A stretch of DNA of 64,000 bases from positions 864,001 through 928,000 of the forward strand of contig CBDBLV010000005.1 in assembly GCA_965207225.1 (NCBI GenBank). Reading direction: 5' to 3'. The DNA is from Dehalococcoidia bacterium. Lineage in GTDB: Bacteria; Chloroflexota; Dehalococcoidia; Plut-88900. The position numbers and the translations under genes were made by a program. A model generated the notes under the pieces. That model was not told the DNA's origin, ran no database searches, and saw nothing but the letters and a program-made list of their open reading frames with translations. Position 1 is the first letter of the stretch; the number at the start of each line of letters is the position of its first letter. Shown in pieces: positions 1 to 64,000 of the stretch.

Positions 1-11
1 TCACCCTGATT

Positions 12-383
12 ATGTCGTTCGGAAGTGGGAACGAGGACTATGTCCGCCATATGGTCAGTCAAGAATTGCAGCGCCGTGAAGACTATGACCGCTTGCGACT
101 CGAGCTGTTCGAGCCCGCAGAAATAGTCGAATTTGTTGCCGATCTCCTGCAACAGAGCCGGTCAGGCGAACCACCACATGAGTGGTTCCCCTTCACGGAG
201 ACCCTCGTCTGCGAACTTGCGACACGTATGTGCAACAACGGAGGAGTGACCGCCGGAGCAATAATGAAGGCCTTTAACGCCGTACTGACAGAACTGGACT
301 ATGAGATCGGAACTGGCGACGGTGACGAGGTAGGGGAAGCTTCCTTAGTTAGGAGGGGGCTTGAAGCGTTAGAGACCGGTTAG
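12..383 (+). CDS. Hypothetical protein, possibly 5'-truncated by the window edge
   Basis: Frame is open upstream of the ATG to base 3; acidic helical protein; co-oriented with the next gene. Confidence 0.55.
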   Translation: MSFGSGNEDYVRHMVSQELQRREDYDRLRLELFEPAEIVEFVADLLQQSRSGEPPHEWFPFTETLVCELATRMCNNGGVTAGAIMKAFNAVLTELDYEIGTGDGDEVGEASLVRRGLEALETG

Positions 384-404
384 CCTTTCTGGAGGTGGGA
401 CTCC

Positions 405-887
405 ATGTCAGATGACCTCGTCTGGGACTCAGCTGATGACCCCGGCTGGGATATTTATGACGAGCTGTGGCCCCACATCCGGCACCTGGAGCATGAGGCA
501 GGCGAAGGGAGGCTCCCCAGGTGTGCATTTGAGGGGCGGTGTGAGGACTGTCCTGTAGCGTCCGGGAAGACGTGTCCGATCTCAACTGATAACGACTTTA
601 TCTCGCTATTGCTCTACTACAGTGCGACCGATTCCGGACTGAGTCAACTCACGGCCCAGTCATCGCAGTCGTGGACTCAAACAGTTAGAGAACAACGGTT
701 GAACTTGATTGCGAGGGTCTTGCAGAGGAACAAACTAGCGATGCACTGGGAACTGGTTGCGAAAATAGTGAAGGAGGAAGAGCCTGTGCTGTTCCCGTCG
801 CCTAGGTCAGTCCTTGCTACCCTCAGGGGTAACCCTGAACGTTTCTCAATGGAATCGCCCGGTTCATATTTCCTAAACGCGGACTGA
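405..887 (+). CDS. Hypothetical protein with Cys cluster and C-terminal winged-HTH (HARE-HTH-like) domain
   Basis: RBS GGAGGT upstream; C-x5-C-x2-C-x7-C cluster; C-terminal ARVL..AMHWELVAK..SVLATL..F....PGSYFL pattern. Confidence 0.6.
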   Translation: MSDDLVWDSADDPGWDIYDELWPHIRHLEHEAGEGRLPRCAFEGRCEDCPVASGKTCPISTDNDFISLLLYYSATDSGLSQLTAQSSQSWTQTVREQRLNLIARVLQRNKLAMHWELVAKIVKEEEPVLFPSPRSVLATLRGNPERFSMESPGSYFLNAD

Positions 888-1109
888 TCATTCCTGCAGC
901 TTGGCCGCTGGTGACGGTTAAGTCAGTACCTTGACTCCTAAGTCCCCACTTACTGTGGGCATTGAGGCCGAGGTAACCTTGAAAGTTAATTGTTGTGTCA
1001 CTACAATACCACTGACTCAAGAAAAAGGCGGCCAACGTAGACATGTTATCGTCCGCGCCGGGCATTCCTCACCTTTCGGGCTCCTTACAAAGAGTGGATG
1101 TAGCATAAG

Positions 1110-1310
1110 ATGCCCCTCGAAGATTACCTCACAGCTATCGAGGCTGCGCGCCGGCTCCGTGTGCATCCGGAGACCGTAAAGCGCCTCTGCAGGCAGGGTG
1201 ACCTCCCCGCGGAGAAAGTCCACAATACGTGGTTGATACACCAGGACACGCTCGCAGTGTTCGCCGGGACGTACGACCCACGGCCTGGGGCTAAGAGGCG
1301 GCTGCTCTAG
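1110..1310 (+). CDS. Excisionase/HTH_17-type DNA-binding protein, candidate R-M controller
   Basis: YLTAIEAARRLRVHPETVKRLCRQGDLPAEKV..W pattern; ends 1 bp before the methyltransferase start. Confidence 0.85.
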   Translation: MPLEDYLTAIEAARRLRVHPETVKRLCRQGDLPAEKVHNTWLIHQDTLAVFAGTYDPRPGAKRRLL

Positions 1311-1311
1311 T

Positions 1312-2526
1312 ATGGAAATCGACAATCGCTCACACATATCCCTCTTCACGGGAGCCGGGGGGCTAGACCTCGGGATAGACCGGTCGGGCTTTACCACCCT
1401 TGTAGCCGTCGAAAAGGACAAGTATGCCCAGGAGACCCTCAGGTCTAACAGGGCACATTTCGAGTTCCCCAGCTTCGAGTTGCTCGCTGATGCGACCGAG
1501 TTAACAGGGGAAGACCTGCTAAACGCGGCGGGAGTCAAGAGGGGGAACCTAGACTTGCTGAGCGGTGGCCCGCCTTGCCAGGCCTTTAGCACGGCAGGTC
1601 ACCGCGCTTCTCTCTCTGATCCCCGCGGGAGCCTACTCGGCCGGTTCCTACAACTCGTAGGGGAACTCGAGCCAAGGTTCTTCGTCCTCGAGAACGTACG
1701 CGGCGTCCTGTCCGCGGCCCTCAGGCACCGCCCCCTCGATAGGCGGGGGGAGGGACATGAACCGCTCAGTGAGGACGAGGAGCTGGGTAGCCTCCTCAGT
1801 TCCGTGATCCTTCCATGGATCACCGTACGTCTGCGTTACCAAGTCTCATATGGCCTAGTGAATTCCGCGGACTACGGCGTACCTCAGTTACGCCACAGGG
1901 TCGTCTTCATAGGGAGCCGGGATCACGAGCTAAGTGGCTGTGGACAACCCCCCAGCATTGGGGATCTGGTGCCGGCGACCCACTCCGGGCAGCCAGACAG
2001 CGCTCTGCCTCCGTGGCGTACCCTAAGGGACGCCTTGGCCAGACTACCGGTCACCGACTCCGAAGGTGCACGTTACAGTCCGGCGAGGGCGGCGGTGATG
2101 AGGAATGTGCCCCAAGGCAGGAACTGGCGCTTCCTGAGGGACAACTTCGGGGATGACTACCTGCGCTCGGTCATGGGAGGGGCATATGACTCTACCGGGG
2201 GCCGCGTCGGCTTCTGGCGCAGGCTCAACCTGGATAAACCGTCCCCGACACTGCCGGCCAGCCCGGTTCAGAAGGCGACGAGCCTCTGCCACCCCACGGA
2301 GACTAGGCCCTTGAGTGTGCGGGAGTACGCGCGCGTGCAACAGTTCCCCGACGACTATGTCTTCGCCGGCCCGACCTCGGCCAAATATACGCAGATCGGC
2401 AATGCCGTGCCAGTAGGACTGGCCTACGCGGTAGGAAGGGCGGTCGGTCGGTTCTACCTAGGCAATAGGGTTGCGAAGGATCCGGGGGTGCCCCAAGTCC
2501 AGCCCGAACTACTCCCGGCTGGGTAG
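1312..2526 (+). CDS. dcm: DNA (cytosine-5)-methyltransferase, probably GGWCC/GGNCC class
   Basis: Motifs SLFTGAGG, GGPPCQAFS, ENV, QLRHR, QIGNAV; target-recognition region SPVQKATSLCHP resembles AvaII/SinI/Eco47II-type enzymes (from memory). Confidence 0.95.
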   Translation: MEIDNRSHISLFTGAGGLDLGIDRSGFTTLVAVEKDKYAQETLRSNRAHFEFPSFELLADATELTGEDLLNAAGVKRGNLDLLSGGPPCQAFSTAGHRASLSDPRGSLLGRFLQLVGELEPRFFVLENVRGVLSAALRHRPLDRRGEGHEPLSEDEELGSLLSSVILPWITVRLRYQVSYGLVNSADYGVPQLRHRVVFIGSRDHELSGCGQPPSIGDLVPATHSGQPDSALPPWRTLRDALARLPVTDSEGARYSPARAAVMRNVPQGRNWRFLRDNFGDDYLRSVMGGAYDSTGGRVGFWRRLNLDKPSPTLPASPVQKATSLCHPTETRPLSVREYARVQQFPDDYVFAGPTSAKYTQIGNAVPVGLAYAVGRAVGRFYLGNRVAKDPGVPQVQPELLPAG

Positions 2527-2542
2527 GCCCTGGGGTGACAGT

Positions 2543-3292
2543 CTACGGGAACTTAGGTACCATCTCTGCCCAGTTGACCTCGCCTTCCCGGTTGGCCAAG
2601 CCCTCCAGAGTGAGGTACTCCACCAGGCGATCAACTACCCTGACCTTCTCGGCTTCGAACCTGACGTAATCCAGAGGGTTGCGGCCCAGGGCCTCGCTGA
2701 GCCTCTCCAGGAAGCTCTCTCCTGCGCCGAAGTACTCCCACATACACTCACCGACGAGCCAGAGGATCCCCTCGTCGGTCGTGGTTTTCTTACGCTTACC
2801 CCTGGCTACGGCTTTGACCATCACAACCCTGGTGCCCTCCTGGGCGAGTGGGTTGTCGTCGGTGGCCCTCTGACCTTCCCAATACCGTTTGGCGCGGCCT
2901 AAGTTGGTAGCCGTCGCCTCGGTTATGTCACCGTTTGACGTAGAGAGCCCGGACTTTAGGTTGATCACCCTCAGCTCGCCCGGCATCGCTTGGATGAAGT
3001 CTATTCCCTTGTAGCCGGTCAGCCTCTTCTGGGCCAGAGTCACCTTCTGGGGACCCAGTACTTGGAGAATCCTCTCGTACAGGAAACCCATCGTCATTTC
3101 CATAGTGGCAACCAAACGGTGCTCGACTAGCTGCCTCGCCAGCCCTCGGGAGTCGCTTATGCCGAGGCCGCGGTACATGTTCAGGTCGCGTTTCTCGAGC
3201 AAATCCTTGGCCTTAACCTTGCGCGGGGCCTCTTCGGCGTATGCGTTCCACGCCTGAACCACCTTGTCCAACTGGCCTTTGGTGATCGCCAT
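2543..3292 (-). CDS. Putative type II restriction endonuclease (PD-(D/E)xK fold)
   Basis: Convergent with the C5 methyltransferase; MGFLYE..GIDF..INLKSG catalytic-like pattern. Confidence 0.75.
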   Translation of the reverse strand: MAITKGQLDKVVQAWNAYAEEAPRKVKAKDLLEKRDLNMYRGLGISDSRGLARQLVEHRLVATMEMTMGFLYERILQVLGPQKVTLAQKRLTGYKGIDFIQAMPGELRVINLKSGLSTSNGDITEATATNLGRAKRYWEGQRATDDNPLAQEGTRVVMVKAVARGKRKKTTTDEGILWLVGECMWEYFGAGESFLERLSEALGRNPLDYVRFEAEKVRVVDRLVEYLTLEGLANREGEVNWAEMVPKFP

Positions 3293-3505
3293 TGCTGTCC
3301 CCTTACGGCTCTAGGGTCATCCGCCAGTTTACACCTATATTGGTTCGAACTGCACAACATCGCCCGGAGACAACATCAAAGGGAGCGCATTTACCTAGTA
3401 AACAAACCGGGCCCGAGAGTCTCTTGTAACGACGTCTTTACTAAGGTACAAGCATGCCATCTCTAAGGACTCGAATATGGACCAATATCATAGGAGGTTC
3501 CAGAT

Positions 3506-3725
3506 ATGGAAACAGTCACCGCTTTACGGACAATTCACCGAGGGATGGCAGTAAGCGACGGACAAGGGCTGACGCTGTATGTAGGTGCTATGACCCTGGG
3601 CCAGCTAGGCAGGCAGGCGAAAGTGGACATGTGGAGTCCTTCGAACGCTGACGAGTAACAACGCCCCCTTGTAGGCCGGTGGCTCCGAGCACTGGCCCAG
3701 TATCTCATTGACCAACTGTCCAGAA
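3506..3725 (+). pseudogene. Remnant of the N-terminus of a DGQHR/DndB-like protein
   Basis: RBS AGGAGG; METVTAL...KVDMWSPSNADE*QRPLVGRWLRALAQYL, with TAA (3656-3658) where the Tyr of the YQRPL motif is expected; similarity ends soon after. Confidence 0.55.
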
Positions 3726-3943
3726 GGCAGACTACCTCGCTGAAAATCAAACTCCCACCAGTCGCATACGGGGGTGTGCCGTAAGGGCCTATACATTAGA
3801 ATCTCCGGGTATCATCTCTTCCGGATATGCTGACCGATCTGCAGTACTGGTGCGTCCTGTCCGTGCGTGGCTGTCGGAGGCCTAAGATCGGGGAGACTGC
3901 GCACTATTAGTATAACGAACATCACCACTGGGAGCCCGGTGTA

Positions 3944-4630
3944 ATGCCTAGACGACACAGCCTTTGTAAGGCAGTGGCAATCAGGAGCGCCCTGCTCTCC
4001 TGGGGAACAGATCACCAGCGGCACTTCCCGTGGCGGTCCGCAGGGCTGTCGGTCTATGCTGTGCTAATTGCGGAAGTACTGCTGAAACGTACTACTGCGA
4101 CAGCCGCTGCCCGTGTCTTCCCGTCATTTGTCACTCTGTTCCCCGACCTCAGGAGTATCAGGTATGCCCAGGTGAGTCGGCTTGAGAGGGCACTCGCTTC
4201 CGTGGGACTCCACCGACAGCGTGCCAGGGGGCTGAAGGCGATTGCGGAGTATCTGACCACAAAGCACGAAGGGCAAGTCCCCGATAGCTTAAACGAGTTG
4301 GAGAAGGTTCCTCACTTGGGCCCATATTCTGCCAGGGCGGTCTTGTCCTTCGGACACAACATCCCAGCCGCCATCGTCGATTCTAACGTGATTAGGGTCT
4401 TGGGAAGGGTGTATACGAGACTGATCGGTACGTCCCCTTCCCTATCTGCCACCCAAGCTCTCGCCGATACGCTCCTTGACGCCGGAGACCACAAGACATT
4501 CAATTGGGCTCTGCTGGACTTAGGTGCCTTGGTCTGCCGCTATGACAGGCCACTGTGCGGGCAGTGTCCTCTGGCGGGCTCATGCGACTACTTTGACCTC
4601 CAGTCGGCGACAGGGAGCCAACCTGGCTGA
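3944..4630 (+). CDS. HhH-GPD [4Fe-4S] DNA glycosylase, MIG-type T/G mismatch glycosylase
   Basis: FPWR, EVLLKRTTA, LGPYSA, IVDSNV and C-x6-C-x2-C-x5-C cluster; lacks the MutY C-terminal domain. Confidence 0.85.
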   Translation: MPRRHSLCKAVAIRSALLSWGTDHQRHFPWRSAGLSVYAVLIAEVLLKRTTATAAARVFPSFVTLFPDLRSIRYAQVSRLERALASVGLHRQRARGLKAIAEYLTTKHEGQVPDSLNELEKVPHLGPYSARAVLSFGHNIPAAIVDSNVIRVLGRVYTRLIGTSPSLSATQALADTLLDAGDHKTFNWALLDLGALVCRYDRPLCGQCPLAGSCDYFDLQSATGSQPG

Positions 4631-5454
4631 CCTTCATGGCTGGAGTATAGAGAGCAGAAGAGCGAAATCGGCAAAGGCGTCGCGGCTGACCTCGATGTCT
4701 GGGGAGTTGGGTGTGCGCGTACATATCTTTCCTGTGCCCAGCAACATCGGCACATGTCTCTATTAGATGTCCTTACAAGCCTACACAAGCCACGAGCTTT
4801 ATCTCCAAAACTTTCGGCCGGATCCGATGGCAAGGCGAATGAACATGGCAATCAAACCGAGAACCTGCATTAGAACCTCCTTCGCTTGTGTCCACACTGG
4901 CATCCGCAGTGAGAGACGGGAGTGGTTGGGGACTGAAGGTGTACGCGTTCCTGCCGAGGCCGGATGCGCTAAGGGAGGATTGGGGATTCGGGTGGGGCCC
5001 GGACACTGAGGCGTTGAGGAGGTATCACCTGATCTGGGGAGGAGGGATGCAGGGGACGAAACCGCCCCCTGGGGGAGAAGGGTAACCGGGGCTGTGGTTA
5101 CTCAAGAGTGGCATGCGACTAGGCTTAACAAACCAGCCTAGGCGCAGGGCGTATTGGGGCCAGGGTCTCCGAGGGCCGAGTGGGATGTTAGCACTCCGAC
5201 CTCTGTGGCGGTGTCCCTCGGGCCAAACCATGGGGAGAGCAAGGCTCGATCCTTCTGGTCGTGGCCCTGGGAGGCTGTTCGGGGAGCAACGCTCGACCCT
5301 GTGCAGCTTATCCCGGGTTCGTAGGACTAAAACCCTCCAGGTTTGCTAACGTGGAAACGCTGGAAAAAAGCCAGTCAGCAATTTCATTATTGCCCGACAG
5401 GTGTGCTTGAAGGAAGGGTCTTAAGACAGCATTTGGCGCCGCCGCAACACATCA

Positions 5455-5495
5455 CTTACTCCCAAGCCAATCCCTTACTCCCAAGCCAATCCCTT
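5455..5495. repeat. 19-bp tandem duplication CTTACTCCCAAGCCAATCC x2
   Basis: Exact copies at 5455-5473 and 5474-5492. Confidence 0.9.
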
Positions 5496-6369
5496 CCTCC
5501 CTCCCCGCCTACTTGCACCACAGTCCCAGGTTCAGGATCCTCCGTACCCACCTCAACGTTTTCCGCCTTTGCAAGGCCACCTGTGTGTAGTGGAGGGCCG
5601 CGTGGCGCCATCGGGTCTGGCCCACGGCGCCCGAACCCCCGCAAGGGCTGGGTCTCGGGTGGGAGTTTCAGCCCGTGTTCCTCAAGCATGGCCAGCTCAA
5701 GCACCAGCAACCTCTCTTGGGCCAGAAGCCACGATAGATGCTTCCCTTGGTAGGGATGCTCTTCCCTCATCCGGCGCCACTCATCCACCAGGGGCCATTC
5801 AGCGCCGTAGACCTCGGGGGCATCCTCGGCGGGACCCTCGGTGACTACCTCGGGGTTCTCCCGTTTCGGTCGCCACTGTTTCTTGGCACTCAACCTTTCT
5901 ACCGATGGCACAGCACAATGGATTAGAGGTTCCCATTCCACTGTTCTATGTACACCAGCTTCCGAGGCCCGGGATCTGTCTCTACCCATATCTGGCCTTC
6001 CTAGGGCATTCTCCTTCCCCTAACCATCGACGCCTTCTCCTTCAATGGGCGAATTAAGGTTTCCAGGGTCTCCCACAACTCAGACACGTCCTCTTCCAAT
6101 TGCTGGACGCGTTCTTCCAATCCTTCCTACCCAGGAGTCTCGGTGCCCTACCCATCTTGCAGCAGCCTCCCCAGGGCCTTGGCCATGTGATCGGTGATCC
6201 GGCCCGCATCATGCGCCCGGGCCACGGTCTTGTAGTTGACCCCGAGCAACCAGGCCGCACCAACCCTTCCTTTCTGTTGCACAAAGTCACGGAACATGGC
6301 GTTCAAATGACGTCGCCTCGCTCCAACTCCCTGCAATTCGACATTCCCGTTCACTCTTATCTCACTCAT
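5456..6369 (-). pseudogene. Frameshifted gene remnant with N-terminal HTH, coiled coil and conserved-looking C-terminal segment
   Basis: Protein-like pieces in different frames (GAAWLLGVNYKTVARA; LEERVQQLEE; RLLVLELAMLEEHGLKLPPETQPL); RBS GGAGG before ATG at 6369. Confidence 0.5.
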
Positions 6370-7236
6370 TGGTGACCTCCTTCCAACCACGTTCTGTAGG
6401 AGGCCCTTCACGATGTTCCAGCAATATATCCCGGTCCTCCTGGAGCCTTGGCACAAACAGGATTCCCAGCACGCTTCCATGTCACCACACCCGGCATTCC
6501 AGACTGGATGCGTTCGAAGGATAGCCTGCACACGGTCCACGGGTTTATTCGGGGCATCCGTACGCCTTCAGCACGCAGGGCATCTGTCTGCTGTCCTCTC
6601 TTCCCCAGTCCTTAGACTGTCACCTTCAGCGAATCGCTACTGCATCCCTCATTTAATCGCCTGGCCTGATGAGGAATAATTCAGCGCTGACACTCTCCAT
6701 TCATCCGACCCCGGGAAGCGGCGCCGCTGACACTCTCCAATTGGACCGCTTCATCCCTTTCACCCTCGTCCTCAGTGAAACTCTTCAACCCGTTTCACCG
6801 ATGACGGGACATAGTGCCCCATTTCCCTAGTGGCAGTTGTCCACCTACCCCCGGCCCAACGATGGGGTAACTGGGACATCTTGTGCCTAAGCTCGCACCA
6901 CCACACTGCGACCGACACTTTACTGACATTGCTTGCTACCTAGTTGCAAAATAGCCAATTTTCACCTGATTTGGCTTGGCCACGACGCTATAATTCCCCT
7001 TGGACAGAAATGGATTATCTGTACTACCCCGGACCTTCAAACGGGAACATTGCCATACAGACTTGATTTGAGCAGCGAAAAGCCCGCTCAAGGAAGCACC
7101 ACGGAACCTCCAAAGTAACCACCGCACTGGTAGATTCATGGGTTTGGTCTTGGTGAACTACTCATGAACGTCTCACGGTTCGATATCAGTTGTTGGAGAT
7201 GCCCTCCGCTGGAAGCCGCCATGGAATTGAAACATC

Positions 7237-8934
7237 ATGGAACCGATGGCCCGATACACGCATATTCTGAGGTACGTGGCCTCCATGCCGTTTTTGGACC
7301 GGCTGGAGTTGGCAGCAGTCATGCGCATCGCGGACCGGACGACGCACGAGGCAGTGGCCGACCTCTGCGAGGATGGGTTCTTCAGTTCAATTCGCCACGC
7401 CACTCAGCACACTGCATCCACTCGCAGGCTCTGCATCACTTCTAGGGGCCTGAGATACCTGGCTCGCGAAGATGGTTTCGACGCCTATGAGATGCTTGGT
7501 CGCTATCCAGTTTCAGAACACTGGAAGCGGATTCTCCTACAGCGGCTGGATGCCGTAGCAGTAATTTACCGAGTGGCCTCCTCCCTGGCCTTTGCTGGTG
7601 GCCCCATCCGATTCCGTTGGTACCGCAGATCTCCCTTAGATGCCGCCGTGGTGCTGGAAGACGAGCGCACTATAGGCATCGTAAGGCAGGGATTGACCTC
7701 TGACAGGACCGGATTTTCGAAGAGAGTCTGGCGACTTCTCGATGGTGCAAGGCCCAATTGCCTGCTTGTGATCACACCCGACGAGATGCGCCTCCGAAAT
7801 GCCCGACACCTATTGAGGCGATCCCGGGAACCGGTGTTCCTAACGACGGAAAGAAATGCGGCGCGAGTAACGTCCAAGCTTGGGGTCTGGCATAGGGTTT
7901 CCTCGGACGCCTGGTACGATTTAAGTTCAGCCCTGTCTGACGTATTCCGTGATGGTTTAGTCCCAAGAGAGCAGCCACTCTCGAGGATGGTCGTGCTAAA
8001 CGATCTGGCAACACCCGACAGAAAACAGGATGTTGCCGACCACCTGCTCCCGGCGGTGTTGAAACCGGCGGAGAAGCGCGCTCTTGACGTCATCTACGAC
8101 TGGCCATGGATAACCGCCTCTGAGCTTGCAGCTCTGATGGGAGTCTCCGCTCAACGTATATCGCAGGTCGCCGTCCCACTCATCAATGTCGGCCTAATAT
8201 GTAGAACCCGTATGGAGGGCCAGGACCGACTTGGTCTGACAGATAAGGGACTGGCAGTCCTAGCCAAGCGGGACCGTACATCCGTAGGCAGGCTGCGTAA
8301 GCAGTGGAGCTCGGAGTCCACTGGCGATAGCGAGCCTACAACATGGCGGGAAATACTCGGGAGGCGGAGCAGGCTGTTGGCCAGGAACATGGAGCACACT
8401 GAGGCGGTGCATGACTTCTTGGCCAGCCTTTCGAGGCAGGCAAAGGACAAGGGATACGAGGTGGTTCAAATAGACCCTCCACACCGGGCATCTCGATACT
8501 TCTGGTACAACTACAAGCTCTATTCCATCCATCCTGATGCCTTCGGGATGCTGAGAAGGGGTGAAGAATTGATGCCCTTCTTCCTTGAGTGGGAGAGGAG
8601 GGCGGTGAGGCCTGGGACAATGTCTGCAAGGCTTGCCCCCTACCTGCGGTATTACTCATCACATGCTCCTCTGGACGATCATGGAGTGCTGCCCCTGGTG
8701 CTAATGGTCTTCGACGAACACATGGTGGAGTCTAGGTTCCTTCGGGTGGCGAAGGAAGGGACGGAGAGGATGGGGATAGATGTACCCCTGTGGGTCTCTC
8801 ACAAGGAGGTATTGTTGAAATTGGGGCCGCTGGGCGAGTCGTGGCGCAGCCCGCAATCCTTGGAGCGAGGTGCTTTTCCCGGGAAATCTCGACACCGAGG
8901 AACGACGTTAACCTCTCACCTCCGGGACGCCTAA
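7237..8934 (+). CDS. Replication-relaxation family protein (wHTH plus PD-(D/E)xK), apparently internally duplicated
   Basis: C-terminal HTEAVHDF..HPDAFG..FFLEWER..YLRYY motif; N-terminal half repeats the wHTH/LDA pattern. Confidence 0.75.
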   Translation: MEPMARYTHILRYVASMPFLDRLELAAVMRIADRTTHEAVADLCEDGFFSSIRHATQHTASTRRLCITSRGLRYLAREDGFDAYEMLGRYPVSEHWKRILLQRLDAVAVIYRVASSLAFAGGPIRFRWYRRSPLDAAVVLEDERTIGIVRQGLTSDRTGFSKRVWRLLDGARPNCLLVITPDEMRLRNARHLLRRSREPVFLTTERNAARVTSKLGVWHRVSSDAWYDLSSALSDVFRDGLVPREQPLSRMVVLNDLATPDRKQDVADHLLPAVLKPAEKRALDVIYDWPWITASELAALMGVSAQRISQVAVPLINVGLICRTRMEGQDRLGLTDKGLAVLAKRDRTSVGRLRKQWSSESTGDSEPTTWREILGRRSRLLARNMEHTEAVHDFLASLSRQAKDKGYEVVQIDPPHRASRYFWYNYKLYSIHPDAFGMLRRGEELMPFFLEWERRAVRPGTMSARLAPYLRYYSSHAPLDDHGVLPLVLMVFDEHMVESRFLRVAKEGTERMGIDVPLWVSHKEVLLKLGPLGESWRSPQSLERGAFPGKSRHRGTTLTSHLRDA

Positions 8935-8956
8935 TGAGCAGGATCAGCTCAGCCTG

Positions 8957-9007
8957 CAATAACCGAAAGGAAAGCTCTTGACAAGTTATTGTAGAACCTG
9001 ATATACT
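8957..9007 (+). promoter_or_regulatory. Sigma70 promoter with overlapping inverted repeat (operator candidate)
   Basis: TTGACA (8978-8983), 18 bp, TATACT (9002-9007); CAATAAC (8957-8963) and GTTATTG (8985-8991) flank the -35. Confidence 0.65.
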
Positions 9008-9039
9008 GGCCGTATCATACATTCTGTATTTGATTGTCA

Positions 9040-12000
9040 ATGTCTATCATAAACCTGAAATCATTCCGGCAGCGGTTGGGGCTTACCCAGGCTACGGTTG
9101 CCCAGCGGTTGGGGGTTGCTCCCAACACCGTGGCGCGTTGGGAGCGCGGTGAGTTACCGACTCCAGAGTGGGCGGCTCAAATACTTAATGGGATGGCAGA
9201 ACATACACGGTCCGGGACCGCAGTCACTCGTCCTGAAGGCGTAGTCCTGGATCCCCACCACAAGGCGATTCTGGAAGGTCTGCAAGGTCATTTGGACCGA
9301 GACGTATTTGAGTCCTGCGCTGTGGAGCTGGTGCGAAAGGATGAATGGAGGGTGGTACCGGTGTCAGGAGGCGGCGATGACGGTTTCGATGGCGCTGTCG
9401 CCGATCCTGATGGCGAACCATATCCTCTTATTGTCACGACAGGCAAAGATGCTCTAGGCAATTTAAAGAAAAACCTCAAATCCCTACGGCGTAAGGGCTG
9501 GACAGCCGACAAGGCGATATTCGCTACCTCAAGGCGTATTCTCGGGAGCACGCGCCGAAACCTACGGGATGCAGCAAGAGAACTCGGTGTTACGCTCGTG
9601 CAGGCCTATGACCAGCATTGGTTTGCCTATCGCCTCTATGAGAACCCTTCGTGGTGCAAACGTCTGCTGGGTTTAACGGGAAGACCTCGTGCATTGAGCG
9701 TCTTCCCGATCACAAAGCGCCCTGTGCTGGGTGACGCCGTGTTGGGACGAGAGCAAGAGATGCAGTGGCTTATTAACCGGCAGCGAGATTGCTTACTCGT
9801 CGGCGGGCCAGGATCCGGCAAGACCTTCCTGCTCAGGGCGCTTGTAAATCAGGGGCAAGCTTTGTTTCTTGTGGATGATAACCGTGAACAGATAGCCAAC
9901 GATCTCAGGGAGTTGAATCCTCCCGCAGTCATCATTGACGATGCCCATGTTCGCCCCGAGCTCATTGAGAGCTTTATGCAGATTCGCAAGGAGGTGGGGG
10001 CGGAAGATGTGCGAGTCATCGCTACTTGCTGGCCTAGTAATACATCAGATGTTCGCGCCTCGCTGAACCTGACGAATGAAGACGTATACACATTGAATCT
10101 CCTCGACGCTGACACCATTATCGGAATCCTCAAATCCGTGGGACTGGAAGGCCCCGACGCATTGCTGGGAATCATACGTGAACAGTCAGCCGGCAGGCCG
10201 GGGCTAGCCGCTACGCTGGCTCACCTCTGTCTGTCAGGAGATATCAAGCAGGTGGTGAGTGGTGAAGCAGTGCTGAACCAACTTGTAGGGGGCGTTAATC
10301 GTATTCTCGACCTGGATGCCAGGAAGCTGCTCGCACCTTTCGCTCTAGCAGGAGATGCGGGAGCTACTCAGGACGAAGTGGCGATGTATCTCGGAGTCTC
10401 AAGGCTTGAAGTCGCCACCAAGTTAGCGGTGTTGGCTGCCGCCGGAGTTGTACTAGAGAGGCCGCAGCGAGCTAGACCTGATGCATCGCCTCCTATTTCA
10501 GTTGAGCCGGAACCAATGCGGTGGGTGCTCGTAAGGGACGCATTCTTCGGGGGTGTTGGCTCTCTTGATCATCGGCCACTGCTGGACCTGCTTGGCAATC
10601 GCAGGGATGCAGTAGGAACACTTATCGGGGCGCGGTCTAGAGGAGTTGGCATTCCCATCTTGCCCACCCTTTTAGAGGGTGTGGATTCCCCGGAGCTTTG
10701 GTCACGTTACGCCTCCTTGGGACGATCCGAGACGGCGTATGTGATGGATCATAAACCGGAGCTAATTCAAACAATCGCACAGTCCGGCCTAAGGTATTTC
10801 CCGGAGAGGGTGATACCAATGCTTCTGGATAAGGTCCAAAGACGCGATTATGGGTCTCTTATTGAAAACCACGGAGCCTTTAACGAAATCCAGCAATGGG
10901 TGGACGGTGATTCGCCAGCGATCTCGGCTGACGACATCGTGGGTCGGCGCATCGTACTGATTCGAGAGGTCAAACGGTGGTGGAAGGACTCTCAGCGTGA
11001 TCATGTGGCAATTCATGCCATGTGCATGGTGCTGATGCCTGAGACCGAACATATCTCCCCGGATCCCGGATCCGGTTCAAGAATCACAATCGAGCGGTAC
11101 ACATTCTCCAAGCCTGTACTAGAAAGACTCTCTGAGCATTGGCCCTCGGTGCTGGAAGTGATAAGCAACGCTACAGAGGTCCCATGGAACGATCTCTTTC
11201 GATTGATTTCAACATGGCATTACAAGGGACATAGAAGGGGGCAGATTCCGGAAGACTTACACTCCATGAAGAGGGAGTTCGCGAAGCGGATGCTTCTGGA
11301 CATTGCAGCCGCTAGTCGAAACCACCCGGGTGTTCAGAGCAGGATTCAGAGAGAGGCAATCCGCCTAGAGTTCAACCTGGAACTAAACCTCGATCCCGAT
11401 TTCGAAGCCGTATACCCGCATATGCTCACCTACAACACGGAGGAACATGCGAAGCAGGTCAGCCTGCTCGCCGAGCGACTTAACGGTCGATCAATAGAAG
11501 ATGTGGCTGCACTTCTTAAGCGTTTACAAAAGGATGCTAGTCTCGCCGAAATGCAAGCACCAAGCCCGGTGTTGCCTGAAGCCTGCAATTTGCTGGCTGA
11601 ATTGACCAGGGATCCACTATTGGCTGCGACGACATTCATGAACTATCAGCTACCGGATTATGTGGTTCATCCGTTTCTGGCAAGGGCCTCCACTGAGGAT
11701 TGCGCGGGATGGCAGTCTGCGATCCACAAGTGCCTCCAGGGCAATTTCTATGAGCATGTGGCAGTCTCAACCATCATGACACACCCAGAATCGCCTGCAG
11801 ACTTGTTGTCGGAAGCAGTGTCGAGGGCTAGGAGATTATGGGGTAGGCTACGTTGGCTTTTCAACGGAGACCGGATTCCCGATGCAACACTAGAAGCGTT
11901 CCTCAACTCCGACGATCGCGGATTGGCAGCCACCGCCGCCATTGCCTATTGGGTGAGACTGCATGAGCAGGGCATGGACGGACCGGACAGCAGATCTTGG

Positions 12001-12651
12001 AGACAGGCCATCGTAGGAGCCACACTGGATGACATGGACAGTTTTCTGCTCGGTGAACACTGGTTCGGCCTGATCCTGTCCAGCAACGGTGAACTGGCTG
12101 CCGACTGGTTGGTCTCGACGCTCCGCCGTGACCATGAATGGTCCAGCTTAACGAATCTCAACAATACGCAGAAAGAGGTAGTGGAAAGGGCCATAGGGGT
12201 GCTGAACTTGGACCAGCGACGCCGGGTATTGCAAGAACTTCCCTCCGGCCTAGTAATGCCACCCTTCGAAATCGCCAGGATGCTCCTGGGGGATGACATA
12301 GGCCTTTACCGTGAAATGCTGGAATCGAACGAACTTGAAGACTATCATCTTGCACCGCTCTCGGGAGACCCGAACTGGGGCTGGGCTGCGAGAGCAAAGA
12401 TCGCTTTGGAAGCGGGAAAGTCCATTGATGAGATTGTTGATGCAAGCTATAGAACTGGCGGATTCACAGTCTGGGGGGGATCCGAAAGTACGATGTGGCG
12501 CGGAAGGCGGCTGGCCTTCGAAGAACTTAAAAGAACTCATGGTTCCGACCCTGACATTCGGAAGATTGCCCAGCAGGGTATAGAGCTTATGGGTCGGCGC
12601 GAGAAGGGGGCAGAGGAGAGGGAGCACTTAGAGGCTGTATATGGGATCTAA
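9040..12651 (+). CDS. XRE-HTH / Mrr-like nuclease / STAND-type P-loop NTPase / helical-repeat fusion, putative antiviral protein
   Basis: RQRLGLTQATVAQRLGVAPNTVARWERG; FE..GGDDGFDG; Walker A GGPGSGKT; Walker B VIIDDAH; long helical C-terminus. Confidence 0.8.
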   Translation: MSIINLKSFRQRLGLTQATVAQRLGVAPNTVARWERGELPTPEWAAQILNGMAEHTRSGTAVTRPEGVVLDPHHKAILEGLQGHLDRDVFESCAVELVRKDEWRVVPVSGGGDDGFDGAVADPDGEPYPLIVTTGKDALGNLKKNLKSLRRKGWTADKAIFATSRRILGSTRRNLRDAARELGVTLVQAYDQHWFAYRLYENPSWCKRLLGLTGRPRALSVFPITKRPVLGDAVLGREQEMQWLINRQRDCLLVGGPGSGKTFLLRALVNQGQALFLVDDNREQIANDLRELNPPAVIIDDAHVRPELIESFMQIRKEVGAEDVRVIATCWPSNTSDVRASLNLTNEDVYTLNLLDADTIIGILKSVGLEGPDALLGIIREQSAGRPGLAATLAHLCLSGDIKQVVSGEAVLNQLVGGVNRILDLDARKLLAPFALAGDAGATQDEVAMYLGVSRLEVATKLAVLAAAGVVLERPQRARPDASPPISVEPEPMRWVLVRDAFFGGVGSLDHRPLLDLLGNRRDAVGTLIGARSRGVGIPILPTLLEGVDSPELWSRYASLGRSETAYVMDHKPELIQTIAQSGLRYFPERVIPMLLDKVQRRDYGSLIENHGAFNEIQQWVDGDSPAISADDIVGRRIVLIREVKRWWKDSQRDHVAIHAMCMVLMPETEHISPDPGSGSRITIERYTFSKPVLERLSEHWPSVLEVISNATEVPWNDLFRLISTWHYKGHRRGQIPEDLHSMKREFAKRMLLDIAAASRNHPGVQSRIQREAIRLEFNLELNLDPDFEAVYPHMLTYNTEEHAKQVSLLAERLNGRSIEDVAALLKRLQKDASLAEMQAPSPVLPEACNLLAELTRDPLLAATTFMNYQLPDYVVHPFLARASTEDCAGWQSAIHKCLQGNFYEHVAVSTIMTHPESPADLLSEAVSRARRLWGRLRWLFNGDRIPDATLEAFLNSDDRGLAATAAIAYWVRLHEQGMDGPDSRSWRQAIVGATLDDMDSFLLGEHWFGLILSSNGELAADWLVSTLRRDHEWSSLTNLNNTQKEVVERAIGVLNLDQRRRVLQELPSGLVMPPFEIARMLLGDDIGLYREMLESNELEDYHLAPLSGDPNWGWAARAKIALEAGKSIDEIVDASYRTGGFTVWGGSESTMWRGRRLAFEELKRTHGSDPDIRKIAQQGIELMGRREKGAEEREHLEAVYGI

Positions 12652-12721
12652 GCTCTTCTGAATGGAGATCACATTCTGAAAGCCTAGAGATGTCCACTTG
12701 AAATGAGAACGGAAGTCCACC

Positions 12722-13954
12722 ATGCAACGAATTGTGTATGTACCCACACGCGTTAGGGTGCCTCAAGAATATCTTATTGGCGAGGAGAGCCAGGGACTGA
12801 AGGTGTTCCGTCGCTTGATCCCCCCATTCATTCACGTTGAAATCATCCGACAGGGCACACCCGAATACGATGATCTCACCGTGCAGTCAGTCGCATTTGA
12901 CGCTGGAGAGAATTTCGCCGCCAATGTTATTGAGTACATATCCCGTCTGATTGATGAGCGAATGGGACAAAGCTCGAAGGAGTTCTACACCTCAACGATC
13001 GGCAATGACAATATATTGGACGCGGATGGAAAGAAACTCGGCATCCCGTTGGTTAAGGCAATGATCGCTGAGATGGCTGAAAACCAGGACTCCGATTACA
13101 TCGAAGGGGTGAAGAAGGTTTACCTGATTCATCCTCCACAACTTGAAAGGGAACTCAATAGCCATCTAGTCCCCCTTCTCGTGCCAGCGATCGCTTGTTC
13201 CAGGTCGGAGAGATTGATCAGTGTCGATGTAGGCCAAATGATGCGACAATTCGTGGTCGAACCGTACGCGATGGATCTCACAACACGACCTTCAGCGGAC
13301 CAAAGATGGTTGATTGTTCATATGTACAATCCTGATATGCCCGCCTTGGCCATTGGCGTGGAGGATCAAGGCCCGATGACATTCAAGGAGCCTACGCCAT
13401 TGCTTGCAGATACGGAAGTTGCCGAGGACTGGGCGATAAACCTACTAGGGGACTATCTCCGCGACACCGGGGTAGATGTCCGGGGTGTCTGCCACGAACC
13501 CAATGGACCCAAGACCTATCCGGACTACACAGCACAGCTAGATGGGGTGCCGTGGGATTTCGAGATTACCCGAGTGTTGGGCGACATACTTGAAACGCGC
13601 CACATACTAGACAAACCTCGGAACGCAAGAAATATGATGCACAGGGCAGTTCAGAGTCCTCCATTAGGGGTAGGAGATGTGGAAGCAGCCTTGGAATACG
13701 CGATCAAGAGCAAGGAGCGAAAGCGTAGGGTTGATGGGACGACACGCAGTCTCTGCCTTGTATTGCTCAATCCCTTGGATATGGACCTAAGCACCCGATC
13801 GGCTGCGTGGAAAGGCATGGATCTGAGTGCGTTTGATGCTATTGCCCTAATAAATGGTTATTCACAACCGAGCATAGAATTTATGAAGGGACGATTCCTA
13901 CTAGGCGGGCGATTACCGGACACGGGAGAGGCATCTAATGACGGCGCCGGATAA
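12722..13954 (+). CDS. Hypothetical protein with C-terminal PD-(D/E)xK-like nuclease motif
   Basis: TEVAE...YPDYTAQLDGVPWDFEIT; 410-aa ORF overlapping the next gene. Confidence 0.6.
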   Translation: MQRIVYVPTRVRVPQEYLIGEESQGLKVFRRLIPPFIHVEIIRQGTPEYDDLTVQSVAFDAGENFAANVIEYISRLIDERMGQSSKEFYTSTIGNDNILDADGKKLGIPLVKAMIAEMAENQDSDYIEGVKKVYLIHPPQLERELNSHLVPLLVPAIACSRSERLISVDVGQMMRQFVVEPYAMDLTTRPSADQRWLIVHMYNPDMPALAIGVEDQGPMTFKEPTPLLADTEVAEDWAINLLGDYLRDTGVDVRGVCHEPNGPKTYPDYTAQLDGVPWDFEITRVLGDILETRHILDKPRNARNMMHRAVQSPPLGVGDVEAALEYAIKSKERKRRVDGTTRSLCLVLLNPLDMDLSTRSAAWKGMDLSAFDAIALINGYSQPSIEFMKGRFLLGGRLPDTGEASNDGAG

Positions 13955-14654
13955 CTTCAAGTGCACATCGTGTGAGGGTCATCACGACAAACAAGCGTTC
14001 GTTTCACATGCCGCTGATGACGCCGAGATCGCGGACAAATTGAAGCATGCCTGCTGTGAAGTAGGCGTTGCGCCATACCTATTCGAATTTAGCACCGAGT
14101 CCAGTTCCCTGGGACGCCCAGCCGATGTTCTGGCACAAGCGGTCGCGGCAAGCGCGTTCATCTTCGTTCTGCTTGGCAAATCAGTTTCAGGGGCATTCTG
14201 GACTCAGGCGTGGATAGGATTCGAGGTGGGGATATCTAAGGGAATCGCTATCGAAACAAATATACCCAAGAATGTGGTCGTGCTTCAGGACATACACCAG
14301 GGAATAAAGGTGTCTGTTCCAATGCTTGATGAACTCTTTTTGTTCGACTTCGATTCTGCAGGAGGCTGGCACCAATACAAGGACCTTGTTCTGGTCCTAG
14401 CAAACGTGACTAGCTCCCTTGAGTTCTACAAGGCGGGTAATAGATTCCGGAGCGCAACCCTTTCAGCTCAGGTAAAGTGTGCACAGTGCAAGAATCAATA
14501 CGAAGCTTGGATTGCAAAGGACGATGTTGGCAAACTAGGAAAGGGCTTGAATGCCATCAAGAACACGCCGGAATTACATGCCGAATGCACCATCGAGTGC
14601 CCTTCGTGCGACAAGATGGTGACACGGTACTTCAAACAGATGCTTCATTCATGA
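13938..14654 (+). CDS. TIR-domain protein with zinc-ribbon motifs
   Basis: AFVSHAADD; WTQAWIGFEVG (catalytic-type Glu); CTSC, CAQC and CPSC motifs. Confidence 0.75.
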   Translation: MTAPDNFKCTSCEGHHDKQAFVSHAADDAEIADKLKHACCEVGVAPYLFEFSTESSSLGRPADVLAQAVAASAFIFVLLGKSVSGAFWTQAWIGFEVGISKGIAIETNIPKNVVVLQDIHQGIKVSVPMLDELFLFDFDSAGGWHQYKDLVLVLANVTSSLEFYKAGNRFRSATLSAQVKCAQCKNQYEAWIAKDDVGKLGKGLNAIKNTPELHAECTIECPSCDKMVTRYFKQMLHS

Positions 14655-14800
14655 GTGAAATGAAGAAAACTCATGGAGTGATTTGGCCTCGCAAAGCACT
14701 AGGCCAGGAGGAATGAACTTTCTGGCCTACCTGTATTCGTGGAGTATCCTGACTGTTAAAGTTCGTGGTCATCCGCCCCAGATTTGCCGTTCCATCAAAC

Positions 14801-15955
14801 TTATTGTTCGCGGATCAGGTAGTCTGCCCAGAGCTGCATTAGTGTGCGTCTACGCTCAAACAAGTCTGAACGGGCGTATGCCCGCTCGGTGGAATTACCC
14901 AGGCTGTGGGCAAGGGCCGCCTCGGAGACTACCCATGGGGTATCCGTCTGCTCCAGTGTCCAGTTCTTGAAGCTGCTGCGGAATCCGTGGACGGTGGCAC
15001 GTTCAGCCAGCCCGACGGAACGCAGTACCTTCGTCAAAGTCATATCGGACATCGGAGACCCTGCCTTTTGAACCGAAGGGAACAATAGCCCAGAATCGTC
15101 GCGCAGTACTGATGCCTCACCAAGTAGGTCGAGGGTTTGCCTGCTGAGGGGTACCCGGTGTTCCGTTCCAGCCTTCATTCGCCTAGACGGAATCCGCCAT
15201 TCGCGTCCCTGCAGGTTCATCTCGTCCCAGGTTGCACCCCTTGCTTCACCCGAACGTGCAGCTGTCAGGACAAGGAAGCGGAAGCATAGCTTCGTAGCCA
15301 ACGACGCCTGAGACGACTCAACTGTCGCTAGGGCATCCCCAACCGCCTGGTAGGGAAGTGCTCTGAAGTGGGCCTTCACCTTCGGCATGGGAGGCAAGGC
15401 GCCGTCAATCGGCTCCCCAGCCGGGTTGGACTCGACGAAGCCGTGGGCCATGGCCCACCGGAAAATGGCTCTCATGCGCTGACGCACCCGTCGGGCTGTC
15501 TCGGGCCGGGATGACCATATGGGAGTGAGAACACTTAGTACATCTCCCCGCTCTATCCTGTCCAAGGACGTGTGGCCCAACTTCGGCATGGCGTGGCGCT
15601 CCAGGGTCTGAATCCAGCCTGAAGCGTGACGGGGGTTGCGCCACCGGGGCCTATTGGCTTCATGGACAGCGTAAGCGGCTTCCCTGAACGTTGGCATTGC
15701 AGGGGATCGCTTTTCGGCCACTGGGTCTCGACCCTCAGCAATTGCGGCCCTATGATCAACTGCCTTTTCACGAGCCTGGGCGAGGCTGACGGAAGGATAT
15801 CCGCCCAAGCCGATATCGCGTCGGCGTCCATCGACAGTGATGCGTAGAACCCACGATTTCCGACCGGCTTTGCTGATGAAAAGGTGCAGGCCGCCGCCAT
15901 CAGAGTAGCGCCCTGGATCCTTCAGGGCCTTTACCCGAGTTGCAGAGAGGGCCAC
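14801..15955 (-). CDS. P4-family tyrosine integrase with arm-binding domain
   Basis: PGRYSDGGGL, ARSGE, MKAGTEH, HGFRSSF, LAH..AY; GTG start with RBS GGAGGT. Confidence 0.95.
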   Translation of the reverse strand: MALSATRVKALKDPGRYSDGGGLHLFISKAGRKSWVLRITVDGRRRDIGLGGYPSVSLAQAREKAVDHRAAIAEGRDPVAEKRSPAMPTFREAAYAVHEANRPRWRNPRHASGWIQTLERHAMPKLGHTSLDRIERGDVLSVLTPIWSSRPETARRVRQRMRAIFRWAMAHGFVESNPAGEPIDGALPPMPKVKAHFRALPYQAVGDALATVESSQASLATKLCFRFLVLTAARSGEARGATWDEMNLQGREWRIPSRRMKAGTEHRVPLSRQTLDLLGEASVLRDDSGLLFPSVQKAGSPMSDMTLTKVLRSVGLAERATVHGFRSSFKNWTLEQTDTPWVVSEAALAHSLGNSTERAYARSDLFERRRTLMQLWADYLIREQ

Positions 15956-15978
15956 AGATACCTCCAAAAATCCCAAAT

Positions 15979-16014
15979 TGTTCCCACGAATGTTACCACA
16001 GTTGTTGTGGGAAC
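15979..16014. repeat. Putative integrase arm-type binding sites
   Basis: TGTTCCCAC and TGTTACCAC direct pair plus inverted GTGGGAAC, between the tRNA end and the integrase start. Confidence 0.55.
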
Positions 16015-16114
16015 TCAAAAGATTAGGAGGGTGAGAGAAGGTAGACCAAATGGCAATATTAGCTATGGAGCAAGCGTAAAACGAGAAAAAAGAGGATGTC
16101 TAAAAGAGTTGTAG

Positions 16115-16206
16115 TGGCGGAGGGAGTGGGATTCGAACCCACGATCCAGGTCTCCCCAGATAAGCGCTTAGCAGGCGCCCGCACTAGGCCACTATGCGAT
16201 CCCTCC
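16115..16206 (-). tRNA. tRNA-Ser(GCT)
   Basis: GGAGGGA/TCCCTCC acceptor stem, G discriminator, CCA encoded, anticodon loop CT-GCT-AA, long variable arm, GGTTCGAATCC T-arm. Confidence 0.97.
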
Positions 16207-16207
16207 G

Positions 16208-16648
16208 CTAATGGGAAACGGGCTCTCTCACGGACGGCACACAGCCCTCGACCCACTCGCCCCGCCCGTGCTCGTCCACCTCTTTCTTCCAGATGGGCAC
16301 TTCTTCCTTTATCCGGTCAATGATATACCGACAAGCCTCGAACGCCTCCGCCCGGTGAGGAGTCCCGACCGCAATAATCACGCTCGGCTCCCGAAGCTCC
16401 AGCCGCCCGACCCTGTGGGCCACCGCAATGTCCGGGTTATCCCAGCGCACCAGCGCCTCATCCACGATCTGGGCCATCTTCTTTGCCGCCATCTCCTTGT
16501 ATGCGTCGTACTCCATGTAAGCGAGACGGGTCGGGCCAGTGAAGTCGCGCACCGTGCCCAGGAAGACTGCAAGGCCGCCGTTTTCGTTCTTGTTCACCGC
16601 TGTGATGAACTCGGCGGCGTCGATGGGCTGTTCGGTTATCTTGATCAA
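16208..16648 (-). CDS. moaE: Molybdopterin synthase catalytic subunit
   Basis: FLGTVR, HRVGRL, HRAEAF, VPIWKKE. Confidence 0.95.
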   Translation of the reverse strand: MIKITEQPIDAAEFITAVNKNENGGLAVFLGTVRDFTGPTRLAYMEYDAYKEMAAKKMAQIVDEALVRWDNPDIAVAHRVGRLELREPSVIIAVGTPHRAEAFEACRYIIDRIKEEVPIWKKEVDEHGRGEWVEGCVPSVREPVSH

Positions 16649-16896
16649 CTCCGTCCTCCACTCACGGGAGGAATCAGGGCCACTTCGTCCCCGTCTCCCA
16701 GTGCATGATCCATTGGGACGTACTCGCCATTCACTGCCACCACCAGCCTTCCTCCACCTTCGAACAGGCCGGGATGAAGGTCGGACAGACGCTCCATCAG
16801 CGTAGCGGAAGTAGCCCCTTCCTCCAAGTAAATGGCCTCCTCCTTTAACCCGGCGCGTTCCCGGTATATGGCGAAGAATCGGGTGTTGACTCTCAG
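16645..16896 (-). CDS. moaD: Molybdopterin synthase sulfur carrier subunit (probable CTG start)
   Basis: RVNTRFFAIYRERAG...VAVNGEYV...GDEVALIPPVSGG-RS; RBS GGGGAGG 7 nt before CTG. Confidence 0.9.
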   Translation of the reverse strand: MRVNTRFFAIYRERAGLKEEAIYLEEGATSATLMERLSDLHPGLFEGGGRLVVAVNGEYVPMDHALGDGDEVALIPPVSGGRS

Positions 16897-17107
16897 GCCT
16901 CGCCTCCCCGGATACAGGATTAATCCGACTTCAAATTATAGCGAAGCGGCTGGGGAGTGTCTAACGGATGCTTTGTTATACTCTCTCTATGCAACCGTTG
17001 TGCATGGAGATGCTGGAGTAATGGCTGGAGAAGAGGTCAGGGCCCGTGTCATAGGACGTAGAGCGCACTGGGGACGAATCTCCCTCTGCCCGCATTAAGA
17101 ACCATAC

Positions 17108-18160
17108 TTGGCCAAACTAACTCCCCCTTCCACATCCGTACTGATCAAAATTAACCTGGTTTTTCTGGCACTCGCTGTCGGCGCCGGGGCCGGAACATTC
17201 AGTTACCTGGGCTTTACTGAAGTACGGCAGATCAATGAACTAATCGTCGAAGACAGGGAACGCTTGGCACAACTTGAAGCCGCCCCGACCGTTACCCCCC
17301 AGCCCTCCCCCTCCCCAATCCCAGATCCCACCCCGCAACCCACCTCCACACCCCAGCCCACCGCCACATCTCGTCCTTCTGCCACTCCCCAGCCTACTGC
17401 CACTCCCATAAGCTTTCCGCCCACCCCCACCCCCCAACCAACGGCTACCCCCATACCCCTACCGCCCACAGTCACCCCCATAAGCCTGCCCCCCACTCCC
17501 ACACCATCACCCTCATGGAATGATCTCTACACTCAGATCAGACGCTCGGTAGTCAAAGTGGAGACCGCAGGAGGCTTCGGTGCAGGGTGGGTGTACGAAG
17601 AAGGTTGGCTTCTTACCGCAGCCCATGTGGTCAAGGGATACAGGATGGTAACCATCCATTTTCAAGACGCGGACGGTGAGGAGCAATCGGAAATGGTGGA
17701 AGTGCTGGGCAGGGACCGGCTCCGGGACATTGCTGCCATAGAGTTCAAGGAACTAGACCTTCCGCCCATCACTGGTCGACGCGATGTCGAAGCTAGGGAC
17801 GGCGGAGAGCCGGTGTTTATCTTGGGTTTCTCATCCGACCCGCCGATAGGCTTCCCAAGCACGAGGTCCGGCATCCTCACTACCGTCTCCGAACTAGATT
17901 GGCTCGGGGACCTGAAAGCGATTGAGACCGACGCAGCCGTCGACCCGGGCGATTCGGGGGGTCCAATCCTGGATATAGATGGCAACGTCATAGGCGTAGC
18001 CCAAGCGACCGTAACAAGATCTGGTTCAACCAGGATACAAGGCAGACAGCTGGCCATCGGGGTTCGGGAGGTCGAAGCCGTGTGGGAGCGGCTAAAAAAT
18101 AATGAGCGCTTAAACCAAGATTCCGACTACTGGATACATCGCCGGTTTGAAGAGGACTAG
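17108..18160 (+). CDS. Membrane-anchored trypsin-like (S1C) serine protease with Pro/Thr linker
   Basis: N-terminal TM, PTPTP repeats, TAAHV, RDIA, PGDSGGP. Confidence 0.9.
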   Translation: MAKLTPPSTSVLIKINLVFLALAVGAGAGTFSYLGFTEVRQINELIVEDRERLAQLEAAPTVTPQPSPSPIPDPTPQPTSTPQPTATSRPSATPQPTATPISFPPTPTPQPTATPIPLPPTVTPISLPPTPTPSPSWNDLYTQIRRSVVKVETAGGFGAGWVYEEGWLLTAAHVVKGYRMVTIHFQDADGEEQSEMVEVLGRDRLRDIAAIEFKELDLPPITGRRDVEARDGGEPVFILGFSSDPPIGFPSTRSGILTTVSELDWLGDLKAIETDAAVDPGDSGGPILDIDGNVIGVAQATVTRSGSTRIQGRQLAIGVREVEAVWERLKNNERLNQDSDYWIHRRFEED

Positions 18161-18245
18161 AAGAGCTTGAATCTACGGCTGCTCCGCCTCTTATGCGCGG
18201 AGACTGCACCCCAACACCGGTGAAGTACCAGCTTATCTACTCCAG

Positions 18246-19385
18246 CTATTCCAACGTTCGGTCAATCACATATTGGTGCAACCGGTGGGTCAGTTGCTCA
18301 CGGTGGCTGTATCGCCCCCGACCCGCAAGCCGTGACTTCATCCCCCTGTGCGCCGATTCGCATACGGCCGTGTCCTCACTCATTATCTGTACCCGGGCTT
18401 CCTCCAGTTTCGCGGCGGCATCCGCAAAGGCTGGGTGATTCATCGCAGCCTCCGGGAAGCAGCTGCCCATCAATAGACGGCAGCGGTCGGGGCCCAGAGG
18501 CAGGGTGACGCCATAGTTCATGCCTACGGCGTTGTTTATGAGCACCATGTTGGGATAGATGATGACTATGACTAACTCCCGTGCCTGCTCGTCCGAAAGC
18601 GCGGGATTGGGAGGCAGTACCGACTCCCCGGAAAGAGTTTGCGCTTCCCCCGACTTCCGACCTAGCAGCATCTCCCAAGTCTCCTGACTCTCCTGCGGAG
18701 CGAAGGCTTGAGTCGGGAAATAGGGTGCTATCGAACGGGCATGGGCATAGTTGACGTGATATTCCTCGGCGGTATTGTCAACATAGATCTTCCAGTTACA
18801 GGCCAGATCGTATTGCTGCCGGTCATGCAGCTTCATATCTTTCATGTCGTAGGGCGCCAGACGGCTGGACAGACTCTCCAGCCGCTGATCGAACGGTTTG
18901 GCCCCTGGGTCCAGGTTCACGAAAATGAACCCCTCCCACTGGGCCAACTTCAAAGGCGGCAAACAGTAGAGCGATTTCTCGAAATCCCGTGTCCTCTCCA
19001 TGTCCGGCGCCCCGACCAGCTCTCCGGACAAAGAATATGTCCACCCGTGGTACGGGCACTGGAAAAACCGCGCGTTCCCTTCTCCCGACGCCACCAGCGT
19101 CGAGCGGTGACGGCACACCGGCGAGAAAGCGTGCATCTCCCCCGACTGGTCCAGTGAAACGCAGATGGGCGCCTCCGGCCAGTCAACAGTGAAGTAATCG
19201 CCCGGCTTCTGCAGCTGGTCAACCCGCCCGACACACAACCACTCCTTGAGGAAAATGTTCTCTATCTCCCGCTCATAGAACTCGGGCGAAGTAAAGAAAT
19301 AAGGTGGCGGTAAGGAAGAGTCGAGGACTGGAGCCCGCGTCAGTTCAAAATCGTTAGGGACAATCTGGCCTCGGGAGGAAGACAT
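18246..19385 (-). CDS. Rieske non-heme iron oxygenase alpha subunit (choline monooxygenase/CntA-like)
   Basis: CRH..CPYHGW; NWK..N..E.YH....H. Confidence 0.93.
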   Translation of the reverse strand: MSSSRGQIVPNDFELTRAPVLDSSLPPPYFFTSPEFYEREIENIFLKEWLCVGRVDQLQKPGDYFTVDWPEAPICVSLDQSGEMHAFSPVCRHRSTLVASGEGNARFFQCPYHGWTYSLSGELVGAPDMERTRDFEKSLYCLPPLKLAQWEGFIFVNLDPGAKPFDQRLESLSSRLAPYDMKDMKLHDRQQYDLACNWKIYVDNTAEEYHVNYAHARSIAPYFPTQAFAPQESQETWEMLLGRKSGEAQTLSGESVLPPNPALSDEQARELVIVIIYPNMVLINNAVGMNYGVTLPLGPDRCRLLMGSCFPEAAMNHPAFADAAAKLEEARVQIMSEDTAVCESAHRGMKSRLAGRGRYSHREQLTHRLHQYVIDRTLE

Positions 19386-19407
19386 GGCAGTGTGTCGGGG
19401 GTTTTGC

Positions 19408-20526
19408 TCAGTCTAGGCTGAACCCGTACAACTTCGCGGCATTCCCCCCGACTATCTTCCGCATCTCCCCCTCCGGTAGATCAGCGAAGGTGCGGGTAAT
19501 GACCTCTCGGGAGTGAGGAAACGTACCCTCGTCGTGGGGATAGTCGCTGCCCCACATCAAACAGTCGACCCCCGTCACGTCCCGGTTCCTCAGTCCAATC
19601 ACGTCGTCCCCGAAGGTCACGTATCCTTGCCTCTTCCAGTACTCACTGGGCTTCATTGTCAGCTTTGGCTCGTGCCACATGTGCCGCTTTTCGTATAACT
19701 CATCGAGCACCAGCAGGTACCAGGCAAGCCATCCAATGCCGCATTCTACGAGGACGAAGTTGAGGTCGGGGTGGCGTTCCAGGACGCCGGCGGCAGTTAG
19801 CATGGTCATGGGGCTCATGCCTTCGGTCATCCCCAGCCCGATGTAAATCATGTCTGCCCCGTAGGAATGGACTTCACCACGGTCTTCCGGAATCTGATTC
19901 CCTGCCCGGGTGAAGACATGAAAACTCAGAGGCACTTTCAGTTCGTCCATGGCGTCCCAGAAGGGTTCGTAGTCGGGTCTGTTGTAGGGTAGGTCTGGCA
20001 TTCCGACTGGCAGTGAAAAGGACCGGTATCCGAGCTTCGATGTCCTCTTCGCCTCCGTTATGGCCTCCTCGATGTCCGCCATTGGGATGCACGCAGACGG
20101 GACGAACCTGTCCATGTTTCCGGTGAAGGTTTCGTGGTACCAGTCGTTATACATGGCGCAGAATCCGGTCTGGTAGCCGGGATCGGGCGCAGTTAGGGCG
20201 CTGAAAATAGCTTGGGGATAGATGACCTCTGCACTCACACCGTCTTCCTCGAGGTCTGCAATCCTCAGCGGGATGTCGGTCCCCGAAGCTCGACCACTTC
20301 GCTCTCCCCGTTCATCCCTGAACTCCCTGCGCTTGTCCTCCTCAGTCAACCGGGAGGCGGCTACGTCCAGCCTGATGGGCCGCTGACCTTCCTGAACAAG
20401 GTAGGATGCGCCATTTCGTTTCTCCACGCGAGGGGCTCGGGCTCGCAGGTCGGCTGGTAGCCTTTCGAAAATATCGTCCGGCTCCATTGCATGGGAATCC
20501 GCCGATATGATCTTCATTTCCGACAT
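19408..20526 (-). CDS. Amidohydrolase_2 family protein
   Basis: ISADSH, VECGIGW, WGSDYPH. Confidence 0.92.
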   Translation of the reverse strand: MSEMKIISADSHAMEPDDIFERLPADLRARAPRVEKRNGASYLVQEGQRPIRLDVAASRLTEEDKRREFRDERGERSGRASGTDIPLRIADLEEDGVSAEVIYPQAIFSALTAPDPGYQTGFCAMYNDWYHETFTGNMDRFVPSACIPMADIEEAITEAKRTSKLGYRSFSLPVGMPDLPYNRPDYEPFWDAMDELKVPLSFHVFTRAGNQIPEDRGEVHSYGADMIYIGLGMTEGMSPMTMLTAAGVLERHPDLNFVLVECGIGWLAWYLLVLDELYEKRHMWHEPKLTMKPSEYWKRQGYVTFGDDVIGLRNRDVTGVDCLMWGSDYPHDEGTFPHSREVITRTFADLPEGEMRKIVGGNAAKLYGFSLD

Positions 20527-20662
20527 GAAGCATCCTCCTTCATTGCCTTGCTGATTAAGGAAAGTATCTCACATGGGTGCTATGCCCGATACAGGAGCCG
20601 TCCCCTCGTTCCTGTACAATGCCTTTCGATTCCACGAAGGCCTGAAAACTAAAGGCGCAACC

Positions 20663-21781
20663 ATGAAGGTAGAACGGATAGGAGAGTCGGGGGCGCTGTC
20701 CCAGAAGACACGGGCCGGGGCCTGGATTTTCGTATCTGGGCAAAGGCCCAAGTCCGAAAATGGGTCCACCCTCGGATTAGGTGACTTCGAAGCCCAGGCA
20801 GATGCTGCCCTCGAGTCCCTCGCCCAGACCCTCAACCAGGCCGGCGCCACTCTCTCCGATGTCGTGAAACTCACTGCTTACGTGGTAAGGCCGCGGGATA
20901 TCGATAGGTTCTCCGACGTCTGCGTCCGCACCTTCCCCACCCAGCCCCCCACCGGGACTACAGTAGCAGTGTCCTCCCTTCAGGACCCCGACGCCCTGAT
21001 CGAAATCGAAGCCTCTGCTTACCTCAAATCTGAGAGCAACAAGTCCATCGCCTGGTCACATTTCCGCACTGGTCCCTTCTCTGAGAGGGTCAGGTGCGGG
21101 AACACTATTCTCATTTCCGGCCAAACGGCTAGGACGCCCTCAGCGGACTTCGCCACCCAGCTTTACAGTGTGTATGACAAGATCAACGAGGGCCTGGCCC
21201 GTTTAGGTGCCGAGCAGAAACACCTCGTCAAGATTAACTACTTTATCGCCAACCCCCTCTACTACCGCCAGCTCTACCGCATCCGCGAAGAGGTTTTCAA
21301 ATTGGACTGGCCCGGCGACTCCGTAATCTCCGTCCGGGCCCTGGACGAGCCTGGTGTATTGGTTGAATGCGACGCCGTGGCCCTCGCCCCGACCTCAAAA
21401 GCCGAATTCGTCAACTCCCCCGACCTTCCCCCTCCCTTCAACTTTAGTAACGTTGTAGTCGCCGATGGTCTTGCCTACGTGTCTGGTCAGGTGGCTCGGG
21501 ACAAACACAAGAACTTGGTGTTGCCCGGAGACTTCGGGGCGCAGTTCAGGCAGGCGCTTGGTAACATCGAGATAGCCCTCAACTCCATCGGGTGCTCGCT
21601 CGATGAAGCGGTCAAGCTCTCTTGCTTCATCAGCCATCCCGCCTACTTCGAAGAGTCGTTGGCGATAAGAAGGGAGGTGTTCGGGGTGAGAGCGCCTGCG
21701 GTCACCACCGTGTCCGTAGACAGCATGGGCGGCTTCCCGGAGGCCCTCTGCGAAGTAGACGCCATCGCCGCTATTCCCTGA
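20663..21781 (+). CDS. Triple-domain Rid (YjgF/UK114) family protein
   Basis: Three repeats of xSGQ..VKx..(I/C)E.(E/D)A. Confidence 0.88.
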   Translation: MKVERIGESGALSQKTRAGAWIFVSGQRPKSENGSTLGLGDFEAQADAALESLAQTLNQAGATLSDVVKLTAYVVRPRDIDRFSDVCVRTFPTQPPTGTTVAVSSLQDPDALIEIEASAYLKSESNKSIAWSHFRTGPFSERVRCGNTILISGQTARTPSADFATQLYSVYDKINEGLARLGAEQKHLVKINYFIANPLYYRQLYRIREEVFKLDWPGDSVISVRALDEPGVLVECDAVALAPTSKAEFVNSPDLPPPFNFSNVVVADGLAYVSGQVARDKHKNLVLPGDFGAQFRQALGNIEIALNSIGCSLDEAVKLSCFISHPAYFEESLAIRREVFGVRAPAVTTVSVDSMGGFPEALCEVDAIAAIP

Positions 21782-21812
21782 TCACACAGTGTAAGAGACA
21801 CAGTCTGCCATT

Positions 21813-23276
21813 ATGGACTGGATAACCCGGTACAACAGAAGCGTCGTATCCCCCGAAGAGGCCGTCGAAATCGTGAAGCCCGGCGCCCGGGTCATGCTCG
21901 ACCCCAGCGTCACCAACGACATCCCCAATGCTCTTGCCGCCCGAGGCGGTGAACTGTCTGACGTCAGGATAATGTTCCAGGGCCCCTTTGAGGAGCAGGA
22001 CTGGCTTAAGGAAGGATACGAAGGTGGCTTCGACCTCGTTGGACAGTTCTATCTCGGGGCGTTCTCCCGACCAGTTCACGACAGAAGGCGGATGGACTAC
22101 TACCCCATGATCATGTCCCACCAGTTTAAGCCCTACGTCGAGAGGAGAGAGCCCCAATTTGAGGCGGACGTGGCCATCATCCACGTCTCAACGCCCGACG
22201 AACTGGGCTACTGCAGCTTCGGCGCAGGCATCTGGGACTGCCGTAGATGGGCCCAGACAGCAGAGAAAGTCATTGCCCAGCACGACCCCACCTTCATCCG
22301 AACCTACGGCGACAACTACATCCACTTGTCGAATATCGACAGATCGGTGCATTACACGCCCGTTGAAATAACCGTAGAAGAGGCGATGGCAATCATAGAA
22401 GGGGTAGAGGACGCCGAAGTTAAGGCGGCGATGTTGAGATTCCTGCCTGATATGTCGGGAGTGGAGCGAGAGAAATGGGCCCCCTACCTTTGCAGCAAGA
22501 GCATCGCGGAAGTGCATGCCATAGCCCAGGACTTGGGCTGGGGAGACCCTCCGGAGGAGGACAAACCTTTCGCAGACTACGTTGCGGAGCTGGTACCCGA
22601 TGGGAGCACCATACAGATAGGCGTCGGCACCCCGGGCCGCTACCTGCCCAGGCTCGGCGCATTTGACTCGAAGAAGGATCTGGGCTGGCATTCGGAAATG
22701 GCATGCCCAGGAGTATTGGATCTGGTAAAGACAGGCATCATCAACGGCAGCCACAAGACCATTCACAGGGATAAACTCATCGGCACCAGCGTACACGGCT
22801 CCAGTCCCAGTGAGATACAGTGGGCCCACATGAACCCATTGATAGAACTCTACGACGCCGAGTACGTCATCAATGTCCACACCGTGGCCGCCCACGACAA
22901 CTACCGGGCCATCAACAACGCCATCAGCGTGGACCTGACAGGCCAGATTAACTCGGAGACCATCGGCACCCGACTTTGGAACGGAACTGGCGGACAGACC
23001 GAGCTGCACCTGGGTGCCGTTCTATCGAAAGGTGGTATGGCGATCACGTTGTTGCGGTCTACGGCGTTAGGGGGTGAGGTGTCACGGATAGTCCCCCAGC
23101 TTCCGGAAGGCGGCGTTGTTACTATCCCCCGCACTTTCGCCGACACCGTTGTAACGGAATTCGGCATCGCGAGGCTCCTTGGCAAGTCCCAGAGGGAACG
23201 CGCAGAAGAGATGATCTCCGTTGCCCACCCCGACTTCCGAACTGACCTCCATAAAGCAGCTCAAGGGCTCTTCTAG
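21813..23276 (+). CDS. Acetyl-CoA hydrolase / 4-hydroxybutyrate CoA-transferase family
   Basis: DGSTIQIGVG, HSEM, VDLTGQ, GTGGQ, VAHPDFR. Confidence 0.92.
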   Translation: MDWITRYNRSVVSPEEAVEIVKPGARVMLDPSVTNDIPNALAARGGELSDVRIMFQGPFEEQDWLKEGYEGGFDLVGQFYLGAFSRPVHDRRRMDYYPMIMSHQFKPYVERREPQFEADVAIIHVSTPDELGYCSFGAGIWDCRRWAQTAEKVIAQHDPTFIRTYGDNYIHLSNIDRSVHYTPVEITVEEAMAIIEGVEDAEVKAAMLRFLPDMSGVEREKWAPYLCSKSIAEVHAIAQDLGWGDPPEEDKPFADYVAELVPDGSTIQIGVGTPGRYLPRLGAFDSKKDLGWHSEMACPGVLDLVKTGIINGSHKTIHRDKLIGTSVHGSSPSEIQWAHMNPLIELYDAEYVINVHTVAAHDNYRAINNAISVDLTGQINSETIGTRLWNGTGGQTELHLGAVLSKGGMAITLLRSTALGGEVSRIVPQLPEGGVVTIPRTFADTVVTEFGIARLLGKSQRERAEEMISVAHPDFRTDLHKAAQGLF

Positions 23277-23324
23277 CCGTGACCCGCTTGCCTGCTCCGC
23301 TATCTATAAAAGAGACGGCCTACT

Positions 23325-23354
23325 TTGACAATAAGACCGCCCTTGCAGTAAAAT
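23325..23354 (+). promoter_or_regulatory. Sigma70 promoter of rplU-rpmA-rpmE
   Basis: TTGACA, 18 bp, TAAAAT. Confidence 0.7.
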
Positions 23355-23371
23355 GGCCGTTCGTGAGCGCA

Positions 23372-23743
23372 ATGAAGGACTACGCAATCTTCCAGTCCGG
23401 TAGCCGGCAGTACAGGGCATCCGTCGGGGACACCCTCGTTCTGGACAAGTTGCCTGTCGAACCTGGCAGCCCCGTAGAATTTGACCAGGTTCTTCTCGTC
23501 TCCAAGAAGGGAGACGTCAGGATCGGCGCCCCAACCCTGTCCGGCGCCAAGGTCAAAGCCCGAGTCTTGGAACAGGGCCGAGACAAAAAAGTAATCGTAT
23601 TCAAGTACAAGTCGAAAATCCGCTACCGCAGGAAGACCGGCCACCGGCAGGACCACACCAAGGTTGCGATTGAAGGAATTAACGTCGGTCGGGCCCGGAA
23701 GTCCAGGGCAAAACAATCAACGAAGAGTGAAGGCGAAGACTGA
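23372..23743 (+). CDS. rplU: 50S ribosomal protein L21
   Basis: [27 protein letters not shown]; alternative in-frame GTG at 23363. Confidence 0.97.
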
Positions 23744-23997
23744 TGGCTCATAAGAAGGGCGGCGGCAGCAGCAGAAACGGCCGAGACAGCCAGGGCCAGA
23801 GGCTCGGGGTGAAGAGATACGGCGGGGAGCTGGTCACGGCGGGATCGATCATCGTGCGACAACGGGGAACTAGGATACACCCGGGAGACAACGTGGGTGT
23901 CGGGAGAGACCATACTCTATTCGCATTGACCGACGGCCGGGTGGAGTTCCAGCGACACTCCAAGTACCGCAAGAAGGTAAGCATAGCCCCTGCATAA
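23743..23997 (+). CDS. rpmA: 50S ribosomal protein L27
   Basis: [16 protein letters not shown]. Confidence 0.99.
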
Positions 23998-24009
23998 CCA
24001 GGCCAGACC

Positions 24010-24213
24010 ATGAAGACGGAAATACACCCGACCTACCAGCGCTGCACTGTCACCTGCGGAAGTTGTGGCACCACCTTCGAAACAGGCTCCACCCTCCCCG
24101 AGATCCGACTGGAGCTCTGCAGCAAGTGCCACCCCTTCTTCACCGGCCAGCAGAGGATCGTGGACAGCGGCGGAAGGGTCGAGCAATTCAAGAGAAGGTA
24201 CGGCATCAAGTAA
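24010..24213 (+). CDS. rpmE: 50S ribosomal protein L31 (Zn-binding type)
   Basis: [21 protein letters not shown]. Confidence 0.98.
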
Positions 24214-24277
24214 AATTGGTTCTGACCGGTCACCTGAGGGAGCTTGTGTGCTCCCTCTTTTGATTTAAGGAGAAACC

Positions 24278-25204
24278 TTGGCAAAACGGGTCCCCTACGG
24301 CGGCCAGGCCGTCATTGAAGGGGTGATGATACGGGGCAGGAACAACATCGCCATCGCCGTGCGCCGCCCCGACAACGAGATCCAGCTCAAGACCGACCCC
24401 ATCCAGGGCCTCTTCACCGGTACGCTCAAAAAGGTGCCCTTGGTTAGAGGATTCATCACCTTGCTGGAGGTGATGGTCATCGGCACCCGGGCACTGATGT
24501 ACTCGGCCCAGGTGGCTATCGACGAAGCCGAAGACGAGGATGGAAAGAAAGTCGAAGCAGGCTCGGAGACTGGCTTCATGCTGTGGGCTACCATGCTCGT
24601 CGGGCTGGCCTTCGGGATTGCTGTGTTCTTCGTCGGGCCTGTCTTCCTCAACGAGTGGCTGGATGACCGAATAAGCTCGGCGGCGGTGCTGAACGTCATC
24701 GAGGGAGCGGTCAGGCTGGGGTTGTTCCTCGGATATATCATCCTGATAGGCAGGATGAAGGATATCCAGAGAGTGTTCGCCTACCACGGGGCAGAACACA
24801 TGTCGATCCACGCGATGGAGCACGAGGAGGACCTCACCGTAGACAACGTGCGAAAGTACACTACCCTCCACCCGAGATGCGGTACGGCCTTCCTGCTGCT
24901 CGTCGTCCTGATTGCCATTCTAGTGTTCCTGGCCCTCGGACACCCGCCGCTGTGGATCAGGATCGTGTCCCGGATTGCCCTGCTGCCCGTGATAGCCGGC
25001 ATCTCCTACGAGGTGCTCAGGATTCATGGTCGGTATGCGGGCAACCGGCTGTTGAAGGTGCTCCTGGGTCCCGGGCTGCTGCTCCAAATGTTGACGACTC
25101 GGAGACCAGATGACGACCAGATAGAGGTAGCCATCGCCGCCCTCAATGGCGCCATCGCCGCCGACGAGGCTGAAGTCGCTCCCACTCCCGCTCCCGCCTC
25201 CTGA
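24278..25204 (+). CDS. DUF1385 (YqhQ-like) membrane protein
   Basis: YGGQAVIEGVM, YHGAEH, HPRCGT; usual position after rpmE. Confidence 0.95.
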   Translation: MAKRVPYGGQAVIEGVMIRGRNNIAIAVRRPDNEIQLKTDPIQGLFTGTLKKVPLVRGFITLLEVMVIGTRALMYSAQVAIDEAEDEDGKKVEAGSETGFMLWATMLVGLAFGIAVFFVGPVFLNEWLDDRISSAAVLNVIEGAVRLGLFLGYIILIGRMKDIQRVFAYHGAEHMSIHAMEHEEDLTVDNVRKYTTLHPRCGTAFLLLVVLIAILVFLALGHPPLWIRIVSRIALLPVIAGISYEVLRIHGRYAGNRLLKVLLGPGLLLQMLTTRRPDDDQIEVAIAALNGAIAADEAEVAPTPAPAS

Positions 25205-25260
25205 TCCACCGGCCGAGACTGCCCACTCCCTATATCACATCGCCCTATTACCCTGGCGCC

Positions 25261-25869
25261 CTAAGCCCATCCGTCATAGGCCACCACCTCAGAGAGGGGT
25301 TTGCGCTGGGTTGGACCAAAGCGACCCTTCGGGTACCCCAGTGGAATGCAGTAGACCACCTGGGCCTCAGCCGGCATGTTGAAGAGCTCGTGCACCCGAT
25401 CGTCTACGTCCGGATGAAGGGTCGTAAGAACCCCACCGATCCCCTGCCCCCTTGCCGCGAGCAGTAAGTTCTGCGCTGCAGGTATCACCGAGGCCATAGA
25501 CCCCACATCCCGGGAAGTGGCACAGACCAGCACGATGACGGGGGCGTTCCCAATCTCGTCGGCCAGCCTTCTGGCCGACTGGATGGTGCCCTTGCCGGGT
25601 GTGATATCTTTCGGAAAGATGCCTTGGTCCCGGCGCTTGGCCCACCACGCCTCGTGGTAGAGCTTGGCGAATTTCTCCTTCAGGCCCTCGTCCCGGATGA
25701 CAATGAAGCGCCAGGGCTGCAGGTTGGAGCCATTCGGCGCCTTGGTTGCGGCCTCCAGGGCGATATGGATGTCTTCGTCGGGGATCGGATCGGGCCTGAA
25801 GCGCCTTATGGCCCTCTGGGAGAACATCGCCTCGCCGAGGGACATGGTTAGCTTCTCTTCGCTGTTCAC
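25261..25869 (-). CDS. Nitroreductase family protein
   Basis: RAIRRF, APNGSNLQPW, AQNLLLAAR, PLGYP; GTG start with AAGGAGGT. Confidence 0.92.
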   Translation of the reverse strand: MNSEEKLTMSLGEAMFSQRAIRRFRPDPIPDEDIHIALEAATKAPNGSNLQPWRFIVIRDEGLKEKFAKLYHEAWWAKRRDQGIFPKDITPGKGTIQSARRLADEIGNAPVIVLVCATSRDVGSMASVIPAAQNLLLAARGQGIGGVLTTLHPDVDDRVHELFNMPAEAQVVYCIPLGYPKGRFGPTQRKPLSEVVAYDGWA

Positions 25870-26002
25870 TGGATACCTCCTTGAGAGCACGCAGTAAATC
25901 TTGCCGGTGGTCTGCCATGGGCATTCTACTCAATTTCCTGGTGTGGGGGATGGGGCGTGTACAATACGGAGCACTAACGACCCAGAAACCGGAGCTCTAT
26001 AC

Positions 26003-27070
26003 ATGCCAATACTGACCGCCCAACAACTAAGGGACGTAGTCTACGAAATACTAGTTACCGCAGGGGCCACAGAGGATACGGCCGACACCGTTGCCGTCCA
26101 CCTCGCCGATGCCAACCTTACCGGCCACGACTCCCACGGCCTGATCCGAATCCCCGACTATGTTCAGAGAATAGAGGAGGGCCGCGTAGACCCTCAGGCC
26201 GAGCCAGCAATCGCCTACGAGCATAAGGCTGTCGCAAGCGTAGATGGACACGGTGTATTCGGCCAGGTCGGAGCGAAGTTCGCAACGGAGACGGCCATAC
26301 GCCTCGCCCGGGAGTACGGGATAGGCATGGTGACTATGTTCAATATCGCTCACTCAGGGCGATTCGGAACGTACCCGGAAATGGCAGCAAGACAGGGCAT
26401 GGCTGCCATCATGTTTGGCGGCAACCAGCTGGACAACGACTACGGGGTAGCCCCCTACGGCGGAACCAAAGGCCGTCTGGGGACAAACCCCTTTTCAATG
26501 GCGTTTCCCCACTCGGACGGTCGGGTGATTCTGCTGGACTTCGCAACTTCCGAGACGGCGGTGGGCAAGGTCAGGGTCTACCAGGCCAGGTCACAATCAC
26601 TGCCTGGCGAATGGCTATTGGACTCCGAGGGTAGGCCCAGCAGCGACCCCGAAGACTACTTCAACAATGGGACTATACTGCCCCTGGGCGGTTTGAGCAC
26701 CGGGCACAAAGGTTTCGCCCTGAGCATGTTCATGTTCCTCCTGGGAAGGACCCTCGGCCAGGACTCTCCAATCTCGTTTGAGGGGCAAGGACGATCCGTA
26801 GGGGACTCAACAATCATCGTCATTGACGTAAGCCGACTGAGAGAAGGTGACGGGCTAGCCAAGGACGTGGAATCGGTAATCGACTACACCAAGGACACGC
26901 CACTGATGTCGGGGTTCGATGAAATTCTTTACCCGGGCGAGAAAGAGGCGCGTATACGTAAGGAAAGACAAACAAACGGAGTCGAGGTGGAGGACGCCAC
27001 CTGGGCGCGGGTGCGCGCCACCATCGACCGGCTGGATATTGCGGACAAGCTGCCCGGCGTACCGGGCTAA
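26003..27070 (+). CDS. Ldh_2 (malate/L-lactate/ureidoglycolate dehydrogenase) family oxidoreductase
   Basis: GHDSHG, LGTNP, LDFATS, HKGFAL, YPGEKE. Confidence 0.92.
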   Translation: MPILTAQQLRDVVYEILVTAGATEDTADTVAVHLADANLTGHDSHGLIRIPDYVQRIEEGRVDPQAEPAIAYEHKAVASVDGHGVFGQVGAKFATETAIRLAREYGIGMVTMFNIAHSGRFGTYPEMAARQGMAAIMFGGNQLDNDYGVAPYGGTKGRLGTNPFSMAFPHSDGRVILLDFATSETAVGKVRVYQARSQSLPGEWLLDSEGRPSSDPEDYFNNGTILPLGGLSTGHKGFALSMFMFLLGRTLGQDSPISFEGQGRSVGDSTIIVIDVSRLREGDGLAKDVESVIDYTKDTPLMSGFDEILYPGEKEARIRKERQTNGVEVEDATWARVRATIDRLDIADKLPGVPG

Positions 27071-27143
27071 TCGACACCCCGAGGATTGTTCCAGTTTGTA
27101 GACTGGCGACCACCTAGACGCGTTCGCGTATCGGAGGGCAACT

Positions 27144-28280
27144 ATGATCATAGACGGCCACAACTACTGCTTCCCCCAGATGGACCTGCCCCAAGGCTAC
27201 GACACCCTTGCCGAAAAGATGCGCATGCTCCAGTCGGAATACGGAGGCCACTATCAGCCGCCGTGGCGCGTGCGAGACCGGAAGCGGTTCGACAACTCGG
27301 TGCTGGTCGACCCCGAGACCGGGCAACTGAGGGACATAAGGTGGACCCGTCATAACGGCAACATCGCATGGGAGTACGAGGGTGAGATTTACACGAAGCA
27401 GCACACCCCGCCCATGCTGCACAACCTGGAGTGCTCCGCCGAGGTGATGCTTGCGGAAATGGACTACGCCGGCATTGACATGGGAGTTCTGCATACATAT
27501 CCAACCATGGGACACCCGACCCACCTGAACGCATACATTCGAGACATCACCACCCGGTTCCCGGACAGGTTCCGTCGCACCGTCTACCTGAGAGAGGCCT
27601 CCATCCCCAACGATCCCGAAGCTGCGATCAAAGCGCTGGACCGGGAGCTGGCGGCGGGAGGCGTTGTCGGGTACCAGTTCATCCCTGGGTACTACTACAA
27701 CCCCAGCGGCGGCGTTGAAGAAGGGCACGATGTACCCTGGGACAGCGGCCCCATGCGCCCCTTCTGGGACGCTCTTGCCGAGCGGAACGTGCCCGTGTAC
27801 TTCACGTTAATCGGGGGCACGGCTGGAGGGACTTACCAGGCTTCCTGGACCGACGCCTACATAGAACAGCAGCGAATCATGGTTCGGTGGATGGAACGCT
27901 ACCCGCACCTGACCGCCATGATAACCCACGGCTTCCCGTGGATGCCCTTTATGCAAGGAGAGAGAATAGTCTTCCCCGAAGAGATATGGGAGCCATTCCA
28001 GTCGCGGAACTGCTACATGCAGATAGTGATAGTGATTCAGGTCGGGCGGAAGTGGGAGTACCCGTGGAAGGAAACGGAGTCGGCGCTGCAGGAGTGTGTG
28101 GACCGCATTGGATCAGACCGGCTTATCTGGGGCACCGACATGCCAATGGTGGCCCGATTCTGCACTTATACTCAGTGCCTGGACCAATTCCGAAAACACT
28201 GTGATTTCCTGACCGACGAGCAACGCGCAGACATCCTCGGAGGCACTGCTGCAAGACTGATGGGGGTGCAATTGGCGTAG
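27144..28280 (+). CDS. Amidohydrolase_2 family protein
   Basis: IIDGHN, LIWGTDMP, ILGGTAARL. Confidence 0.88.
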   Translation: MIIDGHNYCFPQMDLPQGYDTLAEKMRMLQSEYGGHYQPPWRVRDRKRFDNSVLVDPETGQLRDIRWTRHNGNIAWEYEGEIYTKQHTPPMLHNLECSAEVMLAEMDYAGIDMGVLHTYPTMGHPTHLNAYIRDITTRFPDRFRRTVYLREASIPNDPEAAIKALDRELAAGGVVGYQFIPGYYYNPSGGVEEGHDVPWDSGPMRPFWDALAERNVPVYFTLIGGTAGGTYQASWTDAYIEQQRIMVRWMERYPHLTAMITHGFPWMPFMQGERIVFPEEIWEPFQSRNCYMQIVIVIQVGRKWEYPWKETESALQECVDRIGSDRLIWGTDMPMVARFCTYTQCLDQFRKHCDFLTDEQRADILGGTAARLMGVQLA

Positions 28281-28313
28281 GGCTCGGCGCACCACGAACA
28301 GACCGCATTTCTC

Positions 28314-28344
28314 GAGGCCCTGTGCTTAAGTTGCACAGGGCCTC
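28314..28344. terminator. 12-bp stem-loop, terminator-like
   Basis: GAGGCCCTGTGC-ttaagtt-GCACAGGGCCTC downstream of the stop codon. Confidence 0.55.
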
Positions 28345-28430
28345 TTGACAGGTGCCTGTGGTATCATCGTGCGCACGGCAATCGGGAAGGAATTGCCCGG
28401 TCAATAGCTGAACAATGGAGGTGGCCCTAT

Positions 28431-29609
28431 ATGTCCGCGAACTGTAATTTCGAGGTCAGTAACGATTATCAGCCAGCAGGCGTCAGGTTCAACGTGAGCC
28501 TGAAGTCGGGGGGGAACGGGAGAGCTGCCTTCTCGGTGACGGTGGACGATCTATCGTCCGGCAACCAGATCGATTTCAGCCACGGCACCTGTCCAGCCGT
28601 CCACGATTTCATGCGGGGCTACACCCGCTGGTTGAACGGTCGAGGCGGCGTGGATGCGGAAATGGGTGATAACGCCATCACCGGTCCCGCGCAGGGTGAC
28701 TACTCTGCTGGTGAACTCCTGCAGGTGGCCTCCGGCGCCGTTGACATGATCGACCAGAAGTTCCCCAACTACCGGGACCCGATCATCAGCTCCGACGCCT
28801 ACAACGATATCGTCTACCACAAGGACGACGGCGTTGCGTGGCTCATGATCAACCGCCCCGAGACCTATAACGCCAAGCGCGGCATCACCATGGACGAAAT
28901 CGCCACCGCGCTCCTCGATGCGGCGGGCGATAACTCGATTCGGGTGGTGGTTATCTCGGGGGCCGGGCCCAACGGTTTCTGCACAGGCAACGACCAGTCC
29001 TACGACCCCGACGTTGAGAACGCCATGTACTCCGGTACAGCCAGGGTAGACCTGCACAGCATCGTCCCGCAGATGCCTCAGCCGGTCATCGCAGCGGTTG
29101 ATGGCTATGCCATAGGCTCGGGCAACATCCTGGCCTATCAGTCCGATTTCACCATCGCTACGACCCGTTCGCGGTTCGGGCAGACCGGGCCCCGGGTCGG
29201 GAGTCCTGCGGCTGGCCACACCGTCGCTGAGCTTGCCGGAAGGGTTGGCCAAAAGCGAGGTAGGGAGATCTGGATGGTCTGCCAGCAGTACACTGCCCAG
29301 GAAGCCTTCGACATGGGCCTTGTGAACAAGGTCGTTGAACCCGACGGCTTGTGGGCCGAGGTGGACCGGTGGATCAAGCTGATAAAGAACGTCAGCCCCG
29401 TCATCCTCCAGATGCAGAAGATATCCTTCCTGGAGTACAACGACCACATCTGGCCGGAGGTAGGGCCCGTGCAGAAGCACATCCCCGACTTCCTGGCTTC
29501 CGAGGAGTGCATGGAGCGTAGGACCGCCTTCCTGGAGCGCCGTCCCATCGACGATTCCAAGAACCAGCCCTACGTGAAGATCCCCATCGTCTCCCGACGC
29601 GGAGAATAG
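28431..29609 (+). CDS. Crotonase-family (MenB/BadI-like) enzyme with ~110-aa N-terminal extension
   Basis: INRPETYNA, FCTGND, GYAIGSG, FGQTGPRVGS, MGLVNKVV. Confidence 0.85.
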   Translation: MSANCNFEVSNDYQPAGVRFNVSLKSGGNGRAAFSVTVDDLSSGNQIDFSHGTCPAVHDFMRGYTRWLNGRGGVDAEMGDNAITGPAQGDYSAGELLQVASGAVDMIDQKFPNYRDPIISSDAYNDIVYHKDDGVAWLMINRPETYNAKRGITMDEIATALLDAAGDNSIRVVVISGAGPNGFCTGNDQSYDPDVENAMYSGTARVDLHSIVPQMPQPVIAAVDGYAIGSGNILAYQSDFTIATTRSRFGQTGPRVGSPAAGHTVAELAGRVGQKRGREIWMVCQQYTAQEAFDMGLVNKVVEPDGLWAEVDRWIKLIKNVSPVILQMQKISFLEYNDHIWPEVGPVQKHIPDFLASEECMERRTAFLERRPIDDSKNQPYVKIPIVSRRGE

Positions 29610-29625
29610 GTAAAGGACAACTGGG

Positions 29626-31248
29626 ATGCGGCCCATTCAAGATATCGCCGCCACTATCGGGCTCGACGAAACGTCCATAGTCCCCTACGGTCACTACAAA
29701 GCGAAGATACCCTTGGAGTCCGTCGATACGTCGGGCTCCAGGGGGAAAATGATAGTAGTCACCGGCATTACCCCCACCCGGGCCGGTGAAGGAAAGACAA
29801 CGGTTACTGTGGGCCTGACCCAGGGCCTGGGCAAACTGGGGCAGAAGGTGATTGCCAACCTGCGGGAGCCCTCCCTTGGCCCGATATTCGGGATCAAGGG
29901 CGGCGGCACCGGCGGTGGTAAAACCACGGTCATGCCCGAGGACGAGATCAACATCCACTTCACCGGAGACGCCCACGCCGTCGGCTCGGCCCATAATCTG
30001 CTCTCCGCCCTCACGGACAACGCTGCCCAGCGAGGCCAGATCGAAGGTTTTGGACCTGAGCACATCACCTGGCGAAGGGTCACGGACGTAGAAGACCGGG
30101 CCCTTCGCATCATAATGACAGGCATTGGCGGCGAGGCTAACGCCCCCGTACGCGAGACAGGCTTCGACATAGTTACCGCCTCGGAGGTGATGGCGATCCT
30201 GGCACTGGCATCGGGACTGGAAGATCTGAGATCTCGTATAGCCCGGATAGTAGTCGGGTTCACACGGGATGGCAGACCGGTAACGGCGGACGATGTGGGG
30301 GCAGTCGGGTCCATGATGTCCCTGCTCCGCTACGCCATTCAACCCAACCTGGTACAGACTGCGGAAGGGCAGCCCGTGATGGTCCATGCCGGGCCTTTCG
30401 GCAACATCGCCCACGGGTGTAGTTCCGTAGTGGCGGACAAGCTGGGACTCGCGCTCGCAGACTACGTTGTCACGGAGGCGGGCTTCGGGGCCGACCTGGG
30501 CTTCGAGAAGTTCATGCACATCAAGGCCCGTTTCAACGACGTCGAGCCCCATGCAGCGGTAATCGTGGCTTCAGTCAAGGCGCTCAAGTCCCATGCTGGC
30601 ATTCCCCTGTCGCAGCTAAACGAAGGCAACCCCCGGGCTGTCGTTGACGGTATGCCGAACTTGCTGCACCTTATCGGGATGATCCGTAGCTTCAACCTGC
30701 CGGTTGTCGTCGCCGTCAACCGCTTCCCGGCGGATACTGACGAAGAGATAGCCACGGTGCGAGGAGCCGTAGACGGACTCGACGGAGTGCAGTCTGCGGA
30801 AAGTCGGGGCTTCATCGAGGGCGGTGACGGATGCCTGGAACTGGCCCGGGCCGTAATGGATGCCAGCGCAGGGGAAAAGCCTGAAATCTCCTACCTCTAC
30901 CCGGAAGATGCTACCACTGAAGAAAAGGTGCTCGCCCTGGCCCAAAAGGTCTACAACGCCGACGATGTGGCCTGGGCCCCGGCAGCCCGCAGAAGACTGA
31001 AGACCTACGAGGATATGGGATGGGGCAAATGGCCCGTCTGCATGGCCAAGACCAACCTGTCCATTTCCCACAATGCGCGGCTGAAGGGAAGGCCATCGGG
31101 ATATACGTTTGAAATATCGGACGTCAGGGCGTCGGCGGGGGCCGGATTCATCTATCCGCTGGCCGGGACCATGGTGACAATGCCCGGACTGCCGGCTTCT
31201 CCGCGGGCCTTGGACGTAGACGAGAAAGGCAACATACTGGGGTTGTAA
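29626..31248 (+). CDS. fhs: Formate--tetrahydrofolate ligase
   Basis: TPTRAGEGKTT, REPSLGP, HAGPFGNIAHG, TEAGFGADLG, CMAKT, TMPGLP. Confidence 0.98.
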   Translation: MRPIQDIAATIGLDETSIVPYGHYKAKIPLESVDTSGSRGKMIVVTGITPTRAGEGKTTVTVGLTQGLGKLGQKVIANLREPSLGPIFGIKGGGTGGGKTTVMPEDEINIHFTGDAHAVGSAHNLLSALTDNAAQRGQIEGFGPEHITWRRVTDVEDRALRIIMTGIGGEANAPVRETGFDIVTASEVMAILALASGLEDLRSRIARIVVGFTRDGRPVTADDVGAVGSMMSLLRYAIQPNLVQTAEGQPVMVHAGPFGNIAHGCSSVVADKLGLALADYVVTEAGFGADLGFEKFMHIKARFNDVEPHAAVIVASVKALKSHAGIPLSQLNEGNPRAVVDGMPNLLHLIGMIRSFNLPVVVAVNRFPADTDEEIATVRGAVDGLDGVQSAESRGFIEGGDGCLELARAVMDASAGEKPEISYLYPEDATTEEKVLALAQKVYNADDVAWAPAARRRLKTYEDMGWGKWPVCMAKTNLSISHNARLKGRPSGYTFEISDVRASAGAGFIYPLAGTMVTMPGLPASPRALDVDEKGNILGL

Positions 31249-31325
31249 GGGGTCGGTGGGGAGAAGGCTGTGATAGCATTAGATTCCGGCGGAATAGACC
31301 GGATGAAATATCAGGAGGAGCGGTA

Positions 31326-31616
31326 ATGTATCTAGTAAGGCGAGTATGCAGGACGGCACCGGGCAAGGCCGGCGATGTAGCGGCCGTTCTGGACAAGATC
31401 TGCGCAGCCTATGAGAAAAACGGTCGGTCCAAGGCTACCATCTATAAGGGCATGTTAGGCGGAGACACCGACGTCGTTTACTGCGAGTGGATGCAGGACA
31501 CGATCAAGCCTGCCACAGCCGATGAAATTCCCGCTTCGGTCTACACCGACGACGCGGAAATGCGGCCTCATCTTCTGAGTTACGACCTGGAAGTGTACGA
31601 AGCATTAGCACGGTAA
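31326..31616 (+). CDS. Small hypothetical protein (dimeric alpha-beta barrel-like)
   Basis: RBS AGGAG; MYLVRRV..PGKA..VYCEW. Confidence 0.7.
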   Translation: MYLVRRVCRTAPGKAGDVAAVLDKICAAYEKNGRSKATIYKGMLGGDTDVVYCEWMQDTIKPATADEIPASVYTDDAEMRPHLLSYDLEVYEALAR

Positions 31617-31742
31617 TGGTCGGAAGAGGGGCCGGATAATTCGGCCCGGAATCCAACAGAGTTGAGAAACCCTGCGTCAAAATCCGACGGCCTATGAAGG
31701 TCGGGCACGGAGGGTTCTCGTAACCGGACGTACGTAACTGGA

Positions 31743-32699
31743 ATGATCTCACGCAGACTGACTGCAGACCCGTTCCGCCAGGACACGGAACACAAGACCG
31801 GGTTACAAGCTGTTTACCAAAAAGTGGTGATCAGCATCCTGGTCTTCGTGCCTCTTGCAGCGACTGTATATGCCATATACGCGACCTGGGGCAGGCTGGT
31901 GGACTGGCTGGACCTGACACTGCTGTTCATCCTGTACCTCCTGGTGGGGTTGGGGGTCACCATAGGATTCCACCGTTATTTGGCCCACGGCAGCTTCAAG
32001 ACCAAACTGCCGCTCAAGCTGTTGCTGGTGGTTCTGGGGACGATGTCCTGGCAGGGAGGCGCAATCTCCTGGGTCGCCGTCCATCGGAAGCACCACGCCT
32101 TCTCGGACGAAGAAGGCGATATCCACAGCCCCCAGCTTAGCAGCAATCTACTGAAGGGGTTCGTCCATGCGCAAGTCGGCTGGCTGTTCGGAACGCGGCG
32201 GCCGGATAACAGCAAGTGGGCTAAGGACCTGCTCAACGATCCCTGGATCGTGTTCATCCACCGTACCAGCCTCATCTGGTGCGCTTCGAGCTTAGTGATA
32301 CCTTTCCTGATCGGCGGCTGGAGCGGCCTATTATGGGCAGGCTTGGTAAGGGTGTTCTTAACACACCACGTTACCTGGTCGGTGAATTCGGTGTGCCACG
32401 TGTTCGGAAGCCGACCTTTTGAAACCAGGGACAGGAGCACAAATCACTGGCTGATAGGTTTGCTGGGCTTTGGGGAGGGGGGGCATAACACTCACCATGC
32501 GTCCCCGAGGTCGGCACAGCACGGACTCCGGTGGTGGCACTTCGACGCCAGCTGGCTGTTAATCAACCTGATGCGAAAGCTGCGGCTCGCCTATGACGTC
32601 TACATCCTTCATCCCGAGGACTTGCAGAAGGCACTCAGGACTCGGGCGGGAAAGGTCAGAGTGGTGTGCTCCGCACCCCAGGCAAACGACCCCGTATAA
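31743..32699 (+). CDS. Delta-9 acyl-CoA/acyl-lipid desaturase
   Basis: His boxes HRYLAH, HRKHH, HNTHH. Confidence 0.95.
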   Translation: MISRRLTADPFRQDTEHKTGLQAVYQKVVISILVFVPLAATVYAIYATWGRLVDWLDLTLLFILYLLVGLGVTIGFHRYLAHGSFKTKLPLKLLLVVLGTMSWQGGAISWVAVHRKHHAFSDEEGDIHSPQLSSNLLKGFVHAQVGWLFGTRRPDNSKWAKDLLNDPWIVFIHRTSLIWCASSLVIPFLIGGWSGLLWAGLVRVFLTHHVTWSVNSVCHVFGSRPFETRDRSTNHWLIGLLGFGEGGHNTHHASPRSAQHGLRWWHFDASWLLINLMRKLRLAYDVYILHPEDLQKALRTRAGKVRVVCSAPQANDPV

Positions 32700-32816
32700 C
32701 CGACCCCATCCGCCGTCCCTGAGCGGCGTGCGCTTTTATACCAGCCCAGCTCCCACCACCTCAGCGTGATATCATCCCCTTAGAGCCACCTACGCTCAGT
32801 TCAATGCCCATCCCTT

Positions 32817-33011
32817 ATGAACAAGAAGCTAGTCATACTGCCGATAATCCACCTGACCATAGTGCTGCTTATCCTGTTCGGTGGCTCTTACGCCGTGGCC
32901 GAGAACGCGCTGAGCGGGCAGTCGGTCACGGGGATTGATTATTCAGATGCGGTGGGTGATGGAACGAACTGGTATGAGGACGCCGCCATCTGGGTATGCC
33001 CCCTCCACTAG
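32817..33011 (+). CDS. Small secreted/membrane protein ending in CPLH
   Basis: Signal-peptide-like N-terminus; convergent 69-bp overlap with the next gene. Confidence 0.5.
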   Translation: MNKKLVILPIIHLTIVLLILFGGSYAVAENALSGQSVTGIDYSDAVGDGTNWYEDAAIWVCPLH

Positions 33012-33917
33012 GGCCTGGCTCGGGGTCAGGGTTTCTCTCACAGCCATGTCCAGCTCATCGTAAGTGACGATACCCTCGAACTTTGCAATGAGCCGCCCCG
33101 ACGCGTCTACCAGGAACACCCACGGCTCGCTGGGCAAACCCCAGGCCTGCGCTTCTTGCGAGGGTGCCAGCTTTCCTTCTCCACGGATAAGGTCTAAGTC
33201 ATACGGCTCGATGTGGATAAACTCCAATTCATCCCCGTAGACTGGGAGCAGCTTTGCAACAGTTTCCACTACGGGCCCGCAGATTCTGCTCTGGCAGAAT
33301 GCGGGAGTGGCAAAGACTACAAGGAACGGCTTGCCTTGCTCCAGCGCTTCAGCCACCGAGGTCCGGTACATTGCCGGGATAGGGTCGGGGCTGGTGGAAA
33401 TATCCCATAGCTCTTCGACGTCCACAGAGGTCGGGTGATCAATAGGGGAGACCATCGCCCCTATGCCGGGCGTAGAGCTCTCTTCCAACACTTCCACCAC
33501 GACGTTGACCTGTACTACCGAATCCATGACCGGGCTCTGAACGGATACGTTCAACTGCCAATCACCCGGTTCGTTAAAAGGGGGGTCGTCTATCGCGTAA
33601 ATGCCGCGGACTTCAGCGTCGGGGTTGTACCACTCGGGGTTGGCATTGGGTGGGGCGGTAAGGTCGATGGTGCGGTACTCGGCATGGAAAGACGCGGAGG
33701 GTGATTCGTTCCCAGGGGCTTGGAAGGCAACGTTAACCGTGGCGTCTTCCACGGGCCTGTTGGCCCGGTCCAGGATGGCGAAAGTAATGCGCGTCTGCTC
33801 GATGGCAATCTCCTGGGAGACCAGGATGAACTTGAACTCGGGGGCCGAGGGCTGGCGGCAAGCTATGACGAGAACGGCCAGTCCCGCTAGGATTATGAGG
33901 TGTTGGATCCGGGGCAT
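32943..33917 (-). CDS. Lipoprotein with thioredoxin-like domain
   Basis: Lipobox VIAC; FATPAFCQSRICGP; SEPWVFLVD. Confidence 0.8.
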   Translation of the reverse strand: MPRIQHLIILAGLAVLVIACRQPSAPEFKFILVSQEIAIEQTRITFAILDRANRPVEDATVNVAFQAPGNESPSASFHAEYRTIDLTAPPNANPEWYNPDAEVRGIYAIDDPPFNEPGDWQLNVSVQSPVMDSVVQVNVVVEVLEESSTPGIGAMVSPIDHPTSVDVEELWDISTSPDPIPAMYRTSVAEALEQGKPFLVVFATPAFCQSRICGPVVETVAKLLPVYGDELEFIHIEPYDLDLIRGEGKLAPSQEAQAWGLPSEPWVFLVDASGRLIAKFEGIVTYDELDMAVRETLTPSQALVEGAYPDGGVLIPVRSITHRI

Positions 33918-33940
33918 TGCGTGGGAAAGAAGCTGACCGG

Positions 33941-35068
33941 CTATTCCATCGAAAAGCCATAGATTCTGGCCGCATTCCCCCCGACTATCATCTGTTTCTC
34001 TTCCTCGGGTACGTCCCTGAAGGTGCGCTCGATGACCTCTCGGGAGTGGGGAAAGGTTCCCTCGTCGTGGGGGTAGTCGCTCCCCCATAATAGACTCTGC
34101 ACTCCGGTAACGTCCCTCATCCGGAGACCCACTAGATCATCCCCAAAGGTAGCTCCGCCCTGCCTTCGGAAGTAGTCGCTGGGCCTGTCTGGTAGCCGAG
34201 GCTCAATCCACATGTGCCGTTTCTCGTGCATCTCGTCCAGCGTCTGGAGGACCCAGGCAAGCCAGCCAATGCCGCACTCGACTAGGACGAATTTCAGGCC
34301 CGGGTGTCGTTCCAGGACACCGGAGGCCACCAGCAGGCACAGGGGTTTCATGGCAGCGGCCATCTCCACCACCTCGCCGGCAAGGTCCTCGCCGGGTCGG
34401 GAGCGCTTGACCTCGGTGGGAGTATCTTCGCCACTGGGGCCGTCGGTGAATACGTGTAGCGCGAGGGGGACTTCCATGTTGCCCATTGCCGACCAAAAAG
34501 GCTCATAGATGGGGTCATTGTAGGGCTGAATGGGCATGCTGATAGGGATGGAAGCAGACCTAAAACCCATGTTGGCTACGCGCGTGGCCTCGTCTATGGC
34601 GTTGTCAATGTCCAGGATAGGGACTACGGCTGATACGGCGAAGCGGTCTGGATGCGGTCCAAACACCTCGTGATAATAGTCGTTGTAGACCCGAGACAGC
34701 GCCAACTGGAATCCGGCATCTTTCGAAGAGAAGGTGTGGAATGTCCCGTGGGGATAGATTATCTCTGCACTAACCCCGTCGGTCTCCTGATCGGTAAGAC
34801 GGAGAGGGATGTCCGTACCTCCAGCGCGGTGCATGACACGGCCAACCTCTTCTTCGTCCCGCCAATAGCGCTTCATGTCGTCTTCGTTGAGCGGGTTTGG
34901 GGCCTCGATGCGAGCAGGCCCCTGGCCCTCGACAATGATGTACCGCTCTCCATCTCGTTCCTCAATGCGAGGTGCGCGCGAACGGTACTCGGGAGGAAGG
35001 CGGTCATAGACTTCCTGGGGCTCATTCAGATGGGAGTCCGCGGAGATTACCTTATATGCCGCCATCAC
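33941..35068 (-). CDS. Amidohydrolase_2 family protein (paralog of 19408-20526)
   Basis: ISADSH, VECGIGW, WGSDYPHDEGTFP. Confidence 0.92.
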   Translation of the reverse strand: MMAAYKVISADSHLNEPQEVYDRLPPEYRSRAPRIEERDGERYIIVEGQGPARIEAPNPLNEDDMKRYWRDEEEVGRVMHRAGGTDIPLRLTDQETDGVSAEIIYPHGTFHTFSSKDAGFQLALSRVYNDYYHEVFGPHPDRFAVSAVVPILDIDNAIDEATRVANMGFRSASIPISMPIQPYNDPIYEPFWSAMGNMEVPLALHVFTDGPSGEDTPTEVKRSRPGEDLAGEVVEMAAAMKPLCLLVASGVLERHPGLKFVLVECGIGWLAWVLQTLDEMHEKRHMWIEPRLPDRPSDYFRRQGGATFGDDLVGLRMRDVTGVQSLLWGSDYPHDEGTFPHSREVIERTFRDVPEEEKQMIVGGNAARIYGFSME

Positions 35069-35131
35069 TTGCCTCGTTTGTGGTTCCTATCGGTCGCATC
35101 AATAAGGGAGCTTACTCCCTTAGATGGCCGG

Positions 35132-35899
35132 TTAACCCACCGCTGCGGGCGCTCTGGTGTATAGGAGGCTACCATAGCCTGTGATTGGAGCGTCCCAGCC
35201 CATCTTGTCAAGCAGACACCATATCGAGGCTTGGTTTGCAGTCACGACCATCTTACCCGTACGGTCTTCCAGCTCCTCTACGACCTCCAGGGAGCGCCAA
35301 CCCGTGCAGGAGACGAGAAGAGTATCGGCCTCTGGCAGACAATGCTCTACGCCGAACTCCAAGACCACCTCAGGATCATGGTTGCACATATTGAACCCGA
35401 AAACCGAGGCGTCGGCGGGCGTATCAACGTTCAATACCTCGAAGCCCTTGGCAGTGAAGTACTCCCGCAGCCGATCGTTGTTCCACTGGGGGTAAGGAGT
35501 TACAACGGAGACCTTCCTGGCCCCGATGTGAGAGAGCGCCGCAGCTACCGATGGCGTGGTGGCCACGGCAGGCACCCCCGACGCTGCCTCCAGCTTTTCT
35601 ATAATCTCCACATCCCACCCCGGGCCCCGGTAAAAGCTGCCGGTAGTGCAGCAATATGCCACGGCATCTACTTCGGCCTGCGTCAGGTATTTTGCCGCCG
35701 TGTCGATTTCATTGTTCATCCGGTCCATGCGGGCAGCGCCGGAGATGTCAAATCCGTCCCAGATGCGCTGGCCGTGAATGGAGTAGTCCTTCAGCCCCAA
35801 GGCCAGGGCGAAGTCGGCCTCGCTGGTCGAGTCCTGGGCGGGCATTATCAGTCCAATCCTCTTTCTCGGGCTCATACGCATGTCTCCTTCCCCACTCAC
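35132..35899 (-). CDS. Asp/Glu racemase - maleate isomerase - arylmalonate decarboxylase family protein
   Basis: RIGLIMP, CCTTGS, VVTPY, VSCTGW, TANQA. Confidence 0.9.
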   Translation of the reverse strand: MSGEGDMRMSPRKRIGLIMPAQDSTSEADFALALGLKDYSIHGQRIWDGFDISGAARMDRMNNEIDTAAKYLTQAEVDAVAYCCTTGSFYRGPGWDVEIIEKLEAASGVPAVATTPSVAAALSHIGARKVSVVTPYPQWNNDRLREYFTAKGFEVLNVDTPADASVFGFNMCNHDPEVVLEFGVEHCLPEADTLLVSCTGWRSLEVVEELEDRTGKMVVTANQASIWCLLDKMGWDAPITGYGSLLYTRAPAAVG

Positions 35900-36041
35900 T
35901 GGGACCCCGGTTTGCCGATGATACCAGAATTTGGAGGTGTGTATCCCATCAAGTTATACAAAGAACTAGGGCGTGAGAACTGAGTCCTCACGCCCGACGT
36001 GCGATTCTATGTGCTTTTGGCGGGGTGTCAGTCCAATTTGC

Positions 36042-36794
36042 CTATCCGGCTACCGCTGCCGGGGCCGGGGTCTCCAGCAAACTCCCGAATCCCTTGACCG
36101 GCTCATCTATGCCCAAGTGCTGGAGGATAAGCCACAGGGTGGCCTGGTTGGACGTAACTACGGGTTTCCCAGTCTCCTTTTCCAAACGCTCGGCAGCTTC
36201 CATGGAGCGCCAGTCCGTGCAGGAGCAGAAGAGGACGTCGGCGTCTGGGTCACATTTTTCGATGCCGTACTCCACTATTTCGTCGGGTTCCTGCTCGTAG
36301 GCCATGATTTCCCCGAGGGACGGCTTTGGATGCGCGTCGACGTTCAGGACTTCGAACCCCCTGGCCTCCATGTAGGCCCGAAGCTTGATGTTGTTCCATT
36401 CGGGATATGGGGTGATGACCGAAATTTTGCGGGCGCCCTTGAATTCCAGAGCTTTCACGACCGATGGCGTAGTGGCAAAGGCCTGTACCCCCGACGCCCC
36501 CTCGATCTTCTGAAGCATCTCCTGGTCCCACCCGGGACCCTTGAAAAAGCTGCCGGTTGTGCAGGTGTAGGCTATGGCATCCAGGCGGACGGTCGATAGG
36601 TATCGAGCCGCCGACTCAATCTCCGAATTCATCTCCTGGAAGTGCGTCTCTGGATCGTGACGGTTGTCTCCTTGCCAGAGGCGGTGTCCGTGGACAGCCA
36701 CGCCTTTAGGTGCCAGCACCATCTGGAAGTCGGGCTCGGCGGTGCCGTCCGCCGACGGCATCATCATCCCGACCCTTTTCCTGCTTTCCATCAT
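36042..36794 (-). CDS. Asp/Glu racemase - maleate isomerase family protein
   Basis: RVGMMMP, TCTTGS, ITPY, CSCTDW, TSNQA. Confidence 0.9.
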   Translation of the reverse strand: MMESRKRVGMMMPSADGTAEPDFQMVLAPKGVAVHGHRLWQGDNRHDPETHFQEMNSEIESAARYLSTVRLDAIAYTCTTGSFFKGPGWDQEMLQKIEGASGVQAFATTPSVVKALEFKGARKISVITPYPEWNNIKLRAYMEARGFEVLNVDAHPKPSLGEIMAYEQEPDEIVEYGIEKCDPDADVLFCSCTDWRSMEAAERLEKETGKPVVTSNQATLWLILQHLGIDEPVKGFGSLLETPAPAAVAG

Positions 36795-36822
36795 CCACCC
36801 TCCTTCTCGATCATTGTGAGAT

Positions 36823-37281
36823 CTACGCCTTGTTCCGCACCTTGTCCAGGGCTTGAGCGATCTGGTCTTTCTCCAATGCCACGTCCATCACACCTACCTG
36901 CGCTTGATAGACACCGGCATCCACCGAGTCCTTAACCACGGGTTCCACCACGTGATACACCGGCAAGCCGAGGGGAACGCCCGCAAGGGGCCCGGCCCAG
37001 CTGGGGTCGCCGTGGGTCACGGTCTCAGCGTAGAGTTCGGCGCTGTTGGCATCGGGCGAGCCGAGCACCACGATAACGTCGTCCTTGCCGTTGGCTTCAA
37101 TTGCCTTCTTGATTTCTTCCTGACCATCCAGGTCCATGGCGCCCGCGGCAGTTCAGACGAAGCACTGGGTCTGCTCTATCAGCACCTCCGCCCCGGCGCT
37201 CCGGACCACCTCTGCGATGGCCGGGCCCTGTACCCCGTCCCGTTCTCCAATAGCGATTACTTTCTTACCCTTGAATTCCAA
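36823..37281 (-). CDS. grdA: Glycine/sarcosine/betaine reductase selenoprotein A (Sec at codon 43)
   Basis: TTG start with AGGAGG; [19 protein letters not shown](37153-37155)-[17 protein letters not shown]. Confidence 0.93.
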
Positions 37282-37363
37282 GGCGCACCTCCTGCTTTCC
37301 AAAGAAGGACCCGTCTGTTTCTTAACGTCAGCTGAACGGCTTTAGTCTACACCCAATTTCCGC

Positions 37364-38836
37364 TCAAGACTCGTGGTTGCGCTCCAGCATGAAGGAGATG
37401 CCATCTGCGAGCTGGGTCATGCGACCTAGAAAGAGGCTTCCTTTGGCGTAGAACATGGCCCGACTTATCTCGCCCGACAGGATCATGTCTCGGGCGTGGC
37501 CCAGGAACGGCACCGCCGAGGCTATATGGCCCTGGGTGGGGGAGAATCCTAGCATCCCGTGGTCCTCCACGAACTGCTCCAGGCCGGAGGCATCAATCTC
37601 GTTGGCCATGACCGCCATGCCGCCCAGCATCCTGTAGTTGGTGCGCGGGGTGTTGCCGCTGCCTTGGGGCTCGGTTATCTCCGGATTGTGGAGCTCGGTG
37701 GCGAACCGGTCTATGTCGGTTATCTTCAGGCCGTGCTGGTTAAGTGGATCAACCACTACCGCCTGGGTAATGGCCTGGTTGGAAGCCCCCGAGGAAATAT
37801 CGTGCTTCCCAATCATGTCTAGTCGCACATGGGGGTTCTGTCCGTCGTCCGGTCCCATAAGGACTGCAATGGAGGCCAGAACATCCTCCAGGACAGGCAT
37901 TTCGTTGGTGACATGCCCTCGGTATTTCATGCCGAGCTTGGCAAAAGACCCCCCGCCCACCACTGCCACATTTTCGAACACCCCGGACTTGATGAGCGCC
38001 CCGCCTACGATGATGGCGTGGTTAGGGGCACAGCAGAATGCCTTAACGTCCGACCCTGTGGCATTGAGGCACCCGCTCATCTCGCCGACGGCCTTGGCCA
38101 GGTTCCCGCCCCCGCGGTTGTACCGGTCCCCGATAGCCTCTTCCCCGCACCCGAGAAGGTAGTCTATGTTCTCGGCGGGGGTCTCCGTGACGGTGCTCAG
38201 CAGGTGCCGCAGAGCGAGGACCGCTGAAGCCTTGGCGCACAGGTTTTCGATCAGGAAGTCGGGAGTGAGGGACTTGTCCTCTTCGTGGCCTCTTCGCAAA
38301 CAGCCTACGAGTCGGGTTTTATCCATGTATAGGGGCAGGGCCTCTTCTTCTCCAATAGCTTTTTCGATTTCGGAAATCGGGGTCGGGTTGCCCAGATTGC
38401 TCAGGTCGTCATCGGAGACCAGGGGATGACCGGACATTGCGTGCCGGGCCTCTTCGAAAAATCCCTGCTCCAACCACATCAGGTCGAACTGGTCTGATGC
38501 TTTCATCCATCCGTAGAACTCTGCCTGGGGCATGATTTCGCCGTAGGGGCCGGTCCTGGAAGCGCTGTTGGTCGGGTTTTCGTACCAGGGCTTGGGCGTG
38601 GTCTTCAGGTCATCGGGACGGAGGTTCCCGACGAAGACCTGGTGAGGCGGGTAAGCCACGGCGTCATCGAAGCCGCGCTGGTGGCGGTGAATAAGGTCTA
38701 GAACTGATGGATCGACGGGAATGTCCCGGGAAGGCTTAGACCCGAGGCGTACCAGGTCCGGTACATGGGCCAAACAGTAGGCGACCCCCTTGATGACGGG
38801 GGCGCCTTTACCATTGCTTTGCGAGGACGATGTCAT
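37364..38836 (-). CDS. grdC: Glycine/sarcosine/betaine reductase component C beta subunit (FabH-like)
   Basis: YPPHQVFVGN, EEAIGDRYNRGGGN, AFCCAP, ELHNPEIT, KGSLFLGRMT. Confidence 0.92.
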   Translation of the reverse strand: MTSSSQSNGKGAPVIKGVAYCLAHVPDLVRLGSKPSRDIPVDPSVLDLIHRHQRGFDDAVAYPPHQVFVGNLRPDDLKTTPKPWYENPTNSASRTGPYGEIMPQAEFYGWMKASDQFDLMWLEQGFFEEARHAMSGHPLVSDDDLSNLGNPTPISEIEKAIGEEEALPLYMDKTRLVGCLRRGHEEDKSLTPDFLIENLCAKASAVLALRHLLSTVTETPAENIDYLLGCGEEAIGDRYNRGGGNLAKAVGEMSGCLNATGSDVKAFCCAPNHAIIVGGALIKSGVFENVAVVGGGSFAKLGMKYRGHVTNEMPVLEDVLASIAVLMGPDDGQNPHVRLDMIGKHDISSGASNQAITQAVVVDPLNQHGLKITDIDRFATELHNPEITEPQGSGNTPRTNYRMLGGMAVMANEIDASGLEQFVEDHGMLGFSPTQGHIASAVPFLGHARDMILSGEISRAMFYAKGSLFLGRMTQLADGISFMLERNHES

Positions 38837-38847
38837 AGGGTGGGAGA

Positions 38848-40158
38848 CTAGGTGGAGAAGACGGTGGGCGATGCCACCTCGGTCTCGAGGGCTTCGAGGG
38901 CCTTCTTCAGCATGTCCTTTCGCAGCTCCTTTTCGCCTTCGTAGGACTGGCTCGGGTCTCCGACTGGATGTGGTATCGCCTTGCCCTTGACGATTCGGCT
39001 GGCCCCGACTCCTTCGGCAAGGTTGAACAAGGTTGTTACAAGGGCGGTCGGGAGTTCGGCCCTCTCCAGCTCCTTCTGAAGCGTAGCGCCGCTACGCGTG
39101 CCCGTGCCTCAGGTTGCTGTCAGGATCACCCCTTGAACCCCCGCCGACGAAAGCTCTGCGGCAATCTCCTGCCCGAACTGCTTGAAGCTGGCTATGGGGC
39201 CCATGTTGCCGGTCGTGCTGTAGACGTAATCGTGGAGTTTGCCGATGTCTCCTTCTTTTTCCATTTCCCGTGCGGCGTCCAGCGGCACCATGCGGTTGGG
39301 CTCCGCACTGGCAGCCGTGGTGTCGAAGCCGCCGTGGATACTCTGGAACTTGTCGGGGGTCATCTCCGGTTCTTCGGCGGTGTCGAACCTGACCCACTTG
39401 GTGGCCCACCCCGACTCCAGTTTTTCGGGGTTGCCCCGGTGTACGATGCCGCCTTCGGTGACGATGGCTATGGTGGAGTCGGAAGCGCTGGCCAGGGCCT
39501 GGGCAGGCGGGACCTGCTCGTACTTGGGAAGAGGCCATTCCGTTTTGGGGTCCTCGCCTCTGAGCTTGCGCATGAGCATGTCGACAGCCCGCTCGGCGGC
39601 CGTCTTGTCTGAAAAGCGGTTAACTCGGCGTCCCGTGGGGAGGTAGCCTTCCTCCATAGCTGGGCCCAATTCTTCCTTGTTCACCAGCTTGGATGCGAGG
39701 CTTGCTATGGTGGACATGGCTTCGGCCATTCCTGCAGCCGAGTCCTTGGTGGATGCCATCAGGACCTTGCCCTTAAAGGTCTCGGCGGCGGGGCTGTCCT
39801 TGTGGACACCGGTGAGAGCGGGGATATCAAGGCTTTCCTTGACCGCCTGGCAGACCTGCCCGCAGGCCAGGCCGTATCGACCTGAGCCGAAACCCGGGCC
39901 CGCAATTACGATGTCGGGCTTGAACTGGGAGATGAGCTCGACGACTTCCTGGGTCGTCTGCTCCGAGTTCTCGGAGATGTAGTTGTCGCCGCAGTAGACG
40001 GTGCCTATGACTTCCCCGGCACCACTGAGGGCATTGTTAAGGGCCATGCCTGGGCCGACGGCGCCTTCTTGCGCGCCGGGGCCGATGTCGGCCTTCTCCT
40101 CGCCGCCAACTCCGGCAAAGAACTGGTTCAGGTAGTGGACAACCTTGAATTTCGCCAT
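38848..40158 (-). CDS. grdB: Glycine/sarcosine/betaine reductase-like selenoprotein B (Sec at codon 350)
   Basis: VHYLNQFFAG, GRYGLACG, IHGGFD, ILTAT-UGA(39109-39111)-GTGTRSGAT; frame continues to IPHPVGDP and TAG at 38848. Confidence 0.93.
39081..39097 (-). promoter_or_regulatory. Candidate SECIS hairpin of grdB
   Basis: GCGTAGC-GGC-GCTACGC stem starting 11 nt after the UGA. Confidence 0.75.
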
Positions 40159-40241
40159 TTTCCTCTCCCTCTTCACGCTCGCCCAACTGCTGTTGCAAGA
40201 CTCGGATTTCGGCTCGCATTATACACGACAGGCCCGTGCAG

Positions 40242-41261
40242 CTAGTCCGGGAATGCGGGCATTACGTGCTCGGCGAATAGGCGCATGGATTCCAGCACCT
40301 CCTCGTGTGTCCCGCCAAAGCTCATGTTGGCGCAGACGTACTTGATGCCCAGGTCTCGGTATTGCTCGACCTTTTCGATGGCCTCGTCGGGCGTACCGCT
40401 TATGACGTTGTCGAAGACCTCCCAGGGTTCGTAGGGGACGTTCTGGGGTTCGATCATGCCTTCTTTGACAACACTGGGCCCCGTGTAGACGGTGACGAAC
40501 TGCTGGTGGTTGTAGTGCAGGTGGTTCGCCTGCCGTTCCAGGACATCCCTGTTCTCGGATACGAAGGTGTTGCGAAGAATCAGGAGAGGGCATTCCTCCT
40601 CCGTCTTGCCATACTCATCGAGGGCATCTGAGTAGACCTCGTAGGTGTCCTCGAGAGCTTCAAACCCGCTGCGCAGAGGCGTGTTCATCAGCTTGTAGCC
40701 GTGGGAGACCGCGTACTGTACCGAGAGGTCAGACTGGCCCGACATCCAGATCGGAGGGTGAGGATCTTGGAGGGGCCGGGGGAGAACAGTGGTCTCCGGG
40801 AACTGCCAGAAGTCCCCCTCGTAAGAGAAATCATCCTTGGATGTCCAGGCCTTTATCATGATGTCCAGGCATTCATTGAACATGGCCCGGTTCTGGTCTC
40901 GGGGAATCTGCAGCCGTTCAAACTCATGCACGAATGCCCCCCGCCCGAGCCCAATCTCCAGCCGGCCCTCCGACAGCACGTCGGCAAAAGCAATGTCCTG
41001 CGCAAGCCTGAGGGGGTGATAGAGTGGTATCGGAATCACCGCCGACATAACCCGCAGCTTAACCAGCTGCGAGACCCTGACCGCGAACATCAGGAGGTTC
41101 GGGACAGCCAGGTAGTTCATAAAATAGTGTTCAGGAATAACGACGGCGTCGTAGCCAAGTTGCTCTGCGTACTGGGCCTGGTATTCGGCTTCCTTGTAGA
41201 GCTCGGCAGCAGGCTTGGCTTTATCCGTGTAGTAGCAGGGTAGGTAGTAGCTGAATTTCAT
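40242..41261 (-). CDS. LLM-class flavin-dependent oxidoreductase
   Basis: PEHYF, HPLRLAQD, GRLEIGLGRG, PRPLQDPHPPIW. Confidence 0.93.
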   Translation of the reverse strand: MKFSYYLPCYYTDKAKPAAELYKEAEYQAQYAEQLGYDAVVIPEHYFMNYLAVPNLLMFAVRVSQLVKLRVMSAVIPIPLYHPLRLAQDIAFADVLSEGRLEIGLGRGAFVHEFERLQIPRDQNRAMFNECLDIMIKAWTSKDDFSYEGDFWQFPETTVLPRPLQDPHPPIWMSGQSDLSVQYAVSHGYKLMNTPLRSGFEALEDTYEVYSDALDEYGKTEEECPLLILRNTFVSENRDVLERQANHLHYNHQQFVTVYTGPSVVKEGMIEPQNVPYEPWEVFDNVISGTPDEAIEKVEQYRDLGIKYVCANMSFGGTHEEVLESMRLFAEHVMPAFPD

Positions 41262-41286
41262 GGGTGAGTTTGCTTTTCCAGGTTCT

Positions 41287-41709
41287 TTAGATTAGTTTTC
41301 CGTCTTCATCGTAGACGCTTCGGTCGCCGCCCGGGGCCCAGCTGAATATCAGGGCAAGCAAGGGCTCTTCGCTGGTGATTTTCATGGCATGGGAGGTAAA
41401 GGAGTCGCCATAGATAATGGTCCCCGGCTCACACACGAACGAGTCTTCACCCCAGGTGCAGTCGGCGGTGCCCTGGATTATGTAGTATGCCTCGGGCCAG
41501 GCGTGGGTGTGGGCGGCGTAGTCGGTGCCGGGGTCAATCTGCAGGACGCCGGCGTGGGCGTCTTCAGTCTTCAGGTGGGCATTGGGCCCGATAAGTGACT
41601 TCTGCTTAAAGGTGTCCAAAAGAGACTGGGGATAGTTGCCATATGGTTTCATTTCACCCAGCTCGTAGTTATTGATGTGGTTGGGCCCATATTCTTCTCT
41701 GCCTGCCAT
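41287..41709 (-). CDS. Cupin protein, DMSP-lyase (DddQ/DddW)-like
   Basis: LIGP..G..IDPGTDYAAHTHAWPEAYYIIQG..HAMKITSEEPLLAL..W. Confidence 0.75.
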   Translation of the reverse strand: MAGREEYGPNHINNYELGEMKPYGNYPQSLLDTFKQKSLIGPNAHLKTEDAHAGVLQIDPGTDYAAHTHAWPEAYYIIQGTADCTWGEDSFVCEPGTIIYGDSFTSHAMKITSEEPLLALIFSWAPGGDRSVYDEDGKLI

Positions 41710-41719
41710 TGTGAGCCTC

Positions 41720-43363
41720 CTATCCAGCATCTCTGTTATAGACTTGCTTGCCGTCTACCCACGTCTGGTCGATGCGGATGTCCTTCAACTCTTCCTCCGG
41801 CGCCGTCAGGGGGTCCCGCTCCAGCACCACCAGGTCGCCGAGCTTGCCCACTTCTATGGACCCCTTTACCTGTTCCTGGAATTCAGAGTAGGCGGAATTC
41901 CACGTGTATATCCGTATGGCCTCTGCCACCGACACCTTTTCCTCGGGTTCCAGGAGGTCGCCGGAGTAGGTCCGACGGTTGACCATACACCAGAGTCCGA
42001 ACATGGGGTTGACGAGCCAGGGGTCTGTGCCCGTGCAGTCGGAACTGCCGGGCACATTAAAACCGGCGTCCAGCAGCGTCCTGAAGCGGAAGGACGGATG
42101 ACTTCTCTCAGGCCCGAGATACGGTGCCACGAACTCAGCAACGCTGTAGATGAACGCTGGATTGGGGCACGGGAGTATCTTGGCGCTGGCAAGTCTAGAA
42201 ATAGTCAAATCATCCCGGAGCAGTACATTGCCCACATGCTCCGCCCGATGCCTGAGAGACGTGTCGTCTCCCACGCCCGCGGGGATGCCGAATACGGTCT
42301 CGAAAACGTCGATCAACTGCTTGATTGCGCGGTCTCCGTTGGTATGCATGCGGAGTTGAAGCCCGGCCCTGTGCACCTTACGGACTATCCTGCGGAGCTC
42401 CCGGTCGTCATATCCGAGCTTGCCCGTGATGTCGGGGTGGCCTTCATAGGGGTCCACGAGGGCTGCGGCCCTGGCCGAGAACCCGCCATCGTTGAACAGC
42501 TTCACCCCCCCGAGCCTGAACCACTCATCATCAAACTCAATCCCTCCTATATCCCCTTCGAGCACTTTGTCGAGGGACAGGGTGCCGGGCACGTGGATGT
42601 AGACGCTTAACCGCAGGGGCATTTCGCCGGAGTCGATTAGTTCCCTCATCGCCGTCAGGCCCGACACCGTCTCAGACTTCTCCTGCACATTAGTGACGCC
42701 GTTTGCGAGGAATCGCTCGTGGCCCGTGCGCCGGATAGCGTCCTTAACCGTATCGTAGTCAGGCATGGGGACTGGTAGGCGGTGGTACATGTCCTTCATG
42801 CGACCTGTCGGCTGCCCGGAGGCGTCCCGCTCGATAATCCCGCCCTGGGGATCGGGGGTGTCGGCGGTAATGCCGGCAATCTCGAGGACCTTGGAGTTAA
42901 CCACCACCATGTGATAGCTGGTCTTGAAGAGTATGGGATGTTCGACGCTGACGCGGTCCAGATCGTGACGGTCGGGGTAGCGCTTCTCTCTAAGGCGCAT
43001 GTCCTGGAACAGGCTGCCTTGAGCGATAATCCACTCTCCTCTGGGGGTGGCTGCCGCGTGCTCACGCAGGGTGTCCAGAATGTCGTCGATGCTTTCGTGC
43101 GGCGGCGTGTGGCAACTCACCGCAAGCGCTAGCCCCAAACTCGTAAGTTCCAGGTGCGTGTGGGCGTCGTTGAAACCGGGTAGAAGAGCCCGACCGGCCA
43201 GGTCGACTACCCGTGTCCCTTCTCCCTTCGCCCGCAACACCTCGGCCTCAGGCCCTACAACGGAGATCTTGTTACCGTTGATTGCAACGGCCTCTGCTAC
43301 CGTATCCCGCGCATCGACGGTTATCACCTTGCCGTTGTGAAATATGACGTCAGCTTGAGGCAT
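41720..43363 (-). CDS. Amidohydrolase_3 (YtcJ-like) family protein
   Basis: PGFNDAHTH, KLFNDG, HTNGD, HRAEH, GSSD, GSIEVGKLGD. Confidence 0.93.
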   Translation of the reverse strand: MPQADVIFHNGKVITVDARDTVAEAVAINGNKISVVGPEAEVLRAKGEGTRVVDLAGRALLPGFNDAHTHLELTSLGLALAVSCHTPPHESIDDILDTLREHAAATPRGEWIIAQGSLFQDMRLREKRYPDRHDLDRVSVEHPILFKTSYHMVVVNSKVLEIAGITADTPDPQGGIIERDASGQPTGRMKDMYHRLPVPMPDYDTVKDAIRRTGHERFLANGVTNVQEKSETVSGLTAMRELIDSGEMPLRLSVYIHVPGTLSLDKVLEGDIGGIEFDDEWFRLGGVKLFNDGGFSARAAALVDPYEGHPDITGKLGYDDRELRRIVRKVHRAGLQLRMHTNGDRAIKQLIDVFETVFGIPAGVGDDTSLRHRAEHVGNVLLRDDLTISRLASAKILPCPNPAFIYSVAEFVAPYLGPERSHPSFRFRTLLDAGFNVPGSSDCTGTDPWLVNPMFGLWCMVNRRTYSGDLLEPEEKVSVAEAIRIYTWNSAYSEFQEQVKGSIEVGKLGDLVVLERDPLTAPEEELKDIRIDQTWVDGKQVYNRDAG

Positions 43364-43500
43364 GTCGGAAGCCGGCTGGAGAGGGGGCCAGAAGCGGCCC
43401 AAAACATACCTTTACCCGGCTTCGGTGTCAATTGGGAGGAGGCATGTTTTACATAGGGGGGTGATAAACTGACTGATGGCATTCAAGACAGGTGAATCAG

Positions 43501-43752
43501 GTGGCTCTCAACATCAAGAACGAAAAGACCTATCGACTGGCTCGTGAATTAGCCGAATTGACTGGGGAGACGATGACTGAGGCAGTCACAATAGCTTTGA
43601 AAGAACGGTTGGAGCGAAGGCGGGAGGTAGAAGAACGACTCAGGAAGATGCGCGCTATTTCAAAACGATGTGCCGCTATGATACGTAATGACTGGCCTTC
43701 CGCCGTGGAGCACGGTGATTATCTCTACGACGAGCGGGGGTTGCCGAAGTAA
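43501..43752 (+). CDS. vapB: VapB-family antitoxin (Rv0623-like), no adjacent toxin
   Basis: ALNIKNE..LARELAELTGETMTEAV..LYDERGLPK. Confidence 0.88.
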   Translation: MALNIKNEKTYRLARELAELTGETMTEAVTIALKERLERRREVEERLRKMRAISKRCAAMIRNDWPSAVEHGDYLYDERGLPK

Positions 43753-43845
43753 TAGAGTTGCATTAGAGAGCTAAGAAAGGACTTCCCATTCCTCTATATC
43801 TGAGTCAACGTCCCTTCTAAAGGATATCTACTCCCCCTCCCACCC

Positions 43846-44244
43846 CTAACCCCCCACCCGACCCCTCACCTCGCATTCCATGCACTCGTCCATCACCACC
43901 ATCAAACCCGCGGCCCTGGCCGCCGCCGCCCCTTCCTCGCTCACAACCCCCTTCTGCATCCACACGGCCTTTGCGCCTATTTTGATAGCGTCGTCGACTA
44001 TCGCCGGTACCTCCTCAGCGCGTCTAAAGATATCGACCACATCCACGGGATCTGGAACCGAGCGTAGGTCGGGGTAGCACTTTTCGCTCAGGATCTCTGT
44101 GGCTGAGGGGTTCACGGGGATGATGCGATACCCCATTTCTTGCAGATAGGCCGCAACCCCATTGCTGTCCCTCTCCGGTCGCGGGGACAGGCCCACCACC
44201 GCCACGGTCTTGCATGTTTCCAGAATTCTGTCGATATCGCTCAT
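43846..44244 (-). CDS. CoA-binding protein (YccU-like)
   Basis: AVVGLS, IIPVNP, VDIFR, VWMQ. Confidence 0.92.
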   Translation of the reverse strand: MSDIDRILETCKTVAVVGLSPRPERDSNGVAAYLQEMGYRIIPVNPSATEILSEKCYPDLRSVPDPVDVVDIFRRAEEVPAIVDDAIKIGAKAVWMQKGVVSEEGAAAARAAGLMVVMDECMECEVRGRVGG

Positions 44245-44312
44245 GTCGTGCCTCCCGGTGATTTCTCAGATGCATTCGAAGGCGACTATATCACGCAGGG
44301 TCTGAGGGTAGC

Positions 44313-45542
44313 CTATGCCGATACCTGATCCTCGGTTGCACGAGAGCCCATCATAGGCTTGAGGAGCAGAGCCGAGACCACGAGAGTCAGTGAGAAGAAG
44401 GTAGTAACAAACAGCGCGGACCGCAGGTCTCCGGTCGCCTGCTGAATCCCCCCTACCACAAGGGGCCCCAGCCCCGCGCCTGCGTTCATTACGGTGTAGA
44501 TAAAAGCGAGCCCCACGGCCACCTCCCGCGGTCGGATGCCGGGAAGCTGATAAGCCATGGTAACGATGACCGGAAAGTAGCAGATGGAAAATCCGCGGAA
44601 GACGTTGATGAGAACCACCAGGATTTCTGAGTCGGTGAACAGCAGCGCCATGTGGGTGACCATGGTCACTATTCCTGTCACTGCCATCACCGTTAGCTGC
44701 CTGCTCTGAAGAAACGACAGTGAGACCACAAACAGCTCAGCGGGGGCGGCGGCGAACATGTACATTGCAAGCCCAAGCCCGACAATGCGGGGATCGACTC
44801 CAAATTCCTGCTGCGCCAGGGTCGGCCAGAACACGTTGAAAGCGCTCTCAAGGGCCAGACCCCCCGCCATCCCTACACCCAATAGCCAGAGTTGCTTGTA
44901 TTTGAATATGCTGGCCAGAGGCGATCCTCTCTGGGACCGGAACCGCTCCACGTATTCCGGCGTCTGCCGTTCTCCGCCCAGCGTTATCCAGCTGAGCGCG
45001 CTGAGCAAGGCAAGACCCGACCACAAGTACATGGTGTTCCGCCATCCACCGAGCCAGTCGATAAGAAACGGCGTCATGAGCAGCGCGAGGCCGTTAATGA
45101 TGTCGCTTCCGGAAATCATCAGGCCGTTGGTCCGGGCGACCTGCCTGGGAGTCGACCATTGCTGGATCAGCAGGGCGGTGGCAGCTTCAGTCTGGGAATA
45201 GGCCATGGACATGGCGAGCCTGCCCAGTAGAAGGAGAAGGAAGCTCGGGGCCCAACCCTGCATGAAAGTGAACCCCGAGACAACGATTAAGCCTAGGCCC
45301 GCCATCCTCCAGGGTCGGAACCGCGACGCAATCCATGCCGTGGGTATGTTGAGGAATAGCACTGCCAGGGTCGCCGATGCACCCAGTACACCCTGCTGCA
45401 GGGGCGACAGGCCCAGATCGGCGGTCATGTCGGGCAGCATCAGCCCAATGGTCATGATGATGGAGATGCTGATGGCGTGGCCCGAGGTCAGGGACCCGAT
45501 GACGAGCCAGCGCCGCCCGGTGGGTGGAGCGTTCTGTATCAA
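44313..45542 (-). CDS. MFS transporter
   Basis: About 12 hydrophobic segments; LLLLGR, GWR motifs. Confidence 0.88.
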   Translation of the reverse strand: MIQNAPPTGRRWLVIGSLTSGHAISISIIMTIGLMLPDMTADLGLSPLQQGVLGASATLAVLFLNIPTAWIASRFRPWRMAGLGLIVVSGFTFMQGWAPSFLLLLLGRLAMSMAYSQTEAATALLIQQWSTPRQVARTNGLMISGSDIINGLALLMTPFLIDWLGGWRNTMYLWSGLALLSALSWITLGGERQTPEYVERFRSQRGSPLASIFKYKQLWLLGVGMAGGLALESAFNVFWPTLAQQEFGVDPRIVGLGLAMYMFAAAPAELFVVSLSFLQSRQLTVMAVTGIVTMVTHMALLFTDSEILVVLINVFRGFSICYFPVIVTMAYQLPGIRPREVAVGLAFIYTVMNAGAGLGPLVVGGIQQATGDLRSALFVTTFFSLTLVVSALLLKPMMGSRATEDQVSA

Positions 45543-45680
45543 GGATGTCTTGCCAAAGGGGATTAATACCGACTTCTTGACGATTCGGACGAGGGTAACT
45601 CTGCGAGCGGAAGAGCCTGCGCGAAAAGCAGGCCCAGGAGGCCCGGTTGTCAGAACACGGGCCGGAACGGTGATTATACG

Positions 45681-46685
45681 CTAGTCTTCCCAGACTTCCC
45701 GCAGCAGCCGCACCCAGTTTCCGCCCAGTATCTTCCTGATGTCGTCCTCGCCGTACCCTCGATTCAAGAGCTCCAGGGCGATGTTGCCGAATCGGTCGGG
45801 GGTCTCCATACCTTTGGGATGAAGCAGGGGAGAGGGGTAGGGCACCGGGCGGGGCTTTATCTTGGTGCCCTGCTGGGAGAACAGCCAGTCGAAGAAGGAG
45901 TTTGACTGGTCCTGCGTGTAGTCCGTTCCTATGGCGACGTGGTCTATGCCGACCCTGTCCACTAGGTCGTCGATCGCGTCCACATAGTCCTGCAGGGTCG
46001 ACTCGAAGCTCTTGGGAAGGAAGGGCGGAAAGGCATTGGCCCCGATGACTCCGCCCTTCTCAGCGATGAGCTTCAGGGCATCATCAGTCTTGTTGCGGAC
46101 GTGATCGAAGAAGGAGCGGGCGTTAGCATGGGTCGCAGACACGGGCTTGTCCGAAAGTTCGGCCGTCTCCAGGGTGGTCCGGTCCCCGACGTGGGACAGG
46201 TCAATAAGAATCCCCAACCTGTTCATCTCCCTCACCGCATCCTCCCCGAAATTGCTCAAGCCCTCGTCGGTGCGCTCCCAGCAGCCGTTGCCCAGCAGGT
46301 TCCTTTCGTTATAGGTGACCTGGATGACCCTCACGCCGAGATCGTGAAAAAGCTCAAGCCTGTCTAGCTTGTTCTCGATGGGAGAAGCGTTCTGGAACCC
46401 GAGAATTATGCCGACGGTTCCGTCTTCCTTGGCCTTGAAGATATCGTCAACCGACTTGACCTGGGAGAGGGTTGCAGGCATTTCTCGGAAACGCCGTTTC
46501 CAACCTGCCACATGGTCCATCGTCTCCTCGAACCCCTCCCAAACGGCGATGGTGGCGTTTATGGCGGTGAGGTTGCCGTTGCTCAGGCTCTGGTAGACCG
46601 CAGGGCTCTCCCAGTTGCTGATATTCAGCCCGTCAATGGCGATGGCATCCTGGTAGATAGACTGGGCGCGTTCCTCAATGCTCAC
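45681..46685 (-). CDS. Membrane dipeptidase (M19) family protein
   Basis: GFQN, QVTYN, IDLSH, THAN, IGTD. Confidence 0.92.
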   Translation of the reverse strand: MSIEERAQSIYQDAIAIDGLNISNWESPAVYQSLSNGNLTAINATIAVWEGFEETMDHVAGWKRRFREMPATLSQVKSVDDIFKAKEDGTVGIILGFQNASPIENKLDRLELFHDLGVRVIQVTYNERNLLGNGCWERTDEGLSNFGEDAVREMNRLGILIDLSHVGDRTTLETAELSDKPVSATHANARSFFDHVRNKTDDALKLIAEKGGVIGANAFPPFLPKSFESTLQDYVDAIDDLVDRVGIDHVAIGTDYTQDQSNSFFDWLFSQQGTKIKPRPVPYPSPLLHPKGMETPDRFGNIALELLNRGYGEDDIRKILGGNWVRLLREVWED

Positions 46686-46789
46686 TTGCCCTCTCCTTAT
46701 TAAGCGGGGTACCGGATCGCGTAGGGCGCTAGTTTACCACTGGCCTGCATGATCTAAGTCGCATGTAAGTTTGCCAAAGCCCCCTTATC

Positions 46790-47275
46790 TCCCATTCCGA
46801 TGCCCTGGGAGGAATCTAGGACTTGCCCACTCACGTCCCTCCCCTCCCGGTAGGGGCAATCCCTTGTGGTTGCCCTGGTGTGGGGCCGCTCGTGCTGAGG
46901 CCCTCGAAGTATGAGCGGGGGGAGGCCCACATCCTGCCGACCCGTCGCATGCCTCCATAGCCAATCACCCCCCTCACTGTCATTCCGAACGGCAGTGAGG
47001 AATCTGGGGAAGGGAGGTGCAGGTCTCCCATCCCACCCGAGCATTCACTACCCCTCTTCCTCCCCCCTCCCCCCTATCTCCGTCATTCCAGACTCCGATC
47101 GGGCATCCATCCCCGGTGTGGGCTGGGCCACTCGTGCTGAGACCCTCTCAAGCATGCCCCGAGTCCCTCGAGGGGTATGAGCGGGGGGCGGCCCACCCCT
47201 TGCCGACCCGTCGCATGCCTCCATAACCAACCACCCTCCTCACTGTCATTCCGATGCCCCGCGAGGGATCTCCAG
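46790..47275. repeat. REP/BIME-like mosaic with an imperfect tandem duplication
   Basis: GTAGGGGC palindrome (~46850); GCTCGTGCTGAG..TATGAGCGG units (~46880, ~47125); TCATTCC-type units x4; TGCCGACCCGTCGCATGCCTCCATA at 46935 and 47201. Confidence 0.8.
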
Positions 47276-47342
47276 CACCCCTCCCTAAGCCCACCCTACT
47301 CATTGCCACTCTCACCCCTTCCTGGCATCCCCCCTTGGTAAC

Positions 47343-47383
47343 GAATTATCGGGAATGCTGCTTGGCAGCATTCCCGATAATTC
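47343..47383. repeat. Perfect 19-bp inverted repeat
   Basis: GAATTATCGGGAATGCTGC-ttg-GCAGCATTCCCGATAATTC. Confidence 0.9.
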
Positions 47384-47508
47384 AATAAAACAGGGCGGGC
47401 GGGTGGGAACCAATTTAATCCGGGGGTAGGTGGAGGGAGGGGGATCAAGGGGGTGAGGGTTACCTTGGGGGACCGGGGGATATTCCCCCCATAAATGTGA
47501 CCTACCCC

Positions 47509-47537
47509 TTGACATGCAAACACTTGAGCCTTATATT
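47509..47537 (+). promoter_or_regulatory. Near-consensus sigma70 promoter in a non-coding region
   Basis: TTGACA, 17 bp, TATATT. Confidence 0.7.
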
Positions 47538-47760
47538 TGTTCTAAGTCTAGACCCTACATCTACCTTAAGGAGGAACCGAAAACCCAGGGGAACAACCCC
47601 GGCGCCCGAGGGGACTCAACGCCCAAGCCCATCCCAATGCCTCTCCCCTCCCGTAGGGGCGACCGGCTGGTCGCCCTCCCTTGTGAGGCGAGCAGGTTGC
47701 GGCACAAGCGAAAGACGCCATCTCCTCCACCCCAGTCCCGACCCTTCCCCTGTCCCCCCA

Positions 47761-48219
47761 GGCGATGGAAAGACGCCCTGGAGCAACCCGACCTAAGGAG
47801 CGGAACGGGGTCGCCCGTAGCCGAGGACCGCTCGGCTCTCCGTCCGCTTCAGCAAATGAAACTGGGCAGACCGCCACTCCGGGTTCCTGGATACAGGCGG
47901 CGAACTGGAAACCCCGTACTCCTGCGTGGGGACATGACTCTGGACATTCCCCTTCCTGCATGTAGGTGCAGCGCAGCTAACCCGTTTATTGGAACCTGTG
48001 ACGGATGACGGACCCGTATGTCCGCCTACACAGCCAGATCTAGGCAGCGGCGGAGACACGTCCCCAGCCTTGGGACGCCTCCAAGCCGACACTAAAGATA
48101 GGGGCTTCTGCCGGCCGCGGTTCGACCGTCCAGTGAGGCGAGACCGGACTGACCGACCCTGTACGGCCGGGCCAGCGACACCCTACGGGGTCACCGCTCC
48201 AGGTGCGTCTTCCATCGCC
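47761..48219 (+). ncRNA. Candidate large structured non-coding RNA (~460 nt), family not recognised
   Basis: Closing helix of ~23 bp, ten or more internal helices, G-U pairs favour the + strand, C(UACG)G tetraloop, complementary loops GGTTCC/GGAACC. Confidence 0.65.
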
Positions 48220-48313
48220 AACCTCCTTCAACACAAACAAAATGCAAACCCAAACCCCACAACCGAACAACTTATCTTCCACCGCCATCCCAGATGTGCG
48301 GGGCCGGGTTCTC

Positions 48314-48605
48314 GTAGGGGCGACCGGCGGGTCGCACTCCCCGGTGCGGGGTGAGGATCCCCCTATGGTGCTGAGAAGCATCCCTTCCTTTCTACCCAGT
48401 ATTGAACTAGAGGCAGAGGTTGGCACTTCTGCGCCAACCTCTGCCTCTGTTCTTCTCTCCCCCTCTCCCTTAGGGCCTGTAAGGAAGAGGGGGACCAAGA
48501 GGGTGAGGGTGATCCCCGGTGTGGGGCCGCTCATGCTGAGGCTCTCGAAGTACGAGCGGGGGTGGCCCACACCCGACTGTCACATCTCGCCGGTCATCCC
48601 CGCCC
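48314..48605. repeat. Further REP-like units
   Basis: GTAGGGGCGACC..GGTCGC (also at ~47653) and GGTGTGGGGCCGCTCATGCTGAGGCTCTCGAAGTACGAGCGG (~48518). Confidence 0.75.
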
Positions 48606-48666
48606 ACCCCATGCCGTCCTCTCCTCCCTGCACCACGCAAAATCCCCAGCAATCCCTTTAGGCGTC

Positions 48667-48719
48667 GTTCAATCAAACCAGCTACGAGTTCAATCAACGT
48701 TCAATCAATGTTCAATCAA
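48667..48719. repeat. Four phased direct repeats GTTCAATCAA
   Basis: Exact copies at 48667, 48688, 48699, 48710. Confidence 0.9.
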
Positions 48720-48827
48720 ACCTCACCCCCACAACTGGTTCGGCTGCTAGCCTCTCGGACGAGAAAGGCCCTAGAATAGCGGCACGAACACCCGGCAGCA
48801 TATGACGGCACTCATGGGGAGGTGAGC

Positions 48828-50006
48828 ATGTACTCTTACCCGGAAATCGACTGGGACGGTCTGCGCCGGCACCGGACAGACAAGGTCTCCCAAGTTATGA
48901 GGGACGCCGACGTCGACGCCCTGGTTCTCATGGGCCACGACAACATCCGCTACGCCACCGACTTCGGAGTCTTTCTCATCTGCGAAGCCTACGACTGGTT
49001 TGCCGCAATAGTCACCCAGGAAGGCGAGGCCTCGCTCTACATTCCCTACGTGGACAAGGTGGTCGACAATCCAATGCCTGACTACCCTTGGATCACGGAA
49101 TTCGTCCCGACTCCGTCCTGGGTTTCCAGCATCAGCCAGGCCGAGATCTGGGTCGACATCCTGTCCCGCAAGCTGCGCAGCCTCAAGGCCCGACGCGTAG
49201 GCGTCGATGCAATGCCCTTCCAGCTTTGGGATGGCATGAAGAGGATGATGTCCGAGGCACTTTTCCTGGACGCGTACATGCCTCTGGCCATGGCCCGGCA
49301 GGTGAAGCATCCGGAAGAGGTAAAGCTGATCCGCTCCAGCGCCGAAATCGCTTCCGCAGGAGGTGAGGCTGGGCTGAAGGCCATGCAGGAAGGCGCCCTG
49401 GACTTCGAGGTGCTATCGGCCATAGATGGAACTATGCGGGCCCAGGGCGCCGAATTCATCACCCACAACGTTTGCATCAAGGGTGAGAGCCAGGTTACCG
49501 CTGGCTGGTTTCCAAAGGGCAGCAAGCTCGAGTCAGGCGGGACTATGGCCTTCGACTGGGGATGCTACGTGAAGGGCGGATACGGCTCCGATATGTGCCG
49601 GACAGGGTTTGCGGGTGAACCTCCTGCGCCCGTGCAAAAGGCATGGCAAGTGCTGATGGAGGCCCACCGGGCCACGGAGGCCGAGGCCCAACCCGGTGTC
49701 CGGGTGTCCCACCTTGACCGAACGGTAAACGACCACCTTGCCAGGTCGGGTTACCCGACCACGCCTTATTCCTTGGGACATGGTGTCGGGCTGAGGGCGT
49801 GTGAGCTCCCCATCATCTACCGCCCCGACATGATGATGGTGGATGCACAACTGGAAGAGGGAATGGTCATCTGTCTGGAGCCCGAGACCTCGGTGGAGGT
49901 CGGCGGCGAGACAGTCTTCGTCAAGGTCGAGGACATGTACGAAGTCACCGCTACGGGGCTAGACCGTCTCACCACCACCGGCTACACGCCCTATTGGGAT
50001 GATTAG
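48828..50006 (+). CDS. Xaa-Pro peptidase / creatinase (M24) family protein
   Basis: NIRYAT, SDMCRT, GHGVG, LEPE, KVED. Confidence 0.9.
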   Translation: MYSYPEIDWDGLRRHRTDKVSQVMRDADVDALVLMGHDNIRYATDFGVFLICEAYDWFAAIVTQEGEASLYIPYVDKVVDNPMPDYPWITEFVPTPSWVSSISQAEIWVDILSRKLRSLKARRVGVDAMPFQLWDGMKRMMSEALFLDAYMPLAMARQVKHPEEVKLIRSSAEIASAGGEAGLKAMQEGALDFEVLSAIDGTMRAQGAEFITHNVCIKGESQVTAGWFPKGSKLESGGTMAFDWGCYVKGGYGSDMCRTGFAGEPPAPVQKAWQVLMEAHRATEAEAQPGVRVSHLDRTVNDHLARSGYPTTPYSLGHGVGLRACELPIIYRPDMMMVDAQLEEGMVICLEPETSVEVGGETVFVKVEDMYEVTATGLDRLTTTGYTPYWDD

Positions 50007-50944
50007 AGGGTGGCCAGGAGTCGGGCGGAGCGTTCCCAGGAGGCCTGTTTGTCTGGGCCGGCGGAGATGATGGAAACAAGCACTTCCTCAGCGCCCGCAG
50101 CGAAGAACGCTTTAAGTCTGGGTGCGACATCGTCTTCGGAGCCGGAAATGACTATCTCCCGGAGCATACGGTCGCTCCAGCCGTTTAACTCTTCCGCCTC
50201 CGGGAACCCCGCCAGGGCAAACATCTGCTGGTAGAAGGGCGCCGTGGGGTAGTACGCCATCTCCTCAAGGGCGGCCTCTTTGACCTCTTCGTAGTTTTCA
50301 CGGACCGAGACCACGGCGTGGGCGATGAGCGGTGGCGTCGGGCGTCCGGCGGCCTGTGCGCCTTCTCGCATGGCCGGAAGAGCGGAGTCCCTAAGATAGG
50401 CCAGCGGACAGACCCAGCTTATCGCGCCGTCCGCCTCTTCGCCACACAGCCTGAACGACCTGGGCCGGAGCGCCGAGGCCATGACCGGTAGCTCGGAGAA
50501 GGAGTCAGAAGCGGAGACGTGGGCGCTGTACATCTCGCCATCGAATTCTACCGAGCCTTGTTGTACCAGTGGCTTCACGATTTTCAGGTACTCGCGCAGG
50601 TTGGTCAGGGGTTTTCGGAAGTTGAAGCGGAAGGGTTCGTACATTTCCGAATGGTGGCTGGGCCCGATGCCGAGCCGGAATCTGCCCGGAGCCAGGTGAG
50701 CTATGACGCTGGTCTGTTGGGCGGTGGTGATGGGGTGTCGGGGCCAGGTGGGTACGATGGAAGTGCCAAGTAGTATTGAGTCGGTGCGCATGGCGGCAAC
50801 TGCCAGTAGGGTAATCGGGTCAGAGTCTCCACCAGAAGTAGCCCACGCAGCCTTGACGCCCAGCTCTTCCAGGCGCTGTATCTGCTGAACGCTTTCGGAG
50901 GCGTTGGCCCCAGTAACCTCCACGCCGATAGTTCCCATGGTCAT
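50003..50944 (-). CDS. LLM-class (F420-type) oxidoreductase
   Basis: DPITLL, LGTSIVP..PRHP, GRFRLGIGPSH. Confidence 0.92.
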   Translation of the reverse strand: MTMGTIGVEVTGANASESVQQIQRLEELGVKAAWATSGGDSDPITLLAVAAMRTDSILLGTSIVPTWPRHPITTAQQTSVIAHLAPGRFRLGIGPSHHSEMYEPFRFNFRKPLTNLREYLKIVKPLVQQGSVEFDGEMYSAHVSASDSFSELPVMASALRPRSFRLCGEEADGAISWVCPLAYLRDSALPAMREGAQAAGRPTPPLIAHAVVSVRENYEEVKEAALEEMAYYPTAPFYQQMFALAGFPEAEELNGWSDRMLREIVISGSEDDVAPRLKAFFAAGAEEVLVSIISAGPDKQASWERSARLLATL

Positions 50945-50945
50945 G

Positions 50946-51650
50946 TCAACTGTCCTCGTCGGATTCTGTCTGCTGCTTCTCCCTTGCTTCCCACAACGCT
51001 TCTACGGTAGCACGATATTCAGGAGCGGTTTCCCGGATATCCCCTTCCCTGAGACGATACTCCTCTATCGGCAGCCACAAGTCGCAATTGCTTGAGTAGA
51101 AGGCTTCATCCGATTCATCAATTTCAACAATGGCCTCATCCCGGAACAAGTTGACCTGCTCAAGCTGAAGAATCATATCGTTTTGGATGAAGCTGCCATA
51201 GGCCCTTGTCGGGGTCCGACCAACCTCCGTCGAGAAGAAATTGAGTCGAATCCAGATGCAGGGCGGAATAGTGGCCCCCGATAACTCGCTCACAATCTCG
51301 TCAACAGTCATTCTACCCAAAGACTGGGTCCTGTCCGGGTCCCTGCTGGGGTCTCTTACGGCAATGTAGGCGCCCGGAGATAAGTCGGGACCCACCTCAT
51401 AGTAGCCATCCACAAACGCAGCTAGTGTCATCGGCGATATGGTAGGGGTTGGGGTGGGCTGGGGAGTAGGTGTAGGCTCAGGAGAACAGGCAATCATGCT
51501 CAGGACGACTGAGAAGACCAGTGCAACATGTACAAGGCGGGATGGTGTGATTCTATTCAAGTCCGTTACGGAGAGCTGCTGGACTGTCGGCACGGGATGA
51601 TATATCGCTGGAATGCGTTGAAGCAGTGAGCAGTGCCTGGTTTTGTCCAA
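50946..51650 (-). CDS. Putative lipoprotein (true start probably downstream)
   Basis: MIAC lipobox, PTP linker, DGYYEVGPDLSPGAY..C.W.RL. Confidence 0.7.
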   Translation of the reverse strand: MDKTRHCSLLQRIPAIYHPVPTVQQLSVTDLNRITPSRLVHVALVFSVVLSMIACSPEPTPTPQPTPTPTISPMTLAAFVDGYYEVGPDLSPGAYIAVRDPSRDPDRTQSLGRMTVDEIVSELSGATIPPCIWIRLNFFSTEVGRTPTRAYGSFIQNDMILQLEQVNLFRDEAIVEIDESDEAFYSSNCDLWLPIEEYRLREGDIRETAPEYRATVEALWEAREKQQTESDEDS

Positions 51651-52850
51651 TTAAGTGAGAGGTTGAAGGATGTCCTGCCTAGACGGGCCCACACTGATCA
51701 CTGGCTCGTCGAACATGGGCATGACCCGCTCGGCATAGAGTTCGAGGCTGTGCATCACCTTCTTGAAGGGCACTCCGACGGGGTTAGGCCAGATGGTGAC
51801 GTGGTCGCAGTTAAGCTCGGTGCGGAGGTGATCAATGCGCTCGGCGACGTATTCCGGTGACCCGACCCAGATGATCTCCTTCTCCATCAGGAAGTCGAAC
51901 CACTCAGCATTCATGTCCCGGTCTTTCAGCGTCTCCCAGGAAGCGACACACGACTGTTTTCCCCGGCTGGCGTTCAGGCCTACGGTAACGTCATACCAGC
52001 GGTTAATGCCCTCCCGGGCCTCTTTCTCGGCCTGCTCCTGGGTGTCAGCGACATAGCAGGTGCGCATGACGTTGAGGGTCTTGCCATCTGCGCTGCGGCC
52101 CATTGGAACATCGCGATCCCAGACCCGGGAAGCGGTCTCCTTGTAGGTAGTCCAAGCCTCCCTGACTCCTTCAAAGGAGCGGCTGAGACAGGTAGCGGCG
52201 TGTCCTCTCTCAGCTGCGAAGGCGTAGGAAGCGGTTGAGTCTGCAGCCTGCCAGATGGGGGGATGGGGTTTCTGGTAGGGCTTGGGGCGGACAGGCATGG
52301 CAATGATCTCCCCGTCAGAGGAGTAGTGGGCCGGGTTGTCGGAGTATATGCGCTCGCCATGCTCCTTCCAGCCGGTCGGGGGGAAGTTGTAAAACCGACC
52401 TTCGTGAACGAAGGCGTCTTCTGTCCAGGCCTTGATGAGCACGTCCAGGGTTTCGCTGAAAAGCGCATAGTTGCGGGCTTGGTCCCGACGATCGGCGTCG
52501 GCATTGAATGTGATTCCGGCCAGGGTATTGACGCCCCGGGCTACGCCCACGTCGAGCCTGCCCCGGGTCATGTTATCGAGGAGCGCGAGGTCCTCGGCGA
52601 GGCGGATGGGGTGCCAGTCGGGAAGCACACAGGCGCTCTGCCCAACCCTTAGGCGCTTGGTGTGGGTGGCAAGATGGGTGTTTATGAGGATTGGGTTAGG
52701 GGCCGCAATCCAGAAGTGCTGCTCCCCGATCCAGATGGTGGTGAAGCCGGCCTGGTCGAAGAGTTCGGCCTCTTCGCGCCACTCTTCCATCAAGAGGTCA
52801 GGAGGGTAACGTTCGAGGAGGTGGTAGAAGACGTTGCCATCGAATCTCAA
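51651..52850 (-). CDS. LLM-class flavin-dependent oxidoreductase
   Basis: GEQHF, HPIRLAED, GRLDVGVARG, PKPYQKPHPPIW. Confidence 0.93.
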   Translation of the reverse strand: MRFDGNVFYHLLERYPPDLLMEEWREEAELFDQAGFTTIWIGEQHFWIAAPNPILINTHLATHTKRLRVGQSACVLPDWHPIRLAEDLALLDNMTRGRLDVGVARGVNTLAGITFNADADRRDQARNYALFSETLDVLIKAWTEDAFVHEGRFYNFPPTGWKEHGERIYSDNPAHYSSDGEIIAMPVRPKPYQKPHPPIWQAADSTASYAFAAERGHAATCLSRSFEGVREAWTTYKETASRVWDRDVPMGRSADGKTLNVMRTCYVADTQEQAEKEAREGINRWYDVTVGLNASRGKQSCVASWETLKDRDMNAEWFDFLMEKEIIWVGSPEYVAERIDHLRTELNCDHVTIWPNPVGVPFKKVMHSLELYAERVMPMFDEPVISVGPSRQDILQPLT

Positions 52851-52960
52851 AGGGTCGGGCTCCGGCGGGGGTTTGGTTTCATGTGCGTATCAGTTCCGGA
52901 AGCGGACGTATCACAGCTAGACCCCCGAAGTCACCGCAACCCATGGCGGTGCTATGTCTC

Positions 52961-53959
52961 CTAATTGGCCGCGGCGCTCACTTGGTCAATAAGCCGGAGG
53001 TAGTTGCCGCCCATGATCTTGGTGACTTCTTCCTCGTTGAAACCGTTCTCTCGGAGGCCGTTGGGGATTACGCGGAGTCCCGAGGGCTTTTCACACCACT
53101 CGGGCCAGTCGACCTGGGGCCACTTAGGACTGTGGAACCCCTTGGCGCTCATGAATTTAGGCACTTCCCGCGACCATCGACCTCGGGCCCAGTAGCGCTT
53201 TTCGTCGGGGAGGAAGCCGGTGTTGTGGTCGCTGCCGAGACCCACGTGGTCGATGCCCATGAACTCCACTGTGCGAGCCACCATGTCGCAAAACTGCTCA
53301 AGGGTGCCATCAGGGGCGAAGAGGTTGGGGTAGGTGCCAAGACCCATCACCCCGCCGTTCTCGGCGAGGGCCCGCATCATGTCCTCCGACTTGTTGCGCT
53401 GGACGTCTTTCCACCAGAGGGGGTTGGCATGGGTGATGGCTACGGGTTGGGTCGAGGCTTCGATAGCGTCCATGGAAGTGCGTTCGCCGGTGTGGGAGAG
53501 GTCGATGACCACGCCGTGCCGGTTCATCTCTGCAATGACGTCCCGGCCGAAATAGGTGAGGCCGCTGTCGTTGGGCTCATAGCAACCGCAGCCGATGAGG
53601 TTCTGGGTGTTGTAAGTGAGCTGCATGACCCGGACCCCGAGCTTGGCAAATACGGCCACGAACTCGATGTTGTCCTCGATGGGCGACGTGTTCTGAAAGC
53701 CGAACAGGATTCCGGTCTTCTTTGCCTCGTACGCGGCGCGGATGTCATCGGAGGTGTAGACGGGCATGATCAGATCGGAGAATTGGTCGAAGCGCCGATA
53801 CCATTGCCCGATCTCGGCGATCGTCTCCCGGCAGTTTTCCCAGATGGCGAGGGTGATGTTGATGGCGCTGATGTCGCCTTCTCGGATGTCCTCGAACGTC
53901 TCACGGGTCCACTTGTGATGTTGTGCTCCGTCTACTATCAGAACTCGATCTTCGGCCAT
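52961..53959 (-). CDS. Membrane dipeptidase (M19) family protein
   Basis: GFQN, QLTYN, IDLSH, THAN, LGSD. Confidence 0.92.
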   Translation of the reverse strand: MAEDRVLIVDGAQHHKWTRETFEDIREGDISAINITLAIWENCRETIAEIGQWYRRFDQFSDLIMPVYTSDDIRAAYEAKKTGILFGFQNTSPIEDNIEFVAVFAKLGVRVMQLTYNTQNLIGCGCYEPNDSGLTYFGRDVIAEMNRHGVVIDLSHTGERTSMDAIEASTQPVAITHANPLWWKDVQRNKSEDMMRALAENGGVMGLGTYPNLFAPDGTLEQFCDMVARTVEFMGIDHVGLGSDHNTGFLPDEKRYWARGRWSREVPKFMSAKGFHSPKWPQVDWPEWCEKPSGLRVIPNGLRENGFNEEEVTKIMGGNYLRLIDQVSAAAN

Positions 53960-54006
53960 GGGGTGTCCTTTCAATTTCGCTGTGGTTTCTTGTTTGGGGG
54001 CCTCTG

Positions 54007-55200
54007 TTAACCGGCGACCTGCAAAGCCGGGGATTTCTTCCTTTCGAAGTAAGGTATGACCTTATCGGCGAAGAGTTCCAGGCTGCGGTAAACCTTCTTG
54101 AAGGGAACGTAGGATGGGTTGGGCCAGAGCGTTACGTGCCGGCAATTGAGCTCTGTCTGGAGCCTTTCGATCTTTTCCGCGACGGTCTCGGGGGTGCCGA
54201 CTAGGATGGCGTCTTTCTCCATAGCGAATTCGAACCATTCCATGTTCTTCTGGTCGGGAGTTATGTCCTCGTCCCTGGCAATGACGCCGCTACGGTTCCA
54301 GTTGCGGCTAAGGCCAAAGGTGACGTCATGGTGAGCGTTTATGCCGTCCCGGGCGTCCTTGATTGCCTCCTCCATGGTGTCGGCAATGTAGAACATGCGC
54401 ATGATGTTGAGGGTGTCTCCGTTGGCGGTTTGACCCATGGGAATATCGTGTCCGGAAACCCGAGAGGCGGTGTCCCGATACGCCGTCCAGGCCTCTTTCG
54501 TTCCCTCAAGAGTACGCGCGAAACCCGTGACGGAAATTCCTCTCTCTGCGGCGAAGATATAGGACTCTGTGGAGTCGGCGGCCTGGTAGATGGGGGGATG
54601 AGGCTTCTGATAGGGCTTGGGCACGACGCCCAGGCCGATGAGCTCTCCGTTGGGGCCGTAGTGGGAGGTGTCTCCAGTGTATATCTGAGGGTTATTCTGA
54701 GTCCAGCCGGGGACCGGGAACGTATAAAACTCACCCTGGTGGACGAGAGCATCCTGCGTCCACGCCTTGATCATGATGTCCAGGGTCTCCTTAAACAGGG
54801 CGTAGTTGCGCTCCTTGTTGCGTCGGTCGGCGTCTATGTTGAACTGAATGGAAGCGGAGCTGTTGGTGCCCCGTGCTATGCCAACGTCCAGGCGCCCCCT
54901 GGTCATCTGGTCCAGCATGGCCAGCTCCTCGGCGAGGCGGATGGGGTGGTAGTCGGGGAGGATGCAGGCGCTCTGCGCGACCCTGAGCCTCTCCGTGACG
55001 GAGGCCAGATGGGTGCACACCTGCACGGGGCTCGGGGCGGCGACGTGGTAGCCTGCGTACCAGAAGTGATGCTCCCCGATCCATACACCGGTAAAGCCGG
55101 TCTGGTCGTAGAGCTTTACGGTTTGTCGCCACTCTTCAACCATCCGGTCAACGGGATACACCTCCAGCCCGTGGTAGAAGACGTTGCCATCGAATCGCAT
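54007..55200 (-). CDS. LLM-class flavin-dependent oxidoreductase (paralog of 51651-52850)
   Basis: Same MRFDGNVFYH start; GEHHF, HPIRLAEE. Confidence 0.93.
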   Translation of the reverse strand: MRFDGNVFYHGLEVYPVDRMVEEWRQTVKLYDQTGFTGVWIGEHHFWYAGYHVAAPSPVQVCTHLASVTERLRVAQSACILPDYHPIRLAEELAMLDQMTRGRLDVGIARGTNSSASIQFNIDADRRNKERNYALFKETLDIMIKAWTQDALVHQGEFYTFPVPGWTQNNPQIYTGDTSHYGPNGELIGLGVVPKPYQKPHPPIYQAADSTESYIFAAERGISVTGFARTLEGTKEAWTAYRDTASRVSGHDIPMGQTANGDTLNIMRMFYIADTMEEAIKDARDGINAHHDVTFGLSRNWNRSGVIARDEDITPDQKNMEWFEFAMEKDAILVGTPETVAEKIERLQTELNCRHVTLWPNPSYVPFKKVYRSLELFADKVIPYFERKKSPALQVAG

Positions 55201-55238
55201 TACTCTGTGCTCCCCGCTAAACCGAGTCCTGCCAATCG

Positions 55239-57530
55239 CTAGCCCCGGGCCTTGATGGCTTCGCGAACGGCGGTGGGGTTCATAGGGAGAGTCTCCAGCC
55301 TTACGCCTACCGCGTCGGCGATGGCATTGGCCAGGGCCCCCGCGGGCGGGATGATGTTCGCCTCCCCGACACCCCGCACACCGTAGGGGTGACCGGGGTT
55401 GGGAACTTCAACGATCACGGTGTCGATCATGGGTAGGTCGAGGCTGGTGGGGAGGCGGTAATCAAGAAGGCTGGAGTTGACGACCTGGCCATCCTGGTTG
55501 AGGAAATACTCTTCGTTCATGGCCCAGCCGATTCCCTGGGCGCCGCCGCCCTGCAGCTGTCCCTCGACGTAGCTGGGATGGATGGCCTTGCCCACGTCCT
55601 GGACCATGGTGAAGCGGAGGATCTTCACCTTGCCGGTCTCGGGGTCGACCTCCACGTCGGCAATTGATCCAGCGAAGGACGCCCCAGCCTTGGTGGCCTG
55701 GACGTTACCCACTCCAACAACCGGCTCGCCGGTCTCCTCGATCTTGGAGGCGAGTTCGGCGAACGTCATCTTGAGTTCGGGGTCCGACTCGGAGAAGAAA
55801 ACGCCCTTTTCGAACATTATGGAGTCGGGGTCGATGTCCCAGATGGTCGCGGCTCGGGCCAGCATCTGCTGCTTCACGTGCTCGGCAGCTTCGTGGGCCG
55901 CGAGGCCCTGCTTGAAAGTAACGCTGCTGCCGCCGGTGCCGTTGGTGTAGCCCACGGAGTCGGTATCGACAACTCCAGGCACCACGCTCTCAGCGGGGAT
56001 GCCGAGGGTCTCGGCGGCCATCATGGCGATGGTTGTCCTGGTGCCCCCGATGTCGGGAGACCCTTCCCGAAGGGCGACGGTGCCATCCGCATTGACCTTA
56101 ATGGTGCAACTTGCCGGGCCTCCAAAGTTCATCCAGAACCCGAGGCCCACGCCCCGTCCTTGGTTTTCACCCTCTAGAGGCGTGTTCCAATGGGGATGGT
56201 CTTTCATGGCCTGGAGCACTTCAACACACCCAACCTTGGGGTGCGGTACGCTGTCGGCCCTGCGGGTACCTTCTTTGGAAGCGTTGTTGATCCGGAAGTC
56301 GATGGGGTCCATACCGACCAGGGCTGCGAGTTCATCTACGACGGTCTCGGAGGCGAAGGAGGCGTTGGTGGCACCCGGGGCCCGGTAGGCAGCGGTCTTG
56401 GGCTTGTTGACCACTACGTCCAGACCGTCTATCAGGACATTGGGAATGTCGTAGGGGCCGAATACACAGAGGGCTCCAGCACCGACGGGTGATCCGGGAT
56501 AAGCACCGGCCTCGTAGGCGAGGTAGGCCTGCGCGGCCGTGAGTTTGCCATCGTTGGTGGCGCCCATTTTGATCCTGATGTATGAGCCGGGGGTCGGGCC
56601 CGTGCTCTCAATCTCTTCGGAGCGGGTCATGACAATCTTGACCGGGTGTCCTGTCTTCTTTGAGAGAAGTGCAGCAACCGGGTCTCCGTAGGGCTCGAAC
56701 TTACCCCCGAATCCACCGCCGATCTCCATGGGCACGAGATTGACCTGTGAAACGTCCAATCCAAGGATGCTGGCAGTGGCATCCCTGACCTCGAAGGGGC
56801 CCTGGGTGCTGCACCATATGGTGACCCGGCCATCGCGGTTCCAGAATGCGGTGGCGTTGTGGAGCTCGATATAGCCCTGATGGACGGTCTTGGTGTCGAA
56901 CTCCCGCTCGATGACGTGGTCGGAATCTGCGAAGGCCTTTTCCACGTCGCCCATAACGTGTTGGAAGTGGCTGGCAACGTTGCTCACCTTGTCGGTCTGC
57001 TGGCCGAACTCCTCGGTCTTGAGGTCGTCGTGGAGAAGGGGAGCGCCGTCGGCGATGGCATCGCGGACGGTGGGCACGGGGTCGAGGACTTCGTACTCGA
57101 CTTCTATGAGGTTGACGGCTTCCTCAGCGACGTGGGCGTTGACTGCAGCTACTCCGGCCACTGGGTGTCCGGGGTACAGGACTTTCTTGCTGGCTAGCAC
57201 GTTGTCGCGCATAAAGCGCAGGCTCATGCTGATCTCGCCCATCTGCATTTCACCTTCCTGCGTGCCGGAGGGAAAGTCTGCTGCGGTTACTACTGCCTTG
57301 ACGCCCGGATAGGCTTCTGCCCTGGAGGTGTCTATAGAGATGATGCGGGCGTGGGCGTGGGGGCTGCGAAGAATCTTGCCGTGGAGAAGGTCGCTGGTCT
57401 GGAAGTCTGCGCCGTAACGGGCGCGGCCGGTAACCTTGTCAACTCCGTCGTGCCTGATGGGTCGGGTGCCGATGGTGTCATATTCACCTGTAGCCAGGAC
57501 AACGTTGGGTTCGTAGTCGGTAGTAGTCAT
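55239..57530 (-). CDS. Xanthine dehydrogenase/CoxL-family molybdopterin-binding subunit
   Basis: RSPHAHA, IGGGFGGK, AYRAPG, GVGE. Confidence 0.95.
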   Translation of the reverse strand: MTTTDYEPNVVLATGEYDTIGTRPIRHDGVDKVTGRARYGADFQTSDLLHGKILRSPHAHARIISIDTSRAEAYPGVKAVVTAADFPSGTQEGEMQMGEISMSLRFMRDNVLASKKVLYPGHPVAGVAAVNAHVAEEAVNLIEVEYEVLDPVPTVRDAIADGAPLLHDDLKTEEFGQQTDKVSNVASHFQHVMGDVEKAFADSDHVIEREFDTKTVHQGYIELHNATAFWNRDGRVTIWCSTQGPFEVRDATASILGLDVSQVNLVPMEIGGGFGGKFEPYGDPVAALLSKKTGHPVKIVMTRSEEIESTGPTPGSYIRIKMGATNDGKLTAAQAYLAYEAGAYPGSPVGAGALCVFGPYDIPNVLIDGLDVVVNKPKTAAYRAPGATNASFASETVVDELAALVGMDPIDFRINNASKEGTRRADSVPHPKVGCVEVLQAMKDHPHWNTPLEGENQGRGVGLGFWMNFGGPASCTIKVNADGTVALREGSPDIGGTRTTIAMMAAETLGIPAESVVPGVVDTDSVGYTNGTGGSSVTFKQGLAAHEAAEHVKQQMLARAATIWDIDPDSIMFEKGVFFSESDPELKMTFAELASKIEETGEPVVGVGNVQATKAGASFAGSIADVEVDPETGKVKILRFTMVQDVGKAIHPSYVEGQLQGGGAQGIGWAMNEEYFLNQDGQVVNSSLLDYRLPTSLDLPMIDTVIVEVPNPGHPYGVRGVGEANIIPPAGALANAIADAVGVRLETLPMNPTAVREAIKARG

Positions 57531-57611
57531 GCTCTCCCCCTGAAATGCTGAGTGGGTACCTCTCGGGACGGGCTGGCCCTATTCTACCCGATTCCGGTGT
57601 CGATACTACCC

Positions 57612-58907
57612 TCAATATGCCGTACCGGTTAGCTTACCTATTCCAAAGGTCTGGGTAGCTCCGAGAATCTGGGTGATTCGGGTAGCGAACGAATTCCTTG
57701 GATCGTCACCCGACACGAATATCGCATTGCCGCCTATGACGCGGTCAACGGGCGGAAGGACTACTTCTTGCTCATAGTTGCCGGTGCTGACGATGGATTC
57801 GGCTTCCGGAGTGAAGTAGACGAATCCGGTGTCGTCGGGGGTTTGGGCCATCTCGGGGCTGAGGAGTGTTGCACTTATGGCTGCCCTCTCACAGTTTCTG
57901 ATGAGCAGCATGGGGTCGACGGCCAGGTGTCCGCCGCCCATCCAGGATATGACAATACCGTCGGCGGTCATCATCCTGAGGAGCTTGGTGGCGTAACCAG
58001 CGCCCAGTTCCTTCTCTGTCAGTTTCTCCGGGCCGGCCGGGACGAGGAGGACGCCCAGGAAATTGAGGTCCCTTCCATGCCGCTGGTAGAGATGGTTAAT
58101 GAGGGGGTTATTCAGGTGATGATAGATGGTCGTCCTGACTGCGCCTGGGGTGTTGAATGGGCGGTACAATGCGCCGTCCATGAGTTCATTGGGATGAAGC
58201 AAGGTAGGCTGCCATCCTATCGATTGGCCATATAGGAATTCACCCATGACCTGCGCACAATAGGCGACCCGAGGCAGGCCCGGGTCAACATCCGTAAGCT
58301 CGTAAGTGTCGATAGAGGAAGATTGTAGGCCTGCTACGGTCTCGGCGAGATAGGATGCCAGCCCAATCTGCGCTTCCCTGATAGCCAAGTTCAGGCGCTG
58401 GCTGAATGCCGACCCGCGGATAGTGTTAATCATCTCAAGGTCTTCGGCGGGAGTTTCGGGGCCTGGAACCTTGGGAGTGACTTCCACGACCAGATTTGCG
58501 TTTTGAGAGAAGGGGGAATACCGGGCCCCGGGGCCAGACATGTCCAGCAGGGCTTCCCGCCAGTAGTAACCTTCACCGGGTGCGGGTTCGGACGTGGACA
58601 GGACGGCCATTCCGGTGAGTCGGGCAGTCCTGCCGCTGCCGACCTGCGTGGGCGGGCCTAGGACGCCTGGGAAGACGCAGCCGGCCCCCGACTGCTTGGC
58701 TCGGGGCTCGACCACATCCACGGCGTGGATGATCCGGGTGGAGTCGCCGGGGTGGGCGACGTGGACGGTTACGTCTTCGAAATAAGCATCGTCCATCATC
58801 CTGGCTCGGACATCACAGGCGTCCACGTAGAGTTCGCCGTCTGCGTAGCGGGTCTCGTCACTCAGGCTAATGTGTTTCACGGGATAGTTGGCGAGTTCAA
58901 GTTTCAT
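57612..58907 (-). CDS. GrdE-like (reductase component B proprotein) homolog, divergent
   Basis: MKLEL.., DVVEPRAK, DMSGPGARYSPFS, PTLLHPNELMDGA, YHHLNNP, VSTGN. Confidence 0.85.
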   Translation of the reverse strand: MKLELANYPVKHISLSDETRYADGELYVDACDVRARMMDDAYFEDVTVHVAHPGDSTRIIHAVDVVEPRAKQSGAGCVFPGVLGPPTQVGSGRTARLTGMAVLSTSEPAPGEGYYWREALLDMSGPGARYSPFSQNANLVVEVTPKVPGPETPAEDLEMINTIRGSAFSQRLNLAIREAQIGLASYLAETVAGLQSSSIDTYELTDVDPGLPRVAYCAQVMGEFLYGQSIGWQPTLLHPNELMDGALYRPFNTPGAVRTTIYHHLNNPLINHLYQRHGRDLNFLGVLLVPAGPEKLTEKELGAGYATKLLRMMTADGIVISWMGGGHLAVDPMLLIRNCERAAISATLLSPEMAQTPDDTGFVYFTPEAESIVSTGNYEQEVVLPPVDRVIGGNAIFVSGDDPRNSFATRITQILGATQTFGIGKLTGTAY

Positions 58908-59020
58908 GTCGTTCTCTTGGAGGGCTGACCGAGACTATATCGAATATCAAGGGTTTGGATGATACTATGGAGGGCATCCCGGGCTAAAGAAGCAGTACAG
59001 CCGTCGGTACAGGGGGGAAC

Positions 59021-60190
59021 ATGAAATATCAATTCACCGGAGAAGAGCAAGCATTTCGGCAGGAGGTGAAGGACTTTCTCGCCAAAGAGTGGTCGGACGA
59101 CTCCTTCGCCGTGGAAGGCAGCGAAGAGGCCCATGTAACCGAGATGAACATGCGCAAAAAGCTGGCCAACCAGGGCTGGCTTGCCCTCTCCTGGCCCGAG
59201 GAGTACGGCGGCGCGGCCGCGAGCCACATGCAGCAGGCCATCTTCACCGACGAATGGTCCTATGCTTACGCTCCCGGCCGAGATGGCGAAGGCATCGGGT
59301 ACATAGGACCGGCCATAATGGTGCATGGGACGGAGGAGCAGAAGAAGCAGCACCTGGGTGGCATTGCGCGGGGCGAGGTGGTGTGGTGCCAGGGGTACTC
59401 GGAGCCGGAGTCGGGGTCGGATCTGGCTTCGCTCGGGACTCGGGCGGTGCTGGATGGCGATGAGTGGGTGATCAACGGGCAGAAGATATGGACGTCCCAG
59501 GCCCACTACTCGGACTGGATTCTGTTACTGGCCCGCACGGACCCCGACGCCCCCAAGCACCGGGGCATCACCATGTTCCTGGCCGACATGAAGACGCCCG
59601 GCGTTTCGGTAAGGCCAATTATCGACATGTCGGGGGGGCATCCTTTCAACGAGACATTTTTTGACAACGTGAGGATTCCCAAGGAGAACGTGGTGGGGGA
59701 GATAAACCGGGGTTGGTATGCCGGGATGACCCTGCTGGACTTCGAGAGGTCATCGCTATCTCACTCGGCTGCGGCCCGGCGGTGTTTCGACGAGACCGTA
59801 AAGTTCGCCTCGGAGACGATAGTGGATGGGAAGCCGCTGATTCAGCACCCGATGGTGCGCAACAAGCTGGCAGAGATGGCCATCGAGGTGGAGATTGCCT
59901 ACATGCTTTCCTACCAAGTAGTGCACATCCAGAGCAGGGGCGAGGTGCCCAATAAAGAGGCGTCCATCGACAAGCTGTGTGGCTCCAGCACGGAGCAGAG
60001 GGCCTTCAACACAGCAATGGAGATTCTGGGATTGTACGGGCAGTTGGTCGAAGGGTCCAAGCACGTTCCGCTCAAGGGATTCATCGAGAAGAACTACCTC
60101 TTCACGCGGTCCAGCACGATAGCGGGCGGCACGAACGAGATACAGCTAAACATCATCGCGACCCGGGGGCTGGGGCTGCCGAGGCAGTAG
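59021..60190 (+). CDS. Acyl-CoA dehydrogenase family protein
   Basis: CQGYSEPESGSDLASL, NGQKIWTS, IAGGTNEIQ. Confidence 0.95.
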   Translation: MKYQFTGEEQAFRQEVKDFLAKEWSDDSFAVEGSEEAHVTEMNMRKKLANQGWLALSWPEEYGGAAASHMQQAIFTDEWSYAYAPGRDGEGIGYIGPAIMVHGTEEQKKQHLGGIARGEVVWCQGYSEPESGSDLASLGTRAVLDGDEWVINGQKIWTSQAHYSDWILLLARTDPDAPKHRGITMFLADMKTPGVSVRPIIDMSGGHPFNETFFDNVRIPKENVVGEINRGWYAGMTLLDFERSSLSHSAAARRCFDETVKFASETIVDGKPLIQHPMVRNKLAEMAIEVEIAYMLSYQVVHIQSRGEVPNKEASIDKLCGSSTEQRAFNTAMEILGLYGQLVEGSKHVPLKGFIEKNYLFTRSSTIAGGTNEIQLNIIATRGLGLPRQ

Positions 60191-60193
60191 TAG

Positions 60194-60964
60194 TTACCAG
60201 ACCGTCCAGCCACCGTCCACAAGAACAACCTGTCCGGTGATGTAGCTGGAGGAATCGGCGGCCAGGAAGAGGAGCGCCGTCTTCAGCTCTTCCGGCTTGC
60301 CCATGCGGCCCATGGGGGTGCGAGCAGCGAGACCGGTGAACTCGTCGGATAGGAATTCGGTAAGCTCAGTCTCGAAGTAGGCGGGGCCGATGGCGTTGGC
60401 GGTTATGCCCTTCTTGGCCCACTGCAGGGCGAGGGCCTTGGTGAGCCCGACCATCCCGTGCTTGGAGATCGAATAGGCGTATGAATAGTCCTCCGGCACT
60501 CCCCCGACCACCGACAGCACCGATGCTATGTTGATAATCCGTCCGTAACCTTGGTCCAGCATTTTCAGGCCCGCGCGGTGGGAGCAAAGAGCCGCGCTGG
60601 TCAGGTTGGCGTCCATCACTTTCTGAACAGCTTCGAAATCCAGGTCCTCAGCAATTTTCGATCCGGGGAAGAAAGCGCCGGCGTTGTTGACCAGAATGTC
60701 GATCTTGCCGAAGGTCTCCATGGCGCGTTCTACTAGGTTATCCACCTGTTCAGGGTTGGTGACGTCGGTCTGTACGACGAGGCACCGGGCGCCGAGGTCT
60801 CGGATTTTTTGGGCAGTCTCGTCCAGCTTGTGGAGGCGTCGGGCGCAAATGACGATGTCGGCGCCAGCCTGGGCGAGGGTCTCGGCGAAAGTGACCCCCA
60901 GCCCCGAGGATGCTCCGGTGACGATGGCAACACGGCCTGACAGGTCGAAGAGGTCTCTGGACAT
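60194..60964 (-). CDS. SDR family oxidoreductase
   Basis: TGASSGLG, NNAG, YSISK. Confidence 0.95.
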   Translation of the reverse strand: MSRDLFDLSGRVAIVTGASSGLGVTFAETLAQAGADIVICARRLHKLDETAQKIRDLGARCLVVQTDVTNPEQVDNLVERAMETFGKIDILVNNAGAFFPGSKIAEDLDFEAVQKVMDANLTSAALCSHRAGLKMLDQGYGRIINIASVLSVVGGVPEDYSYAYSISKHGMVGLTKALALQWAKKGITANAIGPAYFETELTEFLSDEFTGLAARTPMGRMGKPEELKTALLFLAADSSSYITGQVVLVDGGWTVW

Positions 60965-61077
60965 GGGTGCCTCCGAGGGCTAAATGTCGCTGCGATTCTA
61001 CCACCCCCCGCTGCAAGGGCTCTTTCTGCTAAACTCCCCGAGTCTCGAGTCATCGACCAGTCAACTCGGAGGAGACT

Positions 61078-61695
61078 ATGATCTACGAATTTCGGAGCTA
61101 CGTGCTAAAGGTTGGGAGCATGGGAAAGTTCGAGGAGAACTTCGCGAAAGCGCTGCCCATTAGGGAGAAGCATTCGAAGCTGACGGCCTGCTGGCATACG
61201 GAGATAGGGCCGCTGAACCAGATCATTCACGTCTGGGCCTATGAGAACATGAAGCACAGGGACGAAGTGCGGGCTGCGGCCGCGGCGGAACCCGGCTGGC
61301 CCCCGCCCGGAGATGATGAGCACATAGTGAAGATGGAAACTGAGATAGTTATCCCCGCGCCCTTCCAGAAGGCGATAGAGCCGGGCCATCACGGCAACTT
61401 CTTTGAGATGCGCTACTACGATGCGCTGCCGAACTCCATGCCAGAGATAATGGATGTCTGGGGAGCGAAGCTGCCGAGTAGGCTGAAATACTCGCCCCTA
61501 TTCTTCTGCGGATACACGGAGATGGGCGCGCTGAACAGGCTAATCCACATCTGGGCCTATGAAGACATGAAACAGCGCAGTGAGATCCGTGCCGCGGCGG
61601 TCGCGGCGGGGGACTGGCCTCCGGCTACGGGAAAATTCCTGGTCACCATGAATAACAAAATCATGGTGCCGTCGTCATTCTCGCCCGTTCACTAG
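61078..61695 (+). CDS. Double-domain NIPSNAP protein
   Basis: YEFRSY..IHVWAY pattern repeated twice. Confidence 0.92.
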   Translation: MIYEFRSYVLKVGSMGKFEENFAKALPIREKHSKLTACWHTEIGPLNQIIHVWAYENMKHRDEVRAAAAAEPGWPPPGDDEHIVKMETEIVIPAPFQKAIEPGHHGNFFEMRYYDALPNSMPEIMDVWGAKLPSRLKYSPLFFCGYTEMGALNRLIHIWAYEDMKQRSEIRAAAVAAGDWPPATGKFLVTMNNKIMVPSSFSPVH

Positions 61696-61718
61696 ACTCA
61701 AAACCATCGGAGGAAACC

Positions 61719-62333
61719 ATGATCTACGAATTTCGCACCTACACCCTTAAACCGGGCAGTGTACCCAAGTTTGAGGAGATATTCGGGGAGGCCTTGCCGC
61801 ACCGGGAGCAATATTCCAAGCTGGCGGCGTTCTGGCATACGGAGGTCGGGCCCCTGAACCAGGTAATCCACGTCTGGGGATACGAAGATGCTCAGCAGAG
61901 GTCGGAGATCCGGGCGGCGGCTGCTCAGAATCCCAACTGGCCTCCGAAGGGCGGGCACCTCATCGTCAAGATGGAGAGCGAGATAGTAGTGCCAGGGCCC
62001 TTCCAGAAGCCGATAGAACCCGGCAACTACGGCCCCCTCTACGAGATGCGTTACTACGATGCCGTGCCCGGCTCCATGCCCGAGATCATGGAGGCATTTG
62101 GGAACAAGCTACCCGACCGGCTAAAGCACTCAGGGCTGTTCTTTGCCGGGTCCACGGACATGGGGCTGCTGAACAAGCTAATCCACATCTGGCCGTACGA
62201 GCACATGAACCACAGATCGGAGACTCGCGCCGCGGCGGTGTCCGCGGGAGACTGGCCTCCGCCCATTGGCCCGCATATCACGGCTATGAACACGAAGTTC
62301 ATGTTGCCGGCTGCTTTCTCTCCCGTTCAGTAG
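61719..62333 (+). CDS. Double-domain NIPSNAP protein (tandem paralog)
   Basis: YEFRTY..IHVWGY pattern repeated twice. Confidence 0.92.
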   Translation: MIYEFRTYTLKPGSVPKFEEIFGEALPHREQYSKLAAFWHTEVGPLNQVIHVWGYEDAQQRSEIRAAAAQNPNWPPKGGHLIVKMESEIVVPGPFQKPIEPGNYGPLYEMRYYDAVPGSMPEIMEAFGNKLPDRLKHSGLFFAGSTDMGLLNKLIHIWPYEHMNHRSETRAAAVSAGDWPPPIGPHITAMNTKFMLPAAFSPVQ

Positions 62334-62350
62334 GCTGGGCGAATCGAGAC

Positions 62351-62394
62351 AAAAAAGTCGGGGCGACGGATTTTCCGTCGCCCCGATTGCTTTT
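62351..62394. terminator. Bidirectional intrinsic terminator
   Basis: AAAAAA, 13-bp stem TCGGGGCGACGGA/TCCGTCGCCCCGA, TTTT; between convergent genes. Confidence 0.85.
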
Positions 62395-62408
62395 GGATGA
62401 AGTGTGAG

Positions 62409-63386
62409 TTAGAGAACCTGGTTGTAGAGGTCGGGCTGGCCGGAGGTCAGGCGATCGATGTTTTCGAGGAGGATGTCGATGACGTTGTCCTCGTAGGCCT
62501 GGGTCTCGCCGCCCGTGTGGGGTGTCAGGACCACGTTGTCCATATCCCAAAGCGAGCTGTCGTCCGCCAATGGCTCCTGGTCTACGACATCCAGCCCCGC
62601 GCCTGCTATCACACCGTTATTCAGAGCATCGATAAGCGCCGCCTCATCAACACATCCGCCCCGGGCCATGTTGACCAGGTAGGCGGTGGGTTTCATGCGG
62701 GATAGGGAGTCAGAGTCGATGAGGTTTCGGGTCTGGTCGTTGAGGGAGCAGGTGAGAACGATGATGTCTGACTCGGTGAGTAGTTCGTCGACCCGGTCCG
62801 GGGTGACGACCTTGTCGGCAGGACCCTCGGCGGAGGCGGGGTTGCGCTTGGTGGCAAGGACGGTCATGTCGAAGGCCTTGGCGATCTTGGCCACCCGGGA
62901 CCCGATAGCGCCCATCCCCACTATCCCTAAGGTCTTCCCTGCCAGCTCATCTTCCCGCTTCGGTATCTCGGAGATCATGCCCCGCCAGAAGTGGTCGCGC
63001 TGGTTCCTAGCCCCGGATTTGAGGTGTCGGGTGAGGGATAGGATGAGGGAGAAGGTGTGCTCGCTGACGGCATTCTTGTTAACACCGCTGGCGTTGGCGA
63101 GGCGGACGCCACGGCTCCGGAGTTCGTCCAGCGGGAACTGGTCGTAGCCTGCGCCAATGGACTGGATAAAACGGAGGCCGGGGGCGTGAGGGAGAATGTC
63201 GTTGTTCCAGAGGCCGGAGATGACTAGCACGTCGAGGTCCGATCCTCGTGCAACCAGGGAGTCATAGTCCCACACCTGGAAGCTGGATATGCCGGTATCG
63301 CGCTTCTTCAGGGTGTCGTCGAGTGCGTAGGCAACGTGGGCAAAACAGATTCGCAGGGAGTCCTTGGTCGGGAACGGGGTTGTCAT
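62409..63386 (-). CDS. D-2-hydroxyacid dehydrogenase
   Basis: GAGYD, GMGAIG, NMARG, LDV..EP, TPHTGG. Confidence 0.95.
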   Translation of the reverse strand: MTTPFPTKDSLRICFAHVAYALDDTLKKRDTGISSFQVWDYDSLVARGSDLDVLVISGLWNNDILPHAPGLRFIQSIGAGYDQFPLDELRSRGVRLANASGVNKNAVSEHTFSLILSLTRHLKSGARNQRDHFWRGMISEIPKREDELAGKTLGIVGMGAIGSRVAKIAKAFDMTVLATKRNPASAEGPADKVVTPDRVDELLTESDIIVLTCSLNDQTRNLIDSDSLSRMKPTAYLVNMARGGCVDEAALIDALNNGVIAGAGLDVVDQEPLADDSSLWDMDNVVLTPHTGGETQAYEDNVIDILLENIDRLTSGQPDLYNQVL

Positions 63387-63416
63387 TGTGTAATTTCCTT
63401 TATTGGTGAGGGTTGG

Positions 63417-64000
63417 CTAGAACCAGCTTACGCCCTTTTGATAGCCGCCGGCGATATGGAGCGCGGTGCCCGACACCCATCGTGAGGCAGGGCTGGCGAG
63501 ATATCTGACGGCCTCCCCGATGTCTCTGGGGGCGCCGAGACCCAGGGGGTATTCCGCAGTCTTGCCCGCGTCTTCTTCTTCAGACCAGCCAAACTCTTTC
63601 GAACGGACGAGACCGGGTGTCACGGCGTTCACCCGCACACCCCTGTCTGCAACTTGGGCAGAGAAGGCCATGGTGAGACCCAGCACCCCTGCCTTGGAGG
63701 TGTTGTAGGCGGGGGACATCCGCTTTGAGCCGATCCGCGCCGACTGCGAGCTGATGTTCACTATGGCGCCGCTGCCCGCCTTGAGCATGGGCTGGAGTGC
63801 CGCCTTGGAGCAGTAGAAGACTCCGCTGAGGTTTACGTCGATAACCCTGGTCCATTCCTCGTCTGGCAGGTCCCAGGCGTTGCCGTCGGGTGCGTCGATC
63901 CCGGCATCGTTGACAAGGATATCCAGCCTTGCAAAAGTGTTCAGGGCCAGGTCAACGAGAGCTTGGGCGTCCTCTGGGTTGCTGGTGTCCATCTGCATGG
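63417..64000 (-). CDS. SDR family oxidoreductase (5' end outside window)
   Basis: NDAG, NISS, YNTSK. Confidence 0.9.
   Translation of the reverse strand, partial: MQMDTSNPEDAQALVDLALNTFARLDILVNDAGIDAPDGNAWDLPDEEWTRVIDVNLSGVFYCSKAALQPMLKAGSGAIVNISSQSARIGSKRMSPAYNTSKAGVLGLTMAFSAQVADRGVRVNAVTPGLVRSKEFGWSEEEDAGKTAEYPLGLGAPRDIGEAVRYLASPASRWVSGTALHIAGGYQKGVSWF

What the first reader, a model, noticed from the sequence alone, without database searches (positions are those of the whole stretch)
47761..48219. Candidate novel large, ornate non-coding RNA (~460 nt) with kissing-loop potential
Seen: the ends pair (GGCGATGGAAAGACGCCCTGGAGC with GCTCCAGGTGCGTCTTCCATCGCC). Internal helices: GGAGCGGA/TCCGCTTC, AGCCGAG/CTCGGCT, GGCAGA(47865)/TCTGCC(48107), CCGCC/GGCGG, CCCCG/TGGGG, TGTAGG/CCTACA, CCGTT/GACGG, CGGAC/GTCCG, CGTCCC/GGGACG, CCGGCCG/CGGCCGG, CGGT/ACCG, and a C(UACG)G tetraloop. 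Imperfect pairs read as G-U on the + strand. Hairpin-tip GGTTCC (47882-47887) complements loop GGAACC (47991-47996), and GGGTCG (47808) complements CGACCC (48154). Linkers are A-rich, a consensus promoter lies upstream, and no credible ORF overlaps. Known: it lacks the RNase P, tmRNA, SRP, cobalamin riboswitch and group I/II intron signatures I can recall. Inference: a multi-domain functional RNA in the size class of OLE/ROOL/GOLLD, possibly an undescribed family.
Basis: partly seen in the sequence, partly recalled or inferred. Interest (0 to 1): 0.85.

Follow-up and report, generated by a model that had tools for sequence, protein, structure and literature searches.

The report
Swappable structured-RNA cassette in Dehalococcoidia
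The 459-base element looks like a real folded RNA absent from the RNA family library, but it is one of about forty related promoter-carrying cassettes that come and go between species of one uncultured bacterial genus.

Summary
Window 47761-48219 is closed by a 24-nt stem and folds better than shuffles (z -3.8). No Rfam 15 family matches it, and it has no conserved ORF.

It is not a lone gene. The same genome has a 97% identical second copy and about 41 units built the same way:
- a sigma-70 promoter;
- a leader with an SD-like AAGGAGG and a hairpin;
- a core closed by GGCGAUGGA...UCCAUCGCC;
- a C/A-rich, G-poor tail.

The cores fall into at least 10 unrelated types of 198-553 nt. The finding is "type A".

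The family occurs in 9 of 9 genomes of one uncultured Dehalococcoidia genus. One weak, probably chance, hit turned up in 392 other genomes of the class.

Across 34 type-A copies, paired columns change 3.4 times less than unpaired ones, and 93% of those changes keep the pair. Contigs from all four metatranscriptome runs laid cover the core.

At orthologous sites the unit is absent, present, or replaced by another core type.

Best reading (0.5): a trans-acting structured RNA made from a recombining cassette family, function unknown. Main rival (0.3): a selfish transcribed repeat.

The parts
47509..47537 (+). sigma-70-type promoter TTGACA-17-TATATT. The predicted start lies near 47544.
   Evidence: 11 of 12 matches. 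The same promoter flavour stands at the same distance upstream of other units.
47546..47553 (.). 8-bp palindrome GTCTAGAC at the predicted start, operator-like. The other promoter flavours carry GTTCGAAC at this position.
   Evidence: Read. The function is inferred and was not tested.
47568..47574 (+). SD-like AAGGAGG in the leader with no start codon behind it. It is conserved in nearly all units.
   Evidence: (39 genome matches to the leader-1 motif). A 5' stabiliser role is inference. RNase J is encoded in the genome.
47586..47752 (+). Leader hairpin, arms CAGGGGAA 47586-47593 and TTCCCCTG 47745-47752. It encloses conserved leader blocks and a REP-like hairpin insert (47649-47688).
   Evidence: (repeat D6). 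Other units read CAGGGAAG/CTTCCCTG at the same place, which is a compensatory difference.
47761..48219 (+). Type-A core, which is the finding itself: 459 nt, closed by the stem 47761-47784 / 48196-48219.
   Evidence: RNA-library contigs cover 47771-48207.
47882..47887 (+). Loop GGUUCC, which pairs with GGAACC at 47991-47996 (kissing loop or pseudoknot).
   Evidence: 204 of 204 cells paired. The third pair reads U-A in 6 copies, U-G in 2 and C-G in 26. Both changes also appear in RNA run X20.
47991..47996 (+). Partner GGAACC of the kissing loop.
47956..47971 (+). Variable hairpin CUGCAU-GUAG-GUGCAG. Its sequence and length differ between copies but it is always a hairpin (CUGUA...UACAG in the second copy).
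   Evidence: Alignment. My column choice for this helix was wrong, so the reading rests on the alignment itself.
48104..48195 (+). 3' domain present only in the long form (G000 and G005, 6 of 34 copies). Its inner hairpin tip varies while the stem is kept.
48220..48271 (+). C/A-rich, G-poor tail (A 0.48, C 0.40, G 0.04), shared by the family. It resembles a rut site.
   Evidence: 31 tails, mean G 0.09, mean C 0.40. Rho is encoded in the genome. The role is inferred.
48408..48459 (+). Terminator-like hairpin with a 17-bp stem, followed by TTCTTCTCTC. It is a repeated module whose stem sequence differs between units.
   Evidence: The variants have different stems and T-runs.

Best explanation
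Window 47761-48219 is the structured core of an independently transcribed non-coding RNA.

Proposed biogenesis:
- Transcription starts at the promoter at 47509-47537.
- It runs through a 217-nt leader, which carries an SD-like AAGGAGG with no start codon and a leader hairpin.
- It then passes the 459-nt core and a C/A-rich tail.
- It probably ends at the terminator-like hairpin at 48408-48459.

The core is closed by a long stem and holds several conserved helices and an internal loop-loop contact. I infer that the flanks serve biogenesis. The SD-like site would guard the 5' end. The unstructured tail would serve Rho or 3' exonucleases. The closing stem would cap the mature RNA of about 440-460 nt.

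The gene is one 'type A' member of a genus-restricted superfamily. About 41 cassettes share this promoter-leader-stem-tail chassis in this genome, with at least 10 unrelated core types. Cores are exchanged and cassettes gained or lost, most simply by recombination between the shared flanks.

I think the core acts in trans as a folded RNA, probably with a protein that recognises the shared closing stem. Its cellular role is unknown.

Shown: the architecture, the copy structure, the pairing constraint, the distribution, the insertion polymorphism, and presence in RNA libraries. Inferred: the transcript ends, the processing, the roles of the flanks, and trans action.
For: Architecture:
- Promoter and terminator-like hairpin both lie on the + strand.
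- The same chassis surrounds different cores.
- 41 of 42 motif clusters carry a core. The cores group into 10 types of 14, 10, 5, 2, 2, 2, 2, 2, 1 and 1 copies.
- All 41 cores close with a stem of about 15-28 bp, -31 to -50 kcal/mol.
- No core was found in the inverted orientation.

Constraint on the type-A core:
- In 28 short-form copies the core is 92% identical on average. The leader is 53-70% identical and the tail 52%.
- E1 against these 28 copies differs at 6.7% of paired columns and 23.0% of unpaired columns. 265 of 285 changes at paired columns keep a standard pair. For one representative the counts are 9/152 against 32/164, Fisher p 3.5e-4.
- The curated structure is 95.4% paired, against 37-50% when the partners are slid.
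- The kissing pair and pair 294:325 change on both sides.
- On a strand-symmetric structure, G-U cells number 99 on the + strand against 51 A-C cells.

Other core types in this genome also show double changes: 3 of 85, 9 of 94 and 8 of 141 predicted pairs.

RNA libraries: in 4 of 4 metatranscriptome runs laid (3 studies), contigs cover the core. One contig of 430 nt spans 47771-48207.

Novelty and coding:
- No Rfam match for any core type tested.
- No coding signal.
Against: - Covariation within type A is thin. Only 2 of 80 pairs change on both sides, each probably a single event, and most pairs never vary.
- The structure used was derived from the same alignment, which inflates its fit.
- The - strand folds more stably (z -5.11; alifold -252 against -241).
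- The RNA evidence is unstranded contigs. DNA carry-over is not excluded, and transcript ends are not shown.
- Several features are what a selfish repeat would show. These are high and variable copy number, empty orthologous sites, core replacement, and truncated remnants.
- No partner protein and no phenotype is known.
- The family is confined to one genus.
Confidence: 0.5

Rival explanations
1. A selfish, non-autonomous repeat, a large composite relative of MITE, BOX or Correia elements. It carries a promoter and is therefore transcribed. The RNA fold would be a by-product of inverted repeats, or would serve only the element's own spread, with no function for the cell.
For: - Copy numbers are high and variable: about 41 units in G000, and type A from 0 to at least 12 copies per genome.
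- The window's site is empty in G001, G002 and G007, where the intergenic gap is 119-138 bp.
- G008 carries a different core at the same site.
- One unit sits directly upstream of a gene's native promoter, which stands alone in G005 and G007.
- A 5'-truncated remnant in G008 has decayed further in G000.
- The nearest neighbour of a copy lies in the same genome for 22 of 34 copies.
- The surrounding intergenic DNA is packed with other repeat families.
Against: - The conserved unit extends beyond the inverted termini into a shared leader and tail, unlike a TIR-bounded MITE.
- The interior is more conserved than the flanks, and its changes preserve pairing.
- A tertiary contact covaries.
- No target-site duplication, no empty leader-tail site (0 candidates) and no longer element with the same termini carrying a transposase was found.
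- Cores of 200-550 nt with many helices are far larger than known elements of this kind. That last point is recalled, not tested.
Confidence: 0.3
2. A cis-acting expression module: a portable promoter plus long structured 5' UTR that drives, stabilises or insulates the downstream gene.
For: - The next ORF downstream is co-oriented in 27 of 41 units.
- Among units whose tail ends in ...CACAACTGAATA, 12 of 13 are followed by a co-oriented ORF of at least 150 aa. In 11 of these the ORF starts 86-230 nt after the core.
- The unstructured C/A-rich tail lies just upstream of those genes.
Against: - E1 belongs to the other tail class. It has a terminator-like hairpin 190 nt after the core and about 600 nt of repeats before the next gene.
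- Downstream genes are functionally unrelated: M24 peptidase, amidohydrolase, radical SAM, peroxidase, MoaA, FolD, NusA and LeuS.
- In the one case examined, the downstream gene keeps its own promoter.
- ORF calls were crude, with no gene finder.
- A 300-550 nt core with a tertiary contact is more than a stabiliser needs. This is inference.
Confidence: 0.12
3. A DNA-level structure, either a cruciform or single-stranded hairpins used in replication or recombination, or an RNA read from the - strand.
For: - The - strand folds more stably.
- Most helices are Watson-Crick and so exist on both strands.
Against: - The promoter and the hairpins followed by T-runs lie on the + strand in every unit seen.
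- Cores always have one orientation relative to these signals.
- G-U outnumbers A-C by 99 to 51 on a strand-symmetric structure.
- The E1 form GGUUCG/CGGACU of the 3'-domain stem keeps pairing only through G-U on the + strand.
Confidence: 0.05

Closest known systems
OLE, ROOL and GOLLD large ornate bacterial RNAs. Names and sizes are recalled; the cryo-EM paper PMC12286853 was seen only as a search listing and abstract.
   Same: - Several hundred nucleotides and many helices.
- Conserved long-range contacts.
- No ORF and unknown function.
- A loop-loop contact of the kind such RNAs use.
   Different: - No covariance-model match to any of them.
- Multi-copy, with at least 10 unrelated cores on one shared chassis.
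- Insertion-polymorphic and confined to one genus.
- Oligomerisation was not tested.
Transcribed intergenic repeats: pneumococcal BOX elements, Neisseria Correia elements and enterobacterial ERIC (recalled, no call).
   Same: - Multi-copy and intergenic.
- Modular, as BOX is built from A-B-C boxes.
- Inverted termini that fold into an RNA stem.
- Can carry promoters and sit next to unrelated genes.
   Different: - Those elements are about 100-300 bp with simple hairpins (recalled).
- Here the units are 0.5-0.9 kb with their own promoter and often a terminator.
- The cores have many helices and a covarying tertiary contact, and the interior is more conserved than the flanks.
MITEs and REPIN/RAYT-type repeats (recalled).
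   Same: Inverted termini, many copies, presence/absence polymorphism.
   Different: - Conserved sequence continues outside the termini.
- No target-site duplication and no partner transposase with these termini was found.
STAB-SD 5' stabiliser of Bacillus cryIIIA mRNA (recalled).
   Same: A Shine-Dalgarno-like sequence near the 5' end with no start codon behind it. RNase J is encoded in the genome.
   Different: The resemblance is functional only and was not tested here.

Membership tests
Any Rfam 15 family (including OLE, ROOL, GOLLD, RNase P, tmRNA, SRP, group I/II introns, HEARO, riboswitches) | Match to the family's covariance model at or near its gathering score | tested here: not met
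   - Whole window at gathering threshold: a tRNA only.
- 47300-48700 at E<=10: inside the element only one chance-level microRNA hit (mir-1225, E 9.4); the other hits lie in the flanks.
- 13 loci of types A-G and 7 loci of types H-K at E<=0.1 or 0.05: nothing inside any core.
MITE | Terminal inverted repeats | tested here: met
   24-nt arms. All 41 cores close with a stem of about 15-28 bp.
MITE | Many copies with presence/absence polymorphism | tested here: met
MITE | Target-site duplication flanking the inverted repeats | tested here: inconclusive
   The inserted blocks are mosaics of several repeats, so junctions could not be resolved. Directly outside the termini lie the conserved leader and tail, not duplicated target.
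MITE | Sequence outside the termini unrelated between copies | tested here: not met
   The leader and tail are shared by units with different cores. No empty leader-tail site was found, 0 candidates.
MITE | An autonomous element with the same termini encoding a transposase | tested here: inconclusive
   No pair of termini more than 553 nt apart was found by the strict search. The loose search gave only chance hits inside an IS21-like transposase gene. Other genomes were not searched for this.
Riboswitch or cis-regulatory leader | Consistent association with functionally related downstream genes | tested here: not met
   Downstream genes are unrelated. E1 is followed by a terminator-like hairpin.
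Retron ncRNA | A reverse transcriptase gene directly next to the ncRNA | tested here: not met
   The four RT frames lie at C2:158 kb and at C5:1.55 and 1.67 Mb. E1 lies at C5:911,761. The neighbours of E1 are M19 and M24 peptidases.
Large structured ncRNA (descriptive class) | Base pairing conserved across homologues, with compensatory change | tested here: met
   - 95.4% of cells paired, against 37-50% with slid partners; 2 pairs with double change.
- 265 of 285 changes keep the pair.
- Support by covariation alone is weak.
Large structured ncRNA (descriptive class) | Expressed as a discrete RNA | tested here: inconclusive
   Contigs from 4 of 4 RNA libraries cover the core. They are unstranded, transcript ends are not shown, and DNA carry-over is not excluded.

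The most novel reading that the evidence does not exclude
This sponge- and coral-associated Dehalococcoidia genus may maintain a library of ornate RNAs on a common expression-and-processing chassis. The chassis is a regulated promoter, a 5' guard, a universal closing stem and a Rho-type tail. Whole RNA cores, and domains within them, would be swapped into it by recombination. That would be an RNA counterpart of a gene-cassette system. It would hold at least ten undescribed structured-RNA folds, some of which may be ribozymes, RNA assemblies or protein sponges.
Probability: 0.3. Interest if true: 0.9.

Novelty: categorically new. Interest (0 to 1): 0.8.

Why it matters
If the cores are functional RNAs, one genus would yield about ten new large RNA folds, each with many natural variants for structure work. 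It would also show a way of organising RNA genes that I did not find described: a shared chassis with exchangeable cores.

If instead they are selfish, they are an unusually large, promoter-bearing, structure-constrained repeat class. That class reshapes intergenic regions and places promoters next to housekeeping genes such as nusA and leuS.

Either way, the elements occupy roughly 0.7% of the genome by my estimate (41 units of about 0.7 kb). Annotation pipelines based on Rfam would not flag them, since Rfam has no matching family.

Tried and rejected
Known RNA families. Rfam was run at gathering and at permissive thresholds on the window and on 20 related loci. Nothing matched inside any core.

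Coding. The five overlapping ORFs have no Pfam match. Open frames are inconsistent among copies, although 13 of 34 copies are stop-free over the whole core in one frame. I put that down to shared ancestry and G+C content.

Wider distribution.
The 27 loci listed from outside the Dehalococcoidia MAGs have no paired 3' end and are chance matches.
- The metagenome-contig scan with a 19-mer of the core gave one chance match inside a coding region.
- The viral-contig scan gave 0.

Literature. Three searches gave no paper on such elements. I saw listings and abstracts only, and no paper was opened. Supplements are closed and were not needed.

RNA libraries. No contig covered 47300-47677 or 48218-48433. 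These flanks are locus-specific and the runs may hold relatives, so this says nothing about transcript ends. No joints were seen, so there is no sign of circles or splicing, but contigs are a poor test.

Strand by folding energy alone favours the - strand. I set this aside because the promoter, the terminator, the core orientation and the G-U counts all point to the + strand.

Other tests that led nowhere.
- Inversion of cores between the inverted termini: none found.
- Empty chassis with leader joined to tail: none found.
- Shared downstream gene family: only small clusters of short, probably spurious ORFs.
- Reverse transcriptase next to units: no.

My own errors.
I repeated the step with blastn.
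- In one search the four columns I gave for the variable hairpin (helix 8) were off by one, so that helix's 25% is meaningless.
- One search used a mistyped structure string and its figures are wrong. One search replaces it.
- One search used too loose a pattern and produced mostly chance hits. Its recurring 1442-nt spacing is inside an IS21-like transposase gene.

Full report
**1. The observation**

- The two 24-nt ends are reported as an inverted repeat, I3. With a one-base bulge they form a duplex of -50.1 kcal/mol.
- The + strand folds at -205.6 kcal/mol against -181.0 +/- 6.5 for shuffles, z -3.77, with 0 of 100 shuffles as good.
- The - strand folds better still, z -5.11.
- A near-consensus promoter, TTGACA-17-TATATT at 47509-47537, is the only one found in 47300-48800. 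A 17-bp hairpin followed by TTCTTCTCTC lies at 48408-48459 on the same strand.
- Rfam 15 gives nothing at its gathering scores except a tRNA elsewhere in the window. At E<=10, the only hit inside the element is one chance-level microRNA match (mir-1225, E 9.4); all other hits lie in the flanks.
- The five overlapping ORFs have no Pfam match. Among 34 homologous copies the longest open frame changes strand and frame.

**2. It is not alone in its genome**

- The genome (5 contigs, 4.03 Mb) holds a second copy, 97% identical over all 459 nt.
- The same 21-24 nt ends also bound quite different interiors.
- Extending the comparison outwards showed that the conserved unit is larger than the finding. 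Each unit consists of:
  - a sigma-70 promoter in one of three flavours, each with a short palindrome at the predicted start;
  - about 25-45 nt, then AAGGAGGAACC with no start codon behind it;
  - a leader hairpin (CAGGGAAG...CTTCCCTG; in this copy CAGGGGAA...TTCCCCTG), into which conserved blocks and REP-like hairpins are inserted;
  - a short linker;
  - the core, always opening GGCGATGGA and closing TCCATCGCC;
  - a tail of about 50 nt that is C/A-rich and G-poor. Here it is A 0.48, C 0.40, G 0.04. The mean over 31 tails is G 0.09.
- A motif search found 42 clusters with at least two kinds of these motifs, and 41 carry a core. The 42nd is the promoter half of a unit that a 2.7-kb insertion has split.
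- By similarity the cores form 10 groups of 14, 10, 5, 2, 2, 2, 2, 2, 1 and 1 copies, 198-553 nt long. The finding and its twin are one group, which I call type A.
- All 41 cores are closed by a stem of about 15-28 bp. None occurs inverted relative to its promoter.
- No core type matches Rfam.

**3. Distribution**

- Record titles of matching genomes read 'MAG: Dehalococcoidia bacterium'.
- With the type-A core as query, 8 of 8 other species of the genus matched: seven in the core, G007 only by the shared 22-nt ends. 0 of 3 other genera of the family matched. Two of the 29 other genomes of the class gave chance-level hits (E 0.003 and 0.0085).
- The junction of core end and tail, allowing up to 3 mismatches, occurs 5-38 times in each of the 9 genomes of the genus. 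It occurs once, with 3 mismatches, in 1 of 392 other genomes of the class. The reversed control gave 0.
- The 27 loci listed from outside these MAGs in the species-wide scan lack a partner end and are chance matches.
- The viral-contig and metagenome-contig scans gave nothing real.
- Type-A copy numbers differ widely: 2 in this genome and 4 in G005. There are at least 9, 10, 12, 7 and 5 in G001, G002, G003, G004 and G006. G007 has none, and G008 has only a truncated piece.
- In G001-G004 and G006 the type-A core is a short form of about 400-410 nt. It lacks the 3' domain (48104-48195 here) and has an extra 5' hairpin.

**4. Is the fold real?**

I aligned 34 distinct type-A cores from seven genomes.
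- The sequences are very alike, so classical covariation is scarce. RNAalifold gives 92 pairs, of which 3 change on both sides.
- On a curated structure of 80 pairs, 95.4% of cells pair, against 37-50% when partners are slid by 1-3 columns. Only 2 pairs change on both sides.
GGUUCC/GGAACC in G000 and G005 becomes GGCUCC/GGAGCC in the other species, with U-G intermediates in two copies. All 204 cells pair. Both changes are also seen in one RNA run.
- A rate test is more telling. Between this copy and the 28 short forms, paired columns differ at 6.7% and unpaired columns at 23.0%. 265 of 285 differences at paired columns keep a standard pair. For one representative the counts are 9/152 against 32/164, p 3.5e-4. 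The caveat is that the structure came from the same alignment.
- The core is also far better conserved (92%) than its own leader (53-70%) and tail (52%) in the same copies.
- Two hairpin tips vary freely in sequence and length while staying hairpins (47956-47971; the inner hairpin of the 3' domain).
The second kissing pair, GGGTCG/CGACCC, is broken in G005.
- Three other core types in this genome show double changes in 3 of 85, 9 of 94 and 8 of 141 predicted pairs.

**5. Strand and expression**

- The promoters, the hairpins followed by T-runs, and the fixed orientation of the cores all point to the + strand.
- On a strand-symmetric structure, predicted with G-U forbidden, G-U cells outnumber A-C cells 99 to 51 on the + strand.
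- Parts of the stretch are held by runs labelled sponge or coral metagenome. Four metatranscriptome runs from three studies hold a small share of it.
- Laid on 47300-48900, all four give contigs over the core:
  - one of 430 nt covering 47771-48207, at about 92% identity and depth 8.7;
  - others covering 47781-47932, 47938-48118, 47859-48055 and 47782-47960;
  - short, deeper contigs over the last part of the leader and the start of the stem, which all units share.
- These are unstranded assemblies, and DNA carry-over cannot be excluded. I count this as moderate support for transcription and none for transcript ends.

**6. Genome dynamics**

- The window's unit lies between an M19 dipeptidase gene and an M24 peptidase gene.
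- In G001, G002 and G007 the same two genes are 119-138 bp apart. In G008, whose genes are 96% identical, the gap is 1.5 kb and holds a unit with a different core made of two tandem modules of about 200 nt.
- At the site of the twin copy, G008 carries a unit with the type-B 5' end instead, and G005 has 236 bp.
- A type-B unit is shared with G008. It is missing in G005 and G007, where the downstream gene's own promoter stands alone. The unit sits directly upstream of that promoter.
- Another type-B site in G008 keeps the leader but not the core.
- A type-H unit is shared with G008 but not with G001 or G002.
- A 5'-truncated type-A remnant in G008 has decayed further in this genome.
- For 22 of 34 type-A copies the nearest relative lies in the same genome.
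- So units are born, exchanged and lost on the time scale of species in the genus. I could not resolve junctions well enough to see target-site duplications. No empty chassis was found, and no longer element with these ends.

**7. Neighbouring genes**

- The next ORF downstream is co-oriented in 27 of 41 units.
- Two tail classes behave differently (34 of 41 units could be scored, with crude ORF calls):
  - tails ending ...CACAACTGAATA are followed by a co-oriented ORF in 12 of 13 cases, in 11 of them within 86-230 nt of the core;
  - tails of the ...AAAATGCAAACC...GAACA class are followed by a co-oriented ORF in 9 of 15 cases. The finding belongs to this class, and 10 of the 15 carry the terminator-module motif within 420 nt.
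- The downstream genes are unrelated: M24 peptidases, amidohydrolase, radical SAM, catalase-peroxidase type, MoaA, FolD, NusA and LeuS.

**8. Reading**

- The pairing constraint, the covarying contact, the fixed orientation, the self-contained promoter and terminator, and the RNA contigs make a transcribed, structured RNA the best account of the core.
- The shared chassis suggests common biogenesis. The roles I give it are inferences from known systems, recalled rather than tested. They are an SD-like 5' guard as in STAB-SD, a rut-like tail, and a closing stem as end cap or processing site. They are at least possible, because RNase J and Rho are encoded.
- The copy dynamics fit a family that spreads and recombines through its shared flanks.
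- Whether the RNA serves the cell or only itself is open.
- My confidences are 0.5 for a trans-acting RNA, 0.3 for a selfish transcribed repeat, 0.12 for a cis-acting expression module, and 0.05 for a DNA-level or - strand feature.

**9. Comparison and novelty**

- By test, it is not a member of any Rfam family.
- It fails the MITE definition where it matters, because conserved sequence continues outside the termini.
- It is not gene-specific like a riboswitch, and it has no adjacent reverse transcriptase.
- It works most like the large ornate RNAs in form, and most like BOX or Correia repeats in genome behaviour. In my three literature searches and in what I recall, neither kind combines a shared expression chassis with many exchangeable multi-helix cores.
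- I therefore rate it categorically new, with function unknown and the evidence for RNA-level function moderate.

Noticed in passing
window 16118-16206 (-): An 89-nt tRNA with a long variable arm (Rfam tRNA, 54 bits). Its anticodon loop reads CU-GCU-AA, so it is probably tRNA-Ser(GCU).
   Followed up: no
window 46700-47500 and 48272-48750: The 2.1-kb intergenic region is a mosaic of at least eight other repeat families (D1-D8). These include REP-like hairpins GGGGCGACC...GGTCGCCC at 47649-47688 and 48310-48349. Parts of them recur dozens of times in each genome of the genus.
   Followed up: partly
window 48668-48735: Tandem GTTCAATCAA-type decamers ending in CCCCACAACTGG. The same module stands at the orthologous site in G008 and after two type-D units elsewhere in the genome. 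Its role is unknown.
   Followed up: no
window 47343-47383: A perfect 19-bp inverted repeat with a 3-nt loop (GAATTATCGGGAATGCTGC / GCAGCATTCCCGATAATTC), relatively A+T-rich, about 130 nt upstream of the promoter. Unexplained.
   Followed up: no
window 47546-47553, and other units in G000: Every promoter flavour has a short palindrome at the predicted start: GTCTAGAC here, and GTTCGAAC or GTTCGATCGAAC elsewhere. They look like operators, which would make the family a regulon of an unknown repressor.
   Followed up: no
G000:C1:66973-69689: One type-F unit is split in its leader by about 2.7 kb holding two - strand ORFs of 264 and 526 aa. The sizes suggest an IS21-like element, but this was not checked with Pfam.
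   Followed up: no
L171 (G008, orthologous to window 46586-48921): A different core made of two tandem copies of a module of about 200 nt, ending GGACCTTCCACCGCC. Type-B cores likewise carry two or three tandem modules of about 95 nt. Domain duplication seems common within cores.
   Followed up: partly
G000:C2:158087-158773; C5:1548409-1549095, 1553608-1554405, 1671488-1672288: Four open frames with reverse-transcriptase domains (586, 586, 652 and 641 aa). Two give identical match scores and frame lengths, so they may be copies of one retroelement. None lies next to a unit I examined.
   Followed up: no
L028 (G008) and L003 (G000:C3:216515-216588): Orthologous remnants of a type-A unit lacking promoter, leader and 5' half. 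The G000 copy is reduced to 74 nt.
   Followed up: partly
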